From Fibrobacteria bacterium (GTDB lineage Bacteria > Fibrobacterota > Fibrobacteria > UBA11236): a DNA stretch of 64,000 nt. The notes beneath the pieces are model-generated. The model had not been told where the DNA came from. It did no database searches and saw only the letters and a list, made by a program, of their open reading frames with translations. The DNA is taken from positions 32,001-96,000 of the forward strand of contig JAYTHY010000112.1 in NCBI GenBank assembly GCA_043732185.1, given 5' to 3'. Made by a program: the position numbers and the translations under genes. Positions within the stretch are counted from its first letter, which is position 1; each line of letters opens with the position of its first letter. Shown piece after piece: positions 1 through 64,000 of this stretch.

Positions 1-1294
1 CCAGTATGGGCAGGCTCAATCGGATTTTTTCCATTTTCTGGCCATCCATTTCCATGATTTCAAAAGTGTAATCCCTGAAGCGGATGACTTCGCCTTGTTC
101 GGGAACTTTTCCATGGACAAAAAGTATGAAACCGCCTAATGTGTCGATTTGAATCTCCGCGTCGTCAGGCTTAAGATTCTGGCCCAATTCCGCATTCAGG
201 TCGGAGAGGGAAATGATAGGGTCGACCAGAAAAATGCCTTCTTCAATTTTGCGGATACGTGAGGTTTCCGTCTCGTCTTCATCGTGGATTTCCCCTACGA
301 TTTCTTCCAGGATGTCTTCCAATGTCACCAACCCGGCCGTGCCGCCATATTCATCCACCACCAAGGCCATATGGATATGTTTCTTGCGCAGCTCCCGCAT
401 GAGTTCGCCAATTTTTTTGGTGCGGGGCACAAAATAAACTTCGCGCAGGAGGTTCGCCAATTGAAAAGCGCTCTGATCGGCATTTTCACTTAGGCTAATC
501 AGGTCCATTGTATGTAGAATGCCCTGGATCTTGTCCATGCTTTCTTGATATACGGGGATTCGGCTGAACTTTTCAAGCTTGACGACTTCCATCACTTGGC
601 GAAAACTCGCCCCGATTTCCAGCGCTATCATATCGACGCGCGGCGTCATGATTTCCTTGACTTGCGTTTCACGTAAATCGAAAATGCTTCGAATCATTTC
701 TTTTTCATCATCCTCAAGTCCGCTGCGATCGGGATTGTCCTCATCTACGGCGGGAGACATTTTCTGAAGATCTGTTTCACCCAAGAAACTCAGGGTAGGA
801 TCAATTCCCAGTTTTCGCATGGCCATGTCATGCGTTTGAAAAAGGAATTCGCCTATTTTTCCCATCAGGAAAAAGCTGTAAATGTTGTAGACTCGTAAGG
901 CGATATTGCCTAATGAGGGGGCAAAGGCTTGAGCTAAAATCGGAAATGCCCAATGGGAAATCAAAAAGGTGAGCACTAAGGAAACGAGTCCTAAACCTGC
1001 CAATTGATTGCCAGGCAGAATGCATTGCAAGTAATGCATTCCATTGATTATGGCGATTCCATCCAGAAGAAAGCGACCTAAACTGATGGATTCGAAAAAC
1101 CCTCGTTTGGCCCAAACCTTGGTAGCCTCTGCAACCAGAGCCTGCGTTTTGACGGACTCACTATGTAAGGAATGTTCGCTATTCTGTCTTTGGAAGAAGC
1201 CAAGTACGGTTTTAACCGCGCTGAGAACCCCACTGGCACAGGCAGCTACAAGGAAGTAAAGCAAGGTTTGCAAGAGACTAGAGTTTGATTCCAC
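1..1294 (-). CDS. HlyC/CorC (CNNM-CBS) family transporter/hemolysin-like protein, 3' end runs off the window
   Basis: Absent from the ORF track because no stop lies in the window. Segments translated by hand in one consistent frame from GTG at 1294: hydrophobic N-terminus (LLQTLLYFLVAACASGVLSAVKT), then EKEMIRSIFDLRETQVKEIMTPRVDM (CBS pair entry) and EMDGQKMEKIRL (CorC_HlyC end). Lies directly downstream of ybeY, a common synteny. Confidence 0.85.
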   Translation of the reverse strand, partial: MESNSSLLQTLLYFLVAACASGVLSAVKTVLGFFQRQNSEHSLHSESVKTQALVAEATKVWAKRGFFESISLGRFLLDGIAIINGMHYLQCILPGNQLAGLGLVSLVLTFLISHWAFPILAQAFAPSLGNIALRVYNIYSFFLMGKIGEFLFQTHDMAMRKLGIDPTLSFLGETDLQKMSPAVDEDNPDRSGLEDDEKEMIRSIFDLRETQVKEIMTPRVDMIALEIGASFRQVMEVVKLEKFSRIPVYQESMDKIQGILHTMDLISLSENADQSAFQLANLLREVYFVPRTKKIGELMRELRKKHIHMALVVDEYGGTAGLVTLEDILEEIVGEIHDEDETETSRIRKIEEGIFLVDPIISLSDLNAELGQNLKPDDAEIQIDTLGGFILFVHGKVPEQGEVIRFRDYTFEIMEMDGQKMEKIRLSLPIL

Positions 1295-1317
1295 GGAATA
1301 TGAAGGCTAAAGGGTGC

Positions 1318-1728
1318 TCATTTTTTCAAACCTAAATATAGGTTCTCCATCAGGCGCATACGTTTGCGATCTTTGACATTCATATGGTCATAACCTGCCA
1401 AATGCAGAGCGCCGTGGACCACCAGCCGCTTTAATTCCGCATAAAACGAGTTTTTCCAGCGAGGGGCCTGGTTTTTGGCCTGTAATGAGGCGATATAGAT
1501 TTCACCTAGAATATCCTCCTCCTCGTAAAGAAAGGAGAGGACATCGGTGACTTTGTCCAGTTTTCGATAGCGGAGGTTCAAATTTCGGACATACTCGTTT
1601 TCACAGAAAACCAGATTAACATGACCTTTCAGCCCTTCGGCCCGCAACACCTTTTCGGCGAGACGGGCCAGATTTTTGGGCCGGGGGATCAAAATAGAAC
1701 CGGCATCTATGCAGGTTGCTTTCAGCAT
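1318..1728 (-). CDS. ybeY: rRNA maturation endoribonuclease YbeY
   Basis: LNLRYR..DKVTDVLSF and HGALHLAGYDH zinc-binding motif. Confidence 0.95.
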   Translation of the reverse strand: MLKATCIDAGSILIPRPKNLARLAEKVLRAEGLKGHVNLVFCENEYVRNLNLRYRKLDKVTDVLSFLYEEEDILGEIYIASLQAKNQAPRWKNSFYAELKRLVVHGALHLAGYDHMNVKDRKRMRLMENLYLGLKK

Positions 1729-1739
1729 ACAAATCCGAT

Positions 1740-2063
1740 TTAGTCGTCTGAGTCCGAACCTACTTCAGCGGAGGTTTCGTTTTCAGTCCATTTTTTCAGA
1801 ACGTCCATTACTTTCAGGGCTTGCGCGATGGAAGAAATGTTGAACTTGCTTTTGGTTTTATACTCGCCATTGCGTTTTTGATATCTGCGAATGGAAATCT
1901 TTGCCGCTTTGAATTCACCCTTGGTCCTGTCCAGGTCTTGATATTTGAACATGATGGTGGCCCAAGCGCCCTTGGTGAGAATTTCCTTTTCTATTTCCCT
2001 ACAAACTTGCGTGCCATCTTCTTCCGAGAAATTGATGGTGATTTCGTCTACTGTGGTGGCCAT
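1740..2063 (-). CDS. Conserved hypothetical protein
   Basis: Compact ORF; start moved to ATG 2063, which has an AAGGGA SD-like site; basic/aromatic C-terminal half (KISIRRYQKRNGEY...KFNISS). Confidence 0.7.
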   Translation of the reverse strand: MATTVDEITINFSEEDGTQVCREIEKEILTKGAWATIMFKYQDLDRTKGEFKAAKISIRRYQKRNGEYKTKSKFNISSIAQALKVMDVLKKWTENETSAEVGSDSDD

Positions 2064-2156
2064 AATCCCTTTCAAGGTCATTGCTATTCTAAGGTGGTTA
2101 ATAATAGCCCAAGATTCGAAACCTGTAAGGGTGCCTGAAATGCTAATTTTCGGCCT

Positions 2157-3284
2157 ATGCCCGCTATGTCGTTCCCTTCGGATCCTGGTTTTGAATCGCG
2201 ATTTCCCCAGTTACTGGAAAAGCTGCGGTTGGGCGAACGCCTGACCGAGGCGGATGGACTTGTCCTGTATCAGAAAGCCCCCTTGCCTTGGCTAAAAACG
2301 CAGGCCGATGCGGTTCGCAAACGGCTGCACGGGGAGAATGCCTATTACAATCGCAATATCCATTTTGAGCCCACCAATATTTGTGTATATGCATGCAAGT
2401 TTTGTGCCTTTTATCGACCGCCCAAGGCTGGAGTGGCCGAAGGGGCTTGGGAATACAGCTTGGCGGATTTACAGGCTAAACTGGATGTGTATCCCAAAGG
2501 AACACTGACAGAAATCCATATCACCGGTGGGGTGCATCCGGAACGCGGAGTGGAATATGGGGAAGCGCTATGTGCTTTTGTGAAATCCCAACGACCGGAA
2601 ATCCATATCAAGGCATTTACCGCCGTGGAAATCACTTTTTTCGCCCGTAAGAGTGGCATCTCGTTGACGCAAGCCTTAGAGAGGCTCAAGCTGGCAGGCC
2701 TTGGCTCATTGCCCGGTGGGGGAGCGGAAATTTTCGATCCGGAGGTGCGCAAACGCATCGCTGGAGGTAAGGCACCGGCGCATACCTGGCTGGAGGTTCA
2801 CGAAGCCGCCCACGGAATAGGCCTCATGTCCAACGCTACCATGCTTTATGGTCATGTTGAGGAATACCGACATCGCCTTGACCATATGTCCCGCCTACGC
2901 GATTTGCAGGATCGCACGGGAGGCTTCAAATCCTTTATTCCCTTACGCTATCGCAATGAGTCCAACGCCTTAAGCCATATTCCCGAAGTGTCGCCGGAAG
3001 AGGATTTGCGCAATTTTGCCGTGGCCCGGCTATTCTTGGACAATATTCCGCATCTTAAAGCCTACTGGGTTATGCTGGGATTGGACCAGGCGGCGCTTGC
3101 TCTCCATTATGGCGTGGACGATTTGGACGGTACCGTAGATGATACCACCCGTATCTATTCCATGGCCGGTGGCATTGCGCATCCGGCAGTCACGTCCGAA
3201 GAATTAAAGGCGCGAATTCGCGCACAGGGACGGATGCCGGTAGAAAGAGATTCCGAATATCGGATGTTGGGCAGCGCTCCTTGA
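2157..3284 (+). CDS. mqnE: Radical SAM protein of the CofH/MqnC/MqnE family, probably aminofutalosine synthase
   Basis: CVYACKFC CxxxCxxC, EIHITGG, HIKAFTAVEI, LPGGGAEIF, NATMLYGH, HLKAYW. Confidence 0.85.
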   Translation: MPAMSFPSDPGFESRFPQLLEKLRLGERLTEADGLVLYQKAPLPWLKTQADAVRKRLHGENAYYNRNIHFEPTNICVYACKFCAFYRPPKAGVAEGAWEYSLADLQAKLDVYPKGTLTEIHITGGVHPERGVEYGEALCAFVKSQRPEIHIKAFTAVEITFFARKSGISLTQALERLKLAGLGSLPGGGAEIFDPEVRKRIAGGKAPAHTWLEVHEAAHGIGLMSNATMLYGHVEEYRHRLDHMSRLRDLQDRTGGFKSFIPLRYRNESNALSHIPEVSPEEDLRNFAVARLFLDNIPHLKAYWVMLGLDQAALALHYGVDDLDGTVDDTTRIYSMAGGIAHPAVTSEELKARIRAQGRMPVERDSEYRMLGSAP

Positions 3285-3329
3285 TGCCGCTACGGAATCT
3301 TTCACGCATGTGAAACGAACGAATTCTCC

Positions 3330-4037
3330 TCAGGAATAACGATCATCGAACCATGGCTCGGCCGTATTGGAATAGCCGCGCAATTCCCAAAAACCCAGTA
3401 AATCTTGGGGCAAAAACAGGATTTCTTTGATCCATTTGGCGCCTTTCCAGGCCCATTTTCTGGGGGTGATCATACGTACGGGTCCGCCGTGGTCTTTGGG
3501 CAAGTCGATACCTTCCCAGCTGTGAACCAGCAAAACATCGTCATCGAGGCATTCGCTGAAAGTCAGATTGGTGGAATAGCCGTCATAGGCTTTTACATGC
3601 ACATGGGTGACATCGGTTTTAGGGCAAACCAATTCCGCAAGTGTGCGGAAGCGAACGCCTTTCCAATGGTTGTCCATTCGACTCCAAGAAGTAACACAGT
3701 GGAAGTCCGAGATATCCTCAACTTGGGGCAGAGCCATAAAGGATTGCCAATCGAGGACGGTGGGCTTTTCCACATTGCCTTTAAGCGTCAGTTGCCAAAG
3801 GTCCTTGGGCATGTCCGGCTGTACACCCAAATCCAGTACCGGCCAGTTTTTGACTTCATGTTGACCGGGAGGCAATTGCGGCATCCCGTGGCGATTGGGA
3901 GAACCGCTGCCCTGCACCTCACCCTCAGCGGCGCGGCCTCCGGATAGCAGGCCTTTTTGGGCTCGACGCATCTTGCCCCGAATCAAGGCTTCGTTGTAAG
4001 TGCCTTCTGGTAATTTAGGTTGATTGTCTTCTGACAT
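3330..4037 (-). CDS. Molybdopterin-dependent oxidoreductase (sulfite oxidase-like, YuiH type)
   Basis: LPPGQ...WPVLDLG, DFHCVTSWS, HGGPVR, WKGAKW, GFWELRGY; start set at ATG 4037 after GGGAGG. Confidence 0.9.
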   Translation of the reverse strand: MSEDNQPKLPEGTYNEALIRGKMRRAQKGLLSGGRAAEGEVQGSGSPNRHGMPQLPPGQHEVKNWPVLDLGVQPDMPKDLWQLTLKGNVEKPTVLDWQSFMALPQVEDISDFHCVTSWSRMDNHWKGVRFRTLAELVCPKTDVTHVHVKAYDGYSTNLTFSECLDDDVLLVHSWEGIDLPKDHGGPVRMITPRKWAWKGAKWIKEILFLPQDLLGFWELRGYSNTAEPWFDDRYS

Positions 4038-4135
4038 AGTGCCTCCCGTCTTGGGGAGATAAAGTAGCAAAGCTCTTTAGGCCGCAAAGCTTTTGCTGTG
4101 GTTGTATCTTTAATGCCTGAACATGGAATATCCAA

Positions 4136-6217
4136 ATGACTGCCGATAGCCAAAGCCCAAAAACTGGAAAGTTTGCCGCCGTTTCCGCTACAGGCGTTTT
4201 TAGGGAAGCCGGTACTTTTGCCAATCCTGCTTTGGCGTTTTTGTTTTCCGTCTGGGTAACGCATGCGATACTGCGTGTTTTTCTCATCTTCCGTAGGGAT
4301 GCCTTTGGTTCCCCTTTTGTAGGCAAACCGGACTGGTATATTTTTCATGCCTTTGCCATTGACGCATGGTGGATAGCCCTATGGTCGCTGCCAATATTGA
4401 TCCTGCTACTGCTTTGTGGCGTAGCCCATTGGCCAAAGGCCGCACGCAGACTTTTCTGGCTTTTAGGTGGACTGCATTCCGTACTCCTTCTCTGCACCGT
4501 TGCGGATCATGAGACGATGCGCTTCATGGGCATGCACCTGGATCTGTCCTCAATTTCCACCTATGGCAATACCGCCGCCATTCGCGAGGTCTTTACTTTT
4601 GTCGCTGCGGATAAAAGCGTGCCGTACCTTTCCCTGGGTATTTTTATAGCCTGTGTGCCCATTGCCTGGATCTTTTATTTTGCATTTTTCCGGAAAAGAT
4701 CCTGGGTCCTACGTCCCGGATTGGCACCAAGTGCCTGGCTTGGAACTGTGGCCGGGGTCGCGGCAGCGTATGTTTTTCTCAATATCATTTGGACCGGTGG
4801 CTTCCGGATGCTTAAATTGCGGCCGTTTGTTTCTACGGTAATGATAAGCCTGGCTAACCATAAAAGCGCGCAGCTGGCAGCCGTGGATGTATCCCAATTG
4901 GGAAAAACTTTTCAAAAACAATGGCAGTTGGAACAGGGGGACAGTACTTTTATTTTTCCCGATTCGACGTATCCCTTTTATAAAGTGCCGATAGGTCACG
5001 GCTCTTCTATCGGCGTGGCCCCAAACGGAAGACCTCCCAATATTGTGATGCTGATTTTGGAATCGCATCGCGGCGTCAATTGCGGTTACCTTAAACCATA
5101 TGGGGCCTTTGCCGATGCCACTCCAGTGATGGACAGTCTCGCTGCTGGACATGCGCATGCTTGGACTCGTTTTGCCTGTTCGGGCATTCCCACCATCAAT
5201 GCCTTGATGAGCATTCACCTGTCCATACTTTCCCATCCAACGCGCATTATCGCGAGCGATTTTACCACGTTACATCATAATGCCTTTACTGCCGTTTTGG
5301 GCCGCCACGGGTACCGGACCCACTTTTTTAGTGCTGCCGATCCTGCCTGGGATGGGCAAGTTCCTTGGCTGCGCCAATGGTACCAAGGCGTAACCTATGA
5401 TCGAAGTCGGGAAACGGATGATGCGACCCTGCAAAATATGGCACAGTGGATGAAAGACAGTTTAAACGGGGAAAGGCCATTTCTGGTTACCGCCATGACT
5501 AAAACCAATCACTATCCATTTAATCATGAGCCCGGCGTGCGTACGTTGCCTGCGGGAGCATCCCTGCAGGAAAAGATGCTCGCTACCATGGAATATACAG
5601 ACGCCTCGGTGGGCCGCTTTCTGGCTGGCATTAAGCACGAGCCGTGGTTTGACAATACCATTGTGCTCATTCTCGCCGACCACGGATTTCCGCTCTCCGA
5701 ACATGGCTCCTCGAATATTGGTTTTGGACTCTATACAGAATCCGTCTGGATTCCTTTCCTAATGCTCGGACACCACCCCCGCATGGGTGATCCCGAACTG
5801 CATGACTACCCAGCCAGTCAGTTGGATATTGGTCCCACAGTACTGGCCTTAGCCGGCATCCAGGAAGCGAATCATTATCTGGGCCATGACCTTTTCCGTC
5901 GGGCTTCCGGCAAAAACAGTTTGAGCTATTTGATTCGAGGTGAACAGGGGTCACTTGAACAAGGTGCGCGAGAAACCGGTTATTTGAGAATCCACGGCCC
6001 ACTGGGCACCACGCCAAGGGAACAAGGAAATGAGGTGTTCAACACATCAACTGACAAACAGGAACGAAAAAATTTATTCGCAGATCAGGACAAAATCAAC
6101 TTTGATTCCTCGCTGCTCTTTTTACAGACAGTGGCAAAATTGAATACCTATGCCGTGGAAGCCAATGTACTTTGGCCCGATTCCATTCATGAAGCCATGT
6201 CTTCGCGCTTAAAATAA
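4136..6217 (+). CDS. LTA synthase / phosphoglycerol transferase (alkaline phosphatase-sulfatase superfamily) membrane protein
   Basis: About 5 N-terminal TM segments, PNIVMLILES, Thr nucleophile region GIPT, TNHYP, ADHG, SQLDIGPT. Confidence 0.85.
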   Translation: MTADSQSPKTGKFAAVSATGVFREAGTFANPALAFLFSVWVTHAILRVFLIFRRDAFGSPFVGKPDWYIFHAFAIDAWWIALWSLPILILLLLCGVAHWPKAARRLFWLLGGLHSVLLLCTVADHETMRFMGMHLDLSSISTYGNTAAIREVFTFVAADKSVPYLSLGIFIACVPIAWIFYFAFFRKRSWVLRPGLAPSAWLGTVAGVAAAYVFLNIIWTGGFRMLKLRPFVSTVMISLANHKSAQLAAVDVSQLGKTFQKQWQLEQGDSTFIFPDSTYPFYKVPIGHGSSIGVAPNGRPPNIVMLILESHRGVNCGYLKPYGAFADATPVMDSLAAGHAHAWTRFACSGIPTINALMSIHLSILSHPTRIIASDFTTLHHNAFTAVLGRHGYRTHFFSAADPAWDGQVPWLRQWYQGVTYDRSRETDDATLQNMAQWMKDSLNGERPFLVTAMTKTNHYPFNHEPGVRTLPAGASLQEKMLATMEYTDASVGRFLAGIKHEPWFDNTIVLILADHGFPLSEHGSSNIGFGLYTESVWIPFLMLGHHPRMGDPELHDYPASQLDIGPTVLALAGIQEANHYLGHDLFRRASGKNSLSYLIRGEQGSLEQGARETGYLRIHGPLGTTPREQGNEVFNTSTDKQERKNLFADQDKINFDSSLLFLQTVAKLNTYAVEANVLWPDSIHEAMSSRLK

Positions 6218-6291
6218 CCGGGACTTTCCGATAGACGGGTAGCCGGACCCTGTAATCCCAAAAGGAGCCTTTCCTGGCCCCAATAGAGACC

Positions 6292-6319
6292 TTGAAATTT
6301 CCTTTGACTATGTTAAATT
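6292..6319 (+). promoter_or_regulatory. Putative sigma70 promoter for tRNA-Ala
   Basis: TTGAAA-16 nt-TAAATT with extended -10 TG, about 30 nt upstream of the tRNA. Confidence 0.5.
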
Positions 6320-6348
6320 TGACCGCTTCTTGGGGTCACAACCCCTTG

Positions 6349-6424
<76 letters not shown>

Positions 6425-6428
6425 TTTT

Positions 6429-6851
6429 TTAATTTCCCTTTGCCACTTTTCTTTGCAAATTCAAGCTTCGTTTGGCAACCAGCAATCGGGCTTCCAGCAC
6501 CGCAGGGTCCCATACTTTTTCAGCTACATCATCGACACCCGCTTTGATAGCCTCTAGGTGAAGTTGTTTGTCCGCATTTGCAGTGAGTAGCAGAAAATAG
6601 AAGGGACGATTATTCACAATTAATCGTGCTCGTCTGCAAAGTTCGATGCCTTCCATTCCGGGCATCGACCAATCACTGATACAAATATCCGGTGGATTTT
6701 CCGCAAGAACTTTCAATGCGGCTTCCCCGCCCTGTGCTTTGCTTACTCTGCATCCTTGTTTTGTAAGTTCGGCGCTTAACATAGCGAGGTCAACGGGATC
6801 GTCATCCACTAGCAGTATGTTTAACGGTGGTTCCATTGCACTTTCAGACAT
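6429..6851 (-). CDS. Single-domain response regulator (REC)
   Basis: ILLVDDD, DICISDWSMPGMEG, LLLTA; the usual KP reads KV; start at ATG 6851 overlaps the upstream stop. Confidence 0.85.
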   Translation of the reverse strand: MSESAMEPPLNILLVDDDPVDLAMLSAELTKQGCRVSKAQGGEAALKVLAENPPDICISDWSMPGMEGIELCRRARLIVNNRPFYFLLLTANADKQLHLEAIKAGVDDVAEKVWDPAVLEARLLVAKRSLNLQRKVAKGN

Positions 6852-7293
6852 GCATTTCCGCAACTTTAGGGATACGGACCACTGCAAACCAAAATTCCTT
6901 CATTTGTGAAATCACATATCTAAATTGGTCCATGTCTGGAGGTTTAGTGATAAAGCAGTTGGCTTGCAATCGGTAGGACTCCAATATATCCTTTTCCTGG
7001 TTTGAAGTTGAGAGAATGACTATGGGGATGTGCGTGATCCTCGGCTCGTTTTTTATTTCGGCCAAAACTTCCTTTCCTGATTTCCCAGGTAGATTCAGAT
7101 CCAGCAGAATCAGGTCGGGAAGAATAGCGTCGTGGAACGGAGGCTTACGGCGTAATTTGGATAATGCGGCATCTCCATCGGAGGCAACATCTAATTCCAC
7201 CAACAACTTTGTGGCCGAAAGCGCGGCTCGGGTCAATGCGACATCAGCCAAATTATCCTCAATCATAAGGATACGGATGGGCTCATACTGCAT
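6844..7293 (-). CDS. Single-domain response regulator, Rcp1-like
   Basis: IEDNLAD, PDLILLDLNLP, LSTS, ANCFITKP, FW near C-terminus. Confidence 0.9.
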   Translation of the reverse strand: MQYEPIRILMIEDNLADVALTRAALSATKLLVELDVASDGDAALSKLRRKPPFHDAILPDLILLDLNLPGKSGKEVLAEIKNEPRITHIPIVILSTSNQEKDILESYRLQANCFITKPPDMDQFRYVISQMKEFWFAVVRIPKVAEMHV

Positions 7294-9394
7294 GGAATAC
7301 CTCTTTCTGAATACTCTTAATTGAATTGGATTGGATTACTTCTGATGGAAATTCTATGTAAACGGCTACGCCTCCAAGGCTGGAGTCTTCCATTTTGATT
7401 TGGCCACGGTGTTGCTCCACAATACGGCGGCACAAAGAAAGGCCGATTCCCGTGCCTTTTATTTCTGATTGATTATGTAATCTCTGAAACATTTGGAAAA
7501 CCTTTTCTCGATACTCCGGTTTAATACCAAGGCCATTATCCTCTATCTGTAGGATCCATTTTTGCTTCGCTTGGTGAGCACTTATACGAACCAAGAGAGG
7601 TTGTGATTTGTTTCGATATTTAATGGAGTTCATCAAGAGATTGTCGAAAAGCTGTGACAGTCTTATCACATTTCCTTTGATGACGGGCAGTCCGGGTAAG
7701 ACCTCCACCTTGCCATCCACCGCGTTCAGATCAGGCTCCAGATTCCGGACATTGCGGGCGAATAGGTCGCCCAGATCAATGGATTGGGCTGCCTGAGGTA
7801 CCTTTTCAACCCTGGATAATTCAAGCACGCCTACTATCAGTTTCTGCATGCGGTCTACGGCTTCCGAAATGAATCTACCATATTCTCTAGATTGGCTGTC
7901 CTTCTGTATTTCCGGATTTTCCAAGAGCAACTTCACGAAACCGGAAATGTGGCGTAGAGGGGTTTGCAAATCATGTGAAGCGATGAAGACGAATTGCTCC
8001 AAGTCTGAATTGCTGCGTTCTAGGTCCTTGGTGAATTCACCCAATTGCAGATTTGCTGTGAAAGCTTCGTTCGCCTTGGCTTCTGCTTTTGCGCTTAAAT
8101 TTAAGGCGAACCAAGTAAAGGCCGCAAGTAATAATCCGGTAATTGTAATGACAAAATAGGCCCTATGGTTCATCGTATTCCTTATATACGCAGCACTTGA
8201 GAGATCAACTATTGCAGTACGGTTTGCAAAAGGAAATGCAGTTTGCGTTATGCCGGTGGGCTCCAGAAAAAATTCGGTAGAAGTAAAGCGAATCGGTTTC
8301 GCGTTTCCCGTTAGGTCGGAAGAATGCGGAAAAAAACACCTTAAATCTAGGCCGAATCCGAAGTCGCCGGACTGTTTTTCATATTGTGCTTCAATTGGAA
8401 CTGGACTGGTGAGCTTACCTTGCATGGGTCGGTTAATGCGTTTGGATTGGATGGTGATCCAAAGTAATTCCGGAAAATCCTTGAAATAATTCAGAATATC
8501 AAGAGTGTCGGGCTTGAAACCATTTTTAGTATTTTGGTTTTCTCTTGCTTCCAACCTTAGCATTGCTTTTTCCGTATTTCTGAATCCCTTTTCGGACATG
8601 GATTGGATCCACGTACCTTCCTGCACCACCTGAGTTGTTACTGATTGTTTCGCATGCATGATAAGGGTGATTGTGACCAAGGCGATCAGGAACCATGCTC
8701 CAGCTAGATATGGCGCCAAATGCCACCGCGCCTTTATTGTATGCTGCGGCTTCTCAACTGGCGTGCCTATTAAAGCCAGGGCTAATAGGAATAAGCATAA
8801 AGCAGAATGAAAAGCAATCCGTGTCATTTGACCCCATCCATACGCCTGTTCAATTCCGAATACATACCCCATCAGCGCTGACGCACTGAGGGAAAGTACG
8901 ATGGGAGGAAGGAATGGGCGGATGCGGCGAATCCAAAGAGGCAAAAGCTGCAATTCTCCAATCAGGATAACGCCGATCAGTAAATGACAAATAACCGTGA
9001 TCATGGACATCCTACCCGGTGAGGATGTTTTTACCAGCACAAAATCCTTTACGAAAAGTTGGTCAATGCCACCTTTAATTCCAAAAGCTGTTTCGGCCAA
9101 TGTCAAAACTGCAACAAGCAATACAAAGAAACCTACCCCGATTCGAATATTCCGGCTGGTTGGAAAGGAAAAAGTACCTATCCAGACAGCGATAGCTTCT
9201 AATGAAACGCAGAGTGCGGCATTGAACTTCATGGAAGCCCAATGGGGATTGATTTGGGTCAAGGTTTGGTTACCCGTGAACCATCCTATGATCGCCAGTA
9301 TACTGATTCCAAAAACAAGTACCGAATTTAACCGGGTCCAATTCCGCATATTGGACTCAAGGAGTGAACCCGATTGGGTTTCTAATCCCGTCAC
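7283..9394 (-). CDS. Membrane sensor histidine kinase (Cph1/BphP-type HisKA + HATPase)
   Basis: Multiple TM helices; ASHDLQTPLRHI H-box; NLLMNSIKY, DNGLGI, FQRLH, GTGIGL. Confidence 0.92.
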   Translation of the reverse strand: MTGLETQSGSLLESNMRNWTRLNSVLVFGISILAIIGWFTGNQTLTQINPHWASMKFNAALCVSLEAIAVWIGTFSFPTSRNIRIGVGFFVLLVAVLTLAETAFGIKGGIDQLFVKDFVLVKTSSPGRMSMITVICHLLIGVILIGELQLLPLWIRRIRPFLPPIVLSLSASALMGYVFGIEQAYGWGQMTRIAFHSALCLFLLALALIGTPVEKPQHTIKARWHLAPYLAGAWFLIALVTITLIMHAKQSVTTQVVQEGTWIQSMSEKGFRNTEKAMLRLEARENQNTKNGFKPDTLDILNYFKDFPELLWITIQSKRINRPMQGKLTSPVPIEAQYEKQSGDFGFGLDLRCFFPHSSDLTGNAKPIRFTSTEFFLEPTGITQTAFPFANRTAIVDLSSAAYIRNTMNHRAYFVITITGLLLAAFTWFALNLSAKAEAKANEAFTANLQLGEFTKDLERSNSDLEQFVFIASHDLQTPLRHISGFVKLLLENPEIQKDSQSREYGRFISEAVDRMQKLIVGVLELSRVEKVPQAAQSIDLGDLFARNVRNLEPDLNAVDGKVEVLPGLPVIKGNVIRLSQLFDNLLMNSIKYRNKSQPLLVRISAHQAKQKWILQIEDNGLGIKPEYREKVFQMFQRLHNQSEIKGTGIGLSLCRRIVEQHRGQIKMEDSSLGGVAVYIEFPSEVIQSNSIKSIQKEVFHAV

Positions 9395-9840
9395 GAATTC
9401 TCCTCAATGATGTCCATCAATTTATCGATGTCGATAGGTTTTCTGAGATACCCTTTCATACCAAGCGGGCTTAGTCCTTCCCAATCTAAGTCGCCAACCT
9501 CAAGTTCGGTTAGGAGTACGAAGGAGGTGCGGATTCCGCATTGCAGAGCAGAAAGCATAAAGCGAGCCCCGTCCATGTCTGGCATATGAAAGTCGACAAT
9601 GACCCAATCCGGATGGAAAATCCTCAACGCATTCAACCCTTCAGAACCGCTTCTTGCCACCTGCGTGGAAAAACGTTTCCCAAGTATCGCTTGCGATGCC
9701 AGTAACACGATTTCATCATCGTCCACGCACAGAATTTTTAGCTTTTCGGTCGAGTTACTTATACTGCTGGACATGCTTTTGCTCCCGGGCCAATTATACG
9801 CTTTATTTCGGTTTAGGAAGACATTCGATAGAGTTTGCAT
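9391..9840 (-). CDS. Single-domain response regulator (REC)
   Basis: ILCVDDD, VDFHMPDMDG, LLT, YLRKP; start may be 9774. Confidence 0.85.
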   Translation of the reverse strand: MQTLSNVFLNRNKAYNWPGSKSMSSSISNSTEKLKILCVDDDEIVLLASQAILGKRFSTQVARSGSEGLNALRIFHPDWVIVDFHMPDMDGARFMLSALQCGIRTSFVLLTELEVGDLDWEGLSPLGMKGYLRKPIDIDKLMDIIEENS

Positions 9841-9843
9841 AGT

Positions 9844-10308
9844 CTATACCGCCCCAGTCCAGGAATGATTCCCAGCCATCAATAAACGAAGAGTATTCCT
9901 GAACGTTTTTGCATCAAATGGTTTTGGCAGGAATGCGTCTTCCCGTTGAATCTGACCTTCTTCGATTAATACTTCCCGTGAATAGCCGGACATGAAAACA
10001 ACTTTCGTTTCGGGGTGGGTTTCCCGAACGCGACGAGCGACTCCTGGTCCTGATCCCTGCGGCAGGCGAACATCGGCTAGAAGCAAATCGATTTTCCCCG
10101 GACAAGCATCCACCACGACAACCGCTTCCTCTTCAGTCGCGGCCGCCAGAATGTTAAATCCTTCTAGGGAGAGAAATATCCGAATTACTTTGAGCACCAT
10201 TTCCTCGTCTTCAACAACTAGGACTCTTTTTTCGGAAACAGTCGAATCCATTGGTTCGATTATTTCCGATTGGTTAGGAAAATGGTTTGAATAGATAAAT
10301 TTTTTCAT
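9844..10308 (-). CDS. Single-domain response regulator (REC)
   Basis: VLVVEDE, DLLLADV, FMSGY, FLPKPF; start may be 10251. Confidence 0.88.
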   Translation of the reverse strand: MKKFIYSNHFPNQSEIIEPMDSTVSEKRVLVVEDEEMVLKVIRIFLSLEGFNILAAATEEEAVVVVDACPGKIDLLLADVRLPQGSGPGVARRVRETHPETKVVFMSGYSREVLIEEGQIQREDAFLPKPFDAKTFRNTLRLLMAGNHSWTGAV

Positions 10309-10379
10309 TCTACAACCTGCTTTATCCCAACCTCATGCAGGTTGGCGCTTCTATCATCGCACAAAAAGCGAACGAGAAC

Positions 10380-10443
10380 ATCAGGCTAGGGCGCTATTTA
10401 TTTCCATTCCTTTCCCTAGCCGACATATAGGGAAATGACCTAC
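10380..10443. promoter_or_regulatory. Pair of candidate operator boxes (imperfect palindrome AGG-N7-CCT)
   Basis: ATCAGGCTAGGGCGCTATTTA (10380-10400) and ATAGGGAAATGACCTAC (10427-10443); a matching pair occurs at 14201/14249. Confidence 0.55.
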
Positions 10444-10498
10444 GTTTTGAAGAAGGTATCCCGATGGCAAAATCCAACATCCATGTGATAATAGGGCT

Positions 10499-13400
10499 AT
10501 GACAATTCAAAAATTGGAGTGGCCACTTTTTTGGGCTGGATTGGGCTATGGTGCTCTCTGTCTTATCAGCGTCAATTTCACGGCGCGCCCCGGAAATTTT
10601 GCAATCTTTTGGCCAGCTAACGGATTTTTTCTGGGTTGGATGTTGTGTCAGCCCGCACCCTCCAAAATAAGGTGGGTAATCGTTCCTGCGATCTTTTCCT
10701 TTGGGTCCAACCTAATGCTTGGCACGCCGCTTATAGCCTCGATTGGGTTCGCCATTGCAAACGGGCTGGAACTTGTAACTGCCTTGCTTCTAGTAGGCCG
10801 TCTCAAAAAATCCACAGATTTTATCAAGAGTTTGGAAGGAATTGTTGAATTTTACGGTGTAGTCTGTTTTGGTGCATCGATAGTCGGCGCGCTGATTGGA
10901 AGTACTACTCTTTTCTTTGTCTTCCATGGACGGTACTTGCCGTCCTTTTTTACATGGTTATTAGTGGATACCGCCGGAATGGTGATTACAACTCCCGCTG
11001 TAATTACATATTTCAAATCCGAATATGCATGGGAAAGGTCCATTCGAAATCGCATAGAATTTATGGGTTGTACAGCTCTGGGCGTACTGATTCTCGTGGT
11101 AGCTTTTATGGAAACGGAAACCGCGCTATTTTCGTTGCCTCGACCGTCACCCTATCTAATCATTCCCGTCCTCGTTTGGTCTGGCGTTCGATTCGGAATG
11201 CGTGGGGTAACCGTTCACTTACTGGGAGTATATGCCTTTGCGACATGGTGTGCAGTCAAAGGTTTTGGCCCGATTAATATCGGCGGGTCGATGAACATTC
11301 GAGGTCTGGTGTCTTTGCATTTGTTTCCACTCGCCGCTGCGGTCAGTTCATTCGCACCCGCGATTTTGCTGGAATCGCAACGAGCTATTGCTGCGCGCTT
11401 AAAGCACCGCGATTCCCGTTATGGGGGGTTATGGAATAGCAAATTAATTGGGATTTACATTACAGATCTTAAGGGAATTATCCGTGAAGCTAATGACACT
11501 TTTTTAGCCTTGATTGAAAAGTCTCGGGAGGAACTAGAATCCGGGAAAATTGAAATCCTTAAATTGGCCACACCAGAATATATTGCCTCTGCCGGTAAGA
11601 ACCAGGAAAAATTTTTGGCACAAAGACAAATTGGTCCTTTCGAGCGAGACTGGATTTTGGAAGATGGCCGCCGTATTGCCAGTCTCGTGTACGCGAGCCT
11701 AATGGACGAACCGGATAGAGCTTTAGGGATGGTAATCGACATGGAAGAACTGCATCTAACCAAGAGCGAGCTGCGAACAGTCGAATCTCGTTTTAGAACG
11801 ATGTTTGACTCCAATGTCCTTGCTGCGGCCATTGTCGATAAACATCGTATGGTCGTTGAAGCGAACAATGCCTTTCTATTGCTGACGGGATATTCGGTAG
11901 AAGATCTCAAGCATCGCATTCCCGTCGACCATTTGATTGTTCCTGGAAATGAAGCTGCTCATAAGACAGCTGATGCTGCGAGCCTCAAGTTTGGGAAGCT
12001 AGAGCCTCATGAAATTATTTGGCAGAGAAAAGATGGAAGTCAGGTCCCAATATTTCGCGGATTCTCCAGTTTGCCCGATGATGCCGGCTTTTTGGTAGTG
12101 GCCATGGATCTTTCTGCGCAAAAGCGAACCCAAGCTGAATTGGAGTCCGCGAATGAAGCCAAATCACAATTCTTGGCGCATATGAGTCATGAAATCCGAA
12201 CACCTTTGAACGGTGTCTTAGGTATGCTTTCCATTTTACAAGGTTCCGGCTTAAGCGATAGCCAGGAGGCGCATGTTCAAATTGGACAAGAGAGCGGTAA
12301 ATACCTGCTCGCTATTATTAACCAGGTGCTTGATTATTCAAAACTGGGAAGCGACCAATTTGAGCTGGCTCACGATGAATTCATTTTACGTTCCGTGGTT
12401 TCCGGGAGTCTTGCGCCTTTAGTTGAACAGGCAAAATCGAAACACATCGAAATACATTACGAAATTGGTTCGGATATTCCGGAATCTTTTGTGGGGGATC
12501 CCGTTCAACTTCAACAAGTTTTGATCAATTTATTAGGCAATGCGGTAAAATTCTCATCCTCGGGAAGAGTAACGCTGAAGCTCATTCTAGAAGAGATAAT
12601 TGAGGACATTTGTAGAATTCGATTCGAGGTGGAGGATCAAGGTCCCGGCATCGCCAGCAGTTTGTTTTCAGGATTATTTCTGCCGTTTAAGCAAGGGGAC
12701 GCTACACTTTCAAGAAGATCAGGTGGTACGGGTTTAGGCTTGGCAATAAGTAAGGAAATTGTCCAACGCATGGGCGGAAAAATTTGGTTGGAAAGTACCG
12801 TGGGTAAGGGAAGTTGTTTTTACTTCACTGCTGAATTATTGATGTCGCTTACCGAGCCATCACTATCAAATGAAGGAAATGGTTTTGAAGGTAGAATTAC
12901 AAGTGGGAGGGCGCCCCTGGGCTGGTGTAAAGCTCCTGCCGTTTTGGTCGTCGATGATCATCCAGTGAATTTAATTGTGGCGGCTTCGATGCTCAAAAGA
13001 CTGGGATGCATAGTGGATACGGTTTCTGAGGGCACATCGGCCCTTAGGTCGGTGGCAATGAAGGCGTACGATTTAGTCTTCATGGACTGCCAAATGCCGG
13101 ATATGGATGGTTTTGAAACAACCCGAAAAATTCGGGCAACGGAAACAGGGGAGGTGCGACTTCCAATTGTTGCTCTAACCGCCCATGCAGTGGACGGGGT
13201 TAGGGAAAAATGTATTTCGGAAGGTATGGATGACTATATCGCGAAACCATTTACAGATTTGGAAATCGAATTTGTTTTGCGACGCTGGAATGGGCATTTG
13301 CTGATTGCCGGAGAAAAAGTAACCGTGCCCGAATCGCTTCCAATGCCTCAGATTAATGCAAATATCTATCAACCCGTAATAAACTTGGATCCAGGTTCTA

Positions 13401-13762
13401 GTGTAATCGAGTGGAAGCGGTTGTCCAAGCTGGATGACGGAACGGACGCTGGTAGAGAGACTGTACTTGAACTTTTGCAGCTGTTTCTTGATTCGAGCCA
13501 ATCCATTTTTATTAAAATAAGAGAGCATTTCGAGAACGAATCCCAGGATGAGCTTAATAAAGCATTGCACAAGCTGAAGGGAAGTTGTGGAACCATGGGC
13601 GCCATTGCCTTGCACCAATCTATTCGTCGGTTGGAGGTGTTGCAGCTTAGAAATGCACGCAGTGAATTTGGGATTGAAATGGAAACATTGAATAAGCTTT
13701 TTCAACTTACCTTTGAAGAATTCAGGCGGAAGTATCCGACTGTTTCGACCCAGGTCTTTTAG
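10499..13762 (+). CDS. Hybrid sensor kinase: MASE1-like TM domain, 2 PAS, HisKA, HATPase, REC, Hpt
   Basis: FWPANG/YLIIPVLVWSGVRFG (MASE1), MSHEIRTPLNG, NLLGNAVKF, GGTGLGL, FMDCQMPDMDG, LHKLKGS (Hpt). Confidence 0.95.
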   Translation: MTIQKLEWPLFWAGLGYGALCLISVNFTARPGNFAIFWPANGFFLGWMLCQPAPSKIRWVIVPAIFSFGSNLMLGTPLIASIGFAIANGLELVTALLLVGRLKKSTDFIKSLEGIVEFYGVVCFGASIVGALIGSTTLFFVFHGRYLPSFFTWLLVDTAGMVITTPAVITYFKSEYAWERSIRNRIEFMGCTALGVLILVVAFMETETALFSLPRPSPYLIIPVLVWSGVRFGMRGVTVHLLGVYAFATWCAVKGFGPINIGGSMNIRGLVSLHLFPLAAAVSSFAPAILLESQRAIAARLKHRDSRYGGLWNSKLIGIYITDLKGIIREANDTFLALIEKSREELESGKIEILKLATPEYIASAGKNQEKFLAQRQIGPFERDWILEDGRRIASLVYASLMDEPDRALGMVIDMEELHLTKSELRTVESRFRTMFDSNVLAAAIVDKHRMVVEANNAFLLLTGYSVEDLKHRIPVDHLIVPGNEAAHKTADAASLKFGKLEPHEIIWQRKDGSQVPIFRGFSSLPDDAGFLVVAMDLSAQKRTQAELESANEAKSQFLAHMSHEIRTPLNGVLGMLSILQGSGLSDSQEAHVQIGQESGKYLLAIINQVLDYSKLGSDQFELAHDEFILRSVVSGSLAPLVEQAKSKHIEIHYEIGSDIPESFVGDPVQLQQVLINLLGNAVKFSSSGRVTLKLILEEIIEDICRIRFEVEDQGPGIASSLFSGLFLPFKQGDATLSRRSGGTGLGLAISKEIVQRMGGKIWLESTVGKGSCFYFTAELLMSLTEPSLSNEGNGFEGRITSGRAPLGWCKAPAVLVVDDHPVNLIVAASMLKRLGCIVDTVSEGTSALRSVAMKAYDLVFMDCQMPDMDGFETTRKIRATETGEVRLPIVALTAHAVDGVREKCISEGMDDYIAKPFTDLEIEFVLRRWNGHLLIAGEKVTVPESLPMPQINANIYQPVINLDPGSSVIEWKRLSKLDDGTDAGRETVLELLQLFLDSSQSIFIKIREHFENESQDELNKALHKLKGSCGTMGAIALHQSIRRLEVLQLRNARSEFGIEMETLNKLFQLTFEEFRRKYPTVSTQVF

Positions 13763-14135
13763 CTGCCATACTGAAGGGAATTAGTAACCGGAATTGATCC
13801 ATCTTGAATGGCTTTTCTAGATAGGCTTCATCTTTCCGCAGGCAATCCAGGAAAGAGAATTCAGCAGCTGGATAACCCGACATATAGATGACCCGTATTT
13901 CAGGCTGCAGCGACCTGATGTTTTTAGCCACCTCCGGTCCATTTCCCTTGCGCAATCGCATATCTGTTAAGAGCAGCGGTATTTTTCCCGCAAATACTTT
14001 TACCTGGTTTAAAGCGGATTCTTCGTCTTTCGCAGGTAATGGCAGATACCCTTCTTGCGCCAAGAGGAGGCAAATCACTTCTAATACCAATTCCTCATCC
14101 TCGATCACAAGTATTGGAATTCTTGAATTCCTCAT
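13722..14135 (-). CDS. Single-domain response regulator (REC), paralog of 9844-10308
   Basis: ILVIEDE, LLLTDM, YMSGY, YLEKPF; start moved to ATG 14135; 3' end overlaps the hybrid kinase by 41 nt. Confidence 0.85.
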   Translation of the reverse strand: MRNSRIPILVIEDEELVLEVICLLLAQEGYLPLPAKDEESALNQVKVFAGKIPLLLTDMRLRKGNGPEVAKNIRSLQPEIRVIYMSGYPAAEFSFLDCLRKDEAYLEKPFKMDQFRLLIPFSMAAKRPGSKQSDTSA

Positions 14136-14200
14136 ACTTTCATTCCCATGATTTTTTGGAAGGCATCTTAGTGAACATAAAAACCAAACCAATCAAAACA

Positions 14201-14265
14201 ATCAGGAGCAAGCCCTATTTAATTGCTTAAAAAATACTAGTGTTCGCTATCGGGAAAGCGCCTAT
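14201..14265. promoter_or_regulatory. Pair of candidate operator boxes (second copy)
   Basis: ATCAGGAGCAAGCCCTATTTA (14201-14221) and ATCGGGAAAGCGCCTAT (14249-14265). Confidence 0.55.
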
Positions 14266-14284
14266 CCGGCTATCGGATGATGAG

Positions 14285-14980
14285 TCACGGAATGGATTTA
14301 CTTTTATCGGATTTCTGCGCAAACGTCGAAAAAGCCAATCGGCGTAATTCCATTCCTGAATCAATTACAAGTTTTCGGCGAATATGGGCTAGATGGGCTT
14401 CAATTGTTTTTGAGCTTAGGCAAAGTTTTTCGGCCATTTTTCGAGTTGGAAGCCCTTCACCGGCCAATCTAAAAATTTGAAGTTCGCGATCCGATAAGTC
14501 TTCGAGCTTGGCCTCTGTGTTTCGGGTTTTTCCGGATAGGCCCAAAAGAATTTTATCTTTCATTCGGTTACTCAATACCACTTCTCCGGACAATGCCGCG
14601 CGAATGGAATCCATCATTTTATCAGGATCCTCGTCTTTCATCACATACCCTTTTCCACCAGCGCGGATAACACGCTCCGCGTAGATGTCCTCAGTATGCA
14701 TGGAAAGTATGACGACGGGCAAATCTGGGTATTCCTCCTTCAATGCGGCGATTAGGTCCAAACCACTACCGTCTTCCAACTCAAGATCAGACAGTACCAA
14801 ATCGGGAGTTTCCTTACGAATAGCCTTTAGGGCATCTTGAACTCCGCTGGCTTCCCCCGTGACTTGCCAATCCAGGGACTGGGCAAGAGATGCTGACAAA
14901 CCCCGACGTACGACTGGATGATCATCTACAATCAAAATTTTCCGGGAGTTTCCCGAGCGCGCACTATTATTGGTTACCAT
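14285..14980 (-). CDS. NarL/FixJ family DNA-binding response regulator (REC + LuxR HTH)
   Basis: IVDDHPVVRRG, LSMH, GYVMK, LSDRELQIFRL...LSSKTIEAH; start moved to ATG 14980 to avoid overlap with the divergent gene. Confidence 0.93.
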   Translation of the reverse strand: MVTNNSARSGNSRKILIVDDHPVVRRGLSASLAQSLDWQVTGEASGVQDALKAIRKETPDLVLSDLELEDGSGLDLIAALKEEYPDLPVVILSMHTEDIYAERVIRAGGKGYVMKDEDPDKMMDSIRAALSGEVVLSNRMKDKILLGLSGKTRNTEAKLEDLSDRELQIFRLAGEGLPTRKMAEKLCLSSKTIEAHLAHIRRKLVIDSGMELRRLAFSTFAQKSDKSKSIP

Positions 14981-15070
14981 ATAAAATGCCTCGGTTCCGG
15001 GATTTAAAGTCACAATAATGATAGAATAAAGGCAATCTCCGATGCCACATACAAGAAAGGGCGTAATCGG

Positions 15071-15655
15071 TTGAAATGCCTGCTTGTCGAGGACGATCCA
15101 GTTAATTTGGCGCTTTTGAAGGGATTCCTGTTGCGTATGGGCCATGAAGTGAGTGCCGTTTCCACAGGTCACGAAGCTTGGATGACCTACGTTGCTGACC
15201 GTTTTCCTGTAGTGATTTGCGACTGGAGTTTACCAGGAATGTCAGGAATTGAAATCTGCCAACGTGTGCGCGCCCGAAAAAGTTCGGAATATACGTACTT
15301 CATCTTGATCACTGCCCTTGAAGGGGAAGATAAAATTCAGGAGGCCATGGACTCGGGTGTCGATGATTTTCTTTCAAAGCCAATTGATTTGAATACGCTT
15401 TCTGTTCGTGTCAGAGTAGCCGAACGAATCATGGAATTCCAAAGCCAAATCGGATTGCTTAAGGGATTGCTTCCTATTTGTATGTACTGTAAAAAAATTC
15501 GTGGCGATAAAGAATACTGGGAAACCGTGGAGGCTTATTTTACAGCGCACACCGGTGCGGATTTCACGCACTCTCTATGCCCGGATTGCTATACGACGCA
15601 TGTCCTTCCTGCATTGGTGAACAGCGAAACCGATCCGAGTTTAGGCACCGATTAA
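15071..15655 (+). CDS. Response regulator with C-terminal Cys/His-rich tail
   Basis: REC (VEDD, DWSLPGMSG, FLSKP) followed by LPICMYCKKIR...W...F.HSLCPDC. Confidence 0.9.
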   Translation: MKCLLVEDDPVNLALLKGFLLRMGHEVSAVSTGHEAWMTYVADRFPVVICDWSLPGMSGIEICQRVRARKSSEYTYFILITALEGEDKIQEAMDSGVDDFLSKPIDLNTLSVRVRVAERIMEFQSQIGLLKGLLPICMYCKKIRGDKEYWETVEAYFTAHTGADFTHSLCPDCYTTHVLPALVNSETDPSLGTD

Positions 15656-15710
15656 ACTGGCAACCCACAACTAGAACTGGAAATGGATTTAGATTTGTGG
15701 TTGAACGTAA

Positions 15711-17117
15711 TTAGTCGAGCAGCGCCTTGAACCAACGGTTTGCGGGCTGTATCTGAGGCTGGGCTAAAGAACGAATCTGGATGAGATAAATCCCATGGGG
15801 CAAACTGCCATAATTGAAAGTGGCAGGATTCAAGGATGTAGCGGAAATTTCCGTACGCTTTCCCGTGAGGGATTGTAGGACGATTTTTGTGGCTCTCTGG
15901 GCTTGGGAAAATGTCAAGGTATGGCTTTGGCTGTGCACCTGCATTTGCTCGGACATAAAAGGCGTTACTTGCGGTATGGTGCTCACGCCGGAGCAAGGCG
16001 CAGTGCCATTGGTTGTTTGTGTTTGTAGCCAAGCGGTTGTGTCGATTGAATTTTGATCTACCCAGGTGAGCACCGGCCCAGTGAGCCCACACAACCGATT
16101 GTAGCCGATTTCCAACCCATACAGTCCCGTCAAAGCAGTAATGGATGCGGGAAGCGCTGTAATTTGATTTTTCGACAATAGCAACCTTTTCAAATTTTTC
16201 AGCTTGCTGATATCTGTGGAAAGGCTAGTCAGCAAATTTTGTTTCAATTCTAAATGCGCAATCAAAGTGTCTTTCCAAAGCGTGGGAGGTAAAGCCGTGA
16301 TCAATGTGTTGTCCATGATTAATTTATTGAGTTTGGGAAGGCTGCCAATTTCAGCTGGTAGGACCGTAATTTTGTTTCCGGAAAAGTCTAATTCTTTAAA
16401 GGTTTTCACATTTCCAATAGTGGCGGGAATGGAGGTTAAGAGATTGTCGGCAATTTCCAAGGACCATAAATCTTGAAAGGCAAGTACTCCAGCGGGGAGA
16501 TGTGTCAGTCTATTTTTGCTCAGACGTAAGTAATTGATTCCAAGGATGCCGCCAATTTCCACAGGCAAGGAATCGATAAGGTTGTCGCTTAAGTCCAGCA
16601 CATGAAAATAAGGATGATCAAGATTTTGCATTTCCGCCGGTACGGTGGTCAAGCGATTACCGCTCAATGTCAACCCATTCAATTGCTTGATCTGTCCTAT
16701 TTCTGCAGGAACGGAGGCCAATGCGTTTCTGTCCAAAGTCATGATGTAAATGTTTTGCCAGAGACCGATTTCTTTTGGTAAGGAAGTCAATTTTTTATTG
16801 TCCGTGAACACCACATTTCTCAAATTGATTAGGAGGCCCATTTCCGTGGGCAACTGAGTCAACTGAGTATATCGAATGGTCAAGTCCCTGAGTTCAACGA
16901 GTCGGCCAATTCCGGTAATGACCTTGATATTGGAATCAATCAAGGATAGGGCATTGACCCGACCCGTTGGCGCATTGGTGATGTCCGCTAATTTTACAGT
17001 TAGACCATTGGCCGTGAATATGGCTGTGATAACTGATTCGTCACAAGCTCGACTCGTGCATGGTTGTCCACAGCAAATACCAATATTGACCAATAGGAGC
17101 AGTATAATTTTTTTCAT
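15711..17117 (-). CDS. Secreted leucine-rich repeat protein with C-terminal sorting-like domain
   Basis: Signal peptide, CxxRACD cap, about 13 repeats of ~23 aa (LxLxxNxLxxLPxEIG), tail with GIYLIQ. Confidence 0.9.
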   Translation of the reverse strand: MKKIILLLLVNIGICCGQPCTSRACDESVITAIFTANGLTVKLADITNAPTGRVNALSLIDSNIKVITGIGRLVELRDLTIRYTQLTQLPTEMGLLINLRNVVFTDNKKLTSLPKEIGLWQNIYIMTLDRNALASVPAEIGQIKQLNGLTLSGNRLTTVPAEMQNLDHPYFHVLDLSDNLIDSLPVEIGGILGINYLRLSKNRLTHLPAGVLAFQDLWSLEIADNLLTSIPATIGNVKTFKELDFSGNKITVLPAEIGSLPKLNKLIMDNTLITALPPTLWKDTLIAHLELKQNLLTSLSTDISKLKNLKRLLLSKNQITALPASITALTGLYGLEIGYNRLCGLTGPVLTWVDQNSIDTTAWLQTQTTNGTAPCSGVSTIPQVTPFMSEQMQVHSQSHTLTFSQAQRATKIVLQSLTGKRTEISATSLNPATFNYGSLPHGIYLIQIRSLAQPQIQPANRWFKALLD

Positions 17118-17172
17118 TTGTGACTAAAATACCTTATGGCCCTTTCAAAATCGTTTGAATTTTACCGGCGGT

Positions 17173-18945
17173 TTATTGTGTTAGTAGTATACCTCCCAAA
17201 GACGATGTTTTGCCAGCTCGGAAGCGATAAATGTATATGCCTGCCTGATTAATGGGCAAATCGTAAGTAAAAGCGTGCCGACCTTTTTCAAGATATTGAT
17301 TGCATATTTGATAGGCTTTTCCGGTGGTGGGCTGAATGATTTCCAAGTGCACGGCAGTTGCTTCAATAATCTCAAGCGTATAGGTGATGGAACGATCCGT
17401 TTTTCGCATTTCCAGGATCGTGCCGTGCGCCAATTCTTTCTGAAAAGAAGCTTGCGTGCGGATGCCAACGGGTATTTTCTTGAGCGCTGCGCCAGCGTTG
17501 AGCTGGCCATATCCATATTCCGGATGCACGCCATTGACATAGGTGACCCCGCCGATTTTGTCGCATGTGGAGTGCATGATATCCAAGACTTCAGCTCGAG
17601 TGTAATTTGGATTGACGGATAGAATTAGGGCTGCAACTCCTGCTGCCAAAGGTGTTGCAGCAGAGGTGCCGCCAAACTGCCAAGTATAATCGGTGGGATC
17701 CTCGCCTAGTGCTCCGGGAAGGTCCGTGGTCCAGCCTGGTCCCCCAGAAATTGGAGCTAAAAAGTCGACGGTTTTGGTTCCCGCTCTACCCCAATTGCTA
17801 TAGCTGGCCCTAAAGCCATCGTCTGTAGCTGAACCGACTGAAATGACTTCTGCCATGTCACCGGGATCATCCACTGCATCTGCATTGTCGTTTCCGGAAG
17901 ATTTAAAAAGTAAGTAACCTTTTCCATTTCGACCCGTATTAACGAGTTGAGTAATTGCGGCCCTCACGGTATTGGAGTTGAATACGCCTACAGAAATACT
18001 CCCGATATCGGAATGTTCACCAGCGTAAAACAGGGCATTGGCGATACTAGTACTAGAAGCAAACTTCCTTTTCGGCCAGTCCAAAACTTTTACGGCCAGG
18101 ATGGTAATATTGGGCGCCACGCCACTAATTCCAATGCCATTGTTGCCGGTAGCGCCAGCTAAACCCGCGCAATTGGTTCCATGTGTGCTGGAATCGGTTT
18201 CTGGGGTAACATTTGTGGTTGGTGGATTATCGACAAAGTTCTTACTCAAGGGCGACAGAGGAATGTCGGGATGTCCCTGTGATACCCCTTCATCGAATAT
18301 GGTAACCGTTACTGATTTTTTCCCCATGGAAATATCCCAGGCAGGTACCACGTTTAAATCGCCCGTAACCTTTCCACCATACTGGCCGGTATTTTGTAAA
18401 TACCATTGCTTGTTAAACAACGGATCATTGGGAAGAAAATCGGGCTGAACTTCTGCGATAAAATCCGGCTCCACCCATATCACATTTGGTAGACCATGAA
18501 TCCTATCGGAAATTTTTAGAGCATTGCTGTCGCATTCTAATACAAAGGTGTTATCCAAGTGCAGTTTTTCAACGAATCGAGTTCCGGATTTTTCCAGAAT
18601 AGGTGCGAGGTTCGCGCCTGGTTGCAAACATACGATGATACGGTTTTGCACTAAAACCCGTCCGCCATTTTTGGGTTCTAGAAATAATTGCTCGACACTT
18701 TGGGCGTTTGGGGAAGTCCCGCGCATTTGCGAATTATTTTGTTTGAACAAAGCAGAAGACTGGTGGATGCGTAACAGGCGAATCCTTTTCCCATTGCAAT
18801 AATATCCATCCCCCTCATCGACAATACTTGCTGAGGAATCGAATAATTTTGTGACTGCCGCATGGCTCAAATCTTGAGCGGAGAAGAAGGTGCTGAAAAG
18901 CGTTGCGATGAACAGGCAAAGTTGAATTCGTTTTAGGTTTACCAT
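17173..18945 (-). CDS. Secreted S8 (subtilisin-like) serine peptidase with C-terminal sorting-like domain
   Basis: Triad motifs IFDEG, THGTNCAG, GTSAATP; propeptide; tail GIYIYRF. Confidence 0.93.
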   Translation of the reverse strand: MVNLKRIQLCLFIATLFSTFFSAQDLSHAAVTKLFDSSASIVDEGDGYYCNGKRIRLLRIHQSSALFKQNNSQMRGTSPNAQSVEQLFLEPKNGGRVLVQNRIIVCLQPGANLAPILEKSGTRFVEKLHLDNTFVLECDSNALKISDRIHGLPNVIWVEPDFIAEVQPDFLPNDPLFNKQWYLQNTGQYGGKVTGDLNVVPAWDISMGKKSVTVTIFDEGVSQGHPDIPLSPLSKNFVDNPPTTNVTPETDSSTHGTNCAGLAGATGNNGIGISGVAPNITILAVKVLDWPKRKFASSTSIANALFYAGEHSDIGSISVGVFNSNTVRAAITQLVNTGRNGKGYLLFKSSGNDNADAVDDPGDMAEVISVGSATDDGFRASYSNWGRAGTKTVDFLAPISGGPGWTTDLPGALGEDPTDYTWQFGGTSAATPLAAGVAALILSVNPNYTRAEVLDIMHSTCDKIGGVTYVNGVHPEYGYGQLNAGAALKKIPVGIRTQASFQKELAHGTILEMRKTDRSITYTLEIIEATAVHLEIIQPTTGKAYQICNQYLEKGRHAFTYDLPINQAGIYIYRFRAGKTSSLGGILLTQ

Positions 18946-19092
18946 TCAGCTCCCCTAATTGCATCGGATAAAATCTTTTATCCAAATCTATTCCGATTAT
19001 CCCATTAGGCAGACCATATTTAATAGAAGATTTACCAATTCTGGTTTTTTGTTTTAATGAGAACCCTAAACAGGTCCAGAAAAACTATGGAC

Positions 19093-20844
19093 TCAAGGGG
19101 TGCTGGGAATAGAAATCTTCAGAAGTTTTGAATTTTGACGCTGGCTTTCAAAGGACAACCGAATCCAATTGGCATCCAGGATTCCGTGCGAGATGCGTAC
19201 TTCGTCCATCCAACCTTTAAAATAGGCGATGCTTTCTAAGCCATTTGGTTTGCCCAAATAGATATCGAATGTAGTGCTGTCCTCAGTTGGGCCTAAGTCG
19301 GAGTAATTCAGTCCGAGTAGAGTTCCATCAAGGTAAAATTTTCCGGGTTCGGCTACACTAGCCCAAGTGAAGGCAAGATTGTGCCATTCGTTCACACCCA
19401 CGACTTGGTCACTGACAGTATAGCCACCCGAATATGCCACAAAAGAAGGGATGAGGCCATTAACACAGCGGCCGGCTGTAATGGGCTGGTCTTTGCATTG
19501 GCCGCCAGTATTGGGTGGTAGGATATGTGTTCCATCACCAAAGTATAGGGACTTTTCCCTAGTGCTCCACAGTCCATCCGAGCTGTATTGGCCTAAGATA
19601 GTGCCACCCGGTCCAGCTACCCGAAACCAAAGTGAGATGGAAAAACTTTGCTTGGAAAGGCTCGTGACAAAATGAGGGATATGGATATAATCCGAGTCCC
19701 CGCTAAACTCCTGGCCGAGTCCAATAATTCCGTCTTTTCCACTCGCCTGAATGGAATCCATTCCATTATATCCGTGGCCGGTGGCATCGCGATAAAGGGA
19801 TGCTTGACCCACACCCGAACGGTCTTCGCGCATATGCCAAACCGCCTGAAAACCTTTGGCCGTATCAAAAACCGCTGGGCCAGCGGATTTTCCTGCGGCG
19901 AGTTTGTTGCCCCAATACATGGTTAGCCCTTGGGTTTCGCTGTTACCGTAAACCGTATCCATGGCAACCCAGATTTCCGCTTTGAGACTGTCTCTATTCC
20001 AGCGTTCGATTTCAAAGTTCAGTGGAGTACCATCCAATTTGGTGAAGCGTAGGTCCGACCCATCAACGGCTGCTTGGTTGAATGGAAAAGCTGGGCCTTC
20101 CAATCGCACTAGCATTGGAAAGGCTAACACATTATCCGGAATGTTCACTCCACGCGGTGTGGTATTTAAATTCAAATTCGCAGTATATTTCCAATTGGGA
20201 AATCCACGCGCCGTTTCCAATGTTGTTAAAGGGGTCGTTTCTCCTGGGACGACGGTAACTGTGGAAATGCTTGAAATATCGGAATCGCCCGCAACAAGAC
20301 TGGAATGCAAATTGTAGTCACCACGCGGAAGGTCTTTAATGGTGAAGCTATTGGAGCCCGGGTTCACCAGTACCAGTCTTTGCAGCCCCTCTACCTGAAC
20401 ATAAACGGGACCGGCAATTTCCCCTTTGGCATGAATAAGGCCGGTGACGGCACCCAACAGATCCAAGGTATCGAGGTGGATTTTGCTTGGTTTTTCCGTG
20501 ACGTCAAAGCGCCAAACTAAACCGACATGACCATTATTGGCTTCCAGAACATAGGAGCCAGTGGGCAAGGAATCCAATTTGAAATTGCCTTTTCCATCTG
20601 TTACTCCATCCCATGAAAAGGCCGCGGTCTTACCTAGATAAGGATTGGGAGCTGATTGCAAATAGCCTTTATTGCGCACGCGCACAGGCACATAGGCTGC
20701 CGAAGAACCATCCGTAAAGACTAAGGATGCAGACAAGGCATTTCCTGTTCCGGTTCCAGATCCACCATTCGACGGAGACTCAAAGCAGCCGAACACCAAC
20801 AGGGACAGGGCCGCGCTTAGCAGTGCTGTCCAACGCATCGTCAT
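19093..20844 (-). CDS. Lipoprotein with DUF2341 and LamG/ConA-like domains
   Basis: Lipobox LVFGC, DGSDLRFT...FEIERW...AEIWV...MYWG (DUF2341), W.NLAFTW..FYLDG..DEVRIS (LamG). Confidence 0.85.
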   Translation of the reverse strand: MTMRWTALLSAALSLLVFGCFESPSNGGSGTGTGNALSASLVFTDGSSAAYVPVRVRNKGYLQSAPNPYLGKTAAFSWDGVTDGKGNFKLDSLPTGSYVLEANNGHVGLVWRFDVTEKPSKIHLDTLDLLGAVTGLIHAKGEIAGPVYVQVEGLQRLVLVNPGSNSFTIKDLPRGDYNLHSSLVAGDSDISSISTVTVVPGETTPLTTLETARGFPNWKYTANLNLNTTPRGVNIPDNVLAFPMLVRLEGPAFPFNQAAVDGSDLRFTKLDGTPLNFEIERWNRDSLKAEIWVAMDTVYGNSETQGLTMYWGNKLAAGKSAGPAVFDTAKGFQAVWHMREDRSGVGQASLYRDATGHGYNGMDSIQASGKDGIIGLGQEFSGDSDYIHIPHFVTSLSKQSFSISLWFRVAGPGGTILGQYSSDGLWSTREKSLYFGDGTHILPPNTGGQCKDQPITAGRCVNGLIPSFVAYSGGYTVSDQVVGVNEWHNLAFTWASVAEPGKFYLDGTLLGLNYSDLGPTEDSTTFDIYLGKPNGLESIAYFKGWMDEVRISHGILDANWIRLSFESQRQNSKLLKISIPSTP

Positions 20845-21677
20845 GGTTCGGTCTCCAAAGGCATTTTGGAAACCGGGAAAAGCTGAAAATTCAATTGATA
20901 CACTCTATCATCTTGTCGATCCAGTTTGACCATTTGCAGCAACTCTTCACGGAAATCCTGAATACGCTTTTTAATTTGGTCGAAGCCCTTTTCAGAAATT
21001 CTCATTGTAACGGATGAAATTTCCCGGGCATGGGGTTCCACAGTATCAATGGACGCCTTCCCAAGATCGCTCATTTTTTTATGGAAGTTGCGTACCGCCA
21101 ATGACTGCACTTCTCGGTCCGTGTTGATCAAATCTGAAGTTTGCTCCATCCTGCCAGCTTTATTTATCCTGAGCAATTCCAAATCATGCAGCAGCTTTAG
21201 GGACTTCTTTACCTCTTTAGGAAGGATAGGTGGCGAAACCGACTCTGCAATGGTTTTAAGGTCGAGCTTGGCGGACTGGTACTTTACAATTTCACGTAAA
21301 ACCGGGTTGTACCATTTGTCGTAGTAATTGAATTTATCGGTGTGAATATTGACGATTTGGGATTTGGATCGGAAAGCTGCAATCAGGGCAAAAAAATAAT
21401 TCTTCTCGACATCGGATTTGGCCTGGTCGAAAAAAACGAGATAGGAAAAATATTGACCTTCTTTTTTACGTAGACCAAGGCCTGCTGAAATTTTTACCAG
21501 GCTATCTTTCCCGAGATTGCGCTTGCCTTGCATGACGAGCATTAAATAATTAGAAGAGACAAACCCCATTTGCTTCGCCATGGCGCGATACGTATATCCA
21601 TCATCTTTCGCCTTACGGAATTGATAATATTCGGTTAGAAAAAGCCGATAATCCAGAAAGTCAAAGATGGGTTTCAT
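20841..21677 (-). CDS. TIGR02147 family protein (N-terminal HTH + DUF4423-like domain)
   Basis: IFDFLDYRLFL..YY, VMQGKRNL, WYNPVLRE, REISSVT, VYQLNFQLFP; ATGA overlap with the downstream lipoprotein. Confidence 0.88.
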   Translation of the reverse strand: MKPIFDFLDYRLFLTEYYQFRKAKDDGYTYRAMAKQMGFVSSNYLMLVMQGKRNLGKDSLVKISAGLGLRKKEGQYFSYLVFFDQAKSDVEKNYFFALIAAFRSKSQIVNIHTDKFNYYDKWYNPVLREIVKYQSAKLDLKTIAESVSPPILPKEVKKSLKLLHDLELLRINKAGRMEQTSDLINTDREVQSLAVRNFHKKMSDLGKASIDTVEPHAREISSVTMRISEKGFDQIKKRIQDFREELLQMVKLDRQDDRVYQLNFQLFPVSKMPLETEP

Positions 21678-21893
21678 GTTTTATTTATCAAATCTGGAAC
21701 ACACGCCTTCATTTTCCCCTAAATATACTCATTGGAGAGTTTCCGAGTTAACCAATTAATCTCCACAGTTGGAGCTATTTGAGATATAGGATTTGGGAAT
21801 TTGGGGGCATAACACTGCCCCTGTTCAATTCGAGCGTGAAAATAAGCTGGTTTAAGCGGAACACAAAGGGAGGTGCCCGCTAGATTTCAATGT

Positions 21894-23285
21894 CTACTCC
21901 AATACCAATTTTTGTAGGCGCGTTTCCGACTTGGATTTAAACTGCACCAAATAGATCCCTTTAGCCAAAGGACCGTAATTAAAGGTCACCGGGTTTTTGT
22001 TGGAGGTCGATGAAGTCAGTAGTTTTCCCGTGGTGGAATATACCGCCAATTCACTCGGACCCTCTTTATGAAAAAAGGTTACAGTATGTTCCCTTAGGTT
22101 TTTGGTCATCCGATAGGACTCAGCCGGGGAATCCTGCTCCAATGTGCTAACGCCGGAGCAGCTAGTCGTTCCATTCTTAGTCTGTGTACTGAGCCAGGCA
22201 ACGCTGTCGATGGAATTCTGGTCCGCCCAAGTCACTACCGGTGCCGGAAGGTTACACATTCTGTTATAACCTATTTCCATGCCATACAACCCGTTCAAGG
22301 CGATAATCGAGGGAGGCAAATCAGTAATTTGATTTCTCGATAAAATCAACCGTTTCATCGCCGTTAACTTATTGATTTCAGTGGGAATGGTGGTGATTTG
22401 ATTTCCTTTAAGATTGAGCTCGGTCAGCTGAGTCATGCTCCAAAGAACGGAAGGCAAGGTAGTGATTTGGTTGTTGGCCAATAATAACTTGGTTAATTTC
22501 AATGCGCCTGAAATTTGCGTGGGAATGGCCGTAATTTTATTTCCTGAAAGATCCAATACAGTTAGCACAGTTCGAGTTGAAATAGTTGCAGGAATGCTGG
22601 TGATCAGGTTGTTCGCCAATTCCAAAGTCCAAAGCTGAGTGAAATTGAAAATGCCTGCGGGGATTTCCATAAGTTTATTGTCGCTTAGGTGTAAAATATT
22701 CAGATTTGCAATTCCACCGATTTCTACCGGAAGGGAGCTGATAACATTGTGGCTCAAGTCCAGGGTGTGAAAATATCCATTATCCAGTTGCTGAATTTCC
22801 TTTGGTACGGTAGTCAGTTTGTTTCCAGAAAGGGTTAACGCTTCGAGGGCGGTCCAGTTTCCAATGGTAGAAGGCACAGACGTAAGTGCGTTTCGATCTA
22901 GGGACACGATCTTGGTGGTATTTGCTCCCCAATTGCCTATTTCCGCGGGCAAGGTGGTTAGAAGCTTGTTATCCGTTATGACCACATTCCGGACGATATT
23001 AATCAACCCAATTGCAGCAGGTAAAGTGGTTATTTTAGTAAACCGAATGGTGAGGTCATGCAGCACCACTAGGCGGCCAATGTCGGCCGGAATAGTTGTA
23101 ATGTTGGAGTCCAGTATATTTAAAACCGTCACGCGGCCAGAAAGATTTGTTGCATCAGCCGGTTTAGGCCGGTTATTTGCCGCGAAAATGGCGGACACGG
23201 CGGCATCATCACAAGCTCGGTCTCCGCAGGCTTGACCGAATGAGGCACCCATGGCCAAAAGCATAATGGATAAAAGTATTTTCAT
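21894..23285 (-). CDS. Secreted leucine-rich repeat protein, paralog of 15711-17117
   Basis: CGDRACD cap, ~23-aa LRRs, shared YNR.C...W.DQNSID..AWL.TQT.NGT..CSGVST block, tail GIYLVQ. Confidence 0.9.
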   Translation of the reverse strand: MKILLSIMLLAMGASFGQACGDRACDDAAVSAIFAANNRPKPADATNLSGRVTVLNILDSNITTIPADIGRLVVLHDLTIRFTKITTLPAAIGLINIVRNVVITDNKLLTTLPAEIGNWGANTTKIVSLDRNALTSVPSTIGNWTALEALTLSGNKLTTVPKEIQQLDNGYFHTLDLSHNVISSLPVEIGGIANLNILHLSDNKLMEIPAGIFNFTQLWTLELANNLITSIPATISTRTVLTVLDLSGNKITAIPTQISGALKLTKLLLANNQITTLPSVLWSMTQLTELNLKGNQITTIPTEINKLTAMKRLILSRNQITDLPPSIIALNGLYGMEIGYNRMCNLPAPVVTWADQNSIDSVAWLSTQTKNGTTSCSGVSTLEQDSPAESYRMTKNLREHTVTFFHKEGPSELAVYSTTGKLLTSSTSNKNPVTFNYGPLAKGIYLVQFKSKSETRLQKLVLE

Positions 23286-23541
23286 GGCATCACCTTATTG
23301 TTGAATAGAAAAAAATCGCTCGGAATGAACCAAAGCTTGAATTCAGATTTGTTAAAAATACACCGGCTGTTCAAATTATGCTTATGGATTTCGAGAATTT
23401 ATTTGAGGAAATAATCGAATTAGTTAAAAAATTAAGAGGAAAAGAGATGTGAAATTGGGGGTAAGGTAATATATTCCAATTTATCTCCCTGCCAAAAGGG
23501 ATTAGAGGCTTTGAGTCTGTGTTCTAAACAAAGGGGTTTTC

Positions 23542-24711
23542 ATGAGTTTAAGTCATTTTTTGAAGCTGCGTGTGGTCCTTGTCGCAGCAATCCTCGGCTT
23601 CGCATCCGTTAGCTCGGGGCAGATCATTCGCGATGGGCAAAAAGTCCCTAAACTGAAAAAGGTGTTTGTGCTATCCAATGGCGGCCCGACTCATTGGCAT
23701 GAAACCGTAGCGCAGGGTGCCGAACTTGTAAAGTATTTCGGCCTCGGTAACAATCCTGACAGCCATTCGTTTGAAGTGTTTGATACCCCATCTCCTGCAG
23801 ATATAACTGCCGCGAATTTGAAGGGTGTCCAGTGCTTGGTTATGAACAATGTCTCTGGAGTTGGAGTCCTTTTGAATGCATCTCAAAAGGCGGTCATACA
23901 GGCGTTTATAACTGCGGGTGGCGGAACCGCCGGATGGCATGCCACGACCGATACAGGTGGACCCGGATCCTGGCCTTGGTTCATAAACTGGATCAGCACA
24001 ACTTATGTGGGCAGCGCAAATTGGGTACCTGCAACTATGACTCGCTCGACTTTATCTCACGATGCCAAGTACGCGGATATCATGGGTAAGATTCCGGATT
24101 CCTTTTTGATGGAATCCGAGGAATGGTATCAGTACGCGAATCCGGCTCCGGAAGACAACGTCAACAATAAAGTGCTGCTAAGTGTCGATCCCAAGATGGT
24201 CAGCTCCACACATAAAACCCTTCCCTATGTTTGGATCAATGACAGTGAAATGGGTGGTCGCTTTTGGGAATCCGGATTTGGCCATCTGCAAACCATTCTA
24301 GCACGAGCTGACGTGCAGGAAATGATTTATCGTGGAATTACCTGGGCCGGTGGGGGCTGGGACTTGGCTGGTTGTATGACCAAAGCCGCCACAAATTACA
24401 ATTCTGCCGCAACCGTTGCGTGTACCAATTGCTGCCAGGGTGTTACTGGGATTGAGATTCAGAGTAACTCGGAACTCCATGCTAAAGATGTTGATTTCTC
24501 GGAGAAACTGGCAGTGGATTTTTCGGTCACAATCAATGGAGCAGGCAAACATACCATACGCATTTATGATGTTGGTGGTAAACTGGTTGCCATGAAACAA
24601 AACAACCATCCAATGCGTTATGAGTTTCCAGAGGTGGCCAAAGCTGGAATCTACTTCGTGAAGGTGACAACAGCCAATAAGACTGTAACGAAAAGAGTTG
24701 AGCGCTTCTAA
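23542..24711 (+). CDS. Secreted ThuA-like domain protein with C-terminal sorting-like domain
   Basis: AFITAGGGTAGWHATTD, EEWY, GRFWESGFGH; Cys motif GCM...NYN..A...C; tail GIYFVKV. Confidence 0.8.
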   Translation: MSLSHFLKLRVVLVAAILGFASVSSGQIIRDGQKVPKLKKVFVLSNGGPTHWHETVAQGAELVKYFGLGNNPDSHSFEVFDTPSPADITAANLKGVQCLVMNNVSGVGVLLNASQKAVIQAFITAGGGTAGWHATTDTGGPGSWPWFINWISTTYVGSANWVPATMTRSTLSHDAKYADIMGKIPDSFLMESEEWYQYANPAPEDNVNNKVLLSVDPKMVSSTHKTLPYVWINDSEMGGRFWESGFGHLQTILARADVQEMIYRGITWAGGGWDLAGCMTKAATNYNSAATVACTNCCQGVTGIEIQSNSELHAKDVDFSEKLAVDFSVTINGAGKHTIRIYDVGGKLVAMKQNNHPMRYEFPEVAKAGIYFVKVTTANKTVTKRVERF

Positions 24712-24732
24712 TTGGAAGTTTAATTTTTTGAG

Positions 24733-24764
24733 AAGGGAGGGCGAATAGCCCTCCCTTGTTGTTT
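24733..24764 (+). terminator. Intrinsic terminator
   Basis: AAGGGAGGGC-GAATA-GCCCTCCCTT perfect 10-bp stem followed by GTTGTTT. Confidence 0.75.
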
Positions 24765-24814
24765 GAATTCATAGATTTGAAACCAGATTTCAGAAACAGA
24801 ATAAGGGATGACAT

Positions 24815-26563
24815 ATGTTTTTTAAAGGACAAGTTGCCGTAATAGCTGGCTTATTTTCTGTCTATTCTGCTTGGGCAGAATTGGATGTCAAACGGGAGCC
24901 GTTAAAAACGGGTGCGGCATGGGAGTTCGGCCAAGTCATCAAGGGCAAGGATCGAGACGAAGTAATCGCGGACGTAAAGGCCGCCCCTTTCAGCCGTTTA
25001 GGCGTCTCCTTGACGCAAAGCCTAGTAGCAAACAATGATTTTGAAATGTCGGTTGGCGTTGGTGGTATTTTTTGGAATCCTTTCCCCAATCGAGCTTCTG
25101 CGGCATTCACCGTAAATACCCAGTTTGGTCCTGGTATTACTCAAGCCACCGGGAAATACCATTTTGGTCTTGAGGAGAAGAAGAACTTTTACCTGCAATT
25201 TGGCTTCTTTCCAATGAAATACAACAAAGATGCCGCAAATCTTGGAGAATATCTCTTTCGTTCCTCTACGTATCCCGGCTTGGTTTTCACCGGTGGCCCG
25301 GGGAGCTGGAGTTTTGTTAATGGGGCATTCTATATGGCGCAAGGCGCTCGATTGCATTGGGACGCCTTTGATGGCAAGCTCGCCCAAGATTTGACCCTTT
25401 TCTTTGAAAGGGATTATGCGCCCATGTTCGATTTGACCCCGAGCTATATCGTCACTTTTAAACCTTGGGAAGCCTTACAACTCGGAGCCGGGGCATCCTA
25501 CAACCACTTGATCCCCATGAAACCCAGCAGGGTAAGGCCCAAGCGCGATGCAAATCACCTTGTCACTTTTGAAGGGCTCCCCGCAAATAGTGCGGTGTAC
25601 TCCGTAAACAGTTCTTCCGGTGTGGCGGTACTAGACACTGTAAGGCCGGCTTTTGCAGGGGGACATCTTCAGGGGATGTGGCAAGACCTGCAGGAATATG
25701 CGTATACCGACTCTGCCGGCCTTGATATTTTAAAGGCTAAGCGGTATGAAAATTCCCTTTGGACACCGAATATGGATGCGTCCTTACACTATTTAACTCA
25801 AGATTCAAAGCCGACGGCTAAGAAGTATTTCGATCAGGTTCGGGGTACTTATTTAGCTGCGGACAGTGTCCCCACAGTTAATGAAAATCTCTGGTGGGAT
25901 AAAGTCAATAAAAAATTCGTAGTAGAATCCTCGGTAACAAAGGGAAGCCCGAACTTTGATTCCTTAGGCGTGAAGGAATATGTGCGCTCCACCGAAGATC
26001 AGTATCTCGATGGGCCGTATGTCCATCCCCGAGAGGATTATTATTTCACTTACCAAGGCATCAAAATGATGTTTATGGCCTCACTGGATTTCAAATCCTT
26101 GCTTGGAAATCCAAAAATATTTGGCCCCGAGGATCTCAAGATATTTGGCGAATTGGGGGTTTTGGGTTTGCAAAATCAGCCATTGTTCTACACGGATGTA
26201 AAACAACGGGCCCCTTTGATGTTCGGAATGAACCTACCCGCATTCAAAATGCTTGATTTGGTCTCGTTGCAGTTTGAGTACTATAACAATCCTTGGCCCA
26301 ATGACAGCCGGAATTTGGTCTATAGCCTGCTCCCAACTTACGACTTGGTTGGTAAAAAAGCCGAAACCTTTAAACCCATCCATGCTGATGACTGGCACTG
26401 GTCCTTGTTGACCAAGAAAAAATGGGCGTATGGCATGATTTACCTACAGGTGGCCAGCGATTATTTGAGGACAAATACCTACACCTCAGTCCCTACTTTT
26501 TTACCGATTACCGACCGCTTTAAACAGTGGTATTATGCGGCACGTTTTGAAATTGGGATATAG
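24815..26563 (+). CDS. Putative outer-membrane beta-barrel protein, uncharacterised family
   Basis: Signal peptide, alternating amphipathic strands, aromatic-rich C-terminal strand WYYAARFEIGI. Confidence 0.65.
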   Translation: MFFKGQVAVIAGLFSVYSAWAELDVKREPLKTGAAWEFGQVIKGKDRDEVIADVKAAPFSRLGVSLTQSLVANNDFEMSVGVGGIFWNPFPNRASAAFTVNTQFGPGITQATGKYHFGLEEKKNFYLQFGFFPMKYNKDAANLGEYLFRSSTYPGLVFTGGPGSWSFVNGAFYMAQGARLHWDAFDGKLAQDLTLFFERDYAPMFDLTPSYIVTFKPWEALQLGAGASYNHLIPMKPSRVRPKRDANHLVTFEGLPANSAVYSVNSSSGVAVLDTVRPAFAGGHLQGMWQDLQEYAYTDSAGLDILKAKRYENSLWTPNMDASLHYLTQDSKPTAKKYFDQVRGTYLAADSVPTVNENLWWDKVNKKFVVESSVTKGSPNFDSLGVKEYVRSTEDQYLDGPYVHPREDYYFTYQGIKMMFMASLDFKSLLGNPKIFGPEDLKIFGELGVLGLQNQPLFYTDVKQRAPLMFGMNLPAFKMLDLVSLQFEYYNNPWPNDSRNLVYSLLPTYDLVGKKAETFKPIHADDWHWSLLTKKKWAYGMIYLQVASDYLRTNTYTSVPTFLPITDRFKQWYYAARFEIGI

Positions 26564-26605
26564 ATTATAGCCAAAAGTGCCCAGTCCATTTTAGGGGAGA
26601 ATTCC

Positions 26606-28378
26606 ATGCGTTCAAAACGATTTCATTCCACAGCATTGTGGTTGGGTTTAGGTTTGCAGTTAGCGGCTACTGCAGCCTTCTCGCAGGTTAAGTTTTCCTT
26701 CTCAAGCTTGGCGCATCCCGGCTTTGATAATTACGACATTCTGCCTCCTACATGGGTAGTGGACCAGGAAAACGTCAATTCGATCGGTGCCATCGCGTTA
26801 CTGCCGGATGGCCGCATGGTCACAACAGTTTATAAAGGAGGCGCCAGCGCCACCAACAGAAATGGTCAAGCTTTCATTCTTTCCGGTGTTGTGACTGGGA
26901 CGAAGCGATCCGATATTACGGTAACTCCCTTAACCGGTGGGTTGCGTGAGCCCCTTGGTGTTGCTGTGGTAAACGGTGCCATTTATGTGGTTGAAAAGGA
27001 TCGGCTGGGCAAATTCTCTCCCAACGGAGCGAACTGGACCTATTCCGTTGAATATGACAAAGCCAATCCAGTGGGTGTCAAAGACTTCTACCATTGGTTT
27101 TCCATGGGACTTGTTTACTATCAAGGCAAATTCAACTGGACGTTGGGGGGATTCACCCAATACAGTGAATTTGTGGATCCTGAGCCCCAAAAACACGGCA
27201 CTTGGGTTCAATACGATCCCGTCACCAAAACTCACGAGTTTTTGGTGCACGGGCTTCGCAATACAGGAGGAACGGCATTAGGCCCTGAAGGCACCATTTG
27301 CACCACTGACAATCAAGGCGAGTGGGAACCATCAGATAAATTTATCTGTATGGAAAAAGGTTTATGGTATGGCTGGGATGGCCCTGCTTCACTAACCAAG
27401 TTGCCGGGCCAAGTTGAGAGCCCTCCAACTGCTTGGGGCGCACATGATGAAATCACCAATTCCTTAGGTCAATCTGTTTTGATTCCCAAGGGAAAATACG
27501 CGGGTCAAATGTTTGTAACGGATTTGAACAATGGTGTTGTCAATCGAGTCTTTATGGAAAAAGTCAATGGGCATTGGCAGGGCGCGTTCACCTTTTTAAC
27601 CGGTGGTTTTAAAGCCGGCGTTTATCGCATTCTTTTGACTCCGGATAGTACAAATCTAATCTTAGCTGGAGTGGGAGGTTGGGGTGGATGGCGTTACCTT
27701 GATAACGCACCAGCCTATGCATGCCTTCATAAATTGGTACCGAATAACAAGCCTGTTTTAGAAATTCTTGCAGTTCGTTCTTTGAGCAACACCAAAATGG
27801 AAGTGGAATTTACCGAACCTGTAAATCCATCCGCTGCCCTTGGAGCTGGATATAAGATTACCAGCTGGAAAAACATCGCGAACTCCGGTTACGGTGGGGG
27901 TCGAAACTCCCTTCCCCTGACGCACACGGTTACAAACGTCAGCCTTTCTGCCGATAATTTAAGAGCTACACTTACCATTTCAGGATTGGAAGCGGGTCGA
28001 ATTGTCCGCGTCTTTGTAAATCCATCAGTCAAGGCCCTGAGTGGGGATACGCTATGGTTCAAATATTCCGATTACACCATGAACAATTTTGGCCCCGCCG
28101 AGGTTGTCTCCCTTAAACGCATGCTAGGTGGCAATGAGGTTAAGCCGTTCCTGTATGGCCTACACAAAAACCGAAATGGCGTGGAGCTGAAAATGGCTAC
28201 AGCCGGAAGCTATTCCGTTGAAACCTGGAACATGCAGGGAGTGCGGTTGGGAAGCATCCGTAAAGAGGGCCCGTTCAACCTGACCCTAACGCGGGAATCT
28301 TTAGGGACTGGCGTTTATATGCTGCACATCCAAAATCAGGCCGGAGAGACTGTTTCGGAAAAGATTTCGATGCTTTAG
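26606..28378 (+). CDS. Secreted beta-propeller protein (sugar/sorbosone dehydrogenase-like fold) + Ig-like + sorting-like tail; tandem copy 1
   Basis: Signal peptide; LPDGRM, LREPLG, GLRN.GG, DNQGEW.P, HWQGA, EVEFTEP; tail GVYML. Confidence 0.75.
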   Translation: MRSKRFHSTALWLGLGLQLAATAAFSQVKFSFSSLAHPGFDNYDILPPTWVVDQENVNSIGAIALLPDGRMVTTVYKGGASATNRNGQAFILSGVVTGTKRSDITVTPLTGGLREPLGVAVVNGAIYVVEKDRLGKFSPNGANWTYSVEYDKANPVGVKDFYHWFSMGLVYYQGKFNWTLGGFTQYSEFVDPEPQKHGTWVQYDPVTKTHEFLVHGLRNTGGTALGPEGTICTTDNQGEWEPSDKFICMEKGLWYGWDGPASLTKLPGQVESPPTAWGAHDEITNSLGQSVLIPKGKYAGQMFVTDLNNGVVNRVFMEKVNGHWQGAFTFLTGGFKAGVYRILLTPDSTNLILAGVGGWGGWRYLDNAPAYACLHKLVPNNKPVLEILAVRSLSNTKMEVEFTEPVNPSAALGAGYKITSWKNIANSGYGGGRNSLPLTHTVTNVSLSADNLRATLTISGLEAGRIVRVFVNPSVKALSGDTLWFKYSDYTMNNFGPAEVVSLKRMLGGNEVKPFLYGLHKNRNGVELKMATAGSYSVETWNMQGVRLGSIRKEGPFNLTLTRESLGTGVYMLHIQNQAGETVSEKISML

Positions 28379-28388
28379 GCACCACTGA

Positions 28389-28433
28389 AAAAAGTGGTAT
28401 TGTACAGCCTAGATTGAATTTGGGATATAGATT
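28389..28433 (+). pseudogene. Decayed remnant of the last 14 codons of the barrel gene 24815-26563
   Basis: 35/45 nt identical to 26522-26566 by hand alignment; KKWYCTA*IEFGI* versus KQWYYAARFEIGI*. Confidence 0.75.
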
Positions 28434-28470
28434 TAGGTCTATAGTCTAATTTTTCTAGGGGGCGAAGCTT

Positions 28471-30243
28471 ATGCAGTCAAGACCATTTCATTTCATTTAC
28501 ATGTGGTTAGGTCTCATCTTGCAGTTGACGGTGACAGCCACGTATTCAGACAAGTTTTCTTTTTCTCATTCCATTCACCCCGGTTTCGACAATTATGACA
28601 TTTTGCCGCCCACTTGGGTTGTGGATAAAGATGGGGTAAATCCGATTGGTGCCATTGCCCTGTTGCCGGATGGCCGAATGGTCACGACTACCTGGACAAG
28701 TAAAACGGGTTCAAATGGTAGAAACGGGCAAGCATTTATTTTATCCGGAGTTTTAACTGCAACAACACGGGCTGGAATAACGGTGACCACTCTCCCAACT
28801 TCCTTGCGCGAACCACTAGGGATGACCATTGTCAATGGATCAATCTATGTCGTCGAAAAAGATCGACTGGGAAAGTTCACGCCCAATGGGGCGAACTGGA
28901 CCTACTCAGTTGAATATGACAAAGCCAATGCAGTCGCGTTTCAAAATTACGGGCACTGGTTTTCCATGGGACTTATTTATTATCAAGGTAAATTCAATTG
29001 GACTTTAGGGGGATTCCATGATTATGGAAACTATATCGACTCGAACCCAGAAAGACACGGGACCTGGGTACAGTATGATCCCACCACCAAGACGCATGAA
29101 TTCATGGTCTACGGCATGCGCAATACGGGCGGAACATCACTCGGGCCAGATGGAACTATTTGCACTACCGACAATCAAGGTGACTGGGAACCCTCCGATA
29201 AATTTATTTGTATGGAAAAAGGAAATTGGTACGGGTTTGATGGACCAACGGCTCCCATGCGGAGAACGGGACAACCTGAAAGTCCTCCCACAGTCTGGGG
29301 GCCACATGATGAAATTACCAATTCAATGGGTGATGCTATCCTGATGCCTAAGGGCAAATATGCGGGTCAAATGTTTATTACCGATTTGACGAATGGCGTT
29401 ATCAATCGAATCTTCTTAGAAAAGGTCCGAGGCCATTGGCAGGGCGCATTCACCTTTGTGACCGCAGGTTTTAAGGCCGGACCTTATCGAATCATTTTGG
29501 CCCCGGATAGTACTACGCTTATCGTGGGATGTACCGGTGGTGGTGGTGGTGGTTGGAAATATTTAGATACTGCGCAAGCCTATTCAGGTCTGCACAAATT
29601 GGTGCCCAACAATAAGCCGGTATTGGAAATTCTTGCCGTGCGTTCCATGAGCAATACCAAAATGGAGGTGCAGTTTACTGAGCCGGTTAATCCGGCCGCC
29701 GCCCTTGCGGCCGGTTACACTGTAACCAGTTGGAAAAACATACCCGGTCCAGGATATGGGCAAGGGAGAAACTCGCTTCCCTTGACGCATGCCATTACCA
29801 ACGTGACTCTTTCAGCTGATAATCTAAAGGCAACTTTAACACTCACAGGTTTGGAAATGGGGCGCATCGTTCGAATCTTTGTGAATCCAACGGTTAAAGC
29901 GCTCAACGGGGATACCCTTTGGTTCAAATATTCTGATTACACCCTGACAAACTATGGTCCCGCGGAAGTTGTTTCCTTGAAGCGCATGCTTAGTGGTAAT
30001 GAAGTGAAGCCATTCCAGTACGCGTTGCACAAAATTCGCAATGGAGTGGAATTGAAAATGTCGACTTCGGGTGCTTTTGTAGTTGAAGCGTGGACAATGC
30101 AGGGCACCCAAATAACAAGCATAAGCAAAGCGGGTCCATTTGGCTTAACGCTGACTCGAGAAGCCGTGGGAACAGGTGTGTTTATGCTACGCATCAAGAA
30201 TGAAGCAGGCCTGGCACTTTCCGAAAAAGTATCGATGCTTTAA
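28471..30243 (+). CDS. Secreted beta-propeller protein, tandem copy 2
   Basis: Colinear with copy 1 over the full length (590 aa each). Confidence 0.75.
   Translation: MQSRPFHFIYMWLGLILQLTVTATYSDKFSFSHSIHPGFDNYDILPPTWVVDKDGVNPIGAIALLPDGRMVTTTWTSKTGSNGRNGQAFILSGVLTATTRAGITVTTLPTSLREPLGMTIVNGSIYVVEKDRLGKFTPNGANWTYSVEYDKANAVAFQNYGHWFSMGLIYYQGKFNWTLGGFHDYGNYIDSNPERHGTWVQYDPTTKTHEFMVYGMRNTGGTSLGPDGTICTTDNQGDWEPSDKFICMEKGNWYGFDGPTAPMRRTGQPESPPTVWGPHDEITNSMGDAILMPKGKYAGQMFITDLTNGVINRIFLEKVRGHWQGAFTFVTAGFKAGPYRIILAPDSTTLIVGCTGGGGGGWKYLDTAQAYSGLHKLVPNNKPVLEILAVRSMSNTKMEVQFTEPVNPAAALAAGYTVTSWKNIPGPGYGQGRNSLPLTHAITNVTLSADNLKATLTLTGLEMGRIVRIFVNPTVKALNGDTLWFKYSDYTLTNYGPAEVVSLKRMLSGNEVKPFQYALHKIRNGVELKMSTSGAFVVEAWTMQGTQITSISKAGPFGLTLTREAVGTGVFMLRIKNEAGLALSEKVSML
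29536..29553 (+). repeat. (GGT)6 trinucleotide repeat encoding Gly6
   Basis: GGTGGTGGTGGTGGTGGT within a variable loop of copy 2. Confidence 0.8.
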
Positions 30244-30278
30244 AAATTTTCTTTTAAGTATTAACAAAGGTAAAAGCA

Positions 30279-32096
30279 GTGAGATTAAAACCGATTTATT
30301 CAACTTGTTTGTGGCTGGGATTGGGCTTGCAGCTTATGGTATCTGAACCGCTGGCACAAACAAATCCACCAGCATTTCCCTTTGCCCATCTGATTCATCC
30401 CGGCTTTGACAATTACGATATCTTGCCTTCCCCTTGGGTGGTCGACCAGTTCAACAAAAACTCGATTGGCGGAATTGCGCTGCTTCCCGATGGCCGCATG
30501 GCCACGACTATTTTTAAGGAATACGGCAATGCCACCAATAGAAATGGCCAGATATTTTTGTTATCCGGAGTATTGACGGCTACAAAACCTAGCGATATCA
30601 CCATGAATCAAATCACGGCTTCTTTGCGCGAACCGTTGGGTGTGACGGTGGTGAACGGAAGCATTTATGTCACCGAAAAGGACCGAATTGGGAAACTGGC
30701 ACCAACTGGAGCGGGCTGGACCTATTCCGTAGAATATGATAAGGCCAACCCAGTGGGTATTCGCGATTATGGACACTGGTTTTCCATGGGTCTGGTTTAT
30801 TATCAAGGTAAATTCAATTGGACCTTGGGTGGATTTCATGCTTACGAACCCGCGGATACCGTCTATACAGCGGCAACGGGTGTCGGCGATCCTGAACCGT
30901 TAAAGCATGGAACCTGGGTCCAGTATGATCCTGTCACCAAAACCCATGAATTCATGGTTCACGGACTCCGGAATACCGGCGGCACATCCCTTGGTCCAGA
31001 TGGAACTATTTGTACTACCGACAATCAAGGCGACTGGGAGCCTTCGGATAAGTTCATTTGCATGGAAAAGGGTCAATGGTATGGCTTTGATGGGCCAAAG
31101 TCACTTGCAAAGCTTCCTGGCCAAGTTGAATACCCGCCTACGGCCTGGGCCGCCCACGATGAAATCAGCAACTCATTGGGGGAATCTGTACTGATCCCAA
31201 AAGGTAAATATGCCGGGCAAATGTTTGTTACGGATATAACCAATGGCATTATTGATCGAGTTTTTCTGGAAAAAGTCAAAGGCCATTGGCAAGGTGCATT
31301 CACTTTTGTTACTGGTGGATTTCGGGCTGGTGCATATAGAATTCTTGTCGCGCCTGATAGCGCAACTCTAATTGTGGCTGGCCTGGGTGGCAGTGCCAGC
31401 AGCGGTGGATGGACATACCTTAAACAGCCCTTATATTCCTGCCTCCACAAATTGGTGCCAAATAAAAAAACGGTTTTGGAAATACTTGCGGTCCGTTCCA
31501 TGGGTCCAACGAAAATGGAAGTGGAATTCACCGAACCGGTTAACCCGGCCGCCGCCCTGGCTACGGGATATAAGATTACCAGTTGGAAGAACATTGCAGG
31601 TCCAGGTTATGGGGAGGGGAATCACTCCCTTCAATTGACACATACGATCACGAATGTCGCTCTTTCACCGGATAATTTAAAGGCCACTTTAACCCTATCG
31701 GGACTGGAAGTGGGCCGCGTAGTTCGTGTTCTAGTGAATCCCGCGGTCAAGGCACTGAGTGGGGACACACTTTTCTTCAAATTCTCTGATTATACGATGA
31801 ATAATTTTGGTCCTGCAGAGCCCGTTTCCTTGGCGCGGATGGTGGGTGGCCAGGAGGTTAAGGCGTTCCAATATTCATTGCAGAAAAATAGCACTGAGGT
31901 GGAATTGAAAATGACAACTTCCGGTGTGTATTCAATTGAAGCCTGGACCATGCAGGGTACTAGGGTGGAAAACATCCGCAAAGAAGGACCCTTTAGTCTG
32001 ACCCTATCCAAGGAAACCTTGGGAACAGGCGTACTGATGCTACGAATCAAGAATGAGGCGGGCCATTCTGTATCGGAAATTATTTCAATGTTGTAA
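30279..32096 (+). CDS. Secreted beta-propeller protein, tandem copy 3
   Basis: GTG start; colinear with copies 1 and 2, with loop insertions. Confidence 0.75.
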   Translation: MRLKPIYSTCLWLGLGLQLMVSEPLAQTNPPAFPFAHLIHPGFDNYDILPSPWVVDQFNKNSIGGIALLPDGRMATTIFKEYGNATNRNGQIFLLSGVLTATKPSDITMNQITASLREPLGVTVVNGSIYVTEKDRIGKLAPTGAGWTYSVEYDKANPVGIRDYGHWFSMGLVYYQGKFNWTLGGFHAYEPADTVYTAATGVGDPEPLKHGTWVQYDPVTKTHEFMVHGLRNTGGTSLGPDGTICTTDNQGDWEPSDKFICMEKGQWYGFDGPKSLAKLPGQVEYPPTAWAAHDEISNSLGESVLIPKGKYAGQMFVTDITNGIIDRVFLEKVKGHWQGAFTFVTGGFRAGAYRILVAPDSATLIVAGLGGSASSGGWTYLKQPLYSCLHKLVPNKKTVLEILAVRSMGPTKMEVEFTEPVNPAAALATGYKITSWKNIAGPGYGEGNHSLQLTHTITNVALSPDNLKATLTLSGLEVGRVVRVLVNPAVKALSGDTLFFKFSDYTMNNFGPAEPVSLARMVGGQEVKAFQYSLQKNSTEVELKMTTSGVYSIEAWTMQGTRVENIRKEGPFSLTLSKETLGTGVLMLRIKNEAGHSVSEIISML

Positions 32097-32264
32097 TGAT
32101 GCAGCCTATCCAAAGGGCTGGAAAATCCAATTATTCTGGTTCAATCCTCAAGCTTTTAGGGAAAACCTCCAGATCGGGGGAGTTCCTTCCAGATTTTAGG
32201 GTGACAAAGGCAGGTATGGCCGGTTAGTTTTTACAGTCCAACCCTGAATTTTTTGGAGCGAACC

Positions 32265-32930
32265 ATGAATTTTAAATTAAAAGCCCTGCCTATGCTTTCA
32301 ACCACGTTTTGTCTTTTCATTGCGACTGTATTGGTCCTTCCTCATGAAACGCATTGTGCACCCTTGCTAATCACCAAAAAAGATTTTTCCATCACCTTTC
32401 AAGATGGCTGGTCGGTATTCTCCTTTCCAGGTATGCCAGTGAACGATAGTGGATTTATAGTCGCAGACACAGGTAGTAATGAAGCAGACGCTTACGGCCA
32501 GGGTCAGAAAATTACAGGTTCACTAACCGCGAAACAAATAGCGGCCATATATACTTCCACTTTTATAATCGATTTTGCGCGCACAGACAGTAGTGATAAG
32601 AAATTAGGAAAGTATACTTTTTCAACGGCTGGATATAAGGATACTTCGGTTACTGGGGATCCTACTAGTCGGATCCGTTTATATGTGACAACGCAGGGCA
32701 ATTATGTATTCATGGCCATAGTTAGCTATAATACCGATACAGGACTTGCTTCTGTTGCTCGTATGGAAACCGCTTTGGCCACGCTCAATATTACCGCATT
32801 AGCTGGTATTCGGAAGCACCTAGCGTTTCGTAACGACCGCTCCCCCAGCACCAACTTCAATATACAGGGCCGGGTCGGGGATTCCCCCTCCAATCGAATT
32901 CTACGCAGTCCAGTCTTCCAAAGGCCATAG
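32265..32930 (+). CDS. Secreted hypothetical protein with basic C-terminal tail
   Basis: GGAG SD before ATG 32265, signal peptide, tail FNIQGR. Confidence 0.65.
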   Translation: MNFKLKALPMLSTTFCLFIATVLVLPHETHCAPLLITKKDFSITFQDGWSVFSFPGMPVNDSGFIVADTGSNEADAYGQGQKITGSLTAKQIAAIYTSTFIIDFARTDSSDKKLGKYTFSTAGYKDTSVTGDPTSRIRLYVTTQGNYVFMAIVSYNTDTGLASVARMETALATLNITALAGIRKHLAFRNDRSPSTNFNIQGRVGDSPSNRILRSPVFQRP

Positions 32931-32952
32931 CGCCGAAAACCCCTATTTGACC

Positions 32953-32982
32953 TTGGCATAAGCCAGTCCCTTGTCCTATAAT
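32953..32982 (+). promoter_or_regulatory. Putative sigma70 promoter
   Basis: TTGGCA-18 nt-TATAAT upstream of the cNMP-FHA gene. Confidence 0.4.
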
Positions 32983-32986
32983 CTTT

Positions 32987-33895
32987 TTGCCAATTGGGCA
33001 AAAAATTAATGGGGAGGGTGGTATCGTCACTTTGCGACAGTTCGCGGCCAATGAGGTGATCATTCATGAGAATGAGCCTGGTGAGTTTGCCTACATCATC
33101 GAAAAAGGCTTGGTGGAAATAACCAAAATTTTAGAGGGAAAGCAGGTGCATATCGCCAGGTTGGAAAAAGGTGCAGCCTTTGGTGAAATGAGCCTGATTG
33201 ACGAAATGCCGCGTAGCGCAACGGTTACGGCTCGAGAAGAAACCTTGGTGCGTGAAATCCACCGCGACGATCTTTATAACACCATGAAGGACCATCCAGA
33301 AGCCGTCATGGTAATCTTGAAAAGGATTTTTGAACGCCTGCGTGAATCGAACATGCAATTGGTGCAAGCCCGACTCCAGACACAAAAAAATCAGCAGCCT
33401 ATGAATGATCCCAGTTTTACAAGTGCAGGATCAGGAGCGGAAACGGAAGCGGGACTAGCATCTGGATCAAGAATTTCCGGAGATGTCATAAATGTTCCGG
33501 ATGTGGCCACAATGCAGACTGTTTGTTTATTGGAAGGCATAACTATCGAGGCTGCCGATGCCATGCCGCAAAACCCATTAAGTTTTGGGATTTTCCCCTT
33601 TAAGATTGGACGAAAGAGTCGAGATCCTATCGTCAGCAATCATTTGGAAATCGAAGATCGGGCGCCGCTGCAGGTTTCCCGGCACCATGTCAGTATCGTA
33701 AAAGTCGGGGACAAAATTGGCGTGGTGGATCGTGGCAGCCAATTGGGCGCCTCAGTGGATGGCGTTCGAATTGGCGGGAACGCCAGCCCTGGCCCAGTAT
33801 TTTTTCAAGGCAGGGAAGGGCTGTTGGTCCTTGGCCCCGAAACGTCTCCTTACCGATTCAAAATCAGCCTGAACGGGTCTCCAGGCCAATCTTAA
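32987..33895 (+). CDS. Cyclic nucleotide-binding domain + FHA domain protein
   Basis: AYIIEKGLVEI, FGEMSLIDEMPRSATV (cNMP); FKIGR, VSRHH, DRGSQLG (FHA); true start probably slightly downstream. Confidence 0.85.
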   Translation: MPIGQKINGEGGIVTLRQFAANEVIIHENEPGEFAYIIEKGLVEITKILEGKQVHIARLEKGAAFGEMSLIDEMPRSATVTAREETLVREIHRDDLYNTMKDHPEAVMVILKRIFERLRESNMQLVQARLQTQKNQQPMNDPSFTSAGSGAETEAGLASGSRISGDVINVPDVATMQTVCLLEGITIEAADAMPQNPLSFGIFPFKIGRKSRDPIVSNHLEIEDRAPLQVSRHHVSIVKVGDKIGVVDRGSQLGASVDGVRIGGNASPGPVFFQGREGLLVLGPETSPYRFKISLNGSPGQS

Positions 33896-33901
33896 TCTGA
33901 A

Positions 33902-35086
33902 CTACCAGACTACTGCTACGGTTAAACCAAAAGCCAAGCCGCTGGACACGTAATACATTACGGGAATATCGAGTTTAACGGGACCTACGCCTATACCGAG
34001 TCCGCTCATGACGCGCAGTCGGGCAAAGGACGGTCCATTATTGCTGCTGCCATCTATTTTGACATCGGCGGGATTGAATTTTGCCTTAGTTGTATCGGTC
34101 TTGATAGTGGCCTTGGCCAAGCCTTCCAATACGATTTTATTTGATCCGAAATTCATGTCAAAGCCCACGCCGGCCGTTACATTTATCAAACCCCAAAGAA
34201 CGCTGACGGCAGTTACCGCATCAACAGGTATGGTATAGGTGGATACTTCCTGGCCCATGTTAAAGCTAGGGATAAGATTTATGCCTGGGTCGTTGGTAAA
34301 ACCCAGTTGGTCTAGAAAAACTTTTCGGGCGGTAGAATCTGAACTGGAGGTTGCGGCCCCAAGCAAGTCCTTTCCAAATGGAATCGCATTTTGAATGGTA
34401 TCGGCTTTAATTAAGAAATTGATTTTCTCGCTTTGCATGTACAGGCCAGATCCGATGGAAATACCACGCCACTTGATCAAGCCCACCAGGCTCTTTGTAT
34501 CCAGCAAACGGTAATTGAGGCCCATGCCCATGACTTTGAAATCCAATCCAAACCCATTACGATTTATTTTTGCTCCGCCGTATTTTGCATTAGCGTAAAG
34601 GCCCGGCATGAGAAACCCAGCATTGATGCCGACATTTAGGTAGGTAATGCCGATGCCGAGACCTGCATACACATCTCCCTTCCGAGTGATTTCATCACCA
34701 ATTTTACTGTAGTAACTTAAACTGGTGCTGGGCGCCTGTACGCCCACCATAAGTCCCGTAGCCACTGCAAAGAGTGAATAATTTTGAAACCCTTGTAAGG
34801 TAGCCGAATTCATAGAATAAGCGTTGGCATTGGCAAATCCTTGGGCGAGATCTTTTTGCTGTTTGTATTTCGACAGGTTTTTTCTGGCAGTGTCAAGTGT
34901 GCTGGTAAAGGACTTGGCCAAAGTGATGTTCAGGTTATTCCTAAATTGGGCTAATTGAGGGTTCGCATTTGCGGCATCATTCACAATGACCAGCACAGGG
35001 GGATTTCCGGTAATATCGAGACTTTTTCCAATAGAAAAAAGGCCAAGCAATGCAGTTAAAAAAAGACCATAAAATCTAGTTTCCAT
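33902..35086 (-). CDS. Putative outer-membrane/surface protein, uncharacterised
   Basis: Signal peptide from ATG 35086; Gly-rich amphipathic strands; C-terminal LAFGLTVAVVW. Confidence 0.6.
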   Translation of the reverse strand: METRFYGLFLTALLGLFSIGKSLDITGNPPVLVIVNDAANANPQLAQFRNNLNITLAKSFTSTLDTARKNLSKYKQQKDLAQGFANANAYSMNSATLQGFQNYSLFAVATGLMVGVQAPSTSLSYYSKIGDEITRKGDVYAGLGIGITYLNVGINAGFLMPGLYANAKYGGAKINRNGFGLDFKVMGMGLNYRLLDTKSLVGLIKWRGISIGSGLYMQSEKINFLIKADTIQNAIPFGKDLLGAATSSSDSTARKVFLDQLGFTNDPGINLIPSFNMGQEVSTYTIPVDAVTAVSVLWGLINVTAGVGFDMNFGSNKIVLEGLAKATIKTDTTKAKFNPADVKIDGSSNNGPSFARLRVMSGLGIGVGPVKLDIPVMYYVSSGLAFGLTVAVVW

Positions 35087-35206
35087 GGATTGTCCTATTG
35101 TGAAAAGTGAAGAAAAGCAGTCCCATAAAATGCAGATAAGGTACAGCCCCCGCATTTTTCTGATTATAGCACCACATTACTGCCAATTTCCAATATGGAA
35201 ATTGGA

Positions 35207-36385
35207 TTACTGAGCAGGCAAGTCCACTATTTGCCAGCCCTTTGCGCCAAATCTCAAGTCCCGTTCCACAAACGTCCACACCACTAATTTCTTTTGCATT
35301 AGCAGATCACCCCGACGTGACAATAGTTGACGCACGACCGTGGATGCTCCGCCATCATTGACCAACGAGGTCAAGGGGCGATTGAGTCGGTACGCCAGGT
35401 GTGCAATGATACCGGAACTGGTGGGCTCATCGGTTTGGTAGATGCGAGAGAAGCTGTCTCCCAGCCACAAGATCGGGGAAAGTGTGTCGTCTTGATACGG
35501 CAGACTGGTCTGGAGGTCGAGAACTTTTCGAATAGACATATTTTCTTTTTCCCAAATGCTTTTGCGATTGGGAACTTTAGTCATCTCCGCAATATCGCCC
35601 CATCTTTCCACCGAAGTGTTTTTCAACGCATAGCGAGGATGCCAAGATCTATTGGGGTAAAGCCCAAACCCCAATTTTCGAATTTTTGTCGCAATGATTT
35701 CTGCGGCCACTTCCATTCCATGGGGAGACCAATGGGTATCGCGCATCAAGTACAGTGGCGGTCCACCTTGGGTTTTGGCTACAAGCATGGGTGTAAAAAG
35801 ATCCACGGTTTGGACGTTGTGATTTTTCAAATCTTCCAGTAGAACTAGGCTAGGGGAAACGGGTTGTCCGGAAAAACCTTTCCAGAGTTTTTCTGGATAG
35901 ATGCTTGGCTTGCCTGGAATGGGAATAATGAGCAACTCAATGCCACGCGCTTTTAATCGGTTCCGGAAATCCAAGATCGCATAAAGTGGGTTGCGTAAAT
36001 TAATCCGTTTGCCATTTAGCAATGAGTCGAAAGTGCCTTTATAAAACCGTGCATCGGTATAAGGGGGTTGGAGCAGATAGTCCGCATCCTGATTGTAGAA
36101 AAGCCAGCCGTCTTCGCCCGGTAGGGACTTGGGGGCCATCTCACCAAAAAATTGAAATCTCAATTGCAGAGTTCGAGGTCGGAGCCATTTGGAAAAGAGG
36201 CTGCGGTCCTTGGCGTTATCATCCCAGCGGTGTAAGCTGGCCTTGGTGGGAAGGGTTTTTAATAGTTCGAATAGATACGGGCTTTCTTTTTCAACCGCAA
36301 CCTCATAGCAAACTTGGAACAGTGGAATGCCGGCGCAAACTAAAAGTAAGCTTGCAACTATTGTCCACTCCAGTTTACGCAGCAT
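35207..36385 (-). CDS. AlgX/AlgJ-like SGNH O-acetyltransferase
   Basis: GEDGWLFY, IPGKPSIYPE, DTHWS, LGDSF (permuted SGNH order). Confidence 0.85.
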   Translation of the reverse strand: MLRKLEWTIVASLLLVCAGIPLFQVCYEVAVEKESPYLFELLKTLPTKASLHRWDDNAKDRSLFSKWLRPRTLQLRFQFFGEMAPKSLPGEDGWLFYNQDADYLLQPPYTDARFYKGTFDSLLNGKRINLRNPLYAILDFRNRLKARGIELLIIPIPGKPSIYPEKLWKGFSGQPVSPSLVLLEDLKNHNVQTVDLFTPMLVAKTQGGPPLYLMRDTHWSPHGMEVAAEIIATKIRKLGFGLYPNRSWHPRYALKNTSVERWGDIAEMTKVPNRKSIWEKENMSIRKVLDLQTSLPYQDDTLSPILWLGDSFSRIYQTDEPTSSGIIAHLAYRLNRPLTSLVNDGGASTVVRQLLSRRGDLLMQKKLVVWTFVERDLRFGAKGWQIVDLPAQ

Positions 36386-36388
36386 GAT

Positions 36389-37822
36389 TCAGAATTGGAA
36401 ATACAAAAAGGGGTTGAAACTTTGCGTATACATCATTACTACGGCGAATAAAAACAGGCCGAAAGCTAATGCCGATTTCCCCCAGGTTAGGCGCGCGCCA
36501 AATTCATAACTCTGTACAGGTTGGTATATGGCAATCGCGCAAAGGGCCATGTTCAATAGATTGTTAAAGTGATACACCTCGGCATGCAAAAGACCCGCGA
36601 AGGGGCTAGCCGTTTTCCAGCCGAACATACAGCCCAAGTACTGGAAGGCATGGGGGAGGCCATCGGCGCGGAAAAAAACCCAGGTGATGAGCACAACCAA
36701 AAAAGTGAATGCCACGCGAACTGAATGTGGCATCTTGGCATAAATTGGTTTTTTACCACCCCAGCGTTCTAGGCCAAGCATCAGTCCATGGATAGCCCCC
36801 CAAAAGATAAACTGCCATTGTGCGCCATGCCAAAACCCACCCAAGAGCATGACCAAGGCTAGGTTGATATAAGTGCGACGCTCACCCTTGCGGTTGCCGC
36901 CTAAGGGAACATATAGGTAGTCGCGCAACCAGGTGGACAGGGAAATATGCCAGCGCCGCCAGAAATCCGTAATGCTGTCTGCATGGTAAGGTGCATTGAA
37001 ATTTCGAATAAGTTCGAACCCAAATAGCATGCCTAGGCCTAAGGCCATCAGGGAATATCCATTGAAGTCGAAATAGATTTGAAAGGCATAGGCGAGTACG
37101 CCCCACCACGCTTCGAGGGGGTGCGGGCTCTGAGCGGCGAATACGGCATCGGCTATTTTTCCTACAGGGTTGGCCAACAGAATTTTCATTGAGAAGCCGA
37201 TGAAAAACAGGATGGCTCCGCGCGCGAAAAGCTGCACGCTATGGGTACGCGAATGCAGTTGAACCGCGAGAACTTTGTAGCGCAGGATGGGCCCGGCTAC
37301 CAATTGCGGGAAAAGGGAGACGAAGGCGGAAAAATCCGCGAAGGAGCGCACAGGTTTTTCGCCTCGATAGACATCGATCACATAACTCATGCTGTGGAAG
37401 GTATAGAAGGAGATGCCGATGGGGAAAGCGATTTGTAAAACGCTGAAGGTGGGTTGTCCGACGGCTTCGAGCAAGTGGTTGAGATTGATCTGGGTGAATA
37501 CGCCATACTTGAACAGGCCGAGCAAACCAAGGTTTGAAATCATGGAAATAGTAACAGCCAGCTGGCGATGCCGCACATGCAGGTTGGGGCGGCCCAAGTA
37601 AAGTCCGCAGCCATAGTCGAAAACATTGGTGAAAAGCATCGGGAAGACAAACCAAGGTTCAAACCACGCGTAAAATGCATAGCCCATAAAGGTCAGCCAA
37701 AGATTGCGCATCCAGAAACGGGATTTTCCCAAAGCTGGATTTTTTTGGAATGGAATCAGGTAATAAATGGCCAGGGTTAGCGGTAGGAAATAGAAAAGGA
37801 AAATGTCTTCCGTGAAAACCAT
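36389..37822 (-). CDS. MBOAT family O-acyltransferase (AlgI/PatA-like)
   Basis: PIGISFYTF, FPQLVAGPI, QIYFDF.GYS, FWRRWHISLS.WLRDYLY, GFWHGA. Confidence 0.93.
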   Translation of the reverse strand: MVFTEDIFLFYFLPLTLAIYYLIPFQKNPALGKSRFWMRNLWLTFMGYAFYAWFEPWFVFPMLFTNVFDYGCGLYLGRPNLHVRHRQLAVTISMISNLGLLGLFKYGVFTQINLNHLLEAVGQPTFSVLQIAFPIGISFYTFHSMSYVIDVYRGEKPVRSFADFSAFVSLFPQLVAGPILRYKVLAVQLHSRTHSVQLFARGAILFFIGFSMKILLANPVGKIADAVFAAQSPHPLEAWWGVLAYAFQIYFDFNGYSLMALGLGMLFGFELIRNFNAPYHADSITDFWRRWHISLSTWLRDYLYVPLGGNRKGERRTYINLALVMLLGGFWHGAQWQFIFWGAIHGLMLGLERWGGKKPIYAKMPHSVRVAFTFLVVLITWVFFRADGLPHAFQYLGCMFGWKTASPFAGLLHAEVYHFNNLLNMALCAIAIYQPVQSYEFGARLTWGKSALAFGLFLFAVVMMYTQSFNPFLYFQF

Positions 37823-37841
37823 AGGATTCTAAAACAGTGTC

Positions 37842-38921
37842 CTATTCGAACCAAATGTCCGGCCACCGATCATTACCCGTATGGTAAGTGAGGCGCGCCG
37901 ATTTTTCAAATGGATCGCCAATCTTCCAGAGTTGCACTTCATAATCGGCGAGATCGTGATCATGGCCTCTTTGCGTCGCACACCAGATGAGAAAGTCCCC
38001 TTTTGGCGAAAGCCTGGGAAAATATTCATGCGATCTACGGCCGGGAAGATCCATGAACACGATATTCTTGCCGTCTATTTTTCCACCATCAATTTTGCCA
38101 TGCGTTCCGTCCTCATTGAGGTCGAAGGCGAAGATGGATGTGCCACCGAGGCCGGTTTCGTTAACACGGATACACCGGTGGGAATTCGGGAAAAAGCTGA
38201 ACTGGCAGCCTCCTCCTGAGGTAAAATAATGGTGGGTCGAAAGATTTAAAATGCCCGTCTCTCGTGAACTCCCCCGCAATGTTAGAGCTAAAAATCGACC
38301 GTCATCGGATAGGGAAGGGTGCTGGGCCAATCCGCCTTTCCAATCTTTGTCTCCGTCCGCGAGCAAGACTTCGCCACTTCCGTCTGGATTGCATTTGAAT
38401 ACCTTGGGGCCGCGTGAAAATACAATGGCTTTGCCATCCCGAGTCCAGCATGCCCACGTTGAGTTTGGAATAAGCAGGTGCTCCTCGCTGCCATCCGTAT
38501 GGATGACAAACGTGTCCCAGCGCTCTGGGTAGTTGGCGTCCGTTTCAATGGTCCAATCCAACTTTGAACGTGTGAACAAAACCAATTTTCCATCTGGTGA
38601 AAATCGGGAATACCAATCGGTTTTAGGGCCTTTAGTAAGAGGATGGGAATCGGTTCCATCGATATTCATAATATAAATATCGTGATTGGCATCACGGGAA
38701 GTAGACCAAATGATTTTGCCCTTGAGGTTTTGAGTCAATGCCTTTTGGGCGGCTTGCTCTTCCGGTTCAGGTGTTACGGGTCGGCCCCTGGGCGGCTCGG
38801 CTGCGATCATTTGGACAAATCCGGAAAACAGGAGAAAGAGCAACAGGAATGGGCATGAATGGAAGGCACGGATAATGGCGGGTATTTTAAGGACGCACTT
38901 ATTAGAGCTGAAATTCAACAT
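37842..38921 (-). CDS. TolB-like (PD40 repeat) beta-propeller protein
   Basis: DIYIMNIDG, RFSPDGK, PRLSPKG, RLTYHTGNDRWPD. Confidence 0.8.
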   Translation of the reverse strand: MLNFSSNKCVLKIPAIIRAFHSCPFLLLFLLFSGFVQMIAAEPPRGRPVTPEPEEQAAQKALTQNLKGKIIWSTSRDANHDIYIMNIDGTDSHPLTKGPKTDWYSRFSPDGKLVLFTRSKLDWTIETDANYPERWDTFVIHTDGSEEHLLIPNSTWACWTRDGKAIVFSRGPKVFKCNPDGSGEVLLADGDKDWKGGLAQHPSLSDDGRFLALTLRGSSRETGILNLSTHHYFTSGGGCQFSFFPNSHRCIRVNETGLGGTSIFAFDLNEDGTHGKIDGGKIDGKNIVFMDLPGRRSHEYFPRLSPKGDFLIWCATQRGHDHDLADYEVQLWKIGDPFEKSARLTYHTGNDRWPDIWFE

Positions 38922-39014
38922 GTCATCTCCTACCCGAGGCTATTTTAAAAGTATAGAATTTGATCGAGATGGAAAGGATTTAGGTTAAGATCTCTTTCTA
39001 TTTTAGGGAGTCGA

Positions 39015-40223
39015 ATGCAGTTTTTCCTACGTCAAATGTTGTCTCTCCCCTGTATATTCTGTGTCATTGCCTGTAATAATCCAGGATCCGGTCCCGTTTA
39101 CTTTCCTCCGAATCCTTGCGAAAATCCATCTGAATTGGCGCTGCCACCAATTGCCGTAACAACGCATACACATCCAATAAGGGTGAGCGGCAGCTTCATT
39201 ACCTTGTCAGGCATGCACTGGGCTCCAGTCGATTCAGTGCGGGCTTTTTTCGGAGGCAAAGCTGTCAAGCTTGTGTTTACATTGAACCGGCAATTGTATT
39301 TAGTGGATTACACAGGTACTGAAGCCACAGTGACGCGTATTTCGCATGACGATGAAAGCTTAACAGGGGCATTGGGGTCTATCAATAGCCCACTGTTTTC
39401 CCCTGATGGAAAAAAGATTGTATACGCTGGAACTACCCGTGGCCAACCTGCTTTCATTTTGGATGCTGTGCCAGGTGGACAGGAGGCCTGGCGCGTTCCT
39501 CTCGACCCCAAAGCCCATGTGACGGCCGATCCACATTGGCATAGTGAAGGGGGTAAGACCTGGATTTATTTTGCCACGCTGGCCGGCTTGGTCAATTATT
39601 CAAGTTCCTGTGGGCAGATAAACGGCAGTACCTACAGAGTGGAAGTTCTGGGTGATACGCTACTTGGTCCCATTGATACTTCCGGCATCCCGGGTGCTTA
39701 TCGTGGTGGGCTGTCTTTGGATGGGGAATGGGCTGGTACCTCATATGCTACCTCGGCTTTGTATAACCGTATGGAAAGAAATACGCGAACCCTGGCGAAT
39801 GGTGAACAACAATGCAATCCATCCATGAATCCCTTTCCCATAGGCAGTTTCCATTCGGATTATATGATGATTTTGGCTTTCGGCGGTGTGTACTATAGAA
39901 CCATAACCGGAGACAGTATAACAGAAGGATTACATGAGAATCTATGGATATATAACCGCAATGACTTGATAGTATGGCAGGCCAAACGGACCGACGAAAC
40001 ATATTACCTGCGATGGGATAAACCGGAATGGTCTACCCATCCGCAATATGCAACGGCAGTGGCGCTTCAAAGGGTTAGCGGCGACGGCGACCTGTTTGTG
40101 ATCAGAATCGGGGATTTGGCCAATGCCACGGAAGGTGCCCTCAACCAAGCACAAGGCTATTTAAAAATCGGATCCGGCGGATTTACCAGTGATTCCTACT
40201 CGCACCTCTGGGTGGCCCCTTAA
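39015..40223 (+). CDS. Lipoprotein with TolB-like propeller, resembling part of Fibrobacter TIGR02171-type proteins
   Basis: Lipobox VIAC, SPLFSPDGKK, AYRGGLS, NGEQQCN, WDKPEWS. Confidence 0.6.
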   Translation: MQFFLRQMLSLPCIFCVIACNNPGSGPVYFPPNPCENPSELALPPIAVTTHTHPIRVSGSFITLSGMHWAPVDSVRAFFGGKAVKLVFTLNRQLYLVDYTGTEATVTRISHDDESLTGALGSINSPLFSPDGKKIVYAGTTRGQPAFILDAVPGGQEAWRVPLDPKAHVTADPHWHSEGGKTWIYFATLAGLVNYSSSCGQINGSTYRVEVLGDTLLGPIDTSGIPGAYRGGLSLDGEWAGTSYATSALYNRMERNTRTLANGEQQCNPSMNPFPIGSFHSDYMMILAFGGVYYRTITGDSITEGLHENLWIYNRNDLIVWQAKRTDETYYLRWDKPEWSTHPQYATAVALQRVSGDGDLFVIRIGDLANATEGALNQAQGYLKIGSGGFTSDSYSHLWVAP

Positions 40224-40258
40224 AGGGCAGGCCCATGCACTCAAAGGAAGATTGAAGC

Positions 40259-41488
40259 ATGCAGTTACCTTCAAAAAAAAATCAGGCTCTCGACCGTTCC
40301 AAAAGCCATGCGCTAAAAGCACTGTTCGCATTGGGGGCTGCGGTATTGATGGGGGTTATTTGGGTTAGGACGCCACGCAATTATGGAGAAGAGGTGGCTG
40401 TTTGGAACAATATTGGCGGGTGCGGAAGCAGTGGGGGAGGGGCCGCGGCAGGTGCCGGCAAATGGGTGGGACGCGGCGTGAGCGGAGGATTGGTGGACCT
40501 GGAAATCCTGTCCAATAAAACACTTGGCGGAGATTATCTCTATTCTTCCGTCGCGGGATCCACTACGCTCCATTTCCCTGCCTATCCCGTGTGGACACTG
40601 GGCATTTCCACATCATGGAAATCCAATACGTTTGAATACGAAGGCTATAAAGTTGCAGCAGACCTTACCTCTAGGATGGAAAGAACCACCGGTGGATTCG
40701 GCGATTTGGGATTTTCAGTAAACCGGATTTTTGGTAATGAGAATGAGCACTCGCTGGGACTTTCCGCTTCCTTGCCGACAGGTCAGCATAATATTAAGCG
40801 ACTGCATTTCAAAGGCCAGAATATTGAAGCCGATGACGTCCGTTGGATGAACCCTTTTGTGCAACCAGGCACGGGTTTTTACAACTTGGGACTAAGTTAT
40901 GAATACACAAAAACTAAGGATTGGGGATTGCTGGTTTTTGGTGGAAGTTACAGTTCTGCTTTTGTTTGGGAGAATCAAGGTTGCCGCGACGGTTTGCCAA
41001 GCACGACCTCGGTTAATGATCGGGTACTAAGTTGTCAAGCTGCTAGTCCTTCACCCTTAACGTTTAAAATCTGGCAATTGCGGCATCAACCCTACTTTTT
41101 TGAGAACCCCAATCCGAATTGGGCCAATAGTTATGGGGCTCCCGGTACTGGCGCTACGAGCGCGGATGGTCTGGGTTTCTTTGCCTATATTGGACGCAAG
41201 GAAGAAAGTTCCACTCAAAATATGGGGCTCACTCTATCGGTACCTCTGGCTCCCACCTATTACTGGGAATACGGACCCGGCACAGACAACAGTCGCATGA
41301 GTACCCGCATTCGAACCAATGATTTCACTTTGAAAATCAGTACAGGTTTGGAAATCACCAACCCGAATTTCCCCATTTTTCTGTCCTTGGGTGTTCCTTA
41401 TCGACTCAACGATATTTTCGCCCGGGGACGTTTGGTGGATCCTCAAAATTATATCGGCACGGTTGGCATTCGTGGAACGTTTTTTTAA
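40259..41488 (+). CDS. Putative outer-membrane beta-barrel (GxGD...PTG transporter-like)
   Basis: GGFGDL, SLPTG, QPGTG, terminal strand VGIRGTFF. Confidence 0.55.
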   Translation: MQLPSKKNQALDRSKSHALKALFALGAAVLMGVIWVRTPRNYGEEVAVWNNIGGCGSSGGGAAAGAGKWVGRGVSGGLVDLEILSNKTLGGDYLYSSVAGSTTLHFPAYPVWTLGISTSWKSNTFEYEGYKVAADLTSRMERTTGGFGDLGFSVNRIFGNENEHSLGLSASLPTGQHNIKRLHFKGQNIEADDVRWMNPFVQPGTGFYNLGLSYEYTKTKDWGLLVFGGSYSSAFVWENQGCRDGLPSTTSVNDRVLSCQAASPSPLTFKIWQLRHQPYFFENPNPNWANSYGAPGTGATSADGLGFFAYIGRKEESSTQNMGLTLSVPLAPTYYWEYGPGTDNSRMSTRIRTNDFTLKISTGLEITNPNFPIFLSLGVPYRLNDIFARGRLVDPQNYIGTVGIRGTFF

Positions 41489-41530
41489 GTGCTGCAAAAG
41501 AGAAAAACACATGAGGAAGGATAGAACAGC

Positions 41531-42607
41531 ATGCCGCGTATAGCACTCATTGGCTGCGGTGGATTTATTGGCAGTCATTTTCTGGATGCTTTTCTAAGCG
41601 ACCCCGTTTGGTCCATTGAAGGTTGGGACTGGGAGTGTGGAAAAATCATTCCCCATTTGGACAATCCCGCTTTCACTTTCTACCCTGGGGATGTCTATGC
41701 CTTTCCGGACCTGGAAGATCACCTGGCGAATTGCGACGTCGTCATTAACCTAGCGGCGCTTTGCAACCCTTCCCAATACAATATTCGCGGCATAGATGTG
41801 ATTGAGAGCAATTTCATACACCCCCGGCGCATAGCTGATATATGCGCGCGTAGGGGGAAATGGCTGATTCAGTTTTCTACTAGTGAAGTGTATGGGCAAA
41901 CTTTGGCTCACTGGACCGGAGCTGAAAATCCTGAGCCATCGAGCTATGAATTAGATGAACAAGTTTCGCCGATGTTACTGGGTCCCGTCTCCGGATTGCG
42001 CTGGAGTTATGCTTGCGCCAAGCAGTTATTGGAACGTTATATTTTAGCGTTGCACCAGGAACAAGGGTTGCTCTATACGCTTATCCGGCCTTTTAATTTT
42101 CTGGGGCGGCGCATGGATTTTTTACCTGGTCTCGAGGGTGAGGGGCTGCCTCGGGTATTGGCCTGTTTCACGGCTGCGTTGTTGGAAAAAAGACCCTTAA
42201 GCCTGGTCGATGGCGGCAAAGCCAAAAGGACATTTTTGGCCGTGGAAGAAGCCGTTGCAGCCTTGCGATTGATGTTGGAAAGACCAAGTAAGGCCCATAA
42301 CCAAATTTTCAATCTTGGGCATCCCGGTAATGAAACCACTATCCTTGGATTGGCGGAAAGGATGCGGGAGCTCATGGCGGAATTGACTGAGGATATGAGC
42401 TATCTGCATCATCCATTGGTTTCAGTTTCGGCACATGATTTTTACGGCGCTGGGTATGAGGATTCCGATCGGCGTATGCCACGGGTCGACCGGGCCCGTT
42501 TGCAACTGGGTTGGGAACCGAAAAAAAACTTAAATGAAATCCTTCGCCCTATTTTACGAGACGCTATTGCCACTCACTTGAGTTTGTCCGTCCATAACGC
42601 CCAGTAA
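41531..42607 (+). CDS. NAD-dependent epimerase/dehydratase, UDP-apiose/UDP-xylose synthase-like
   Basis: GCGGFIG, NLAALC, FSTSEVYG, RWSYACAKQL, RMDFLPG..GEG.PRVLACF, FYG.GY.DSD.R. Confidence 0.85.
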   Translation: MPRIALIGCGGFIGSHFLDAFLSDPVWSIEGWDWECGKIIPHLDNPAFTFYPGDVYAFPDLEDHLANCDVVINLAALCNPSQYNIRGIDVIESNFIHPRRIADICARRGKWLIQFSTSEVYGQTLAHWTGAENPEPSSYELDEQVSPMLLGPVSGLRWSYACAKQLLERYILALHQEQGLLYTLIRPFNFLGRRMDFLPGLEGEGLPRVLACFTAALLEKRPLSLVDGGKAKRTFLAVEEAVAALRLMLERPSKAHNQIFNLGHPGNETTILGLAERMRELMAELTEDMSYLHHPLVSVSAHDFYGAGYEDSDRRMPRVDRARLQLGWEPKKNLNEILRPILRDAIATHLSLSVHNAQ

Positions 42608-43020
42608 CGCGTGCGTTTGTCCTTGAAAAAATCGTCTTCGATGGCGCCGGTCCATTTGCTTTCCATGGGGGATAGCACAAGGTTATGAACGTCCCCAACC
42701 TGGAAGGATTTTAAATTTCCGCCGACTAAGCTGTCCAATCCATCTTTGATTTCGGCTCGGGCAAAGCGTGGGTTGTAATGGCCGATCAAAATCTCCGTAT
42801 CCGCATAATTGCCAGCCAGTACTTTCAGCACCTTGTATTTCATAACATAGGCATAGTTGTACAAATCGTTGGCGGGGAAAAGACCGGGAATGTCCACTAA
42901 CTCTGCTTTCACGATTAAGTCGCCATGGATCGGTGGCGTTTTTGGCGCAGGACTTTCCGATTGGTTGCCTTTGCAAGCAAACAGGCAAAATAAAAGAAAA
43001 AAAATTATACGCGTTTTCAA
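42574..43020 (-). CDS. Hypothetical lipoprotein
   Basis: Lipobox LFAC; compact beta-rich domain; 34-nt convergent overlap with the SDR gene. Confidence 0.7.
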   Translation of the reverse strand: MKTRIIFFLLFCLFACKGNQSESPAPKTPPIHGDLIVKAELVDIPGLFPANDLYNYAYVMKYKVLKVLAGNYADTEILIGHYNPRFARAEIKDGLDSLVGGNLKSFQVGDVHNLVLSPMESKWTGAIEDDFFKDKRTRYWALWTDKLK

Positions 43021-43044
43021 AGTAAAAGTATTCTGTGAATCAGA

Positions 43045-44799
43045 TCATCTACCCACGTTTATGAATTTCCGTACAAGAGATCGGTTAGCATTTTGGAATT
43101 GAACATAAAATATTCCGGGCTTCAACCCAGATAGGGGGATGGCTGTATTCAATTGACCGTGGACTGCAGAGGTATATTCGATTCTCCCCTTGAGATCCAC
43201 AATTTGCAGCGTACCGGTTTCAGAATGGTGGAAATCGATTTGCAAAACGTTGTTCTTACAGTTTAAAGTAAGTGATTCTAAATCGGGCTTTATGCCTTGG
43301 ACGGGAGTGGGAAACATTTCGGTTTCCTTGCTGATTTTGTTCAGGGTATACCAAAACTCACCCGTAAATGCAGGAGTGCCTTTTTGGGATACCAAATTCC
43401 GATGAAAGCGAATGCGCACAACCCTGCCTGCTTCCAATCCGTCAATTTGCAAATGAACCTGGGTATTTGTGGCGTTGGCGGTCGCACGAGATACCTTCAG
43501 ACTTTTGCTGTCTATGACCGGTCCACCATAGGCACTGGTGGGTTTATAATACCACGTTTCAACCTGATAATTGTCGACCGAAAGTGCGGAGGGTCCAAAG
43601 GGTTCTGTAAATACCAGGGTAAATCCATTGGCTTTGGAATGCACTTCCAACACTTCAAAGGCTGTTTTATTGTTAAAGACAGCGGCCTGCATTCCAAACT
43701 GATGCCCATTCCAAATCCAAGTGCTGTTACCGGTCGCGCCCAGTCCACCCAGGTACAGTATTCCAGACGAATCCTGAAGCAACCGGTGGATGCCCGCCGA
43801 TTGCCCTGCGCTAAAGTGAAACAAGGCTCCTTGCCAATCGCCTTCCACCTTTTCCAAAGCCGCCCTATGAATATTGCCATAAAAAATATCGCCGATTATG
43901 AATTGGCCTTTATAAGGGCCGTGGGATAAAAGCAGCGGCTGAGTGGGCGACATGGCGCTTTCAATATAAGGAAAGTAAATGGCAGGAGGCGTTTCGATTT
44001 GTTTGCCGTCGAGAGTGTATTGCTGTCCATAGAAACTGGCTTTCTTAACGTGGACCAGTTTACTGGCGGGGTTCCAAGTGCCCTGATTAATCGTTGCGAA
44101 CAACTCGCCTTCTGGTCCCCAGCCCAAGCCATCCGGATTTCGTAACCCAGAGGCGATAAATTCTTTGGTTCCGTCCGTGCTGTTAATTTTCGCAATTACA
44201 GATTCCCAAGGTTCACCCGGATATTGAAATCCACCACCTTGTCCAGAAAAACCCGTGCCCACGTAAAAAAAGCCGTCCTTGTACTGAAGATCGTAAGTGT
44301 ACGTATTTGCAGCAGGCCCAACTCCGCCCACATTTTCACTAACAGAAAAGGTGGTCAAAACTTTCGTAGAATCGGCTATGTGATCGCCATTGGTATCGAT
44401 TAATTTGGTAATAGCCCATTTGTGCGCTACGTAGACTTCGCCTTTCACTACTTTAATTCCCAATGGTTCTAAAATGACCCCATTGTAATATTTTCGAAAA
44501 GTCACTTTCGATTTGTCCAAACCTTTCATACCTTCCAATACCCAAATGCTGCCATCAGACCAATCCCAGTGGGCGAAAACAATGCGATTGCTGTCCAGCC
44601 AGTCCCAGGCCGCAATGCGTAGATTAAAATTTGCCGGCATCAGATCCACGAGATCAATACTCGGGTGCACTTTGGTTAAGGTGCCAATGTTATCCGAGGG
44701 CACCCATTGGGCGTTTACCATTGAGGTTGTAAAGGTGAAAAGCATGGCTACCGCAAGCATCCGTGCAAGGCAGTATGGAATTTTATTGGGAACGCGCAT
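43045..44799 (-). CDS. Secreted beta-propeller protein, distant fourth paralog of the 26.6-32.1 kb trio
   Basis: EPLG, SGLRNPDG, NQGTW.P, DWQGA, LVFTEP, WYTLN; tail GIFYVQ. Confidence 0.75.
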   Translation of the reverse strand: MRVPNKIPYCLARMLAVAMLFTFTTSMVNAQWVPSDNIGTLTKVHPSIDLVDLMPANFNLRIAAWDWLDSNRIVFAHWDWSDGSIWVLEGMKGLDKSKVTFRKYYNGVILEPLGIKVVKGEVYVAHKWAITKLIDTNGDHIADSTKVLTTFSVSENVGGVGPAANTYTYDLQYKDGFFYVGTGFSGQGGGFQYPGEPWESVIAKINSTDGTKEFIASGLRNPDGLGWGPEGELFATINQGTWNPASKLVHVKKASFYGQQYTLDGKQIETPPAIYFPYIESAMSPTQPLLLSHGPYKGQFIIGDIFYGNIHRAALEKVEGDWQGALFHFSAGQSAGIHRLLQDSSGILYLGGLGATGNSTWIWNGHQFGMQAAVFNNKTAFEVLEVHSKANGFTLVFTEPFGPSALSVDNYQVETWYYKPTSAYGGPVIDSKSLKVSRATANATNTQVHLQIDGLEAGRVVRIRFHRNLVSQKGTPAFTGEFWYTLNKISKETEMFPTPVQGIKPDLESLTLNCKNNVLQIDFHHSETGTLQIVDLKGRIEYTSAVHGQLNTAIPLSGLKPGIFYVQFQNANRSLVRKFINVGR

Positions 44800-44831
44800 G
44801 ATTTTACCTTTTTCAAAATATACCCAAAAAA

Positions 44832-44882
44832 GATTTTAATAGTTTGTGATAACCAAATCCTGACGCAATTCCTATTAAAATC
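44832..44882. promoter_or_regulatory. Inverted-repeat element, copy 1
   Basis: GATTTTAATAG-29 nt-CTATTAAAATC perfect 11-bp arms; related copy at 48983. Confidence 0.55.
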
Positions 44883-44957
44883 GGTGCTATTCGCCAAGAA
44901 AACCAAACCAGAATGCCTAGATTGAAGGTTACTTCACTCCTATCCAGCCGGTATAAA

Positions 44958-47804
44958 ATGAGTTCAATATTAACTGGGTTCGCATTTCCAAAGCGATTTA
45001 CAACATCGAAACAATTTTTAATTGCCGTTGCTTTTTTTGCGCAAGGCGTGACAGGACTTCATGCCCAGCCACTATGGGGTACCTCTCCGATTACCCAGCC
45101 CTATCCGTATGTAACCACTGGTGGAATGACCGGTCCTGCGGTTCCAGAATCCCCTGATCCTCTAGTTGCTTATCGCTGGGCAAACCCAAAAGCGACGGAT
45201 GGATTTGAAATTTATTTGCTTAAACCTACAGCCGTATTCACCGCCACTCCAAGTTCTTTTACAAATGCAAATTCCCTGACTGGGTCAGCCCCAAATGTCA
45301 CCGTTAATGGTACGGGTTCTCTTCGATTGGATTTTGGAAGGGAAAATGCGGCTTGGCTCGAATTTGATAGCCCGGATTTAATCGGTAATGTGGAAATGAG
45401 CATTGGAGAAGCCAACCAACCAGGAGTAGGCAAAACCGCTGGTCCGACCAAGATTGGCAATACCTATCGACTGCAATGGAACAGTGAGCTATATGACGGC
45501 GTACGCTTTGGATGGATCACGGTGAAGTCCTTTTCAAGTGCTTGGCATATCACCGGTATACGTTTAGTGTGTCAAACGAAACCGACCAATTACCAAGGAA
45601 GTTTTTCCTCCAGCGATACCATGTTGACCAAGATCTGGTATGTGTGTGCCTATGGAGTGAAATTAAATCTTCTAAAAACCTATTTCGGTGCCATTCTGAT
45701 GGATCGTGGCGATCGTATGTCTTGGACGGGGGATTCACACCCTGCACAAGCGGCATCCTTGGTGGCCTTCGGAAACTATGATTTTATAAAACTGAATATC
45801 GCCAATACTTCAGGACAGAATAATGGCATTGCCAGCTACTCGCTATACTGGGTATTGAGCTTGGTGGACTATTACAACTATTCTGGCGATAGTGCCACAA
45901 TGAGTACCTATATCGCCAACGCCGTCGGCAAACTCGATAATGCCTATGGTGCTGGGGCAGGTTTCGATGGTTGGGACGAACGCTTGGATGCGGGATTTGA
46001 AATGTGGTTTACGGGTGCCAATCAAGAGGTAAAGGATTCCTATAAAATGCTCGTGATCCGAACCTGGATGGAATTTGCGGACGCCATGGGAAAATTCGGA
46101 CGCGCCGATTTACAGGCGAAGTATAGTAAGCTTGCTTCGGATAAAATGACGGCCCTAAGGGTCACGTCCACTTGGTCCTCTGCTTTTGGACTCCATGCGG
46201 CTGCCAGTGCTATCAATACGGGCTTGCTCACGCGTGCGGAGCAAGACAAGCTCGCCGATAAAGAATTTATGGATCGGGTCAACCGAATTTCGATTTCCCA
46301 GTTTAACCAATACTTTATCATCCAGGCCATGGCGCGCTCCAATCGATTTGATGAAGCCATCTCCTCCGCCAAGGATTTGTGGGGTGAGATGATTAAGTAT
46401 GGCGGCACCACTCCGTTTGAAGTGTACCGTCCCACTTGGAACAAAGGAATCGGCGTCAATGGAGCGGTACCGAACACGCAAAGCGGTCTCACCAGTCTGT
46501 GCCATCCTTGGGGATCCGGTCCGGTAAAGTGGCTGAATGAAGAACTGCTTGGCATCAAGCCCACAACACCAGGGTTTAAAACGTATGCCATTATTCCTCA
46601 CTTGGGCCGTTCCTTAACCAGTGTAAAAGGAAAAACGCCCACTTCTTTTGGGGACATCAGTGCCAGTTTTAATATTACTACCGGTGCTTGCCAGATTATT
46701 GCACCTTCGGGAACAGTCGGCAGATTCGGTATACCCAAAGCAGAAAAATTCATTTCGAGTATTGCCATTAATGGGATTACCACATGGGACAACGCTTTTC
46801 ATGCTACAACGGGAATTGGTGGCGCAACCCAGGATTCAGAATACGTATACTTTTCCGCCGTCCAGCCAGGCACTTATAACATAGCCGTTACCTATACCGG
46901 ATCAACGCCCGTTTATAGCGAACCCGCGGAAATTTATCCTGCCCAATTCCTCAAACAAGATTCCACCACTGGCGGAAATTGGGGTGGCGTTTACGGTACA
47001 GAGGGCTATGTGCTCTGTAATTATAATGACGGTGGAGTGGATAAAAAGTCGCTGCCGTCCTATGTTACGTCTGTTAAATATTTCCGAGCCTTTGGCGGGT
47101 CCAATCAGCTTCCAGACAACACATCCTGGGCGGCAAATACCACCGATACCCGAGCCTTGGCCCCCGACTCGACGAACAAGGGTTCCAGAAATTCTCGCGC
47201 TCTGTCCAATGCAGGCAATACCTTTACGTTTACCATAGAAGTCAATGGCGTCCATGATTATCAAGTAGCCCTTTATTTTGTCGATTGGGACAATAAAACC
47301 AGAAGTCATGCTGTAGAAATGTTTGATGCCACTACGTTGAAAATGGTAGCTCCAGTCCAAGTCGTGGAAAATTATCGGGGCGGAAAATACCTCGTGTACA
47401 CGTACAACAAATCAGCAAAATTCAGGCTGGATAAAATACGTGGAGATATCGTACCGCTAAGCGGGATGTTCTTTGGCCCCAAGCCCATTGTCGGCATTGC
47501 CTCGACATTTGATCCGTTGCAAATTACGTCGGCCAAGAACAGCCCCAATCCCTTTCGCGGTAGCACTCAGATAAAATTCATCATAGCCGGAAATAATACC
47601 CCGGTGGATGTTAGCCTACGGGTATATGACATGCACGGCTTACTGGTAAAGCAATTGCTGAATCAGCCTAAGAAATCCGGCGTGTATTCGGTTCGCTGGA
47701 ACGGCGCCAATGAGCAGGGCATTCCGGTATCTCCCGGCACATATATTTATCGGTTGCAGGTTGGTTCGCGACATGAATTAGTGGAAAAGATGATGAAGTT
47801 TTAG
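44958..47804 (+). CDS. Secreted GH78-like (alpha-L-rhamnosidase-type) glycoside hydrolase with extra C-terminal domain and FlgD-Ig tail
   Basis: DRGDRMSWTGD, SLCHPWGSGP, LGIKP..PGF, NSPNPF...GTYIYRL; start moved to 44958. Confidence 0.8.
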   Translation: MSSILTGFAFPKRFTTSKQFLIAVAFFAQGVTGLHAQPLWGTSPITQPYPYVTTGGMTGPAVPESPDPLVAYRWANPKATDGFEIYLLKPTAVFTATPSSFTNANSLTGSAPNVTVNGTGSLRLDFGRENAAWLEFDSPDLIGNVEMSIGEANQPGVGKTAGPTKIGNTYRLQWNSELYDGVRFGWITVKSFSSAWHITGIRLVCQTKPTNYQGSFSSSDTMLTKIWYVCAYGVKLNLLKTYFGAILMDRGDRMSWTGDSHPAQAASLVAFGNYDFIKLNIANTSGQNNGIASYSLYWVLSLVDYYNYSGDSATMSTYIANAVGKLDNAYGAGAGFDGWDERLDAGFEMWFTGANQEVKDSYKMLVIRTWMEFADAMGKFGRADLQAKYSKLASDKMTALRVTSTWSSAFGLHAAASAINTGLLTRAEQDKLADKEFMDRVNRISISQFNQYFIIQAMARSNRFDEAISSAKDLWGEMIKYGGTTPFEVYRPTWNKGIGVNGAVPNTQSGLTSLCHPWGSGPVKWLNEELLGIKPTTPGFKTYAIIPHLGRSLTSVKGKTPTSFGDISASFNITTGACQIIAPSGTVGRFGIPKAEKFISSIAINGITTWDNAFHATTGIGGATQDSEYVYFSAVQPGTYNIAVTYTGSTPVYSEPAEIYPAQFLKQDSTTGGNWGGVYGTEGYVLCNYNDGGVDKKSLPSYVTSVKYFRAFGGSNQLPDNTSWAANTTDTRALAPDSTNKGSRNSRALSNAGNTFTFTIEVNGVHDYQVALYFVDWDNKTRSHAVEMFDATTLKMVAPVQVVENYRGGKYLVYTYNKSAKFRLDKIRGDIVPLSGMFFGPKPIVGIASTFDPLQITSAKNSPNPFRGSTQIKFIIAGNNTPVDVSLRVYDMHGLLVKQLLNQPKKSGVYSVRWNGANEQGIPVSPGTYIYRLQVGSRHELVEKMMKF

Positions 47805-47844
47805 CATCTTGAATCGTATTCGATTGTATTAAAAGGGGATAGTT

Positions 47845-48942
47845 ATGGCATCGTTTGGTAGAAACCGAATGCAAGGGCTGGGGATTATTTTTTTTCTTTT
47901 GATTGGACTAAAAAGTGCACCTGCACAATCCATTGAATTATTATGGCCAACTGGCGCACCCGGAGCGTTGGGCACCAACGATGTGGATAAGCCAGCCGTC
48001 TATTTGTATCCAGCAACGGGTGCAAAGGCCAATGGGGCGGCGGTTGTCATTTGTCCAGGGGGTGGATACTCCTTCTGGGCTGCACCCAATGAGGGATGGC
48101 CGATTGCTGCGTGGATGAACACTTTAGGCGTCTCCGCTTTTGTACTTAAATACCGTTTGGGGCCGACCTATAAACATCCCGTTGAAATGCATGATGCGCA
48201 GCGAGCCATGCGTTGGGTGCGCGCAAATGCCAAGCGCTTCAATATCGATCCCAAGCGTGTGGGCATCATAGGCTTTTCGGCTGGTGGGCATTTGGCCGCA
48301 ACAGTAGCGACGCATTACGATTCCGGCGCACCAGGTGCTGCAGACACCATTGACCGTTTTTCCTGTCGCCCTGACTTTCATATCTTAGGCTATCCTGTTA
48401 TTACCATGGATTTATCCTTTACCCATATGGGCTCGCGTACCGCTTTGCTTGGAAACACGCCATCCCAATTTTTGGTGGATCTGCTGTCCAATGAAAAGCA
48501 GGTGAATGCGAAAACACCACCCGGGTTCTTGACTCATGCAAAAGATGACGGCCTTGTGCCGATAAAAAACAGTCAAGCCTACTTCGATTCCTTGGTCAAA
48601 TTCCATGTGCCTGCCCAATTCAAAATATTCAACACAGGTGGGCATGGGTTTGGACTGGCCACAGGTTTAGGCGGTGCTCCAATCGACACGGTACTGGCTG
48701 GCTGGGCTCCATTGGCGGCTAAATGGTTGGACAGTTTAGGTTTTTTCAAAGCCACTTCAACTTCGGTTTACGGGCAGCAAATTTCCAAATCCAAATCTTC
48801 AGGATTTGGTAAGATCAAGGAAAAGACAAACCCAGCAAACTTGAGCATATGGGAACCCGGCTTTCAATTTGGAAAAGCAGATCGTTCAGCTGGGACATTT
48901 AGCGCCACAGGCCGAGTAAAGGCTCGTTTGATAAAGCGGTAA
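47845..48942 (+). CDS. Secreted alpha/beta hydrolase (carbohydrate esterase-like)
   Basis: CPGGGY, GFSAGG nucleophile elbow, DD.LV, GGHGFG. Confidence 0.88.
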   Translation: MASFGRNRMQGLGIIFFLLIGLKSAPAQSIELLWPTGAPGALGTNDVDKPAVYLYPATGAKANGAAVVICPGGGYSFWAAPNEGWPIAAWMNTLGVSAFVLKYRLGPTYKHPVEMHDAQRAMRWVRANAKRFNIDPKRVGIIGFSAGGHLAATVATHYDSGAPGAADTIDRFSCRPDFHILGYPVITMDLSFTHMGSRTALLGNTPSQFLVDLLSNEKQVNAKTPPGFLTHAKDDGLVPIKNSQAYFDSLVKFHVPAQFKIFNTGGHGFGLATGLGGAPIDTVLAGWAPLAAKWLDSLGFFKATSTSVYGQQISKSKSSGFGKIKEKTNPANLSIWEPGFQFGKADRSAGTFSATGRVKARLIKR

Positions 48943-48982
48943 AACCCTAAAACGAAAAATCGGTCTTGTGTTCTGAAATATG

Positions 48983-49032
48983 GATTAATAGTATTTGATT
49001 CAAGGCGGACCGTGTCGCTATTCCTATTAATC
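48983..49032. promoter_or_regulatory. Inverted-repeat element, copy 2
   Basis: GATTAATAG-32 nt-CTATTAATC perfect 9-bp arms. Confidence 0.55.
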
Positions 49033-49110
49033 GGACCTGAAATTGCCTAGAATTATTTTGCAATTGTCCTAACTTAGGATTGGCGTCTACACATTTTAAG
49101 GTGGTATATT

Positions 49111-52100
49111 ATGGGCATCGGGTACCATGGACTCCTAAAAAAGTTTTCTTTTTTCCTGGCAATTTCGGTTTTATTTTCCCTATCGCAAGCCCAGTATCCG
49201 ACGTGGCTGCATTCCGATTCAGTGTTCATAAATACTACTCCTGATGGGGGAAATATCCCCAGCACAGCCACTGAAACCAATTTTCCACTACTGATACGAT
49301 TGCACAAAGATTTTTTCAATTTTGCTGAAGCCCAGGCCAATGGGGAAGATATCCGTTTCGCCACAAAAGCTGGTGCACCGCTTTCCTATCAGATAGAAAA
49401 CTGGGATGGCGCTGCAGGTTCCGCAAGTATTTGGGTCAAAATTCCAACTGTAACAGGAAATAGCCGGCAAGGCATAATGGTTTTCTGGGGAAACTCGACT
49501 GCAGCTTCGGAATCCAATGGAGGAGCAGTTTTCAACAGTTCCAATGGGTATTTGAGTGTTTTCCACATGAACGATCCGACTAAAGATGAAGTCGGTACGT
49601 TGTCGGCAACCAATGTGGGCACAACCGCTGCCGCTGGATTAATCGGCAACGGGCGTCGGTTTGCAGCCGGACAGGGTATAAGAGGTGGTACCAATATCAC
49701 AACTTATCCAACAGGTTCCAGCCCGCACTCGACCGAAGCATGGTTCAAGGCCGTTTCTGCCAACAGTGTGATTCAAGCATGGGGCATCGATGGACCCGCC
49801 AGTAAAGTGGTTATGAAATTGGTCAGCCCTCCACATGTGAGTTTGGATTCCTGGTTTGCAAATGGAAATGTCAACGGAACAAGCGATATACCCTTGGCAC
49901 AATGGGTTCATGTTGTTTATGTGTACGAAAGCGGCAACGCAAGGTTTTATGTCAATGGCGTGCAGGACGGTGTCAATACTGCAACAGGTGGCGCACTGAC
50001 AATACCTAGCCCATGCCGAATGTATATCGGCGGTTGGTATGACAATTACAGCTTTGTCGGGGATATGGATGAGGTACGGATTTCCAAGGTGGCCAGGTCT
50101 GCGGCATGGGCAAAAATGGAATATGAAAATCAAAAGCCACTGCAGTCCATGGCCGGAATGCTGGTCCCTGCAGGCACTGCCTTTTCAGTGCCACAGCCCG
50201 CCGTATCTGTTCTTGAAGGTCAGACCGCTGTCCTTACGGGCACTGCCGGTGGTGCTCAGAAAATCTATTGGATTCTAAAAGAGGGCACCAAAGAAACGGT
50301 ACTTGCCGTCGACCGCCTTAATCTTTCCTATCTGGCAGAAAGAGTGACAGCGGATAAAGCCGTTATCATCCAGTTCAAAGCCATTTATCCTACTGAAGTC
50401 AAAACCCAGGATATTACCCTGACTATCAAAGAAGATATGCCGGATCCACTGTTTACCTTAACCGGCCCTGCGACCTGGAATGGCCGCGATGCTATTTCCT
50501 TAACTCCAGTGATCACCAATCAAACGGATATGACAGCCAAGGGTGTTGGAGCATTGACCTATACTTGGAGCATCGCTAATATCGCCGCTATCAAGGAAAT
50601 AACCCCCGGTAAGCTCACTTTAAAAGGTGCCCAAAAAAGTGGCAAGATGACGATCACGCTATCTATTGGAAATGGTGGGGCGGCAACGACGCATACCGTA
50701 GATATTTTAGTTACGGAACCAACAACTGATCCATGGCTGGTACGTACTCCAGCCGCCGATGAAAAAGCCGTCAACTCGCAGTTCTATGCACGGGATCCTA
50801 ATAATGTCTGCACCGTAATTTACAATGGCACTTCAACAACTGCCGCGGATTCCGTGTACGTCAAAATGTATGCCGGCACGACACTCCAAAATAGACTGGC
50901 ACAGGCACTTCCCACTGCCCGGACCTACCAATTTTCTCCCACCATCACTTCTGGGTTAGTCGAATACAAATTGGAATTCGGAACCAAGACAGGCGGCACC
51001 GAAACGTTGGTGAGCACGGTGAACAATCTTCAATGCGGCGATGCCTATATCATCGAAGGGCAATCCAATGCCGTTGGCACTACCTTCGGAACCGATCTCG
51101 ATCCAACCACCAGCGAATGGGTCCGCACCTTTGGGAACAGTGGTGGCAATCCTCCTGGCACCAGCTGGGGTCAGGCCGTACACAGTGGCCCGGGAGGGGC
51201 TTTCACCGTCGGATATTGGGGCCTTGAGCTGCCGAGAAAACTGGTAGCAACATATAATGTCCCAATTTGCATCCTCAATGGCGCAGTCGGCGGGACCCGC
51301 GTGGACACGCATCTGCGCAATGAAGCCGATCCAACGGATACAACTACTTACTATGGTGCTCTGTTGACTCGGGTGCAGCGTGCGAAATTGACGCATGGCA
51401 TTCGTGGAATTTTTTGGCATCAAGGAGAAGCCGATCAGGGTTCGGATGGACCCACAGGTCGATGGGGTTGGGAAGACTATCAGCATTTCTTCATCGATAT
51501 GTCCGCGTCCTGGAAGCAGGATTATCCCAATATCCGCCACTATTATATTTTCCAAATTTGGCCGAACGGCTGCGCTCAGGCAGGTGCCGGGGGTCAGGAC
51601 AATATGCTACGTGAAATGCAGAGAACCTTGCCTTACAACTATTCCAACATGGGTATCATGACTACCATAGGCGTTCGGCCAGGAGTGACCTGCCATGTCG
51701 ACGCACCTGGCTATCTTGAATTTGCCCGCCTAATGTCCCCGCTAGTTGAAAGAGACAATTACGGTAAAGTGTACACGACATCCATCACTCCACCCGATGT
51801 TAAAAAGGCGTACTTCACCAGCTCGGCGAAAACCGCGATTACTGTGGAATTCGATCAGCCGGTAACGTGGGTCAGTACCCTATCTACCCAATTTTACCTC
51901 GATGGCGTAAGCGGAAAAGTATCCACTGGAGCAACCTCTGGAAATGATTTGACACTGACCCTGAATGCGCCCTCGACTGCGAGCAAAATAATGTATCTCG
52001 ATAGTCGTTCCTGGAGTGAGAGCAACATATTGTATGGTGCCAACAATATTGCGGCTTTAACCTTTGCAAATGTGCCTATTTATCCGGATAAAAATACGAT

Positions 52101-52380
52101 TCCAGTCATTTCCGCTAAATCAAAATTGAATTCTACTTCGGATTTATTCAGTACCTATAAGCATGGCATGCTTCAAATTGGTTTCGGACGGCTGGCCGGT
52201 CAAAGTTTGGATATTCGCCTCGTCAATTTGCAGGGTCAAACCGTTGTTCGTCAGCGAATTGAATCGGCTCCAACGGGTCGACTCGATATCGCTGTGCCGA
52301 AACTGAATCATGGCATATATGTATTGAAAGTGCTCGGCCATGGTCGGACAGAATACATGAAAAAGCTTACGGCTTTTTAG
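49111..52380 (+). CDS. Secreted DUF2341-LamG protein with SASA/CE6-like SGNH acetylesterase domain and sorting-like tail
   Basis: NGEDIRF..YQIE.W, DEVRIS, GQSNA, FWHQGEAD; tail GIYVLKV. Confidence 0.85.
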   Translation: MGIGYHGLLKKFSFFLAISVLFSLSQAQYPTWLHSDSVFINTTPDGGNIPSTATETNFPLLIRLHKDFFNFAEAQANGEDIRFATKAGAPLSYQIENWDGAAGSASIWVKIPTVTGNSRQGIMVFWGNSTAASESNGGAVFNSSNGYLSVFHMNDPTKDEVGTLSATNVGTTAAAGLIGNGRRFAAGQGIRGGTNITTYPTGSSPHSTEAWFKAVSANSVIQAWGIDGPASKVVMKLVSPPHVSLDSWFANGNVNGTSDIPLAQWVHVVYVYESGNARFYVNGVQDGVNTATGGALTIPSPCRMYIGGWYDNYSFVGDMDEVRISKVARSAAWAKMEYENQKPLQSMAGMLVPAGTAFSVPQPAVSVLEGQTAVLTGTAGGAQKIYWILKEGTKETVLAVDRLNLSYLAERVTADKAVIIQFKAIYPTEVKTQDITLTIKEDMPDPLFTLTGPATWNGRDAISLTPVITNQTDMTAKGVGALTYTWSIANIAAIKEITPGKLTLKGAQKSGKMTITLSIGNGGAATTHTVDILVTEPTTDPWLVRTPAADEKAVNSQFYARDPNNVCTVIYNGTSTTAADSVYVKMYAGTTLQNRLAQALPTARTYQFSPTITSGLVEYKLEFGTKTGGTETLVSTVNNLQCGDAYIIEGQSNAVGTTFGTDLDPTTSEWVRTFGNSGGNPPGTSWGQAVHSGPGGAFTVGYWGLELPRKLVATYNVPICILNGAVGGTRVDTHLRNEADPTDTTTYYGALLTRVQRAKLTHGIRGIFWHQGEADQGSDGPTGRWGWEDYQHFFIDMSASWKQDYPNIRHYYIFQIWPNGCAQAGAGGQDNMLREMQRTLPYNYSNMGIMTTIGVRPGVTCHVDAPGYLEFARLMSPLVERDNYGKVYTTSITPPDVKKAYFTSSAKTAITVEFDQPVTWVSTLSTQFYLDGVSGKVSTGATSGNDLTLTLNAPSTASKIMYLDSRSWSESNILYGANNIAALTFANVPIYPDKNTIPVISAKSKLNSTSDLFSTYKHGMLQIGFGRLAGQSLDIRLVNLQGQTVVRQRIESAPTGRLDIAVPKLNHGIYVLKVLGHGRTEYMKKLTAF

Positions 52381-52441
52381 GTCCTGCTACTGAAAATTTA
52401 TTTTAGGAAAACCGGTTATTTTTTTTTTGGAGAACTATAAA

Positions 52442-54592
52442 ATGTTAAGAATCGTATTAATTCTCACTGGCTTATCACTTGCCATCAATGACCTATCCGC
52501 GTGGACCATGAAAAAGGCTCCGCTCGTGACCCGATGGTCTGCCACTTTCGATACCGCCAAGGTGTGGCCCATCTATCCTCGTCCCCAGATGAAAAGACCC
52601 GAAAACACTTGGAAAAGCCTTAACGGCATCTGGCAGTTTCAAAAATCCACGGGAGCTACGGAAACACCGCCGACGGGAAACCTTACCGGGGATATTTGCG
52701 TTCCTTTTCCCATCGAATCCGCGATATCCGGTATCATGGAGAATAAGGTGTTCTATTCCTGGTACCGTAAACCAATATCGATTCCAGTGGCTTGGAGGGA
52801 TACCAGCAAATACCATGTGCTTATCCATTTTGAAGGCGTGGATTGGCAAACCGAGTTCTATGTGAATGGAACCAAGTTGGCTACGCATAAAGGCGGCTAC
52901 GATCGCTTTTCCTATGATATCACCAAGAACCTGATCCTGACAGGCAATGCCGATCAAACTCTGCTTCTCCATATTTATGACCCTAGTGAAACTTCCAGTG
53001 ATGTTTTTCCCGGTGGCAAGCAACGCACCGACGCGCTCTTCCGGATTTTTTACACCTGCACCACCGGTATCTGGAGAAGTGTGTGGCTTGAAGCCGTGCC
53101 GGCCAAGGCGTCCATCAACAGGCTAAAAATAACCCCGGACATCGACAATAAACAAGTGCTGGTCACGGCATCGATCACTGGCTCGACCATGGGGCTTAAG
53201 CTAATTGGCGTTGCCAAAAACGGCACGCGTCAAATGTTCGGCATCGATACCGCCAATGCCACCGACACCCTAAAAATTCCGCTGTCCGCTCTCAACCTTT
53301 GGTGGCCGGATCGCCCTTACCTTTACAAGCTCGCAGTCTATATTCTGAACGGCACAACCATTGTGGATTCAGTGGATAGCTATTTCGGAATGCGTAAAGT
53401 GGAAGCCACGGCTTTCAATGGAAACAAACGGCTTACCATCAACGGCCAACCGATCTTTCTTTTTGGTACATTGGATCAAGGTTTCTGGCCGGACGGCATC
53501 TATCTTCCACCTTCCGAGGAAGGTCTAAAATACGACTTGGTCATGCATAAGAATTATGGCATGAACGGAATACGCAAGCATGTTAAAGTAGAGCCGGAAC
53601 TCTGGTACTATTACTGTGATAGCCTGGGCTTGATGGTAGAACAGGACATGCCGATGATGCCGGGAGGCAGCCCAAACGTGGCAGCCAAGGCCAATTTCGA
53701 TCGCGACTTCGACTCCTTGCTGGTGCAGCATTATAATCATCCCAGTATCGTCATGTGGATTTGTTACAATGAAGGTTCGGGTCAAGGGGATTCGACTATG
53801 ACCACGGCTGTTACCAAGCACGTCAAGGCCATGGACCCAAGTCGCCTGGTGGTCAGCGCCAGTGGATGGAATTTTTTTCCAGTCGGAGATGTAAATGATT
53901 TCCACCATTATGCTCTGGATCCCACCGTCAACAGCATCTACCGTAGGGCTTATATCAACCAGCTTGGTGAATATGGCGGCATGCGGTTGAATAACGCCCA
54001 ACTGGATGTTCATGAATGGAAAGACACGGCCTCTTGGGGTTATAATGAAAAAACCAACATACTTGCTTATGAAACCGGATGGAACACCTACTGCCAAGCC
54101 ATCGCAAAAGCCAAAACCGACAGCGGTCTTGCGGGCGCAATTTACACTCAGCTTTCTGATGTGGAAACCGAATGCAATGGACTGATGACCTATGATCGGG
54201 AAGTATCTAAAGGCCGGGCAACAGAAATAGCCAAAGGCTCGGCCCTGCTTGTCGATCATCCAGTCGCAGCTGCTCTGGTGGACGCGACGCTGCCTGTCCC
54301 TGATTGGAACTCAGTTGGAGTTAAGCCCATATTACTGAAGAGCGGAACTTCGCTTTCCATCAGTCGAATTTCGGCATCCGGAAACGGAATTACCATTCAG
54401 TTCAAGGGACTGGATGAAAAGGGAAACGCTACTCTCAAAGTTGTAAATGCCAAAGGAAGTACCGTATTCTCAACCGTTGTGGGTGTTAGGAAATCACTTG
54501 AGGTGCCTGGCAGTGCTATGGCCAAAGGTGTTTACCTCTTTGAACTGGAATACGGCAAGTTCCACCAGTCGCTGCGCTTTGTTGTCAAATAG
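52442..54592 (+). CDS. Secreted glycoside hydrolase family 2 with sorting-like tail
   Basis: HFEGVDW, GIWRSVW, LDQGFWPDG, RKHVKVE, NHPSIVMW..YNEG, GEYGG; start at ATG 52442 after GGAG. Confidence 0.9.
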   Translation: MLRIVLILTGLSLAINDLSAWTMKKAPLVTRWSATFDTAKVWPIYPRPQMKRPENTWKSLNGIWQFQKSTGATETPPTGNLTGDICVPFPIESAISGIMENKVFYSWYRKPISIPVAWRDTSKYHVLIHFEGVDWQTEFYVNGTKLATHKGGYDRFSYDITKNLILTGNADQTLLLHIYDPSETSSDVFPGGKQRTDALFRIFYTCTTGIWRSVWLEAVPAKASINRLKITPDIDNKQVLVTASITGSTMGLKLIGVAKNGTRQMFGIDTANATDTLKIPLSALNLWWPDRPYLYKLAVYILNGTTIVDSVDSYFGMRKVEATAFNGNKRLTINGQPIFLFGTLDQGFWPDGIYLPPSEEGLKYDLVMHKNYGMNGIRKHVKVEPELWYYYCDSLGLMVEQDMPMMPGGSPNVAAKANFDRDFDSLLVQHYNHPSIVMWICYNEGSGQGDSTMTTAVTKHVKAMDPSRLVVSASGWNFFPVGDVNDFHHYALDPTVNSIYRRAYINQLGEYGGMRLNNAQLDVHEWKDTASWGYNEKTNILAYETGWNTYCQAIAKAKTDSGLAGAIYTQLSDVETECNGLMTYDREVSKGRATEIAKGSALLVDHPVAAALVDATLPVPDWNSVGVKPILLKSGTSLSISRISASGNGITIQFKGLDEKGNATLKVVNAKGSTVFSTVVGVRKSLEVPGSAMAKGVYLFELEYGKFHQSLRFVVK

Positions 54593-54880
54593 GCAAATCC
54601 ACATTGGACCCTACCGAATAGCGGAATGAGGATAACACACCCTTTTGGGCCGGAATTCACATAAAAACAGACCCATTTCACCTAGAATTGCCTTGTCGAG
54701 ATGGGTACATTCTATATAGCGCGCATTAGGATTTATTACTTGAGTTACATGCCTAGGTTTAAGAGCGGGTACGATGCTATGAATGCATTTCAGTTCTTGG
54801 CCCAGGTTTGTTTCAATGCTAAAATCCTGTGAACAAAGTTTTGGAAGTCTTTTTTAACACAATATAAGGGGAAAGTCGAT

Positions 54881-56683
54881 ATGGTTTTTAAAAATTGGAG
54901 AAAATTGGCAGTTCTAACCCTGGCTAGCTCTGCTGTTATTGGCACGGGCACCGCTTTGGCGGCTGAGGATTATTCGACTTGGACCTATAATTCGGATATT
55001 ACCTTGAACACTTCTTCAACCGGCGCAGCAGTCACCGGAACGGTACTGAACTTTCCAGTACTGGTAAAACTTTCTTATCGAAATTTCCTTTTCAATGAAG
55101 CCAAGGGCAATGGTTCGGATATTCGTTTCGCGAAAACTTCTGGGTTGCCCATTACCTACCATATTGAGAGTTGGGATTCCGTTCGGAATGAAGCCAGTGT
55201 TTGGGTTAAAATGGATACTGTGTATGGAAATACCGCTGGGCAGGTTATTAAGATGTACTGGGGTAAAGCTGGTGCAATGGATAGTTCAAAAGCTTCGGCT
55301 GTGTTTGATACAGCCAATGGGTTTGCAAGTGTTTACCATATGACTGAAGATCCTTCCACGGGCAAAGTGATGGACCAGACCCAAAATGCAATCAATGGCA
55401 CGCCCAGCAATCTGAGCGCAGCTAGCCTTGTCCAAGGAAATATCGGAAAAGGACTTGAATTTGATGGGTCTACGTCAACGGTTAATCTTGGAAACAGCCC
55501 AAAGCTTAATTTTTCAACCGCGTTCTCATTTTCCGGTTGGATCAATATGTCAAGTTATAACAGTGGTGATGAAAGTGGCTTGATGCAAAAGGCGGGTTCC
55601 TTACGGTATTTTGTCCGTGGGGAAAATGATGGAGCGCACATGCATAAGCAAGGGATTTACTTTGGCGCAACTATGGGAACCGCCAAGTTTTCCGAAACCG
55701 TAATGCCCTTGTCCCAATGGCAATACTTTACTTTTACCACGGATGGAACGAATTACAGTTTTTATACCAATGGCGTTCTCGATGGCACTGGTGCTTTGGG
55801 TGAAGCAATTCTCAACAGTACAGAAAACGTGGTAATCAGTCAGGCATGGGACAGGAAACAGGGTGGTGTGTATGATGAATTTCGAATTGACAATGTCATG
55901 CGTTCGCCCGACTGGGTCAAGTTGTCCTATGCCAACCAGAAAAACTATCAGTCTTTGGTTACACTTGTGATGACCAGCAGATGCATAGCCAGCTATTCCG
56001 CTCCTGGTGATACTACTGTAAATGAAGGCTCTTCTCTTGTACTGACTACCATTGCCAACTGCGCGAGCAATGTAGTTTGGTCCGTTGCATCAGGTCCGAT
56101 TACTGCGCTTCCGGATTCATTGGATAGGGTTTTAAAACTCAAATTGCCACGGGTCACTGGAGATACCAATCTAGTCTTGCACTTGGCAGTAAACATGCCT
56201 AATGGCCTGCAGCAGAAGGATATTACGGTCCACATCAAGGAGACCACTCCCGATCCTATTTTCACATTTGTCACCGGACTTAAGTGGAATGGCACCGACA
56301 CCATGAGTATTATTCCCACTATCAGCAACCTTGCTGCCATCAAAGCCAGTCCTTCGCCCGATTTGAATTGGGTATGGAGTATTCCGCTTTCCTATGCCGA
56401 TACAATTTCCTTTGACGGCGGCATGTTGCTAAGAAACGGGTACGATGGGGTGCTGGAACTCAATCTCTGTCTGGACAATGGTTCGGTGCCAAACTGCAAA
56501 TCTGTGTCTATCGACGTCGCCATCCCGGTTTCCATTGCTTTAAGGCCGCATCGGTCTTCAAGCCGAAACTTCCAGCCCAGATTCGATATTATGGGTCGCC
56601 GCACAACGGAACTGGAAAAAGTTTCGCGATTAGGCAGACCTTTATTTTTGAAGCCAGAGAATTCTTCTACTCCAAATAAATAA
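54881..56683 (+). CDS. Secreted DUF2341-LamG protein without an evident catalytic domain
   Basis: NGSDIRF..YHIESW, MYWG, DEFRI; shares PDP.FT...WNG module with 49111; tail FDIMGR. Confidence 0.82.
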   Translation: MVFKNWRKLAVLTLASSAVIGTGTALAAEDYSTWTYNSDITLNTSSTGAAVTGTVLNFPVLVKLSYRNFLFNEAKGNGSDIRFAKTSGLPITYHIESWDSVRNEASVWVKMDTVYGNTAGQVIKMYWGKAGAMDSSKASAVFDTANGFASVYHMTEDPSTGKVMDQTQNAINGTPSNLSAASLVQGNIGKGLEFDGSTSTVNLGNSPKLNFSTAFSFSGWINMSSYNSGDESGLMQKAGSLRYFVRGENDGAHMHKQGIYFGATMGTAKFSETVMPLSQWQYFTFTTDGTNYSFYTNGVLDGTGALGEAILNSTENVVISQAWDRKQGGVYDEFRIDNVMRSPDWVKLSYANQKNYQSLVTLVMTSRCIASYSAPGDTTVNEGSSLVLTTIANCASNVVWSVASGPITALPDSLDRVLKLKLPRVTGDTNLVLHLAVNMPNGLQQKDITVHIKETTPDPIFTFVTGLKWNGTDTMSIIPTISNLAAIKASPSPDLNWVWSIPLSYADTISFDGGMLLRNGYDGVLELNLCLDNGSVPNCKSVSIDVAIPVSIALRPHRSSSRNFQPRFDIMGRRTTELEKVSRLGRPLFLKPENSSTPNK

Positions 56684-56727
56684 ACCTAAAGCTGGCCGAA
56701 AATGTCAGCTTTTCAGAACGCCAATAG

Positions 56728-56761
56728 AAATGCCTCTGCTTAAATGTGGAGGCATTTTTTT
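56728..56761. terminator. Intrinsic terminator between convergent genes
   Basis: AAATGCCTC...GAGGCATTT stem followed by a T run. Confidence 0.75.
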
Positions 56762-56789
56762 ATCTGGGATTACTTTTTTTGATCTCTGA

Positions 56790-58826
56790 TTACCTGATGT
56801 CGTACTTAGTCAATGTCAGCTGGCTATTGACGGTGTACAAAACAAGTTCCGGGGTGGCGCCACCTGTAAACCAGGCTGCCATGCCATTCAATGCAAACAA
56901 ATCATCCCCGCGGCTAAGGCGTGCCCCGCCCATATTTTTGGCCGGTACCAGTACATTTCCGTATTCATCCACGGCTACGGCCCAGGTTTCCAAGTAGGTT
57001 TGAGTATTCCATTTTTCCCACATGACAATAAATACGTTGTTTGCGATGCGAATTAGTTTGGGGCGTTCTGCATGCTCCGTGCTAGGATTGCGGTAATTGC
57101 TGAGCTGGGCAATTCCCGGATTGACGCCAGTATAGTTGTCTCCCCAGTAGTCTTTAATGGCCACACCAGCGTCGATGGTGTTTGGGTTGCCAACTTTAGT
57201 GTCAACGGCTTCTATCTTGTATTTTATGGGCTGAGCAACAGTGCTAAAGTTTTTGTTTACATGTAGCAGGCCAATATTTCTACTCATATTGATGCGGGCA
57301 GAGTCAAATTTGGCTCCCATTTCTGAAGCTAGGGTTACCACATACCCATTTGGGCCTTGTTGAAATCCACCCAACCGGGTAAACGTGTTGTTGTAACCAC
57401 CCCCAGTAGTAGAATCGCCGCCTTTAACATCGAAGACGGGGCGGACTTGTAAATTGGTTGCGTCGACCGCTGTAACCGTTACGGCGCGAATATTGGAATC
57501 CCCAAGTTCATATCCAACAAACCGGGCGCCGTCCCATAAAAGCCTTTCATCAAAAGAATGGCTTTGGCCAAAATAATCGCGGAGAATCACGCCGGTATTA
57601 TCCAAAGCGGTAATGTAATGCGTTAATTGATGTCCGTTAGCGGGCAGGGTTTCATGTGCCAACAAAATGCAGATTTTTCCACCGCCCACTACCACTCTTC
57701 CGTTTCCGGCTTGAAAGGGTCGATAGAGTACTGTCCCTTTAACTGTTTGCAGGCCCGTCATCACATCCTGCATGAAAATGGGTTTGCCGGTTGTGCCGTT
57801 ATACTTGTGCAAGTGCAACATGCCCGCTCGATAACCCTCTCCCATTGCCTGTAGCGTAGAATCCCAGCGGCCAGAAACAAAGTATAGTGATTGATCCGGT
57901 GTGACAAAAAAGCCACCCAACATGGGTAACGTGGAAGGTACAAGGTGCTCAGCGGCAACGTAAGTGCCTTCTTGGTAGAGGACTCGAGTGATGATGATTT
58001 TATCGCCCTTAGAATCCTGCCAAGCTGCATAAATGCTGCCATCCCCTCTGGGGATGCCCACAATATCAGGATTCCTTCCATATAGGGACATATGGCTGTC
58101 TGGACCGTTCTTATCGTCTGCGGCATTATACGGCGTGCCCATCGAAGCGATGTTCCCAGGGATCCACGCACTTTTTTCCAGGCTGAAGTTGAGAACGCCG
58201 GTGGCGGTTTGCACTGCCGATGCCATCTCCGCGTACCTGACAGCCCAGGCTTTGGCCGTGTCGATTGCAGCAGCAGCTATTTTTGGCATTTGAGCCGAAA
58301 CATTTTTTGCAATTAAAACAGAAGTCAAATTTACTGGGCCCGTCGCCGTATTAGAAAGAACCGGCATCTTAATCACACTGGTATATCTGCCTTGTTGTAT
58401 ATTTAGAAAGTACAGACCCTTTGGTAGGCTATTGGAAAGATTATGCAAAGTGTACTGCCCCGGCTTTAAAATACCGTGGTATAGAAGTTTGATCCGTTCC
58501 CCATTTAAATTTTCCAGTTGAACGGAAATCGGGCCAACTGAATTCGCCGTTATTCTCAACTCGCCATTTAGAAATTGAAATAGGAAGCCCGTACCTGAAA
58601 AATTCCCATGGGTCTTTCGAATACCCAGCACCTGAATGCTGTAATGCCCATCCGCTCCAGTAATCGCTTCACCTGGAGAAATGGAAAGTTTCACTCGTGC
58701 GCCGCTGATGGGCGCTTTGGTTATTGCATCTGAAACTATTCCAGAGAGGATTATGGATTGCCCAACTGTCAAGGATGGTGAAAAAAACGGCAGGCTCCAG
58801 AGTAGAATCGTACACCACTGTTTCAT
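56790..58826 (-). CDS. Secreted hypothetical protein: carboxypeptidase-regulatory-like Ig, internal sorting-like domain, unknown C-terminal domain
   Basis: GIVSDA..PISGARV..TGADGHY; NLNGE...GLYFL; SHSFDERL, LGD, ERPKL. Confidence 0.7.
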   Translation of the reverse strand: MKQWCTILLWSLPFFSPSLTVGQSIILSGIVSDAITKAPISGARVKLSISPGEAITGADGHYSIQVLGIRKTHGNFSGTGFLFQFLNGELRITANSVGPISVQLENLNGERIKLLYHGILKPGQYTLHNLSNSLPKGLYFLNIQQGRYTSVIKMPVLSNTATGPVNLTSVLIAKNVSAQMPKIAAAAIDTAKAWAVRYAEMASAVQTATGVLNFSLEKSAWIPGNIASMGTPYNAADDKNGPDSHMSLYGRNPDIVGIPRGDGSIYAAWQDSKGDKIIITRVLYQEGTYVAAEHLVPSTLPMLGGFFVTPDQSLYFVSGRWDSTLQAMGEGYRAGMLHLHKYNGTTGKPIFMQDVMTGLQTVKGTVLYRPFQAGNGRVVVGGGKICILLAHETLPANGHQLTHYITALDNTGVILRDYFGQSHSFDERLLWDGARFVGYELGDSNIRAVTVTAVDATNLQVRPVFDVKGGDSTTGGGYNNTFTRLGGFQQGPNGYVVTLASEMGAKFDSARINMSRNIGLLHVNKNFSTVAQPIKYKIEAVDTKVGNPNTIDAGVAIKDYWGDNYTGVNPGIAQLSNYRNPSTEHAERPKLIRIANNVFIVMWEKWNTQTYLETWAVAVDEYGNVLVPAKNMGGARLSRGDDLFALNGMAAWFTGGATPELVLYTVNSQLTLTKYDIR

Positions 58827-58878
58827 TCGATCCCCCTGAGAAAGTTACATACGTTTAAAGTCTAGCATTTCCCAGCAT

Positions 58879-61182
58879 TTAAAGGGATAAATCCACCCAA
58901 AGTCCGAAGGAGCGGGGTTGTCCAAAATGGGTGCTTCCAAAACTGGATTCAAACTTGTACAAGTACGGTGTATCCAAAACATTGAGGATGGCTGCATGCA
59001 TTTCCAGTGCGGGTCCCGGAGTCGATTTTACTTGATAGGTAAGACCCAGATCAAACACGGCATGGGGGGCAACGGATTTGTCCGGAGAGCCTGGTTTTTC
59101 CGGATCTAGAGAAAGCAAATCGATCACATCGTCACCATAGCCACGTCGCTTCAGTTCGGCTCGGGACTGGACCGCATCCAAACCAGAACCATCATTGGCG
59201 ACAAGATCAAAAGGGAGTCCGGAGTCGAATCGACCCCCCCAATTGAACGCAAAACCCATTGGCAGTTGGTAGCGCATGTTTAGCACCCCCGTGGCAATTT
59301 GATTGTGTTCGGTGGGAAAGAAATCCTCGCCGGCAAAAGGATGTCCGTAATTATGGCCTTCCTCGCCGACTAATAATCCAGCAGCAATGGGCGAAGAACC
59401 GTCATCGGGTTTAAGGCCTAAAGAGGCACAGCCACCCAAGGACAGGGTGCCGGAAAGTCTTTGCCATTCCCGTAAACGCAAACGAAGCTGACCTCCCGCT
59501 ACCAGACCTCGTTTGAGGTTGATGGGAAAGATCAGACCTGAATTTCCGAGTTCGGCTTTAACCAGAAAATCACGAATGTATTTCCCGTAGACTCCTCCAT
59601 CGAGAATCCAATACGGCCCCATCGATACATCCGAACCGAGATCAAAAACTATGGCACGCTCCGCGCCCACAGTAGCATGCGTGTTACCTTGTTCGCTTCC
59701 GGACAGCGGCAGTAAAGCGCGCGAGCTGGAAAGGAGAATGTATTCAAGCGGAGCCCGCGAGGTCACCCAATCCAAGGAAGCCCAAAAATTGAGAGTGGGC
59801 GAAACTGTATAACTAGTAGCCAAGCGCGGGGAAACGGCTTGTTCGATTTTGAAAATAGAAAAGGCATCATATCGGAGTCCCAATGCCAGATTCCATGCAC
59901 CTAACGCAAAAGCATCTTCTGCATACGTGGCGGCGGTCCAGCCTGTTCCGACTTCTTGAGTTTCCAAGGAATGGCCGCCATGGGTTAAATCAAATGTCAG
60001 AAGGCGGGGATCCCCATTGGGTCCAGCCAGCGCGGAATCCGTGATGGCAAAGGCGAGTGATTCGGAAAGGGGATTGTATTCTCCCGAGACACCTGCATGG
60101 ATGCGATGTATACGTCCGCCAATGCGCGGGTGGAGAGTAAGTTCCGCAAGGCCGCCATGGTATCCCTCTTGACGGAAGGCCCCGAGAAAATAGCGTTCAT
60201 TTTCGGCTATGGCCTGTAGGGAATCCTGGGTACCGGCCAATCTGGAAAGGCCGCCACTGGTGAGGTTTGCTTTGGTTCCCCGTGCATACAGAGAGAATGC
60301 CAAGGATGTTCCAGCTCCCAAATCGAGATCGGCCCGCGCACCCATCAAGTAGGATCGTAAGGCCTGGCCCTGGTCCTGTCCGGGATTGCGCAACTTAAGA
60401 TTAGGGATTTCAAAATCACTGGCGTCGTAGGCGCCCATGAATCGCAGTTCCAGATGTGTGGTAGCTAGGGCGGTGAGCTTTCCGAACACGTGATTGCTGT
60501 GTCCAGCATCATGTATAGCAGTGAATCCGGAAATGGGATCGAGATAGCGGTTGGTTTGACTGTGCGATGCGTTCAAGACCAAACCGGTTCGTTCGCCCAA
60601 GCGACCACTAGCCATGCCTTCCACATCGCGGGTTCCGAAAGAGCCAGCACCCGCACCGGCACGCAAGGCAAACGGCCTAGTTAGACCATCTTGCATGGTG
60701 ACGTCCACTACGGCAGATCCTCCCACATATTGGGCGGGCAGGCCTCCCATATGGATGTCCACCGATTTGGCCATATCGGTCGAATATAAGCTGGAATAAA
60801 TCCGGGTGGGATTGCCGGGCCAAGGAATGCCATCCACGATATATTGGATTTGAGCATCCTCGCCGCGTGCGTGCATGCGGCCGTCCTCATCAGGAATAAT
60901 GTCCGCGGATTGAAGCAGCATGGCTTCGCCGACTTTTTCTCGGGAGGGACAGAGTAGGTTTGCTATGTCCTTGGCCAAGTATACTCGGTGACCGGAAGAG
61001 TCCGGCGTGCCTTCACTTACACGGACCCGAATGAATCGGCTAGGCAACTCCAAGCTGTCGTCCGGGGCATGGAAAAGTGAATCTTGACTGTGAACGCTGC
61101 CAGACAAAATCAAGACTAGAACTGTCCACAAGAATGGCATCGGTTCAAAATAACCTGATGACACTAATTTGTCAGTCCTCAT
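58879..61182 (-). CDS. TonB-dependent receptor
   Basis: Plug motif H.RG...QYIVDG.P, GGLPAQY; GLRYD, SPRL, NVLD..Y, QPRSF. Confidence 0.85.
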   Translation of the reverse strand: MRTDKLVSSGYFEPMPFLWTVLVLILSGSVHSQDSLFHAPDDSLELPSRFIRVRVSEGTPDSSGHRVYLAKDIANLLCPSREKVGEAMLLQSADIIPDEDGRMHARGEDAQIQYIVDGIPWPGNPTRIYSSLYSTDMAKSVDIHMGGLPAQYVGGSAVVDVTMQDGLTRPFALRAGAGAGSFGTRDVEGMASGRLGERTGLVLNASHSQTNRYLDPISGFTAIHDAGHSNHVFGKLTALATTHLELRFMGAYDASDFEIPNLKLRNPGQDQGQALRSYLMGARADLDLGAGTSLAFSLYARGTKANLTSGGLSRLAGTQDSLQAIAENERYFLGAFRQEGYHGGLAELTLHPRIGGRIHRIHAGVSGEYNPLSESLAFAITDSALAGPNGDPRLLTFDLTHGGHSLETQEVGTGWTAATYAEDAFALGAWNLALGLRYDAFSIFKIEQAVSPRLATSYTVSPTLNFWASLDWVTSRAPLEYILLSSSRALLPLSGSEQGNTHATVGAERAIVFDLGSDVSMGPYWILDGGVYGKYIRDFLVKAELGNSGLIFPINLKRGLVAGGQLRLRLREWQRLSGTLSLGGCASLGLKPDDGSSPIAAGLLVGEEGHNYGHPFAGEDFFPTEHNQIATGVLNMRYQLPMGFAFNWGGRFDSGLPFDLVANDGSGLDAVQSRAELKRRGYGDDVIDLLSLDPEKPGSPDKSVAPHAVFDLGLTYQVKSTPGPALEMHAAILNVLDTPYLYKFESSFGSTHFGQPRSFGLWVDLSL

Positions 61183-62282
61183 CCTTTATCGGCCAAAACC
61201 TGGTCCAGTGCCACGGATCCGGTCAATATCACACCTAGGATCACTTTTTGCATAGTGGAGGGTATGCCAACTTGTTCCATTCCATTCAATATACTGGCCA
61301 TAAGCAATGCGCCCAGCAAGGACATCCACACATTTCCAGAACCGCCACGCAAACTGGTGCCCCCGATGACGCAGGCCGCAATAGCATTCAGTTCCTGGTA
61401 GTCCCCGATATCGGCAGCCGATGCCATTAACTGCGAGGTGGCAACTAGGCCCGCCAACCAAGTGAGCATGGCCATGAGCATAAATACACCGATGGTATGC
61501 CAGTGAATGGAGATACCGGAATATTCCGCTGCTTGACGATTGGAGCCTATTGCAAAAACATGACGTCCAAAGCGCGTGCGCACTGCCAAGGTATGGCATA
61601 CTGCTGCCGTAAGCAACATGGCCACAACGCAAACAGGAACTCCGCGGTCGGCATTGGCAATGGCAACAAAGACGAATGCGACGACTATCCAAATTGCCGA
61701 TTCCAAACCGGAGCGCCAACCTGAAATCTCAGGCAAGCTGTGTTTCTTCCGCTCTATCGCACTTTGCCATGCGAGGCCGATTCGCATTGCCGCGAAAAGG
61801 CTTGCTGCGGCATAGCTTTGACCAGTTGAGAGATAACCTTGTCCCAAATATAAAAGTCCGGGATTTTGAATGGGAATAACTGGGTTGGCTAGATATTGCT
61901 TAAGCCCTGTATAGGCCATGAGCCCACTCAAGGTGGCAATGAAAGCCGGAACTTTTAAATAGGCAACCACCGATCCATGAATGAGGCCCATCAACAGAGC
62001 CAGGCAAAGGCTAATGCCTAGTGCCGTCCATATTGAAAACGGGTAGTGGTACAGGCAATAGGCGTTCACTGCACCGAGCAGTCCCAGTCCGGCTCCCACA
62101 GACAAATCAATATTCCCAGCGGCCATTACAAAAGTCATACCCGTAGCCAAAATTCCAACTACAGTTAGGTATTTGAAAAGGTTCACCATGTTTCCGGCTG
62201 TAAGAACTGCGCCTCCGGACCAAAAGTGGAATGCCACCCAAAGGATGGGAATGATCAGAATAAGAGCAAGAGTGCGTTTCAT
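61179..62282 (-). CDS. xylH: Sugar (xylose-type) ABC transporter permease
   Basis: IDLSVG, PAFIATL, TRFGR..FAIG.N..AA..SGI, AIAACVIGGTSL.GG.G; ATGA overlap with the ATPase. Confidence 0.8.
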   Translation of the reverse strand: MKRTLALILIIPILWVAFHFWSGGAVLTAGNMVNLFKYLTVVGILATGMTFVMAAGNIDLSVGAGLGLLGAVNAYCLYHYPFSIWTALGISLCLALLMGLIHGSVVAYLKVPAFIATLSGLMAYTGLKQYLANPVIPIQNPGLLYLGQGYLSTGQSYAAASLFAAMRIGLAWQSAIERKKHSLPEISGWRSGLESAIWIVVAFVFVAIANADRGVPVCVVAMLLTAAVCHTLAVRTRFGRHVFAIGSNRQAAEYSGISIHWHTIGVFMLMAMLTWLAGLVATSQLMASAADIGDYQELNAIAACVIGGTSLRGGSGNVWMSLLGALLMASILNGMEQVGIPSTMQKVILGVILTGSVALDQVLADKG

Positions 62283-63862
62283 AGAGCTGCGCCTCCCGCG
62301 CAAAGTTCCAAAATGGTTTGCGAGTCTGCTTCCGCTGCCGCGTATGTACCGACCATGTGGCCTTGGCGTAGAACCAAAATGCGATGGGATAGGCGTAAGA
62401 CTTCTTCATTCTCGGAAGAGATGAGAAGGATGCCGATGCCGACCTTCGATAAACTTTGAATGATGCGATATATCTCGGCCTTTGCTCCAATATCTACGCC
62501 GCGCGTCGGATCGTCCAATAACAGTAGGCGCGGTTTGGTCAACAACCATTTGGCCAGGACGACCTTTTGCTGATTGCCTCCGGATAGCAAACCCGCTGGG
62601 AATTCCCCATGCAAGGTTTTTATGCCGAGGTCATGAATAGACAATTCCGTTTGCCGCATTTCCTTATTTGTATTTATGAATTGAAAAAACTGACAGAATT
62701 GTTTCAAACAGGCACTGGTAATATTATGCCGAATGCTTTGCTGCAACATTAAACCGTTTTGCCTTCGGTTTTCCGGGACCAGCGCTATGCCAGCGGACAC
62801 AGCTTGTTTTGGATGGGTGGGCACATAGGGTCGCCCCGCAATTTCTATACGCCCTGTTCCGGGCACCGGACCCATTCCGAATAACGATTCAACCAACTCC
62901 GTTCGGCCTGCCCCCATTAATCCCACTAAGCCCAAAATTTCGCCATGGGCCAAATCAAAGGATATGTTATCCAGAATCGATACTTCTTTATTGCGGGCTG
63001 ACAAAACACTCCAGTTACGGACGCTCAATAGGGGAGGGTCTACTGCGGGAGGTGGGGGCGTGCGAGCTGGAAAGGCATCGTCGAGTGTGCGGCCCAGCAT
63101 CAGTTGGACCACCTTTGCGGGCGTGGAGTCTGCCTTTGATACTGTTTCCACGCTGCTGCCATTGCGTAGAACGGTTATCCGGTCGGCAATGGCAAAGACC
63201 TCGTCGAGTTTATGGGAAACGTAGACGATACTCTGCCCGTCTGCCCTTAAGGTGCGGAGCAAATCAAGGAGGATATCGGATTCGCGCGCCGTTAAAGCGG
63301 AGGTGAGCTCATCTAAAATCAGGATGCGACCTGTTCCAGGGCCCGAATCGGTTTTGGGCTCTGCCAATTTCAGATCCGGGTGCACCATCAAGGCTCTGGC
63401 TATCTCGACCAGTTGCATATTTCCAATCGTCAGTTCTGCAACTGTTTGGTGTGGCTTTATGTCCTTACGTCCCAAGGTTGCCAGTAACCGCGCGGTTTCC
63501 GCTTCCATGCGTAGCCTATCGATCCATCCATTCCGAGTCAGTTCCTGACCCAGAAATATGTTTTCTGCTACGGTTAAATCCAGCGCCAGGGACAACTCCT
63601 GGTGTATGACGACAATTCCATTTGACTTGGCCTCGCCTGGGCCGGTGAATTGGCATGCCTCCCCCTGTTTTAGCACGGTACCAGTATAGGCACCCCAGGG
63701 AAGGATCCCAGCCAGAATTTTGATTAGGGTGGACTTGCCTGCGCCGTTTTCGCCGCACAGTGCATGGATTTCTCCAGGATATAAATCCATATCCACCTGA
63801 GTGAGGGCGGGTACGCCCGCATAGGCCTTGGCTAGGCCGCGTATCGAAAGAATTTGGACCAC
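62279..63862 (-). CDS. xylG: Sugar (xylose-type) ABC transporter ATP-binding protein
   Basis: GENGAGKST, two NBDs, GLMGAGRTE, LSGGNQQK. Confidence 0.85.
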   Translation of the reverse strand: MVQILSIRGLAKAYAGVPALTQVDMDLYPGEIHALCGENGAGKSTLIKILAGILPWGAYTGTVLKQGEACQFTGPGEAKSNGIVVIHQELSLALDLTVAENIFLGQELTRNGWIDRLRMEAETARLLATLGRKDIKPHQTVAELTIGNMQLVEIARALMVHPDLKLAEPKTDSGPGTGRILILDELTSALTARESDILLDLLRTLRADGQSIVYVSHKLDEVFAIADRITVLRNGSSVETVSKADSTPAKVVQLMLGRTLDDAFPARTPPPPAVDPPLLSVRNWSVLSARNKEVSILDNISFDLAHGEILGLVGLMGAGRTELVESLFGMGPVPGTGRIEIAGRPYVPTHPKQAVSAGIALVPENRRQNGLMLQQSIRHNITSACLKQFCQFFQFINTNKEMRQTELSIHDLGIKTLHGEFPAGLLSGGNQQKVVLAKWLLTKPRLLLLDDPTRGVDIGAKAEIYRIIQSLSKVGIGILLISSENEEVLRLSHRILVLRQGHMVGTYAAAEADSQTILELCAGGAAL

Positions 63863-63878
63863 GTTCCTTGGTCTTTAA

Positions 63879-64000
63879 TTACTGGCCTGCTGTGACGCTG
63901 CCGATGATTTCTTCTTTGGTATGGTAACCGTCGGCAACCACAGTCTCCATTAGGTTTTCCTTGGTGACTGGAATTGGCGTGAGAAAAACTGCGGGAACCT
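63879..64000 (-). CDS. xylF: C-terminus of a xylose-type ABC substrate-binding protein (partial)
   Basis: Hand translation VPAVFLTPIPVTKENLMETVVADGYHTKEEI...GQ*, matching the XylF C-terminal pattern; directly upstream of the ATPase. Confidence 0.7.
   Translation of the reverse strand, partial: VPAVFLTPIPVTKENLMETVVADGYHTKEEIIGSVTAGQ

Follow-up and report, generated by a model that had tools for sequence, protein, structure and literature searches.

In plants, UDP-apiose/UDP-xylose synthases (UAS) supply the transferases that build pectins and glycosides from nucleotide sugars, and the apiose of plant pectin is crosslinked by borate. Bacterial UAS are already known, namely GrUAS, XpUAS and CeUAS (Smith and Bar-Peled 2017, PMC5607165); the accessible part of that paper counts eight bacterial UAS genes, describes no conserved operon and does not identify the apiosides. 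According to an extract of PMC6193724, the apiose operon of Xanthomonas pisi is a single GT90/GT2 operon with the order UAS-XpApiT (GT90)-XpXylT. PRPP-based systems are known to transfer lipid-linked pentofuranoses (PMC11127046), and the extract of that paper mentions neither apiose nor Fibrobacter. The GT-C transferases of transmembrane glycosylation systems typically carry a D-x-D motif in an outer loop and share low sequence similarity (PMC8035078, in extract). Ten signature residues of Arabidopsis AXS1 are tabulated in the available portion of PMC12820599, where UXS and ArnA have Ala at the position of plant Cys100 and Ser at that of Cys140.

Here we describe a UAS homologue, P0001, encoded in a window of 64,000 nucleotides from an uncultured Fibrobacteria bacterium (contig JAYTHY010000112.1, positions 32,001 to 96,000). 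The gene belongs to a cassette that is split over two places of the genome, the window, with the UAS and a predicted outer-membrane barrel among other genes, and contig C19, with five further genes encoding a GT2, an SDR, a long SGNH protein, a membrane(-plus-TPR) protein and a transglutaminase-like TPR protein (Table 1). Among the matches listed we found no literature on this cassette and none linking apiose to Fibrobacter, in a search that left most subscription journals outside.

Table 1. Features of the window and of the cassette partners. Positions without a prefix are those of the window.
Feature	Position	Strand	Evidence
Three tandem paralogues, predicted secreted, 590-605 aa	26606-28378, 28471-30243, 30279-32096	+	
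cNMP-binding/FHA protein	32987-33895	+	
Lsa36-family surface protein, directly following the SGNH gene	33902-35155	-	
AlgJ/AlgX-like SGNH protein	35207..36385	-	PF16822 E 5e-26; D-x-H and G-D-S motifs in translation
AlgI-like MBOAT membrane acyltransferase	36389..37822	-	PF03062 E 2e-29
TolB-like beta-propeller protein	37842..38921	-	TIGR02800 E 4e-12; PF07676
Predicted lipoprotein, 402 aa, weak PD40 propeller repeat, first gene of same-strand run	39015..40223	+	PF07676 at cut-off; lipobox-like Cys20
Predicted outer-membrane beta-barrel (family F3), 409 aa, directly upstream of UAS	40259..41488	+	FapF profile match
UDP-apiose/UDP-xylose synthase homologue (UAS; P0001), extended SDR, 358 aa, ATG start	41531..42607	+	structure/family matches, residues, trees
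Predicted lipoprotein (family F11), 148 aa, convergent, overlaps UAS 3' end by 34 bases	42574..43020	-	lipobox-like Cys16
584-aa protein resembling the tandem paralogues	43045-44799	-	T9SS-type C-terminal domain, weak TIGR02604 match
Multi-pass membrane protein, 552 aa, GT-C-like candidate	C19:5948-7606		D-x-D, topology, Atlas lead
Partner SDR, NDUFA9-like, not GalE-like	C19:13603-14547		
GT2, 250 aa, soluble, lipid-carrier type	C19:14571-15323		Pfam GT2
Transglutaminase-like (SirB1-like) TPR lipoprotein	L081:2924-3856	-	conserved Cys and His motifs in 5/5 homologues checked

Identity of the UAS homologue

The top PDB match of P0001 was Arabidopsis AXS1 (6H0N; 301 bits, E 9.9e-89), and ArnA chains scored 176-180 bits (E 7e-52). 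The curated cut-off for ArnA was not reached (201 versus 777 bits), and the best NCBIfam match, PRK11908 (4-keto-pentose/xylose synthase), also stayed below its cut-off (242 versus 294 bits). P0001 is 51% identical to GrUAS of Geminicoccus roseus over 340 aa. Its identity to five UAS of plants or algae is 39-45%, and that to three ArnA-type rows 33-35%. P0001 is therefore not specifically "plant-type", as a sequence-only reading of this DNA had labelled it, being nearer to a bacterial enzyme than to the plant and algal ones. The closest named loci, both from records titled Fibrobacteria bacterium, are 97% and 95% identical. P0001 is present in a single copy, the remaining six matches within the genome being SDRs with 26-34% identity.

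All motifs listed in the sequence-only reading were found again in the translation: AAxC, STSEVY (with Ser118), RWSYACAKQ, RPFN, RMDFLP, PRVLACF, LVDGG..RTF and FYG.GY.DSD.R.P. The triad Thr117/Tyr160/Lys164, GxxGxxG at G8-G14 and the decarboxylase Glu (E119) place P0001 among the extended SDRs. In a pairwise alignment with 6H0N, read by hand against the residue table in the extract of PMC12820599, nine of the ten AXS1 signature residues are identical (Thr117, Tyr160, Lys164, Tyr83, Glu119, Arg157, Arg315, Asn189 and Cys78). The last of these, in the AAxC motif, corresponds to plant Cys100. Cys occupies this position in all 120 closest homologues of P0001 and in 77 of 80 genome loci carrying UAS, with no call for the remaining three and no other residue scored.

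The genome encodes a canonical UXS elsewhere, on contig C115 (E 1e-127 to human UXS), and thus P0001 is not needed for xylose. For the supply of UDP-glucuronate there are three genes of the UDP-glucose/GDP-mannose dehydrogenase family. By the mechanism given in the literature on the family, P0001 would use NAD+ to oxidise UDP-glucuronate at C4, ring opening and decarboxylation would follow, and reclosure of the ring would yield mostly UDP-apiose with some UDP-xylose. We consider it very probable, from matches, residues and trees, that P0001 is an NAD+-dependent UDP-apiose/UDP-xylose synthase which makes UDP-apiose.

The one signature residue that differs is plant Cys140, which is Ser118 in P0001, and the sequence-only reading had supposed that this exchange may shift the apiose/xylose ratio. 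We found Ser at this position in 119 of the 120 closest homologues and in 98 of 104 further ones; among the 80 loci, Ser was counted 55 times, Cys 18 times and Ala seven times. Plant rows have Cys in 114 of 119 cases (no call in the other five). In the alignment, GrUAS combines Ser at the Cys140 position with Cys at the Cys100 position, and its sequence was matched to the assayed construct via the primers published in PMC5607165. The assayed GrUAS gave an apiose:xylose ratio of about 1.7:1, similar to the plant enzymes (PMC5607165, in extract). Since Ser is the bacterial norm and an enzyme with Ser yields a plant-like ratio, the proposed shift finds no support, and we reject Ser118 as a product switch. 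Cys at this position is a feature of plants that does not define the UAS family. This removes a false lead, as apiose output does not need Cys140.

Phylogeny and distribution of UAS

The FastTree phylogeny comprised 150 rows: 74 of the 80 loci, P0001, GrUAS, 12 plant or algal sequences, 38 other homologues, 18 ArnA-like sequences and six outgroup sequences. Six loci that were near-identical, broken or partial (L001, L002, L016, L050, L070 and L080) were left out. P0001 fell into a 115-row clade with GrUAS and the plants (support 99) and, within it, into a 12-row group of Fibrobacteria-type sequences (support 100). In an IQ-TREE mixture tree of 44 of these rows, five ArnA-type rows were split off by a 100/99 branch, and a constraint grouping P0001 and two close relatives with the ArnA-type rows was rejected (p-AU 0.0006). 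The phylogeny with AXS, UXS and ArnA that the sequence-only reading had asked for therefore puts P0001 with assayed UAS and plants, apart from ArnA/RsU4kpxs and UXS-like sequences. Its assignment to UAS, and not to ArnA or UXS, is borne out by the AXS1 match, the cut-offs, the tree and the AU test, and an ArnA identity is rejected on the last three. Recent transfer from plants to bacteria is not supported, because P0001 nests among Fibrobacteria sequences. The sister of the plant UAS clade differs between the FastTree and IQ-TREE trees, in which the root is unsure and deep branches are weakly fixed.

Several sequences stood apart in these analyses. Between UAS and ArnA lies a group made up of P0245, P0255, P0263, P0268 and L078; its members carry Ala at the Cys100 position, and some of them have Cys where plants have Cys140. 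P0268 has a start similar to that specified by the Entotheonella primer; an exact match to this published primer was not found in one search of metagenome contigs. The unnamed UAS sequences P0258, P0295 and P0321 perhaps come from other algae, and P0258 is sister to Mesostigma and the land plants (100/97, IQ-TREE). The UAS of L062, L064 and L065 (records titled Oscillospiraceae, Senegalimassilia and Sodaliphilus) cluster with that of a Fibrobacter locus (support 100) and have the same neighbours; these records are probably mis-binned or mislabelled contigs. The UAS frame in L016:7964-9079 is broken near the first conserved Cys, and long extensions were seen on the UAS of L044:8001-9878 (625 aa) and P0229 (746 aa). 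A search of viral contigs for UAS gave one weak match (26%). Four plasmid records (Alloyangia, Salipiger and Paraburkholderia) had a UAS match, and the cassette was absent from the one inspected.

Neighbours of UAS in the window

The barrel encoded directly upstream of UAS matched no Pfam or NCBIfam family; a profile of 23 homologues matched the FapF barrel (E 2e-5), and the protein ends in Phe. Its Atlas neighbours are named "Transporter", and PF13557 occurs on 22% of one cluster at a recognition value below the trust line. A homologue lies near UAS in 29 of the 80 loci. At residues 49-59, after a hydrophobic leader, all 23 rows share an invariant W-x-x-x-G-G-C-G, which could be a processing or lipidation site.

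Homologues of the 402-aa lipoprotein were found near UAS in nine of the 80 loci. The F11 lipoprotein, which matched no Pfam or NCBIfam family, recurred in 16 and lies within the operon in L030, L031, L038, L042 and L045. Further upstream, the TolB-like protein has a homologue near UAS in 22 loci, Myxococcota included, and the MBOAT protein in 20. The D-x-H and G-D-S motifs of the SGNH protein were kept in six of six homologues checked, and by sequence criteria the MBOAT and SGNH proteins form an O-acylation module of the AlgI/AlgJ/AlgX type. A scan for promoters and terminators (38700-43200) was uninformative, with nine sites of each kind against 6.3 and 5.2 expected.

Other genes of the window were noted in passing. 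Neither the Lsa36-family protein nor the cNMP-binding/FHA protein recurred near UAS in the 80 loci, and two of the three tandem paralogues were scanned and had no Pfam family.

Cassette partners on contig C19

In the PDB, the GT2 best matched dolichol-phosphate mannose synthase (E 1e-9), followed by GtrB and ArnC, and the best NCBIfam matches of an orthologue were polyprenyl-phosphate sugar synthases, below the cut-off. GT2 genes lie near UAS in 46 of the 80 loci; in the studied genome the two are not adjacent. The 552-aa membrane protein has eight hydrophobic segments in a rough scan. In an 18-row alignment, D-x-D follows the first helix in all 16 rows that cover it, and TPR repeats occur in up to eight of the 18 members. 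Outside the TPR part it had no Pfam, NCBIfam or PDB match, and its lead in the Atlas was a Dpy19 cluster (0.91, 165 shared features). From the D-x-D motif, the topology and this one lead we infer a GT-C-like transferase.

The partner SDR is found near UAS in 34 of the 80 loci, in three of them without the rest of the cassette, and the substrate of this co-inherited enzyme could be a sugar to be changed or a lipid. The long SGNH protein weakly matches AlgJ and AlgX structures and is extended at its N terminus by about 350 residues that belong to no known family. The transglutaminase-like TPR lipoprotein (near UAS in 23 of the 80 loci) is a possible protein-processing step of the cassette. An EamA gene follows that of the membrane protein and lies near UAS in only six of the 80 loci. 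No family match to a GtrA-type flippase was obtained in the genome. LpxC is present, and a GT90 apiosyltransferase as partner of UAS is excluded, as the genome has no GT90 gene.

Gene order and co-inheritance

Leaving the SDR aside, one or more cassette genes lie within 8 kb of UAS in 43 of 44 Fibrobacterota-labelled loci, in 14 of 14 Myxococcota loci and in one of 11 Pseudomonadota loci; three Geminicoccus loci have no cassette genes within this distance. Among close relatives, UAS is flanked by the genes for the membrane protein and the long SGNH in L007, L008, L010, L012, L016 and L022, and L009, L013 and L014 have a single run of barrel, UAS and long SGNH. In the studied genome, UAS is next to the barrel in the window, and the membrane protein and long SGNH genes are back to back on C19. 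From these two orders and the split between window and C19 we infer a single system that has been broken up at different places. In the fullest operons (L031, L038, L042 and L045) there are in addition a 240-aa GT2, a 300-aa SDR and the long SGNH; in Myxococcota loci, the additions are a transmembrane protein with TPR and a TPR protein of the transglutaminase-like kind. Records titled Fibrobacter and Sorangium contain the module as well.

We then profiled 296 Fibrobacterota genomes with thresholds of our own choice, which for UAS was E 1e-60 or better. UAS was matched in 186 genomes (116 of the 172 of high quality), nine of these matches being weak (E above 1e-70) and counted without a motif check. 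The membrane protein was matched in 176 genomes, the barrel in 183, the GT2 in 179 and the long SGNH in at least 153, a lower bound because the threshold cuts through the scores of one family. UAS and GT2 occurred together in 176 genomes, with UAS only in 10, GT2 only in three and neither in 107. The corresponding counts were 171, 15, 5 and 105 for the membrane protein, 179, 7, 4 and 106 for the barrel and 148, 38, 5 and 105 for the long SGNH. Moreover, all five genes are jointly lost within genera, in one of 14 genomes of g1 (G257) and in 10 of 12 of g6. In these counts related genomes are not independent and many are incomplete; the tallies include G254 (unpublished), which raises every positive count by one, and none of the claims depends solely on it. 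About 63% of the Fibrobacterota genomes searched thus carry UAS, the marker of a tightly co-inherited module. The remark of the sequence-only reading that few bacterial producers are described holds for the literature searched but not for genomes, as the gene is common across Fibrobacterota.

Proposed pathway and alternatives

We propose that P0001 makes the donor for a conserved envelope system. The GT2 of C19 would move the pentose onto polyprenyl phosphate, a flippase would carry the lipid-linked pentose across the membrane, and the 552-aa protein would hand it on to an acceptor in the periplasm or at the surface. A product may be O-acylated by the MBOAT together with the two SGNH proteins, and the barrel and lipoproteins may scaffold or export it. 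Sequence identity, residues, phylogeny, gene order and co-occurrence are the basis of this reading. In our judgement it is probable that polyprenyl phosphate carries the apiose, that transfer to an envelope acceptor takes place outside the inner membrane and that the product is acylated; we counted the chemical instability of UDP-apiose (PMC5607165, in extract) against this reading. An apiosylated envelope glycoconjugate is the likeliest predicted end product, in agreement with the apiosylated glycan supposed in the sequence-only reading.

The same lipid-carrier route might instead deliver a sugar other than D-apiose, either because cassette-type enzymes yield mainly xylose or the 4-keto intermediate, or because the SDR, ahead of transfer, epimerises or reduces the pentose in its free or lipid-linked form. 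The recurrence of the partner SDR near UAS speaks for this, as does the three-component system of Citrobacter youngae O2, where an SDR epimerase decides the pentofuranose (PMC11127046, in extract). Furthermore, the assayed GrUAS belongs to a different sub-clade from the cassette-type enzymes, for which the literature searched contained no assay. Nevertheless, the conserved Cys at the Cys100 position, the separate UXS and the NDUFA9-like, not GalE-like, nature of the SDR all argue against it, and we regard this alternative as unlikely.

NDUFA9-like SDRs can act on lipids, bacterial ceramide reductase being an example. UDP-apiose could hence be made and used by the GT2 to form an end-product glycolipid in the cytoplasm, the SDR building the lipid, with no periplasmic GT-C step. 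The weak matches of the GT2 to carrier synthases, all below cut-offs, would suit such a glycolipid, as would the genome's want of a GtrA flippase match and a GT-C call made from motif, topology and one Atlas lead. It would, however, leave unexplained the near-perfect co-inheritance of the D-x-D membrane protein, the periplasmic SGNH proteins and the outer-membrane barrel, and we hold it to be improbable. Finally, a role in lipid A modification as an ArnA-like enzyme or 4-keto-pentose synthase, with an incidental likeness to UAS, would agree with PRK11908 as best NCBIfam match, an ArnC-like GT2 and the presence of LpxC, but is very hard to reconcile with scores below both cut-offs, the 100/99 branch and rejected grouping, Cys instead of Ala at the Cys100 position and the lack of aminotransferase or formyltransferase families among the conserved neighbours scanned.

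A wider form of the favoured apiose-carrier pathway is more speculative, and we give it only a low likelihood: that in most Fibrobacterota and many Myxococcota an undescribed envelope machine uses a GT-C with TPR to apiosylate surface proteins or a non-LPS surface polymer, the product then being acylated and either exported or anchored via the FapF-like barrel. If this were true, apiose would be an old and common bacterial surface sugar, bacteria would hold most of the diversity of the UAS family, and surface apiose would possibly be crosslinked by borate, by analogy to plant pectin. In any case, the context of the module names candidate apiosyl-carrier and transfer enzymes, and its cultured hosts are a place to test what bacteria do with apiose.

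Comparison with known systems

P0001 itself is one more member of the known bacterial UAS family. It shares with GrUAS, besides the sequence identity, the same Cys and Ser at the Cys100 and Cys140 positions and the same side of the tree; GrUAS, XpUAS and CeUAS nevertheless belong to a different sub-clade and phylum. In contrast to the eight genes in the accessible part of PMC5607165, here UAS is matched in most of the genomes searched in a single phylum, sharing a cassette that the Geminicoccus loci lack. Arabidopsis AXS1/UAXS (6H0N) is the best solved-structure match and differs in having Cys140 where P0001 has Ser118. As in X. pisi, whose product is a cell-associated apioside (PMC6193724, in extract), UAS is coupled to glycosyltransferases, but the partners here are a short carrier-synthase-like GT2 and a membrane protein in place of GT90.

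With an MBOAT and two SGNH proteins whose motifs are intact, the cassette resembles the AlgI/AlgJ/AlgX system of alginate O-acetylation; it differs in the N-terminal extension of the long SGNH and in having no alginate synthase among its conserved neighbours. A putative carrier-loading enzyme, a multi-pass D-x-D membrane protein and an auxiliary SDR are shared with GtrABC, ArnC/ArnT and CsbB/GtcA/YfhO (PMC8035078) and with the Citrobacter pentofuranose systems (PMC11127046), both as given in extracts. In contrast to these transmembrane glycosylation systems, the cassette has no GtrA match, its donor would be UDP-apiose, and it adds the MBOAT/SGNH module, the barrel, the lipoproteins and the transglutaminase-like TPR protein. 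Hence the cassette appears to be a variant on an established type of envelope glycosylation, equipped with a bacterial UAS.
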